Shown: one piece after another, positions 1 through 5,237 of the stretch | How positions within the stretch are numbered: the stretch's first letter is position 1 | Layout: each line of letters starts with the position of its first letter | Source of the DNA: a virus | Taxonomy: Duplodnaviria; Heunggongvirae; Uroviricota; Caudoviricetes | Length of the DNA stretch: 5,237 nucleotides | Strand: one strand, 5' to 3' | IMG/VR virus record: IMGVR_UViG_2778261591_000027 | Span: 1 to 5,237 of that record | Notes under the pieces: generated by a model | Database searches by the model: none | What the model saw: only the letters and a program-made list of their open reading frames with translations | What the model was told of the DNA's origin: nothing | Program-made: the position numbers and the translations under genes

Positions 1-1305
1 CTATGCTTGTTTAATTACATCCGATCCCACAGCGTGGGGCATGGATGGGGCAAACTCACTCAATTTCTGGTTTAAAATGGATACCTGATCCTGATTGTTT
101 TCTGCCATCCACGATCCGTAAACGCGATAAACCATCTGAGCATCAGAGTGTCCCATTTGCTTCGCGATGAAGTTAGGGTTAGCTCCAGCGGTCAAAGACC
201 AACATGCATAAGTGTGCCTGGACTGATATGCTTTGCGGTAGCGAATCCCGGCGCGTCGCATTGCAGTTTCCCATGACTGATTAATCGACCCAACTGCATA
301 ATGGTGCCCGGCAAGGCCATTACGCGTAACGATTTGCGGATTGAAAACAAAAGTGCACGGATGCATTTCAGTTCGACCATACTCACGAAGTTTCACTTCA
401 ACCTGATACTGCTTACCAAGCCGTGTCATTTCAGCCTGATTCTTAAGCACGTCTATTGCAGGTTGAATAAGGTTGATAACACGGTTTGTTCCCGCTTCGG
501 TTTTTGGAAGAGTGAACTCTTTCGTTAATGTGTGGTTTCTTCTGATCGTCATTGTCCCAGCCTTCAGGTCTATATCTTCCCATGCCAGAGAAACCAACTC
601 TCCGTGGCGAACTCCCGTATAAACAGCCAGTGACCACATATTTTTTAATTGCTGATGCTTAAATGCGTTAATCAACCTGACAAATTCATCACGGGTTAAC
701 GGATCAGGTTCCGTTCGTGATCTCTTCAGTTGCGAAATGGCTGCGAACGGATTTTCTTTGATGTATCCGCTGTCGGCTGCGAACTGAAACATCCCCGCCA
801 TGGTGTTCATGTAGTTATTAACAGTTGGCACGGAACGTCCCTTAATGGGTGTTTTTTGCCCACGTTTCAGAACGTGATATCCGGTCAGCAAATCCTTTCG
901 TATGAACAGTAGCTCTTCCTGAGTCACAGCAGATGCAAGTCTGTTGCCTCCGATTCGGGGAACCATATTTCTTACAATGGAGCTGTAACGCCCCATCGCA
1001 TTGGTACTGATTTCCAGCTTTTTCAGATCCAGCCATTTCTCAGCCAGGTCTGCGACGGTAATTTCCTTACTTTCCGCACCAAATTTTCTCAGGTTGGGAG
1101 AGTCCGGAAACTGAGCGGCATAGTCGAAATTACCCGTCTTAATGGAAAAACAAACAGATGCTCGTAGCTCGCCAGCTATTTTCCTGTTTTTTGGTGTATC
1201 CGGCACACCGAGACTTTCCCGCACTCGTGTGCCTTTATACATGAACCATATGCGGAGTGATCCGCCATGGTTCTCAACGCCTGTTGGGTATGCTGTCTTA
1301 GCCAT
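1..1305 (-). CDS. int: Tyrosine-type site-specific integrase, 434 aa, lambda/Rac IntR-like with N-terminal arm-binding domain
   Basis: Complete ORF: ATG at 1303-1305 preceded by AGGAGGG (complement of 1310-1316); TAG stop at 1-3. N-terminus (GSLRIWFMYKGTRVRESLG) resembles arm-type DNA-binding domains of IntR-like integrases, from memory. C-terminus carries tyrosine-recombinase motifs (VRHGEL box I Arg; SRHTYACW; GHSDAQMVYRVY with the likely catalytic Tyr). Confidence 0.9.
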   Translation of the reverse strand: MAKTAYPTGVENHGGSLRIWFMYKGTRVRESLGVPDTPKNRKIAGELRASVCFSIKTGNFDYAAQFPDSPNLRKFGAESKEITVADLAEKWLDLKKLEISTNAMGRYSSIVRNMVPRIGGNRLASAVTQEELLFIRKDLLTGYHVLKRGQKTPIKGRSVPTVNNYMNTMAGMFQFAADSGYIKENPFAAISQLKRSRTEPDPLTRDEFVRLINAFKHQQLKNMWSLAVYTGVRHGELVSLAWEDIDLKAGTMTIRRNHTLTKEFTLPKTEAGTNRVINLIQPAIDVLKNQAEMTRLGKQYQVEVKLREYGRTEMHPCTFVFNPQIVTRNGLAGHHYAVGSINQSWETAMRRAGIRYRKAYQSRHTYACWSLTAGANPNFIAKQMGHSDAQMVYRVYGSWMAENNQDQVSILNQKLSEFAPSMPHAVGSDVIKQA

Positions 1306-1309
1306 TGTT

Positions 1310-1316
1310 CCCTCCT
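1310..1316 (-). promoter_or_regulatory. Shine-Dalgarno sequence (AGGAGGG) for int
   Basis: Plus-strand ccctcct at 1310-1316 is AGGAGGG on the minus strand, 4 nt upstream of the int ATG. Confidence 0.6.
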
Positions 1317-1350
1317 GACGCCCAAGAGCGCATTAAGCATAAACGGTTCT

Positions 1351-1596
1351 TCATCGACGCGCACCAGGCTGTTTTTTTGACATACTCTCAACCCACTGGT
1401 CGATAGCCTTGCGGTTATACATGCATTCGCTGTTTTCTTTTGGAATACCGTCCGGTGCAACATGGAGATATTCACGACCAACAAGCCAGGATTGTTTACG
1501 TGCTCTCTCTATGGTTCCTGGGCGTAAACCTGTAATTTCGATCAGTTTTTGCTCTGTCACCCAGTCGTTGGGCACAATTAAGTTAACTTCGCTCAT
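1351..1596 (-). CDS. xis: Excisionase (putative, small helix-turn-helix-like protein), 81 aa
   Basis: Small ORF immediately upstream of int on the same strand. ATG at 1594-1596 is preceded by GGAG with about 8 nt spacing. The in-frame upstream ATG at 1633-1635 has a poorly spaced ribosome-binding site, so the shorter start is preferred. Residues LIEITGLRPGTIERARK look like a DNA-binding helix-turn-helix, and size and position are typical for prophage Xis. Confidence 0.7.
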   Translation of the reverse strand: MSEVNLIVPNDWVTEQKLIEITGLRPGTIERARKQSWLVGREYLHVAPDGIPKENSECMYNRKAIDQWVESMSKKQPGARR

Positions 1597-1621
1597 TGTT
1601 TTCTCCGGTGCTGGAATGAAA

Positions 1622-1628
1622 GGGGGGG
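1622..1628. repeat. G7/C7 homopolymer tract in the intergenic region upstream of xis
   Basis: Seven consecutive G on the plus strand (C7 on the coding strand), 26 nt upstream of the preferred xis start, within the 73-nt gap between the 114-aa gene stop and xis. Confidence 0.5.
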
Positions 1629-1669
1629 TTAACATGCCTCATTGGGGTTGAGGCTGTGTGATTCCATGG

Positions 1670-2014
1670 TTAGTCCTTGCGTAGTTCGCTAATTCTTCTG
1701 TAAGTCTCTGGTGCTTTGTTCCCGTACGTCTTCATTTCAGACTTCAACAGAGCAACGAGTGAATCCCATTCGTTGAGGATTCCTTTGAATGCCGGAACGC
1801 GCTTTGCAACCTTGTCGAATGAATCCCTGATTTCTGGAATCTGCTCAACAAGTGCAACGCATCGCCGAAAGTCTGCTGCGTCATGGGGAGCGCCGAAGTG
1901 ATGACCATAGATATTCTTTTTCAGGCCACATGCGATTGAGGCAAGAGTTGCGCTACTGATGCCGACATCGCCAGTCGATTGCCATTTCAAAACCTTCATA
2001 GCCAAATCTGACAT
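1670..2014 (-). CDS. Hypothetical protein, 114 aa, function unknown
   Basis: ORF with ATG at 2012-2014 preceded by GGAGA (complement of 2022-2026) at 6-7 nt spacing; TAA stop at 1670-1672. No motif recognised by eye. Confidence 0.65.
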   Translation of the reverse strand: MSDLAMKVLKWQSTGDVGISSATLASIACGLKKNIYGHHFGAPHDAADFRRCVALVEQIPEIRDSFDKVAKRVPAFKGILNEWDSLVALLKSEMKTYGNKAPETYRRISELRKD

Positions 2015-2026
2015 TTCTTGTCTCCA

Positions 2027-2051
2027 TAAAACAAAACCCGCCGTAGCGAGT
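2027..2051 (-). terminator. Possible weak intrinsic terminator or attenuator hairpin between the ASCH gene and the 114-aa gene
   Basis: Minus-strand RNA 5'-CUCGC-UACG-GCGGG-UUUUGUUUU-3': a 5-bp stem (4 Watson-Crick pairs plus one G-U) closed by a UNCG-type tetraloop, followed directly by a U-rich tract. The stem is short and the U tract runs into the downstream ribosome-binding site, so this is tentative. Confidence 0.25.
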
Positions 2052-2086
2052 TCAGATAAAAGAAATCCCCGCGAGTTCGAGGATTG

Positions 2087-2371
2087 TTATTCATTGCCGA
2101 TATTCACCTTTATCGCGAACACCTTTACCGGTTTATCGCCGAAGTGCGGATGTGTGATTGTCTTGATTTCATATCCGTCATACGGAACATCAATTCTACG
2201 GCTGGAATCGTCGCGCTTCGGATATCCCTTTGTGATAATCAGGCGGTCATATTCCCGGAACATGATTCGCTTATTCCAGTAGCCATTACACAGGCGATAC
2301 TCTTCCGTTTTCTCTCCGCGAATCATGGCATCGAAAAATTCACCTTTAACGGCAAGTTGCAGGTTAGCCAC
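2087..2371 (-). CDS. ASCH (ASC-1 homology, PUA-like) domain protein, 94 aa
   Basis: GTG start at 2369-2371 preceded by a perfect AGGAGG (complement of 2378-2383) at 6 nt spacing; stop at 2087-2089. Contains RGEKTEEYR, matching the ASCH signature GxKxxExR, within a roughly 90-aa beta-rich small protein. Confidence 0.75.
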   Translation of the reverse strand: MANLQLAVKGEFFDAMIRGEKTEEYRLCNGYWNKRIMFREYDRLIITKGYPKRDDSSRRIDVPYDGYEIKTITHPHFGDKPVKVFAIKVNIGNE

Positions 2372-3038
2372 GGTTAACCTCCTGCGGCGGTTCTGGTAGA
2401 GGCATCCAGAACAAGGCGTTCCCTAACCACGATAAAGTGCCGTCGCTCAACTCCACGTATTCCCCTTGTACCTGTCCTGCCATATACTCGCCGTGCTTTG
2501 AATAAATTAAAATCCAATCATCTTGAGGGGGCATTCGCTCACTACAGCTTATCCAACCATCCGGAGTTACCGGAGAGTTGCCTGCCAGTCTACGCAAAAC
2601 AGCCTTAACAGCCTCAATACGGTCATCATCGCAATTTTCCAGCGTATCTATGCGGTCGAGCATGATGATGGCGTTATCAATATCAGGATTGCCGGTCCAC
2701 TCATTACCGCGATTGGATTCGGCAGCCTGGTTGCGCATAATCTCAGGCGTAAGCTCTTTGTAAGCATAAGCAAGAGGCTCTGATGCATTATCCGGCACAA
2801 CCGACGCAGGCGCGGCAGCATAAACAGGAATAACGTCCGCTTGCTCTTTATTGCTTTCATCCGTTAAAGCCCAGAATAATTTCCCGGCAGGATGTTTGAA
2901 AATATAAGCAACTGGATCTGCTTCCAGCGATGCCAGTGCAATTTCATAAGCCCGGCGTTCAATATTGTCTCGAACGTCCAGGCTGCTGATACGCTCTTTG
3001 ATTTCTTTAATCAGTTCTTTGTCGGTGAAAGTGGTCAT
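2364..3038 (-). CDS. Phage protein with C-terminal DUF551-like domain, 224 aa, acidic N-terminal region
   Basis: ATG at 3036-3038 preceded by AAGGAGAG (complement of 3043-3050); TAA at 2364-2366 overlaps the ASCH start by 8 nt. The C-terminal segment WISCSERMPPQDDWILIY...LFWMPLPEPP resembles the DUF551 family common in enterobacterial prophage early regions, from memory. Confidence 0.75.
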   Translation of the reverse strand: MTTFTDKELIKEIKERISSLDVRDNIERRAYEIALASLEADPVAYIFKHPAGKLFWALTDESNKEQADVIPVYAAAPASVVPDNASEPLAYAYKELTPEIMRNQAAESNRGNEWTGNPDIDNAIIMLDRIDTLENCDDDRIEAVKAVLRRLAGNSPVTPDGWISCSERMPPQDDWILIYSKHGEYMAGQVQGEYVELSDGTLSWLGNALFWMPLPEPPQEVNRG

Positions 3039-3039
3039 A

Positions 3040-3231
3040 TCACTCTCCTTTAGTGCGAAAGTGGTTTTTCCAGCGGTTTTGTGCTGCGCTTCTGTTTCGC
3101 CAGACACCGTAAAAACGAATAGAGGAACACCCCCTAAAACCCAGATATCTATAGTAAATAACAAGCCGATTTGAGATACGGATACGCTGCCCGGGCTTTG
3201 CTATCAGCATCTTTGCCTTACGATTTTTCAT
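3040..3231 (-). CDS. Small, very basic hypothetical protein, 63 aa (N-terminus MKNRKAK)
   Basis: ATG at 3229-3231 overlaps the TGA of the preceding small ORF (ATGA). Its own TGA at 3040-3042 lies 1 nt before the DUF551 ATG. The 3' end overlaps the DUF551 ribosome-binding site. Composition is extremely Arg/Lys-rich, so coding status is uncertain. Confidence 0.35.
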   Translation of the reverse strand: MKNRKAKMLIAKPGQRIRISNRLVIYYRYLGFRGCSSIRFYGVWRNRSAAQNRWKNHFRTKGE

Positions 3232-3233
3232 CG
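3211..3233. repeat. Copy B of a 23-bp imperfect direct repeat (20 of 23 identical) covering the start of the 63-aa ORF
   Basis: Plus-strand ctttgccttacgatttttcatcg versus ttttgctttacggtttttcatcg at 3384-3406. On the coding strand both read ATGAAAAAYCGTAARGCAAAR. Confidence 0.7.
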
Positions 3234-3404
3234 CACTGCGTACCCCTTCTCTCGTCTGTTCCGCGACGCGGTGGGTTTATAGTTAAATGCGAATACCACC
3301 CTACCATACATGCCGATCACCGCCCGTTTGTGATTGCTGATTGGTAGCTTCTCGTACCCCGTCGAACGCGATAAAAGAAGTAATTTTGCTTTACGGTTTT
3401 TCAT
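3228..3404 (-). CDS. Small basic hypothetical protein, 58 aa (N-terminus MKNRKAK)
   Basis: ATG at 3402-3404 preceded by GGGAGA (complement of 3413-3418) at 8 nt spacing. The start lies inside the last codons of the upstream 292-aa gene (14-nt overlap); TGA at 3228-3230. Confidence 0.4.
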   Translation of the reverse strand: MKNRKAKLLLLSRSTGYEKLPISNHKRAVIGMYGRVVFAFNYKPTASRNRREKGYAVR

Positions 3405-3406
3405 CG
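3384..3406. repeat. Copy A of the 23-bp imperfect direct repeat covering the start of the 58-aa ORF
   Basis: See copy B. The two copies are 173 bp apart and flanking sequence is unrelated. Confidence 0.7.
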
Positions 3407-4269
3407 TTTTGTTCTCCCGCGTCTCCTTTGATGCGAATGCCTGCGGCGCGCGGCACATTAACTTCCACGATGCGCACTGTTGGTTTGTACATCTCAATCG
3501 CTGTCAGCCAGTCAGCTCCTGTCATGCGCTTTTCCGCATCGCCATTAGTCCACTGAACCGGTACACCAATAGCCTTCATCGCGATTTCTATTTCCCCGGC
3601 GATGGCGCTTTTTCCGCAACCAGTAAAACCAGAAACAACGACAAGAACTTCACCTTTGGCTGGTTTTATTTCCCGTGCTTCCAGTTCTGCTATGCGCTTT
3701 TCTGATGCTTCAAGTAACGCCTGCTTATCGCGTAGCGCTTCTTCCAGTTCAGCAACATGGCATTCACTATCAATGAGGTTATTCTCTGCGGCTTCAAGCT
3801 TCTCGCGCATATCGTCAACGTACTCGACCAGAGAACCGCCAGCAGGAATTTCGCACTCCTCGACCAGTTGGAAGTAGATATCAGCTGCGGCCCGTGTGTT
3901 GCTATGCCTAGCGTCGCCCATCTCACCTTCACGAAGAGCATCGCGTTCGGCGGTAAGATTGGCTATCTTGCTGTCTTTGCCTTCCAGTTCAACGCGCAGC
4001 TTCCCTACCGTTAGCGCAATATCCTCGTTCTCCTGGTCGCGGGATTTGATGTATTGCTGGTTCCTTTCCCGTTCATCCAGCAGCGCCAGCACGGTTTCTG
4101 GTCCGGTCAGAAATTTGAAGGCGTTGAGCGCATCAATATCCACACCGTAATCTTTAAGTTCCTGTTCACTTAACAAATCATCATCAGCTGGCAACATTAA
4201 CAGGCGTTCCATTGCTGGAATTGCACGTTCCGCCGCCTCACGCAGTGCCTGGTAATTAATTTCGCTCAC
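3391..4269 (-). CDS. Coiled-coil phage protein, 292 aa, possibly ead/Ea22-like, with a C-terminal Walker A-like motif
   Basis: GTG start at 4267-4269 preceded by AAGGAGG (complement of 4276-4282) at 6 nt spacing and overlapping the upstream TGA (GTGA); TAA at 3391-3393. The N-terminal two thirds are heptad-like and E/R/L/A-rich. The motif GFTGCGKS (GxxGxGKS) follows a hydrophobic strand (EVLVVVS) at nt 3607-3630. The Ea22-like assignment is from memory and tentative. Confidence 0.7.
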   Translation of the reverse strand: MSEINYQALREAAERAIPAMERLLMLPADDDLLSEQELKDYGVDIDALNAFKFLTGPETVLALLDERERNQQYIKSRDQENEDIALTVGKLRVELEGKDSKIANLTAERDALREGEMGDARHSNTRAAADIYFQLVEECEIPAGGSLVEYVDDMREKLEAAENNLIDSECHVAELEEALRDKQALLEASEKRIAELEAREIKPAKGEVLVVVSGFTGCGKSAIAGEIEIAMKAIGVPVQWTNGDAEKRMTGADWLTAIEMYKPTVRIVEVNVPRAAGIRIKGDAGEQNDEKP

Positions 4270-4772
4270 TGGTTGCCTCCTTTGCGAAGCTGTTCCGCAC
4301 AATGCAGCAGGGCGTCCGTCGCTTCTTTCACCGTAACGATGTCGCCATCGTCCAGCCCGGCAACCGTCGCGTCCTTAACGAACACCGAGCAAAGGTCATT
4401 AAACGCCTGCGCCCGCACTTCAGCCAGGAAAGCGTCGGTGGCTGGGGTTTCGCTATGGTGTAGGGCATCGTTGATAATCATTGCAGCAACACCAGCCTGC
4501 CCTGCATCCGTGACCGACACATGCTCAAGAGTTACGGCCATTGCGTGTTTCAGCCCCGCATTCTCAGCGGCCAGCGCAGCGCACTTGGCTTCAATGTTGT
4601 CAATCGTGAGCCCGGCAGAACGACACTCACGCAACGACGTTTCAATTTTTGATTCAAGTTCACCGAACTTACGCACCAGATATTCAGCGTTTGTTTCGTT
4701 AACCTTTAAATCTCGTGGGAAGCATTTACCTTTCAGAAAACCATCCATCTCAATTAGTGACATTTGTTTCAT
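4266..4772 (-). CDS. Hypothetical protein, 168 aa (174 aa if the in-frame GTG at 4788-4790 is used)
   Basis: ATG at 4770-4772 overlaps the TGA of the upstream 54-aa ORF (ATGA) and has GGAG about 9 nt upstream. The stop at 4266-4268 overlaps the GTG start of the 292-aa gene. Alanine-rich with amphipathic segments; no motif recognised. Confidence 0.65.
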
Positions 4773-4933
4773 TTCTTCCCACTCCGCCACATCGCATTCA
4801 GATATTTGTTTTGATTTACTGATGGAAAAGAATTTCTCTTAAGCAATTCCTCTCTCGATGGCATTGGCTTTACGCGTTGGCGAATAATCATTTCTGCCGG
4901 AAGAATGCCGGGATTGTATGCAAGTCCTCTCAT
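4769..4933 (-). CDS. Small hypothetical protein, 54 aa
   Basis: ATG at 4931-4933 preceded by GAGG (complement of 4942-4945), which sits just after the upstream TGA; the stop overlaps the next start. The longer six-frame ORF (to 5083) has no ribosome-binding site and overlaps the 97-aa gene, so it is rejected. Confidence 0.45.
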
Positions 4934-4943
4934 GGTAAATTCC

Positions 4944-5237
4944 TCAGTCATTACTGATAGCGCCATAGCGTGAGCGGTAATTACGCAGGCGCGGGTCAAT
5001 TTCAGGGAAGTGGGTATATGTGGCTTTGCGGAATGGTCGGATTGATGTCTGGTAAATTCGCTCGCGTTCTTCTTTCTCTGCAAGCCATATGCAATGGCGA
5101 AATTCCTTTTCCTCTTTCGTTTCCTGCGGTAGCGACATTATCAGGTCGTAGTTTTTTCTGAATTTATCCAGCACCTCCGATACGGAATTGCCGGAACAGC
5201 GGCGCACGTCATCCGCACCATACAAAGGCGCTGGCAT
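4944..5237 (-). CDS. Hypothetical protein, 97 aa, with the start codon at the window edge
   Basis: ORF begins with ATG at 5235-5237, the last three bases of the window, and ends with TGA at 4944-4946. Upstream signals cannot be assessed, and the true start could lie further upstream outside the window. Confidence 0.55.

Follow-up and report, generated by a model that had tools for sequence, protein, structure and literature searches.

The window, a 5,237-nt stretch of viral DNA, has all of its genes on the minus strand. Within it are two tandem small open reading frames, here called ORF1 and ORF2, whose neighbors in the window are ead/Ea22-like, DUF551, ASCH, xis and int genes. The preliminary description of this DNA had reported these ORFs as 58 and 63 codons long, and both lengths and positions were confirmed. 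The features of the locus are as follows.

3391..4269, minus strand: upstream ead/Ea22-like gene (coiled-coil; Pfam Ead_Ea22, E = 9e-31; PGAP coordinates from the identical E. coli UTAK-1 locus)

3437..3422, minus strand: linker repeat copy 1, TTCGCATCAAAGGAGA, encoding ...IRIKG of the ead protein (repeat search; alignment with the empty-site loci L095 and L096)

3044..3421, minus strand: two-gene cassette of 378 bp, consisting of leader, ORF1 and ORF2 (junction alignment against E. coli B-766 and TUM9803)

3405..3421, minus strand: cassette leader with a Shine-Dalgarno-like GGGAGA 8 nt 5' of the ORF1 ATG, conserved ahead of first family members

3404..3228, minus strand: ORF1, 58 aa, internal type, SNHK body and ...REKGYAVR-stop tail (PHROG 1380; dN/dS ~0.07)

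3404..3384, minus strand: start block 1, ATGAAAAACCGTAAAGCAAAA (MKNRKAK), of ORF1, with TGA and TAA in the two other frames

3231..3040, minus strand: ORF2, 63 aa, terminal type, AKPGQ body and ...SAAQNRWKNHFRTKGE-stop tail (PHROG 1380; dN/dS ~0.37)

3231..3211, minus strand: start block 2, ATGAAAAATCGTAAGGCAAAG, of ORF2, whose ATG overlaps the ORF1 TGA (ATGA)

3059..3044, minus strand: linker repeat copy 2, TTCGCACTAAAGGAGA, encoding ...FRTKGE of ORF2, with AAGGAG 6 nt before the DUF551 ATG

2364..3038, minus strand: downstream DUF551 gene, 224 aa (Pfam DUF551, E = 6.6e-10)

The four genes ead-ORF1-ORF2-DUF551 are tightly packed, with overlapping or abutting stops and starts of the kind expected in a coupled array, and the Shine-Dalgarno sites along the series are embedded in the codons of the preceding gene. 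The final 11 codons of the ead/Ea22-like gene (...DAGEQNDEKP-stop) cross the cassette leader and the ORF1 start block, and its stop codon is the TAA within the CGTAA of that block, giving a 14-nt overlap with ORF1. The reported start of ORF1 inside the upstream gene, behind a well-spaced GGGAGA, was therefore correct. The earlier reading of the other two boundaries also held, as ORF1 and ORF2 share a 4-nt ATGA stop/start overlap and the DUF551 ATG, at 3038, follows the ORF2 TGA by a single nucleotide (a 1-nt gap). A Shine-Dalgarno-like GAAGGGG ahead of ORF2 is 11 nt from its ATG and, because of this long spacing, translation of ORF2 may depend on re-initiation. The predicted proteins, MKNRKAKLLLLSRSTGYEKLPISNHKRAVIGMYGRVVFAFNYKPTASRNRREKGYAVR for ORF1 and MKNRKAKMLIAKPGQRIRISNRLVIYYRYLGFRGCSSIRFYGVWRNRSAAQNRWKNHFRTKGE for ORF2, are as extremely basic as had been noted, with a pI of 11.4 and net charge of about +13 for ORF1 and a pI of 11.8 and net charge of about +16 for ORF2.

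Profile searches assigned both proteins to PHROG 1380. ORF1 matched the profile with E = 3.1e-23 (residues 1-58 on profile positions 1-60 of 62) and ORF2 with E = 5.5e-13 (residues 1-63 on positions 1-62 of 62), and the matches persisted after removal of residues 1-10 (E = 2.3e-14 and 4.5e-8, respectively). Pairwise BLASTP of ORF1 against ORF2 aligned residues 1-10 only. In the family alignment, the two proteins have in common L9, an I-S-N motif, G31, A-x-x-N-R and R-x-K-G. The motifs of the family are M[KN]NRKA[KR]-x-L, [IV]SN[RH], a conserved Gly and [ST]A[AS][QR]NR, followed by either WKNH..RTKGE or R[EK]KGYAVR; both ORFs carry this signature, with WKNH in ORF2 and the GYAVR tail in ORF1. 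Their lengths and context also agree with those of the family (~55-66 aa, phage early accessory). These matches demonstrate, at the level of sequence, that ORF1 and ORF2 are paralogues of one catalogued, functionally uncharacterized family. The preliminary description had held that the two proteins are unrelated after codon 7, which is wrong, as both match the PHROG 1380 profile from end to end, with or without their first ten residues.

Homologues of ORF1 in phages had 50-98% identity, and an ORF2 homologue was found in 137 phage records. Only 48 clusters were matched at E <= 1e-3 in an exhaustive profile search of 1.84 billion representative proteins, and among species-representative genomes there was a single match, in Citrobacter braakii. 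Based on these counts, this is a narrow family of enterobacterial phages and prophages, mostly strain-specific prophage cargo. Its named members include phiV10 gp50/gp51 (PhiV10p50, PhiV10p51), VT2-Sa p08, D6 orf101 and Salmonella phage Sasha gp78, and all are annotated as either "hypothetical protein" or "prophage protein".

ORF1 and ORF2 both begin with ATGAAAAAYCGTAARGCAAAR. The two 21-nt copies differ at three sites, all of them third codon positions and all synonymous, which bears out the original observation of an identical MKNRKAK with only synonymous differences. Two copies of the degenerate 21-mer, and no more, are present in the window, against 0 in 200 shuffles. A repeat search of the window returned it as a 22-nt direct repeat with a spacing of 173 nt, and it follows from this spacing that ORF1 and ORF2 are in different frames, as had also been stated. 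By hand estimate from site counting, as opposed to tool output, the chance that three random differences among the 18 non-ATG positions would all be third-position and synonymous is ~1e-3. The same kind of variation was seen across ~74 distinct genes of the family. The first 27 nt were present as 23 distinct nucleotide variants, nearly all of whose differences were synonymous. More distant members have conservative replacements at the N-terminus (MNNRKA, MRNRKV, MKNRKAR), and for this reason we regard MKNRKAK, on the family alignment, as the signature N-terminus of PHROG 1380 at the protein level. The view of the shared start as an isolated module placed on unrelated proteins is corrected accordingly.

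To examine how these genes vary, ~90 related loci were gathered from annotated phages and IMG/VR. The frame was full-length in ~126 of the 129 family genes at the sampled loci, and ~3 were truncated or extended, while protein identity to the window proteins fell to ~50%. Both frames were intact in all four of the near-identical E. coli loci checked. In-frame indels of one and two codons were present among the database variants. Median Nei-Gojobori dN/dS was 0.07 among internal-type and 0.37 among terminal-type genes; as the pairs are phylogenetically non-independent, the figures are indicative as opposed to a formal test. The most variable columns were at codon position 3, and the predicted concentration of substitutions at that position was thus seen in whole genes as well as in the start variants. 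These comparisons demonstrated purifying selection on ORF1 and ORF2 at the sequence level. The selection is not absolute because frameshifted or extended variants occur in the databases (P0016, P0065, P0080, P0085, P0088, L017, L020 and L073), including +1 and -1 length variants of a G5 run inside ORF2 in P0016 and P0065. Loci in which the frames are interrupted and the repeat is kept, which had been named as evidence against coding, are a small minority (~3 of 129 genes and a few frameshifted protein entries). Of the two options raised initially, these comparative data support the first, in which both micro-proteins are genuine and their translated start is conserved: the frames are open, indels are in frame, dN/dS is well below 1 and the start varies synonymously.

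Arrays at the sampled loci contained one to three family genes. A pair was present at ~40 of the ~90 loci and a triple at one, and lone terminal-type genes, as in D6, Sasha and a Mu-like prophage, accounted for about half of loci. All 40 junctions between consecutive family members (40/40) had the ATGA overlap. The family was found in phiV10, P1-like, Stx, Mu-like and other phage backgrounds, and the pair arrangement recurs in phiV10 (as a gp50 + gp51 core), P1-like RCS47, TL-2011b, an Stx2c phage and HEMP4. Early-accessory neighbors (ead/Ea22-like, DUF551 and/or ASCH) are also present in phiV10, D6, RCS47 and TL-2011b.

The tail of a protein tracked its position in the array without exception: internal members ended ...GYAVR-stop and the last member ended ...NRWKNH[LF]RTKGE-stop. 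One body type, RRN..VW.W, takes either tail according to its position. The bodies reassort, SNHK with AKPGQ, SRVYR or RRN, and RRN with SRVYR, in a fixed order, with SNHK invariably leading and SRVYR or AKPGQ invariably at the end. In P0007, a natural hybrid, the body of ORF1 is combined with the tail of ORF2. The ends of the arrays were similarly regular. The ~20-nt leader, acgcRggagaRcaaaRcg, which includes the Shine-Dalgarno site, was conserved whatever the upstream gene or its reading frame. A long upstream ORF ended at the TGA of the ATGA in 42 of 89 loci and in the other frame in 27 of 89, mostly at the TAA of CGTAA, as ead does in the window. At the other end, the terminal tail, ...AAAGGAGAGTGA-T-ATG, provides a well-spaced AAGGAG for the next gene.

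A second repeat marks the edges of the cassette. The 16-nt linker TTCGCAYYAAAGGAGA, also written AAAGGAGA, is present in two direct copies with a spacing of 378 nt. At the empty sites of E. coli B-766 and TUM9803, ead ends ...IRIKGE-stop, and a single base separates it from the same DUF551 start as in the window. As these genomes join ead to DUF551 at the linker, leader, ORF1 and ORF2 together represent a 378-bp insertion/deletion polymorphism, the boundary of which is ambiguous within the 16-nt repeat. From their alignment, the last six residues of ORF2 and the ead ends of B-766 and TUM9803 are the same junction module in the same frame. In the window, the junction modules encode the final 5-8 residues of one protein and the initial 7 of the protein that follows it. 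The second option in the preliminary description, a conserved initiation cassette marking mosaic joints, was thus right in spirit, in that cassette ends and member junctions are conserved and bodies reassort, but the demonstrable indel joint is the 16-nt linker and not the start repeat.

The genes have largely been missed by one annotation pipeline. In the identical E. coli UTAK-1 locus and in four other RefSeq loci with the pair, both ORFs are without a PGAP annotation, and as a result the ~350 bp looks intergenic in those genomes. PGAP did call a CDS in a Mu-like prophage for an ORF2 homologue with 91% nucleotide identity, and phage annotators and other pipelines have called at least one of the two genes. 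Most of the ORF1-ORF2 pair was contained in only 20 of 5426 complete E. coli genomes; about a thousand records matched the query partly, mostly at its linker-plus-DUF551 end. A full-text literature search with peptide motifs and "phrog_1380" returned no paper on the family and no expression data, including Ribo-seq and proteomics. Papers matched on phiV10 and gp51 dealt with unrelated gp51 proteins, apart from one on phiV10 infection dynamics.

Searches for function were conducted by both sequence and structure. Pfam, NCBIfam and PADLOC scans of both ORFs, and Pfam on 40 family members, found nothing beyond one chance-level match, of NdhS to KPGQRIRISN, which was discarded. PADLOC defense HMMs gave 0 families for either ORF at E <= 0.1, and among PDB sequences the family profile had 0 matches at E <= 10. 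An AlphaFold2 model from a 40-sequence alignment had moderate confidence (pLDDT 74, pTM 0.46) and superseded an earlier run with 19 sequences (pLDDT 65). Its elements are a helix at 4-10, strands at 16-18, 23-29 and 39-45, and a helix at 49-62. The model had no significant structural neighbors; weak ones, with scores below significance, were AP2, the integrase arm-binding domain and CedA.

Three candidate relationships were considered and rejected. The top Foldseek PDB matches were to CsrA (E about 1, TM 0.38), and by eye LLLSRSTGY in ORF1 can be set beside LILTRRVGE in CsrA; kinship with CsrA/RsmA was discarded based on an hhalign probability of 0.15% and Pfam CsrA not being matched. Kinship with lambda Orf60a (DUF1317) was also discarded, with an hhalign probability of 0.1% and Orf60a belonging to PHROG 1998. 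No structural match supports a dsRBD/HicA-like alpha-beta-beta-beta-alpha fold, which we retain as an analogy only. The appeal of that fold was that the three conserved patches map to helix 1, to the turn between beta1 and beta2 and to the beginning of helix 2.

Polar or basic residues (N, R, K, S, Q, W, H) make up the conserved positions of the family; in the model they cluster on the N-terminal helix, in the first turn and where the C-terminal helix begins. Based on these patches, the net charges of +13 to +16 and the early-operon context, nucleic-acid binding would be the most likely activity. That they are nucleic-acid binders, serving as early accessory factors that are non-essential, is suggested by charge, size and the conserved polar/basic patches and has, in our estimation, somewhat less than an even chance of being correct.

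We consider it very probable that ORF1 and ORF2 are genuine, co-transcribed paralogues of PHROG 1380 in a 378-bp lambdoid-prophage cassette whose ends double as junction modules. The cassette would sit between the ead/Ea22-like and DUF551 genes, in the leftward early accessory operon of such a prophage. MKNRKAK would be the most conserved protein motif of the family, maintained by purifying selection on amino acids, which would explain why the two start copies have only synonymous differences. Leader and start block together would provide a Shine-Dalgarno site plus stops in both other frames, so that an upstream gene in either of those frames would end there. Members would be linked by ATGA, and the terminal ...RTKGE-stop would encode the AAGGAG for the following gene. 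From established knowledge of overlapping stop/start codons, we infer that genes arranged in this way should be translationally coupled from one end of the array to the other. The short conserved DNA at the gene ends would be the sites at which cassettes are gained, lost and reshuffled. Beyond the demonstrated paralogy, purifying selection, array architecture, positional tail rule and linker-flanked indel, we can speculate that the family represents a new mini nucleic-acid-binding fold, deployed in ordered arrays of one to three paralogues (SNHK, then RRN, then SRVYR/AKPGQ) that jointly target DNA or RNA, of the host or of the phage, at an early stage of infection, with gene termini that evolved into portable coupling linkers and actively drive the gain, loss and body shuffling of cassettes through short-homology recombination. 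We think this larger proposal unlikely to hold as a whole.

Several other explanations were weighed against that of a cassette of genuine paralogues. The start block might be kept mainly for nucleotide reasons, as a portable initiation/coupling signal and short-homology crossover site, which we view as possible, if on the unlikely side, and which could contribute alongside protein-level selection. Consistent with it, ATGAAAAACCGT is nearly invariant even at synonymous sites (AAC to AAT in 2 of 23 start variants, CGT to CGC in 4 of 23), the T of CGT is required for the TAA that ends upstream genes in the 27 loci noted above, with ATGA ending the 42 others, the leader is conserved though read in different frames, and bodies reassort between conserved blocks, with hybrid proteins in existence. 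However, distant members alter the DNA of the block yet keep similar residues, codons 5-7 vary freely at third positions, and the demonstrable indel joint of the window is at a different repeat, with no crossover directly mapped within the block. A more radical nucleotide-level explanation, that the region is non-coding, with the start repeat a regulatory, RNA or recombination element and the ORFs accidental, we judge to be extremely improbable. It would fit with PGAP annotating no gene here in RefSeq and with the few frameshifted homologous entries, but it is at odds with nearly all family genes remaining full-length down to 50% protein identity, with the low dN/dS and in-frame indels, and with a profile-defined family that spans the full length of both proteins. 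In addition, an Rfam 15 covariance search of the whole window on both strands gave 0 matches at E <= 1, the ORF1-ORF2 region was ordinary in RNA folding energy (z = -1.6), and a search for internal promoters in the region found none.

Two further alternatives accept the genes as coding. If internal- and terminal-type proteins were obligate partners, for example in a heterodimer, an ordered pair would be expected, and the order is indeed fixed and pairs occur in at least six phage backgrounds. We nevertheless find this quite unlikely: terminal-type genes are alone in about half of loci, the bodies reassort freely (b1 with b2a, b3 or b4, and b4 with b3, in our labels), and the tail that defines "type" follows position and not body lineage. 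It is less likely still, in our view, that the genes are intact but functionless passengers, decaying as prophage cargo. The frameshifted and extended database variants, including the G5-run length variation in ORF2, would be in keeping with decay, as would the dispensability of a cassette that many related prophages are without; purifying selection in several types of phage, virulent and plasmid ones among them (Sasha, D6, RCS47), and the conservation of motifs at 35-50% identity argue against it.

To a phage genomicist, genes of this ordinary, catalogued kind will be unsurprising, and the use of these findings is in correcting annotation and in providing a tidy example of junction-module mosaicism. 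Two conserved, selected genes have been missed by PGAP in all the checked RefSeq E. coli with the pair. They add one more uncharacterized, very basic small protein to those of the early accessory region in phages of the lambdoid, Stx, P1-like and Mu-like kinds. That the first and last few codons serve as shared junction modules, with Shine-Dalgarno sites, overlapping stops and the 16-nt linker, bears on how phage mosaics form at gene boundaries. If the mini-fold and linker-shuffling proposal were true, the locus would offer a natural and compact case in which to test the linker model of phage mosaicism.

The modular theory of lambdoid phage mosaicism is reportedly that of Susskind and Botstein, and comparisons of the HK97, HK022 and HK620 genomes are said to be among the later work on conserved gene-boundary ("linker") sequences. 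The window resembles such mosaics in having joints at gene boundaries and short conserved junction sequences, here the 16-nt repeat around a 378-bp indel and the conserved blocks between bodies that reassort; it differs from the lambdoid linkers in that its junction modules lie within coding sequence and in that position in the array dictates the type of tail. ATGA stop/start overlaps are common to many operons and phage gene clusters, where the genes are translationally coupled, and the ATGA between members, the 14-nt upstream overlap and the 1-nt downstream gap are in line with such genes.

Small early proteins of the lambda exo-xis region have been reported to influence the lysis-lysogeny decision, and among them Orf60a is a predicted small beta-sheet-plus-helix DNA-binding domain (PMC8614690). 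The weak neighbors of our model, AP2, the integrase arm-binding domain and CedA, all with scores below significance, belong to the fold group cited for Orf60a (PMC8614690). The window family is like the lambda and Stx exo-xis proteins (Orf60a, Orf61, Orf63, Orf73, Ea22) in its location around ea22 in the leftward early operon, with the recombination genes on one side and xis/int on the other, in its expression class and in its size of ~60 residues. It differs in having no sequence relationship to them (Orf60a) and in being downstream of ea22, not upstream.

The closest likeness is to phiV10 gp50/gp51, the resemblance of which to one another was already remarked upon by the phiV10 annotators. 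These proteins are of the same size as ORF1 and ORF2, have MKNRKAK, ISN[RH] and SAAQNR(WKNH), and are encoded as a tandem of internal and terminal types joined by ATGA, 3' of an ead/Ea22-like gene. The annotation of phiV10p51 is 27 codons too long, running back into gp50. The two loci differ in their body variants, SNHK and AKPGQ in the window versus RRN and SRVYR in phiV10, and in phiV10 having an extra gp49-like ORF between ead and the array, whereas in the window the array directly follows ead.

The conserved start of the terminal-type gene, the last member of arrays of these small basic phage proteins (PHROG 1380), is the ATG of the MKNRKAK motif. The gene is nevertheless annotated as a 90-aa "prophage protein" whose start lies 27 codons too early, and this annotation has been widely propagated. 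It is carried by a cluster of 90-aa proteins from 231 contigs (P0043) and is also found in phage phiV10:
L003 1920-2192, 90-aa terminal-type annotation, PhiV10p51
The 27 additional codons come from the family member just before it, whose 3' half is read here in another frame.

A three-gene array was observed in one IMG/VR contig (L037 1149-1692), with the body and tail types SNHK/GYAVR, RRN/GYAVR and SRVYR/NRWKNH in succession and ATGA at every junction. The presence of this triple array showed that the array is able to grow by the addition of internal-type units.

The terminal-type gene of the window, ORF2, contains a homopolymeric run:
3130-3134, minus strand, G5 run (GGGGG) inside ORF2
The length of this run differs among public sequences. 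One variant with an additional G (P0016) encodes a product of 60 aa whose tail is unrelated, and a variant lacking one G (P0065) encodes a 222-aa protein in which the N-terminal half of ORF2 is fused to the DUF551 protein. What allows such a fusion is that the DUF551 frame stays open upstream to 3164. Sequencing errors, decay or slippage may account for these length variants.

The DUF551 ORF itself (2364-3038, minus strand, 224 aa) is intact in the window. PGAP split this ORF in the identical locus of E. coli UTAK-1 (L001 3423-3548 and 3723-4097) into a pseudogene, "partial, missing C-terminus", and a shorter internal CDS. The split probably arose as an artefact from the mosaic architecture of the protein. 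Four genes lie downstream of the cassette, in positions 1-2371 on the minus strand:
2087-2371, minus strand, ASCH-domain gene
1670-2014, minus strand, hypothetical gene, 114 aa
1351-1635 (or a shorter start), minus strand, excisionase
1-1305, minus strand, tyrosine integrase
This region is the left end of a prophage of lambdoid or P22-like type. In the identical UTAK-1 locus, the prophage's Erf, anti-RecBCD (Abc-like) and DUF2737 genes are farther upstream, outside the window.

In the C-terminal part of the ead/Ea22-like protein (3391-4269, minus strand; listed ORF of 303 aa), within a region at residues ~213-256, there is a Walker-A-like motif, VVVSGFTGCGKSAIAG. The protein's matches to the Pfam families APS_kinase, AAA_16 and AAA_18 were weak (E 0.05-0.12), as was a PADLOC match to the LmuB coiled coil.

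Between ead and the family array, many related loci have an additional gp49-like ORF of ~58 aa. Its product ends ...KRRRAKR*, with the stop on the ATGA at which the first family member starts:
L003 1649-1825, phiV10 gp49
L092 and L093, 157-333, gp49-like ORF
L007 and L008, 1828-2001, unannotated gap with the gp49-like ORF
The window has no gp49-like ORF, and the ead tail runs straight into the cassette leader where AAAGGAGA meets CGCGGGAGA. This joint has the look of a deletion whose two ends were AAAGGAG-like and AAAGAAACGCAGGAG-like sequences.

Follow-up and report, generated by a model that had tools for sequence, protein, structure and literature searches.

Position and identity of a Walker A motif in an Ea22-like prophage protein

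The choice of lambda and Stx phages between lysis and lysogeny depends in part on Ea22 proteins. The window analyzed here, a 5,237-nucleotide stretch of DNA to which all positions refer, encodes an Ea22-like protein of 292 aa with a P-loop pattern close to its C-terminus. We examined this pattern and the region that carries it. The initial annotation had located the pattern at nucleotides 3607-3630 with 71 residues after it, and this reading holds: the motif, GFTGCGKS, is residues 214-221 of 292 and lies on the minus strand. The gene and its parts are as follows, with the evidence for each in parentheses.

3391-4269, minus strand: complete Ead/Ea22-like gene, 292 aa (GTG start at 4269, TAA stop at 3391-3393)
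4276-4281, minus strand: Shine-Dalgarno AGGAGG, 6 nt ahead of the GTG start (read from the sequence)
3904-4266, minus strand: Pfam Ead_Ea22 domain, residues 2-122, comprising the N-terminal region and the first heptad-like stretch at about 78-112 (PF13935, heptad scan)
3661-3828, minus strand: acidic, Gly/Pro-poor, heptad-like helix, residues 148-203, a probable coiled-coil stalk (heptad scan, composition)
3451-3654, minus strand: conserved mobile mini P-loop module, residues 206-273 (homologs, column conservation, stand-alone forms, dN/dS)
3607-3630, minus strand: Walker A, G214-F-T-G-C-G-K220-S221 (translation, invariance in divergent homologs)
3538-3546, minus strand: N242-G-D244, at the tip of the second extended segment (hhalign against CysC, column counts)
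3508-3534, minus strand: E246-K-R-M-T-G-A-D-W254, the family-specific EKxxTxADW (column conservation)
3463-3480, minus strand: T264-V-R-I-V-E269, a hydrophobic strand with an invariant Glu, Walker-B-like hhhhE (column conservation)
3394-3450, minus strand: variable tail RAAGIRIKGDAGEQNDEKP, residues 274-292 (pLDDT below 50, variable columns)

The GTG start shares nucleotides with the stop of the phrog_614 gene upstream (GTGA), and a 22-nt direct repeat (D1) takes in the last codons of the gene. The CDS is 100% identical to RefSeq WP_095794603.1, annotated as 'ead/Ea22-like family protein' in E. coli OkiPb01711. Its host element is an E. coli lambdoid prophage adjoining fliE, with the gene order cI-N-sieB-kil-erf-?-abc2-DUF2737-...-292-aa gene-DUF551-ASCH-?-xis-int, and the gene lies within the pL early-left operon (exo-xis type region), between abc2 and xis-int. 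When 5,426 complete E. coli genomes were searched, the full mosaic arrangement was found at a coverage of at least 80% in just 5, and the module in 364.

Membership in the ead/Ea22-like family, which had been raised as a possibility, is confirmed by a PF13935 match over residues 2-122 (E 7.5e-31; 108 bits against a gathering score of 27). Some 200 residues had also been described as heptad-like and charge-rich; residues 1-203 are indeed charge-rich (36% DEKR, net charge -24), while clear heptad periodicity is limited to residues ~78-112 and ~148-196. The helix at residues 148-203, matched by phrog_34708 over residues 151-201, terminates in a recurrent junction, RIAELEAREIKPAK, that is also present in P0142, L008 and L009. 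Within the module, the Walker A motif is set as EVLVVVS-GFTGCGKS-AIAGEIEIAMKA, with a hydrophobic strand before it and a helix after it. The predicted order is an extended segment, the Walker A loop, a helix at 220-233, an extended segment, helices at 244-249 and 254-261 and a last extended segment that ends in E269, with the helix positions taken from AF2. The protein ends 23 residues past E269.

The motif belongs to a widespread and autonomous module

The initial annotation had considered a chance match and had proposed that conservation of the GxxGxGKS glycines and lysine across homologs would be informative. We found GxxGxGKS in 145 of the 148 cluster representatives checked, and G214, G217, G219, K220, S221 and A222 were invariant in the most divergent comparison. 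Since the motif is conserved across homologs, the chance reading is refuted.

A phmmer search against 1.84 billion representatives returned 443 clusters (50% identity) at E<=1e-3, 352 of them at E<=1e-10, and a profile built from divergent members added 612 further proteins; a word-indexed search with the most divergent module, from a jumbo phage, returned no matches. Module-only proteins of 71-90 aa account for 84 of the top 120 divergent-branch hits. These stand-alone forms occur in alpha- and betaproteobacterial prophages, and the shortest of them end 2-3 residues after the Glu equivalent to E269. Since the module also exists as a complete protein of 71-90 aa, it is an autonomous, mobile unit and not a C-terminal remnant. 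It sits at the C-terminus of Ea22-like coiled coils, at the N-terminus in P0200, P0207 and BcepC6B gp37, and internally in jumbo-phage proteins, and the segments joined to it include zinc ribbons, DUF4406, Lar restriction-alleviation domains and Ea22 N-termini, besides domains of unassigned kind.

Eleven positions (G214, G217, G219, K220, S221, A222, G225, G235, E246, W254 and E269) are invariant in the jumbo-phage, stand-alone, N-terminal and C-terminal forms alike. Outside the enterobacterial form, an N or D is kept at or near position 242, in approximate register, and the G-D of N-G-D is not conserved there, the stand-alone branch included. Among enterobacterial alleles, dN/dS was 0.018-0.071 in comparisons with unsaturated synonymous sites, and the module is under strong purifying selection.

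Module genes are always found among small early or accessory phage genes strung together in the same direction, and their place is often directly upstream of xis-int; we found no conserved genomic partner in their neighborhoods. An N6/N4 DNA methyltransferase beside the module in Achromobacter prophages was rejected as an independent association, as it traces to one shared block with an identical protein. In being shuffled among many partners and sited in accessory early-gene strings, the module is like the mosaic early proteins of temperate phages, for which we take 'polyvalent protein' to be the general label.

No entry in Pfam, NCBIfam, PHROG or the PDB describes the module: Pfam and NCBIfam give Ead_Ea22 for the N-terminus only, and every PHROG that contains the module is of 'unknown function'. 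PADLOC-DB profiles gave no defense-system match, the best hits (E 0.007-0.09) being LmuB over the coiled coil of the 292-aa protein, and AriAB, HEC-01A and SspF, which were short and confined to the N-terminal region, for a stand-alone protein and BcepC6B gp37. Literature searches on Ea22 with P-loops or anti-defense, and on minimal natural P-loops, turned up no description of the module.

The first half of the module resembles APS kinase

We compared the family profile with known P-loop proteins by hhalign. E. coli CysC, whose sequence was entered by hand, aligned with a probability of 95.6-95.9% (pairwise E ~1e-8) over 37-40 columns at ~35% identity. When CysC was shuffled outside the Walker octamer, the probability fell to 23-63%, and other P-loop proteins scored lower than CysC (GntK 84%, AroK 61%, Ras 48%, MinD 7.5% and Adk 3%). 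The likeness extends past the octamer over the whole segment from strand 1 and Walker A through helix 1 and strand 2 to the DGD, and in the enterobacterial form residue 242 falls opposite the first Asp of the DGD loop in APS kinase. By profile comparison, the first ~37 residues of the module are thus specifically APS-kinase-like. Past column 49 the CysC alignment is of low confidence, with module strand 3 pairing with either strand 3 or strand 4 of APS kinase, and we gave these alternatives no weight.

Curated profiles point the same way at sub-threshold level. APS_kinase was the best P-loop family in both Pfam and NCBIfam (Pfam 15.7 bits against a cut-off of 21.1); APS_kinase, AAA_16 and ParA all fell below their cut-offs, and all NCBIfam hits fell far below. 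Whole-protein and profile searches of PDB sequences gave only sub-threshold P-loop matches and no solved relative. The best PDB matches of the profile were all P-loop proteins aligned at Walker A, including the designed 6c2u and 9jix. These sub-threshold matches in Pfam, NCBIfam and the PDB cover mainly the Walker A strand-loop-helix.

The module and APS kinase (CysC, PF01583) share the spacing of strand 1, GxxGxGKS, helix 1 (AG..E..), strand 2 and [N/D]GD. However, APS kinase spans ~170-200 residues and the module only ~68; strands 4-5, the LID and the APS-binding motifs are all missing from the module, and the second half of the module (EKxxTxADW...YKPxVxIVE) has no reliable counterpart in APS kinase. 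Since strands 4-5, the LID and the substrate- and base-binding region are absent, the module cannot be a conventional kinase or NTPase.

Predicted structure and a candidate acidic partner of the P-loop

AF2 monomer models were made from a shallow alignment (34 sequences; pLDDT 76.6) and from a deeper one that includes stand-alone forms (99 sequences; pLDDT 83.8). Both place the start of helix 1 exactly at K220; before it come an extended segment and a Gly-rich loop that is not helical, which in these predictions is the P-loop arrangement. Neither model has strands or a β-sheet, and a fold search with the models matched no known fold. The initial annotation had judged the motif too close to the C-terminus for a complete P-loop domain and a canonical NTPase fold unlikely. 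Our results agree on both counts, as a three-layer α/β/α domain requires a parallel sheet of at least five strands and a module of ~68 residues has room for three at most.

We qualify the earlier statement that no clear Walker B is visible. V265-R-I-V-E269, a putative Walker-B-like hydrophobic strand with an invariant Glu, is present in all branches, and N or D is found at or just after position 242, where the second strand ends. In P-loop proteins, the common β-α-β core includes an Asp that ligates metal from the tip of strand 2 (PMC7758060).

An apparent further type of Ea22 C-terminal domain

Lambda Ea22 and the Stx-phage variants V1-V3 share with the 292-aa protein the N-terminal Ead_Ea22 region, the central helical or coiled-coil stalk, the early-left, exo-xis-type place between recombination/anti-RecBCD genes and xis-int, and a mosaic build with a swappable C-terminal domain (CTD). 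The lambda CTD is a β-β-α-β-β-α fold without a nucleotide motif; the lambda and P27 Ea22 proteins are tetrameric and the lambda CTD is dimeric (Goddard et al. 2024, PMC10834534). The same work describes CTDs that vary between Ea22 variants and are thought to be portable ligand- or partner-binding domains, and it does not name ATP, Walker or kinase (PMC10834534). Since CTDs vary in this way, a non-lambda CTD does not exclude family membership.

In the 292-aa protein the CTD is the Walker A module; it differs from the lambda CTD and, as far as tested, from the DUF551-type V2 domain. Searched as a whole, the protein gave no significant sequence match in the PDB copy used, which may not hold the lambda CTD entry. 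A tblastn search of the module against 50,697 phage records matched 27, none of which is a Stx phage of Table 1 in PMC10834534. On these grounds the module would seem to represent a fourth kind of Ea22 CTD, not described before.

What the module may do

The findings from sequence are best read as a minimal module that would bind phosphate or nucleotide. On balance, we think it somewhat probable that the module arose from the N-terminal third of a P-loop kinase of the APS-kinase type, that it is now an autonomous mini-domain shuffled by horizontal transfer, and that it binds phosphate or NTP in an oligomer-dependent manner. We infer its fold, oligomerization, ligand binding and biological role. 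In this model, the kinase-derived third would run from strand 1 through the Walker A loop and helix 1 to strand 2, whose tip carries an acidic or amide residue, and it would be capped by the family-specific helix (EKxxTxADW) and a third strand with the terminal invariant Glu. The module would bind a phosphate-bearing ligand, most likely Mg-NTP, with pyrophosphate, polyphosphate or nucleic-acid phosphate also possible, through K220 and S221, with the N/D near 242, E246 and E269 arranged around the metal. It may be competent only as an oligomer, an idea in line with the tetrameric lambda and P27 Ea22 proteins, the dimeric lambda CTD and the designed P-loop polypeptides discussed below: two to four module copies would be brought together by the Ea22-type coiled-coil stalk of the 292-aa protein, and stand-alone forms would self-associate. 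Since the gene is placed between abc2 and xis-int in the pL early-left operon, the ligand-bound head may act on a host or phage target early in infection. Against this reading stand the sub-threshold level of every database match to a P-loop family and the lack of conservation of the G-D of N-G-D in stand-alone proteins.

The more serious alternative, which we nevertheless consider unlikely, is that the module is a protein-protein interaction head for a conserved partner from host or phage; its Walker-A-like loop would then have a structural role and hold no nucleotide or phosphate. Conservation that spans almost the whole surface of the small module (GEIEI, EKxxTxADW, YKP) would fit a tight protein interface. 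Also in favor are the partner-binding role thought to apply to Ea22 CTDs (PMC10834534), AF2 models that lack a P-loop sheet or fold match, and the absence of base-recognition elements. However, every form from enterobacterial prophages to Ralstonia jumbo phages (~35% overall identity) keeps G214, G217, G219, K220 and S221, while GEIEI and EKxxTxADW have diverged in the latter. The universally kept residues (Walker A, E246 and E269) are those expected of a phosphate/metal site. When a P-loop degenerates and no longer binds nucleotide, the Lys and Ser/Thr are usually lost.

It is less probable still that the module is a decoy or poison subunit, drawn from an APS-kinase-type P-loop kinase, that co-assembles with a host P-loop protein (CysC, or a defense ATPase or kinase) and inactivates or redirects it. 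The specific similarity to APS kinase through helix 1, strand 2 and the DGD loop, the truncation of the kinase core, the early, accessory, anti-host gene strings beside abc2 (anti-RecBCD), and the fusion of the module elsewhere to Lar restriction-alleviation domains, or its proximity to them, would all suit such a role. Yet identity to E. coli CysC is just ~35% over 37 residues, hosts whose CysC or NodQ is divergent show no weaker conservation of the module, and neither a PADLOC match, a conserved genomic partner nor a sign of hetero-oligomerization was found.

A chance look-alike, or a truncated or pseudogenized kinase remnant with no function by itself, is scarcely credible and was rejected on conservation and dN/dS: although the generic pattern [AG]xxxxGK[ST] arose in 1.4% of 200,000 shuffles of the 292-aa protein and the full mosaic gene is rare among E. 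coli genomes, the strict GxxGxGKS arose in only 0.015%, the motif is essentially invariant across the 443 clusters and 612 divergent-branch proteins, dN/dS is low, hundreds of E. coli genomes hold the module, complete stand-alone genes occur in alpha- and betaproteobacterial prophages, and intact ORFs in operon context speak against the homologs being annotation artefacts.

Our preferred reading of an oligomer-dependent phosphate- or NTP-binding mini-domain can be extended, tentatively and with less than even likelihood, to a natural family of ~70-residue P-loop proteins whose dimers or higher oligomers build a Mg-NTP or polyphosphate site. Used early in infection by temperate phages of Proteobacteria, alone or on coiled-coil stalks such as that of Ea22, these proteins would target a host process, possibly defense or signaling, as a ligand-dependent switch or a sequestering head. 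To our knowledge, this ~70-residue family would be the smallest natural Walker A domain. A widespread Ea22-like form carries a C-terminal head with a chemical handle, namely the Walker A loop and invariant acidic residues. Pfam, NCBIfam and PHROG functional annotation do not contain the module, which is now labelled 'ead/Ea22-like', 'hypothetical' or with spurious kinase or ATPase names and deserves a separate family definition.

Relation to designed minimal P-loop proteins

A natural protein of 71-90 residues with a perfect Walker A loop bears on the minimum scaffold for a P-loop, a question so far approached only through designed polypeptides. Designed or ancestral-style P-loop proteins (the Tawfik-lab 6c2u and 40-residue prototypes, and the de novo ATPase PL2x4_2, 9jix) are also very small β-(P-loop)-α units, and they were the top PDB matches of the family profile, at a sub-threshold E of 0.011-0.046 and, for 9jix, over profile positions 7-80. 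Designed P-loop polypeptides of 40-110 residues must be oligomeric to bind NTP, polyphosphate and ssDNA (bioRxiv 10.1101/2020.07.30.228619). Whereas these are laboratory constructs, the module is a natural family with strong purifying selection and extra invariant motifs of its own. If the module family does form oligomeric ~70-residue P-loop proteins, it would be a living counterpart of the laboratory β-(P-loop)-α prototypes that model the origin of P-loop NTPases.

A further point against our preferred reading is strand 1 of the stand-alone forms, in which polar residues alternate with apolar ones (EITVTVSG), whereas canonical P-loop NTPases have a central strand that is fully buried.

The Ea22-like gene and its prophage source

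The window comes from an E. coli prophage of lambdoid/P22-like type, where it makes up the distal stretch of the early-left (pL) operon. Gene calling and profile searches placed all of its genes on the minus strand:

4944-5237, minus: abc2 anti-RecBCD
4266-4790, minus: phrog_614 protein, 174 aa, intact ORF (phrog_614, E 3.5e-59)
3391-4269, minus: target gene, 292 aa
3231-3404, minus: phrog_1380 small ORF, 58 aa (E 3e-23)
3043-3231, minus: phrog_1380 small ORF, 63 aa (E 5.5e-13)
2364-3041, minus: DUF551 protein, 225 aa, intact ORF (DUF551 at residues 162-220)
between the DUF551 protein and the excisionase, minus: phrog_625 (ASCH) protein
between the phrog_625 protein and the excisionase, minus: phrog_1229 protein
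1351-1635, minus: excisionase
1-1305, minus: integrase

The target CDS is 100% identical to RefSeq WP_095794603.1 ('ead/Ea22-like family protein'), which is carried by an E. coli OkiPb01711 prophage inserted beside fliE, with cI, N, sieB, kil and erf upstream. The gene starts at a GTG (4269) that overlaps the upstream stop as GTGA and is preceded by AGGAGG six nt before. Residues 2-122 match Pfam Ead_Ea22 with 108 bits, which establishes the Ead/Ea22-like identity that the initial annotation had raised conditionally. Its description of about 200 heptad-like, charge-rich residues stands in part: residues 1-203 are acidic and rich in charge, but heptad-like periodicity is clear only at ~78-112 and 148-196. 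The Walker A-like motif is encoded as described, nt 3607-3630 giving G214-FTGCGK-S221, directly after EVLVVVS and with 71 residues behind it.

The two phrog_1380 ORFs, both starting MKNRKAK, lie in tandem between the target and DUF551 genes, where the RefSeq record identical to the window carries no annotation. Their start codons fall inside the copies of a 22-nt direct repeat (3212-3233 and 3385-3406, 91% identical, 173 nt apart); the copy at 3385-3406 also includes the target-gene stop codon (ATGAAAAACCGTAA) and looks like a module boundary or recombination junction. RefSeq counterparts of the phrog_614 and DUF551 genes are short 'incomplete, partial' pseudogene fragments and a 56-aa hypothetical protein; the annotation pipeline seems to under-annotate mosaic early genes.

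The motif belongs to a constrained module found alone or fused

An exhaustive phmmer search of 1.84 billion cluster representatives with residues 199-292 returned 443 clusters at E<=1e-3, 352 of them at E<=1e-10, and the matches span the same ~72 residues every time. Column conservation sets in abruptly at G206 and ends at P273. GxxGxGKS is kept in 145 of 148 representatives. For enterobacterial alleles, whose synonymous sites are nearly saturated, the module gives a dN/dS of 0.018-0.071. Of 5426 complete E. coli genomes, 364 contain module DNA (80 placements are on plasmids), and only 5 contain the full 879-nt mosaic at a coverage of at least 80%.

The most divergent comparison leaves G214, G217, G219, K220, S221, A222, G225, G235, E246, W254 and E269 invariant. 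The 99-sequence alignment shows I227, E228, I229, V238, K247, T250, A252, D253 and Y261 to be at least 90% conserved and P263 and V265 to be invariant, as are G225 and E226 in helix 1, where the GEIEI motif lies. The G-D after residue 242 is restricted to the enterobacterial/gamma-type branch, while an N or D at or just after 242 is kept in other branches. V265-R-I-V-E269 is a hydrophobic stretch with an invariant terminal Glu, so a candidate Walker-B-like hhhhE exists where no clear Walker B had been seen; the shortest stand-alone proteins have only 2-3 residues after E269.

Ea22-like proteins and many others carry the module at the C-terminus, and the Ead_Ea22 domain is present in only 28 of 149 representatives. 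Mosaic proteins of 260-465 aa and gp37 of Burkholderia phage BcepC6B have it at the N-terminus, and jumbo phages of Burkholderia and Ralstonia encode proteins of 346-481 aa in which it is internal. A taxon scan with one genome per species found it in Enterobacterales, Betaproteobacteria (Methyloversatilis, Pandoraea, Sulfuriferula, Burkholderiales) and Alphaproteobacteria (Methylobacterium, Mesorhizobium, Acetobacteraceae). A profile of divergent members matched 612 proteins; among the best 120 of these, 84 are module-only proteins of 71-90 aa (at most 12 residues ahead of the module and 15 behind), such as the 72-aa P0272, MSEITVTVSGPVGCGKSAIAGEIEIAMKALGVPVRYADEAAALSEKRMTHADWQGYLEMYQPSVVLVEKIER. 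Since it exists as such stand-alone proteins, the module is no leftover of a truncation but a small protein complete in itself, repeatedly fused to other segments.

The N-terminal-module mosaics (P0200, P0202, P0204, P0206, P0207, P0209, P0210, P0219, P0223, P0240, P0255 and P0264; locus L004 6001-7086) have variable segments parted by recurring linkers (AARQPVGEPV, SAQPSPGGQ, PAQAVDLG) and a recurring C-terminal DSQAVGNG/K peptide. The repeated linkers may be recombination points for segment shuffling. In BcepC6B gp37 (L001 2914-3513), the C-terminal ~100 residues after the module match phrog_6628, 9434, 9763, 14548 and 19550, all of unknown function; the window protein also hits phrog_14548 and phrog_19550, through its N-terminal part, and very different phages seem to draw on one common segment pool. 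One 3030-nt scaffold binned in an actinobacterial 'Collinsella sp.' MAG (L008) encodes a module that shares 98% identity with that of E. coli; the scaffold most likely comes from an enterobacterial phage and was binned wrongly.

Similarity to APS kinase and predicted structure

Profile searches gave no match to curated families above threshold for the module. The best sub-threshold P-loop matches were APS_kinase (15.7 bits vs a cut-off of 21.1), AAA_16, ParA/MinD-type and other nucleotide kinases, all spanning strand 1, Walker A and helix 1. PDB sequences searched with the family profile likewise gave only sub-threshold matches, all P-loop proteins aligned at Walker A, including the designed 'phosphate-loop protein' 6c2u (E 0.011-0.037) and the de novo ATPase 9jix (E 0.022-0.046, profile positions 7-80). 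E. coli APS kinase (CysC, its sequence entered by hand) aligned in hhalign with 95.6-95.9% probability (pairwise E ~1e-8) over 37-40 columns, its D-G-D loop pairing with N242-G-D244. Twenty CysC versions shuffled outside the Walker octamer reached 23-63%, and other P-loop proteins scored 84% (GntK), 61% (AroK), 48% (H-Ras), 7.5% (MinD) and 3% (Adk). Thus, at the level of sequence profiles, the first ~40 module residues are specifically APS-kinase-like, beyond a mere Walker A. The rest has no reliable counterpart in the extended CysC alignment, and the module lacks the LID, strands 4-5 and substrate sites of APS kinase, in agreement with the earlier view that a canonical NTPase fold is unlikely. 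A 519-aa protein from a Dehalococcoidales MAG (L020 4001-4057), with a full-length P-loop kinase domain behind an unrelated N-terminal region, has a 19-residue stretch in common with the module (TSGLTGCGKSAVAGE...); the Walker A and helix 1 sequence is therefore that of ordinary small-molecule kinases.

Two AlphaFold (AF2) monomer models, from a 34-sequence alignment (pLDDT 76.6, pTM 0.60) and from 99 diverse sequences (pLDDT 83.8, pTM 0.72), both have helices at 220-233, about 244-249 and 254-261. In both, helix 1 starts exactly at the Walker Lys behind a non-helical, P-loop-like Gly-rich loop, and DSSP assigns no beta-strand in either. Both models thus keep the motif in a loop context, but the phosphate-binding geometry gets no positive support from them. 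We infer that the module may be partner-dependent, as a sheet built only with partners would give such a monomer model.

A candidate minimal P-loop domain

As the most likely reading, we think it somewhat probable that the module is an oligomer-dependent mini P-loop domain, predicted to bind a phosphate-bearing ligand, probably Mg-NTP. Binding would rely on K220/S221 together with the N/D near 242, E246 and E269, and the target protein would hold several module copies on an Ea22-type stalk, acting early in infection. That the module is a protein-binding head only, with a structural loop, we consider unlikely, and a decoy subunit directed against a host P-loop protein is more doubtful still. 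A chance motif, one option in the initial annotation, or a remnant is effectively refuted by the conservation of the module and barely credible. In 200,000 shuffles of the target protein, GxxGxGKS arose in 0.015% and the generic Walker A pattern in 1.4%. Designed P-loop polypeptides of 40-110 residues bind NTPs, polyphosphate and ssDNA and are active only as oligomers (bioRxiv 10.1101/2020.07.30.228619), and a beta-(P-loop)-alpha-beta unit with a metal-ligating Asp at the strand-2 tip is viewed as the lineage core (PMC7758060).

Lambda Ea22 is pro-lysogenic and tetramerizes via a coiled coil, with a dimeric C-terminal domain (CTD) of unique fold, and the Ea22 variants V1-V3 of Stx phages bear other CTDs (PMC10834534). 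Two Ea22 papers (PMC10834534; PMC8614690) make no mention of ATP, Walker or kinase. The 27 phage records with the module include no Stx phage from the list in PMC10834534, and the module appears to be a fourth type of Ea22 head that has not been described before. We found no family definition, structure or literature description of the Walker A module. The P-loop is biology's best-known motif, and Ea22-like proteins are already known; what is new is a natural, strongly constrained ~70-residue Walker A module, stand-alone or fused. It would matter for Ea22/early-operon biology and for the minimal P-loop question, and a 72-residue protein makes it directly testable.

Genomic context of the module

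At every locus examined, the module gene lies in co-directional strings of small, often overlapping early/accessory phage genes, frequently directly upstream of xis-int or near replication/recombination genes. No conserved partner gene was found among these loci; Lar restriction-alleviation domains and zinc ribbons are occasional fusions or neighbours.

In BcepC6B, a DNA methyltransferase lies four genes downstream of gp37. Three Achromobacter prophages (L023, L024 and L025, each 6001-6961) carry an 89-aa stand-alone module gene that overlaps the next gene by 11 nt. In L023 and L025 this next gene encodes an N6/N4 DNA methyltransferase; in L024 it is a 141-aa ORF, behind which lies a methyltransferase fragment. 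This adjacency may reflect a shared block, not a functional link. An excisionase comes next (an HTH_17 protein in L023, DUF1233 in the other two), followed in L024 and L025 by an integrase, and the upstream recombination genes vary among the three prophages (RdgC; Erf and YqaJ; RecT).

Follow-up and report, generated by a model that had tools for sequence, protein, structure and literature searches.

Three short open reading frames close to one end of a stretch of Caudoviricetes DNA (the window, 5,237 nucleotides in full) are chained to each other and to a fourth gene so tightly that the question arises whether their products act together as one system. The sequence-only reading answered in the affirmative: it took the chaining to imply fixed stoichiometry or co-function, saw no recognizable motif in any of the three proteins and put them forward as candidates for undescribed accessory functions. 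The reading frames of 97, 54 and 168 codons on the minus strand are indeed present as described, and so are the signals that connect them: 10 nt between the first two, ATGA shared by the second and the third, and GTGA shared by the third and a gene for a 292-aa protein (Table 1). That these frames are more than chance openings is evident from purifying selection, from the occurrence of the third protein on 409 contigs, from RefSeq annotation and from the conservation of the junctions. An enzymatic domain was not found in the three proteins, just as had been stated.

Position and layout of the block

The whole region is the early-left operon of a lambdoid prophage of the P22/HK620/HK97 type, situated beside fliE in Escherichia coli. 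From the pL side, the genes of the source genome are arranged in the order N, sieB-like, kil, erf, gp40-like, abc2, DUF2737, the gene for the 168-aa protein, Ea22-like, DUF551, ASCH, xis and int, followed by fliE, with the ERF family gene two genes upstream of abc2, and an equivalent gene order is present in HK106, HK620 and P22. The earlier assignment to the variable accessory stretch of a lambdoid early-left operon is therefore correct, since the block starts the 'ea' region between the recombination genes and xis-int. In the RefSeq annotation of the source genome abc2 (labeled 'phage anti-RecBCD protein'), the DUF2737 gene and the Ea22-like gene are found at the same coordinates as here. 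The latter encodes the 292-aa neighbor, which is named 'ead/Ea22-like family protein' and matches PF13935 over residues 2-122 (E = 7.5e-31). At a coverage of at least 80% the exact block is present in 28 of 5,426 complete E. coli genomes; it is partially present in 1,639.

Table 1. Features of the block and of the adjoining gene, with positions in the window
Feature	Position	Strand	Description
abc2	4944..5237	-	97-aa anti-RecBCD protein 2; the window ends exactly with its ATG
Spacer, abc2 stop to DUF2737 start	4934..4943	-	10 nt
DUF2737 gene	4769..4933	-	54 aa; homologue of P22 Orf56, HK620 HkaI and HK97 gp38
Gene of the HkaH/EaE kind	4266..4772	-	168 aa, ATG at 4772; mosaic, acidic, predicted all-alpha protein
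Head module of the 168-aa protein	4644..4772	-	aa 1-43, N-terminal, conserved
Anchor 1	4548..4586	-	aa 63-75, conserved; heptad-rich predicted helix ends here
Variable cassette 1	4452..4547	-	aa 76-107
Anchor 2	4407..4451	-	aa 108-122, conserved
Variable cassette 2	4299..4406	-	aa 123-158
Gene-junction element	4247..4298	-	C-terminal end and stop encoding the Shine-Dalgarno sequence AAGGAGG, GTGA overlap, first Ead/Ea22-like codons
Ead/Ea22-like gene	3391..4269	-	292 aa, GTG start at 4269; PF13935

Four-gene order and junctions are identical in HK620 (hkaJ-hkaI-hkaH-hkaG), as also in HK106 (gp35-gp32) and HK97 (gp38/gp37). HkaJ is Abc2 and shares about 95% of its residues with the 97-aa protein, HkaI is 100% identical to the DUF2737 protein, HkaH (58% identity; 75% in the case of HK106 gp33) has the same head and anchors as the 168-aa protein, and HkaG is Ead/Ea22-like. 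The phages of this group differ from the block studied here in the cassettes within the third gene and in most of the Ea22-like gene, and no more than about 54-65% of the 1.85-kb stretch can be aligned with them at the DNA level. The neighboring recombinase is of the Sak4/SSB type in HK620, whereas it is Erf here. In P22, abc2-orf56-eaE (NC_002371, 25964-26923) has the same order and position, following erf/abc1 and preceding the ea genes along with xis and int. Abc2 is about 94% and Orf56 75% identical, and spacer and start context are alike, but abc1 precedes abc2 in P22, whereas an HK97 gp40-like gene does so here. P22 EaE shares the KCAAL..EN..LK anchor, the second anchor and the ...QLRKG... 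C-terminus with the 168-aa protein, while its N-terminal head (MQQVKIYTASPSD...) is a different one and its overlap with orf56 comprises 12 instead of 4 nt; the match is confined to the central and C-terminal 98 aa (41% identity), and the heads are unrelated. To a large extent the finding is thus an ordinary one: the block is already known as the abc2–orf56–eaE-type stretch of P22/HK620-like prophages.

On the coding strand from 3300 to 5237 neither a sigma-70-like promoter nor a terminator-like site was found. A hairpin equivalent to the annotated tL3 terminator of HK620, which resides inside hkaI, reached -8.8 kcal/mol with a z value of -0.41; it is no better than shuffled sequence and was not taken as a terminator.

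Abc2 and its small neighbor

Judged by its database matches, the 97-aa protein is Abc2, the anti-RecBCD protein of P22. The matches to PF11043 (Anti-RecBCD_p2; E = 8.9e-64, 212.2 bits at a cut-off of 25) and to P22 Abc2 itself (PDB 8B1T, chain A; E = 4.9e-58, about 94% identity) both cover residues 1-97 of 97, and PHROG 656, 'abc2 anti-RecBCD', is matched with E = 1e-54. P22 Abc2 binds RecC of the host RecBCD enzyme close to the domains that recognize Chi, recruits PpiB of the host via P68 and redirects RecBCD rather than blocking it; the helicase activity stays largely intact (PMC9836394). The PpiB-site proline P68 is kept here within the motif IRPFR, and together with the C-terminal RYG it is invariant even in homologues of 29-33% identity (alignment A5). 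Given its high identity to the P22 protein, the Abc2 studied here would likewise bind RecC and alter RecBCD activity. In P22, phage DNA ends are spared in this way and passed on to the phage recombinase, which in this prophage would be the upstream Erf. Lambda Gam and T7 gp5.9 have the same host target and also protect linear phage DNA, but they do so by mimicking DNA and thereby blocking the DNA-binding site, whereas Abc2 binds RecC (PMC9836394). Neither of them has any sequence relationship to Abc2.

The 54-aa protein can be assigned to DUF2737 (PF10930), a catalogued phage family, by a match that extends over residues 1-52 (53 model positions; E = 2.6e-31, 107.7 bits at a cut-off of 25) and by a further one to PHROG 1117 (E = 4e-38). 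It contains the core motif of the family, P-x3-REELL-x-RNSF-x5-NKYL, and ten residues (P23, R27, E28, E29, L31, R33, F36, N42, Y44 and L45) are invariant in members from temperate phages and Jerseyviruses. The protein is small (6 kDa) and basic (pI 11.0), and its AlphaFold2 (AF2) model consists of three short helices (pLDDT 63.6). Both abc2 and the DUF2737 gene are under purifying selection (Nei-Gojobori dN/dS about 0.05-0.5 for the two genes, 0.04-0.5 for DUF2737); for DUF2737 compared with its P22 counterpart, pS is 0.735 and pN 0.168. DUF2737 is therefore a real, strongly conserved gene, the product of which has little predicted stable fold. The family is small, with 108 representatives among 1.84 billion proteins, and roughly 30% of the complete E. 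coli genomes have a member of it, adjoining an immune-evasion gene. In an exhaustive profile search the few long matches were not domain fusions but artifacts, the frame being extended upstream or read through into the gene that follows.

In temperate enterobacterial phages the two genes are tightly linked. Both occur in 163 of 165 loci, a sample biased toward close relatives of abc2 and DUF2737 because the IMG/VR loci represent the best 80 matches per query; one further locus contains only DUF2737 and another, an unrelated P22 stretch, contains neither. In the phage collection, 225 records with Abc2 stand beside 223 with full-length DUF2737. The large majority of 136 non-redundant related loci keep the two genes 10 nt apart, and the spacing in HK620 and P22 is identical. 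Furthermore, the pair is retained not only with abc2 alleles that are 61-75% identical but also with a distant Abc2 of about 30% identity (loci L183, L185 and L187), and L183 and L185 even keep the complete order of Abc2-like gene, DUF2737 and HkaH-type head. Since this order survives such divergence of Abc2, Abc2 and DUF2737 may be functionally tied, and the order of the trio could reflect functional coupling rather than mere inheritance.

The near one-to-one co-occurrence, the constant spacing, the linkage at both levels of Abc2 divergence and the selection acting on DUF2737 would all be in accord with Orf56 being a dedicated partner of Abc2 in a two-gene anti-nuclease module to which the third gene is attached as unrelated cargo. 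Orf56 could, for example, tune the RecBCD-Abc2-PpiB complex or neutralize a second host nuclease, and room for such a role is left by the acknowledged presence of uncharacterized helper proteins, Abc1 and Arf, in the P22 recombination system (PMC9836394). We nevertheless consider a dedicated partnership unlikely, as about 480 records of virulent Guernseyvirinae (e.g. Jerseyviruses) have DUF2737 but no Abc2, which is also true of lambdoid nin or methylase contexts, as about 300 nt are inserted between the two genes in one locus (L180), and as P22 Abc2 binds RecBCD when co-expressed with only RecB, RecC and RecD, that is with no further P22 gene and hence without DUF2737 (PMC9836394). DUF2737 may rather be a small early protein that binds a host factor, and it would possibly assist the anti-nuclease/recombination module even though Abc2 does not depend on it.

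A mosaic third gene

On the basis of its homologues, the 168-aa protein is classed here with the early proteins of the HK620 HkaH/P22 EaE kind, as a mosaic protein with a putative coiled coil. It matches PHROG 614 over residues 1-168 (E = 2e-57) and, in part, PHROGs 492, 14548, 368 and 583, and a Pfam domain is found neither in this protein nor in any of the other members of alignment A1 (26 members, i.e. the protein and 25 homologues). There are more than 7,700 homologues, and yet the gene at this position is hypervariable, with 119 distinct proteins of 42-301 aa among 155 loci. Its first 43 residues make up a constant head, which is followed by a predicted coiled-coil stalk and by C-terminal cassettes that can be exchanged.

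The mosaic is apparent from the conservation profile at the nucleotide level, in which a plateau of 99% of the loci is followed by one of 80% and then by islands of 45-60% between cassettes at 7-12%. Of 155 related loci, 119 have this head behind DUF2737, and at the nucleotide level about 80% of the loci share it; A1 shows it almost unchanged, and the distant loci L183 and L185 still retain it at 43-72% identity. Anchor 1 forms an island shared by about 40-50% of the loci, as opposed to 7-30% in its flanks. Anchor 2 is shared by about 55-60%, has five residues invariant in A1 (T109, T112, F115, L116 and E118) and is common to P22 EaE, Ead-headed and other ea-region proteins. Cassette 1 is shared by no more than about 10% of the related loci and cassette 2 by about 8%, with many alternative cassettes in A1. 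In L065, cassette 1 is joined to an Ead/Ea22-type head in a 221-aa protein (...ETPATDAFL cassette). Pooled pN/pS values range from 0.23 to 0.65 across the modules of the gene, the lowest being that of the head and the highest, 0.6-0.65, those of the cassettes.

Structure prediction, which had been proposed as a check, yielded nothing informative, the models of DUF2737 and of the 168-aa protein being of low confidence (pLDDT 64 and 59). The AF2 model of the latter is all helical (mean pLDDT 59, pTM 0.27) and found nothing at E < 1 in Foldseek searches of PDB and BFVD; the top matches were histone-fold-like and were dismissed because confidence in the model is too low. A profile search of PDB with the DUF2737 and 168-aa families returned only coiled-coil noise (ZapB, tropomyosin; E > 0.03). 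A coiled coil and oligomerization are suggested by a crude heptad score (0.88 for aa 29-77), by the predicted helices and by analogy to Ea22, a tetrameric, pro-lysogenic protein in which a short N-terminal domain is followed by a coiled coil and by a C-terminal domain that varies (PMC10834534, PMC7093339). The 168-aa protein resembles Ea22 of lambda and Stx phages in having a short conserved head, a stalk predicted to be helical and coiled-coil-like and a C-terminal part that varies, and in being encoded in the early-left accessory region. Cassettes are shared as well, as seen in the Ead-headed proteins and in PHROGs 368 and 14548, of which the 168-aa protein matches one part and the Ea22-like protein another. 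On the other hand, neither the 168-aa protein nor its 25 homologues match Ead_Ea22 (PF13935), the head is unrelated, and BLASTP of the protein against the adjacent Ea22-like protein gave no significant result. We infer that the 168-aa protein may be an oligomeric early protein, the variable cassettes of which would set target specificity.

In the source genome PGAP marks the 168-aa reading frame as a partial pseudogene of 42 codons ('incomplete; missing C-terminus'), which bears the possibility that cassette exchange has left behind a non-functional chimera. Weak constraint on the cassettes, the rarity of the allele (28 of 5,426 genomes) and the low-confidence structure prediction could be read in the same way. 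A pseudogene is nonetheless very unlikely: the frame is open from a start preceded by a Shine-Dalgarno (SD) sequence to a stop that overlaps the next start, the identical protein is encoded on 409 contigs, the head is constrained, and reading frames of 92-301 aa remain open through in-frame exchange in more than 100 variants of the third gene. In fact, the same DNA in genome H118 is annotated as encoding a complete hypothetical protein. As the reading frame is intact, we regard the PGAP call as an artifact of mosaicism, which leads automatic annotation to label intact third genes as pseudogenes.

Junctions and conserved anchors

The ATGA at 4769-4772 comprises the DUF2737 stop and the start of the 168-aa frame, and the GTGA at 4266-4269 the stop of the latter and the start of the 292-aa frame. 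Each of the three downstream genes has its own SD sequence: GAGGA, 7 nt before the ATG of the 54-aa frame and spanning the abc2 stop codon and the first spacer bases, GGAG, 9 nt before that of the 168-aa frame, and AAGGAGG, 6 nt before the GTG. The genes overlap or are separated by a short spacer, the SD sequences lie within the preceding gene, and neither promoter nor terminator was found in the block, so that the layout corresponds to the description of a coupled operon. Translational coupling is not required, however, because each gene has a good SD sequence of its own.

A 4-nt stop/start overlap, ATGA or GTGA, is the rule among the 136 non-redundant related loci, and behind the one after DUF2737 there are 119 different proteins. 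In about one quarter of the loci the gene after DUF2737 is unrelated, e.g. Ead/Ea22-like, methyltransferase-like or DUF551-like, while the junction is unchanged. The end of DUF2737 in some loci, and that of the third gene in others, is formed by a junction element of 21 nt (...RKGGxQ-stop, SD, GTGA). In 90 of 167 loci the pattern CGNAAAGGAGGNNNNCARTGA is present as a single copy, the element forms a conservation island in about 55-65% of loci, and the endings QLRKGGNQ and ELRKGGNQ dominate among third-gene variants. Anchors and junctions thus look like recombination points, and for this reason the overlaps are no evidence of a fixed complex. The conservation pattern suggests that these sequences of 30-50 nt, each with an SD sequence and a stop/start, permit uninterrupted translation on a polycistronic mRNA and at the same time may serve as crossover points for homologous recombination by which cassettes and whole genes would be shuffled. 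Recombination at short homologies is established for Rad52-like recombinases; those of the Erf/Red-beta type act on short, diverged homologies, the minimal efficient pairing segment being about 23-27 bp (PMC3945230). An eaE head fused to an HNH nuclease has been described before, in phage epsilon34 (PMC2629481).

It is against this background that the proposal of one co-functional accessory system has to be weighed, in which the three proteins, perhaps together with the 292-aa protein, would be kept in fixed stoichiometry by coupling and would serve host takeover, anti-restriction or exclusion. The conservation of overlaps and spacer in most related loci and the gene order kept in L183 and L185 at about 30% Abc2 identity speak in its favor, as does locus L168, in which DUF2737 and a P22-EaE-type head gene directly downstream of it have moved together into the nin region. 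The 97-aa protein encoded upstream of the divergent DUF2737 in L168 is Ren-like and not a hidden Abc2. We regard a single system as very unlikely, considering that the third gene is replaced in about one quarter of the loci behind the same junction, that P22 EaE itself carries a different head, that Jerseyviruses and RecT-type prophages possess DUF2737 without Abc2 and without the head protein, that P22 Abc2 binds RecBCD without other P22 genes (PMC9836394) and that PADLOC gave no match for the three proteins. Fixed stoichiometry or co-function thus does not follow from the overlapping signals. Conservation of gene order, named as a check of the proposal, is nearly perfect for abc2–DUF2737 in related phages and less so for the third gene, which is replaced in about one quarter of the loci; elsewhere DUF2737 occurs without Abc2.

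Nor does the statement hold that the three proteins lack recognizable motifs, as they match Abc2 (PF11043, with a solved structure), DUF2737 (PF10930) and PHROG 614. With these assignments they are not undescribed but members of catalogued families. Only Abc2 is well characterized, and that part of the claim survives which concerns DUF2737 and the 168-aa protein, for neither of which homology pointed to a function. NCBIfam gave no meaningful match and Rfam none. Two accessory-gene screens list neither DUF2737 nor the head sequence, in their supplements, among the genes that were tested; DUF2737 appears there only as a neighbor annotation, and Abc2 was used as a control. The block's genes are not mentioned in a paper on lambdoid co-transfer.

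Taken together, the locus probably represents the transition from the recombination module to the variable 'ea' part of an N-antiterminated early-left operon, that is a known phage block and not a three-protein complex. A more far-reaching view, which we hold to be quite unlikely, sees DUF2737 as a third player of the Abc module and the HkaH/EaE-Ea22 proteins as a shuffled library of arms-race effectors. Orf56, as a basic 6-kDa peptide, may then target a host DNA-repair or defense factor, DUF2737 may have been borrowed independently by virulent Jerseyviruses, and the third-gene products may be oligomeric effectors in which a head that stays the same is joined to specificity cassettes that are swapped and combinatorially shuffled.

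The genes of the block have been annotated in P22, HK620 and HK97 for more than twenty years, and a cryo-EM structure of Abc2 bound to its target is available, so that the finding matters little as it stands. Its residual value lies in DUF2737, a strongly conserved and very small family beside a known immune-evasion gene, and in the third gene, which exemplifies how phages recombine cassettes in frame at short conserved anchors.

Identity and layout of the block

The three-gene block is the abc2-orf56-(hkaH/eaE-type) segment of a P22/HK620-like prophage, a real feature but an already known and ordinary one. A prophage of E. coli OkiPb01711 and UTAK-1 matches the window with 100% identity. As read from the RefSeq annotation of the surrounding 23 kb, genes for a cI-like repressor, N, superinfection exclusion and kil, followed by erf and an HK97-gp40-like gene, precede 'phage anti-RecBCD protein', 'DUF2737 family protein', a 42-codon 'partial' hypothetical and 'ead/Ea22-like family protein'; DUF551, ASCH, excisionase and integrase genes come next and then fliE. 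The block therefore lies where, in the early-left operon, the recombination module gives way to the 'ea' accessory stretch, and the position guessed in the sequence-only reading is correct. HK106, HK620 and P22 have the same gene order. While 1,639 of 5,426 complete E. coli genomes carry part of the block, this allele combination (at least 80% of the block) occurs in only 28.

Every gene of the window resides on the minus strand (ORF listing). The abc2 TGA is separated by 10 nt from the ATG of the 54-aa ORF, the stop of the latter shares ATGA with the start of the 168-aa ORF, and the 168-aa ORF ends and the 292-aa ORF begins within a common GTGA. A separate Shine-Dalgarno sequence precedes each of these starts: GAGGA at 7 nt (54 aa), GGAG at 9 nt (168 aa) and AAGGAGG at 6 nt (292 aa). 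A consensus scan of the coding strand of 3300-5237 returned neither promoter-like nor terminator-like sites, and an Rfam search gave no family match. The chain of ORFs with its coordinates and junctions is therefore confirmed as originally described. The DUF2737 frame continues without a stop upstream across the 3' half of abc2, which creates a 104-codon TTG ORF; via this open frame, several database 'proteins' (89-207 aa) have been artefactually extended or fused.

Coordinates of genes, segments and related loci
Feature	Sequence	Position	Strand	Basis
97-codon ORF (abc2)	window	5237-4944	-	ORF listing, direct reading of sequence
54-codon ORF (DUF2737)	window	4933-4769	-	ORF listing, direct reading
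168-codon ORF	window	ATG at 4772, stop at 4266	-	ORF listing, direct reading
292-codon ORF (Ead/Ea22-like)	window	GTG at 4269	-	ORF listing, direct reading
104-codon TTG ORF	window	4769-5083	-	
abc2 + DUF2737, aligned segment	window	5237-4790		alignment
Head of third gene	window	4772-4660		alignment
First island	window	~4592-4562		alignment
Second island	window	~4457-4412		alignment
Last island	window	~4292-4247		alignment
Walker-A-like segment	window	3391-3663	-	
Direct repeat	window	3212-3233, 3385-3406		
Gene-poor stretch	window	3040-3390		
266-codon TTG ORF	window	2364-3164	-	
PGAP 42-codon calls	window	4647-4772, 2913-3038	-	
Same calls	L003	9466-9591, 11200-11325		
DUF2737, Salmonella phage SETP7	L166	3941-4096		
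DUF2737 and EaE-type-head gene	L168	2708-3812		
abc2/DUF2737 with insert	L180	733-1491		
Distant Abc2	L183	1895-2191		
Distant Abc2	L185	2197-2490		
Distant Abc2	L187	2167-2475		

The abc2-DUF2737 pair

The 97-aa protein matches PF11043 (Anti-RecBCD_p2) over its full length (Pfam, E 8.9e-64) as well as PHROG 656 'abc2 anti-RecBCD', and it is ~94% identical to P22 Abc2, the structure of which has been solved on RecBCD (PDB 8B1T/8B1U). P68, which has been proposed to insert into the PpiB active site of the host (PMC9836394), is retained. Judged by its sequence, the first gene of the block encodes this characterised RecBCD hijacker. The 54-aa protein belongs to PF10930 (DUF2737; Pfam, E 2.6e-31) and is 100% identical to HkaI of HK620 and 75% identical to Orf56 of P22. 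For both genes, dN/dS against relatives ranges from 0.05 to 0.5 (Nei-Gojobori); for DUF2737 versus P22, pS is 0.735 and pN 0.168. The initial impression that no ORF carries a recognisable motif does not hold.

DUF2737 is basic (pI 11.0) and is predicted to form three short helices (pLDDT 64); a PDB profile search found no relative. An exhaustive search among 1.84 billion proteins yielded just 108 representatives and no informative fusions, and two large accessory-gene screens did not include DUF2737 among their test genes; Abc2 was a control there, and Abc1 set off an abortive system encoded by P4. DUF2737 may be a small early protein that binds a host factor, possibly helping the anti-nuclease module; that it acts as a partner of Abc2 is improbable.

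Linkage of the two genes was assessed in 160 related viral loci fetched with DUF2737 and Abc2 as queries (best 80 matches per query). As a rule, these loci have the 10-nt spacer and, after DUF2737, the 4-nt stop/start overlap. In L180, a locus from Escherichia sp. E1V33, an insert of ~300 nt between abc2 and DUF2737 breaks the otherwise constant spacing. Across the phage collection, Abc2 is present in 225 records and DUF2737 in 702, 223 of them full length. Some 480 further DUF2737 records stem from virulent Guernseyvirinae (Jerseyvirus, Kagunavirus) and lack Abc2; their 51-aa version (PHROG 4684) has only the C-terminal core in common and is encoded among small unknown genes between lysis cassette and terminase, as exemplified by SETP7 and Jerseyvirus vB_PsS_LDT325 (L167). 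Divergent temperate DUF2737 genes follow a ren-like gene in the nin region or a DNA methylase gene in a RecT-type early-left operon. On one metagenomic lambdoid contig (L168), DUF2737 and a downstream gene for a protein with a P22-EaE-type head reside in the nin region of the early-right operon, after the O/P replication genes and a Ren-like gene, and not in the early-left operon.

The opposite trend emerges from a species-level scan, which uncovered distant Abc2 homologues (97-102 aa, 29-33% identical) just upstream of divergent DUF2737 genes in three loci, directly so in L185 and L187 and with one 96-aa ORF in between in L183. M1, P4, L5, G7, A8, P68 and a C-terminal RYG are invariant in these proteins. 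The L187 homologue scores 22.2 bits with PF11043 (threshold 25) and the other two give no match, so that some members of the family escape the Pfam model. A protein with an HkaH-type head comes next in two of these loci, and the order is therefore old. The abc2-DUF2737 order is frequent but not obligatory. Both genes are present in 163 of the 165 loci compared, and they are a tight, old pair in temperate enterobacterial phages. The proposal of three linked, undescribed proteins is refuted in part: one of the three belongs to a well-characterised family, and the third gene, as well as DUF2737 in other phage groups, occurs independently.

A cassette mosaic as third gene

The gene after DUF2737 is extremely variable, with 119 different products (42-301 aa) across 155 loci. 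The head MKQM[ST]LIEMDGF... opens it in 119 of these loci; the remainder carry directly an Ead/Ea22-type gene, or unrelated genes (methyltransferase-like, DUF551-like). According to an alignment of the 168-aa protein with its homologues and a per-position conservation profile of 163 loci, the abc2 and DUF2737 segment aligns in 99% of loci, the head in ~80% and each of three islands in 45-65%, while the cassettes between the islands align in only 7-12%. The last island comprises the C-terminus and stop of the 168-aa ORF together with the GTG and first codons of the Ea22-like gene, and encodes the latter's strong Shine-Dalgarno sequence. Its pattern CGNAAAGGAGGNNNNCARTGA is found exactly once in 90 of 167 loci, at the end of either DUF2737 or the third gene, which would be the outcome expected of recombination between junction copies. 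In L065, one cassette of the window's 168-aa protein is joined to an Ead/Ea22-type head, and the 168-aa protein and the Ea22-like protein match different parts of the PHROG 368 and 14548 profiles. With 30-50 nt, the anchors fall within the range of homology that Rad52-like phage recombinases, Erf included, can use (PMC3945230), and erf is located two genes upstream of abc2. A comparable case is on record for phage epsilon34, in which an eaE head is fused in frame to an HNH nuclease (PMC2629481).

The third gene is a cassette mosaic, the conserved anchors and junctions of which coincide with the overlaps noticed at the outset. These overlaps had been taken to imply fixed stoichiometry or co-function; the mosaic gene and the re-used junctions suggest instead that they function in polycistronic expression and as joints for recombination, and do not enforce a stoichiometric complex.

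Likeness to Ea22 and consequences for annotation

Pfam, NCBIfam and PADLOC gave no match for the 168-aa protein; PHROG 614 covers its full length (E 2e-57), and several further PHROGs match parts of it. Databases contain over 7,700 homologues, and the identical protein is found on 409 contigs. It is 75% identical to HK106 gp33, 58% to HK620 HkaH and, over the central and C-terminal 98 residues, 41% to P22 EaE. By module, pooled pN/pS amounts to 0.23 (head), 0.46 (coiled-coil part), 0.35 (anchor) and 0.6-0.65 (cassettes), values that, because module comparisons are not independent, say only that all modules lie below 1.

AlphaFold2 with 26 homologues predicted an all-helical protein of six helices at low confidence (pLDDT 59), and residues 29-77 have a high heptad score, a crude measure. 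PDB profile searches returned only coiled-coil noise, and Foldseek with the model nothing significant. Although the protein falls outside PF13935 (Ead/Ea22 family), its layout, with a short head, a helical stalk and a C-terminal part that varies, resembles that of Ea22 of lambda and Stx phages, which is tetrameric, expressed very early and favours lysogeny (PMC10834534, PMC7093339). By analogy and from the model, it may be an early protein of the Ea22 kind, oligomeric and with specificity parts that can be exchanged.

The 292-aa neighbour is itself Ead/Ea22-like (PF13935). Its C-terminal ~90 aa contain a Walker-A-like motif (GFTGCGKS) with weak P-loop kinase/AAA matches (APS_kinase, E 0.047; AAA_18; AAA_16; PRK04220 2-phosphoglycerate kinase, E 0.006), are much shorter than a complete P-loop NTPase domain would require, and form a cassette present in only ~4% of related loci. 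A 22-nt direct repeat (91% identical, copies 173 nt apart) in a gene-poor stretch duplicates the 3' end of the Ea22-like gene, the copies reading ...DEKP-stop and ...DEKS-stop-like; it looks like a gene-end junction left from earlier recombination. The 266-codon TTG ORF most likely starts at ATG 3038 (MTTFTDKEL..., AAAGGAG upstream), giving ~224 aa with a C-terminal DUF551 domain; as it matches many partial PHROGs, it is apparently a cassette mosaic like the 168-aa gene.

PGAP calls the 168-aa gene a partial pseudogene, a call we reject: the frame is intact, and in UTAK-1, the DNA of which is identical here, a complete hypothetical protein is annotated. The call arises from mosaicism, since only the first 42 residues match PGAP's evidence proteins. 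Two intact mosaics of the prophage, the 168-aa gene and the DUF551 gene, are miscalled as 42-codon 'incomplete, missing C-terminus' genes (also numbered in L003), apparently since only their conserved heads match evidence proteins. These PGAP pseudogene calls are a systematic annotation artefact of cassette mosaicism.
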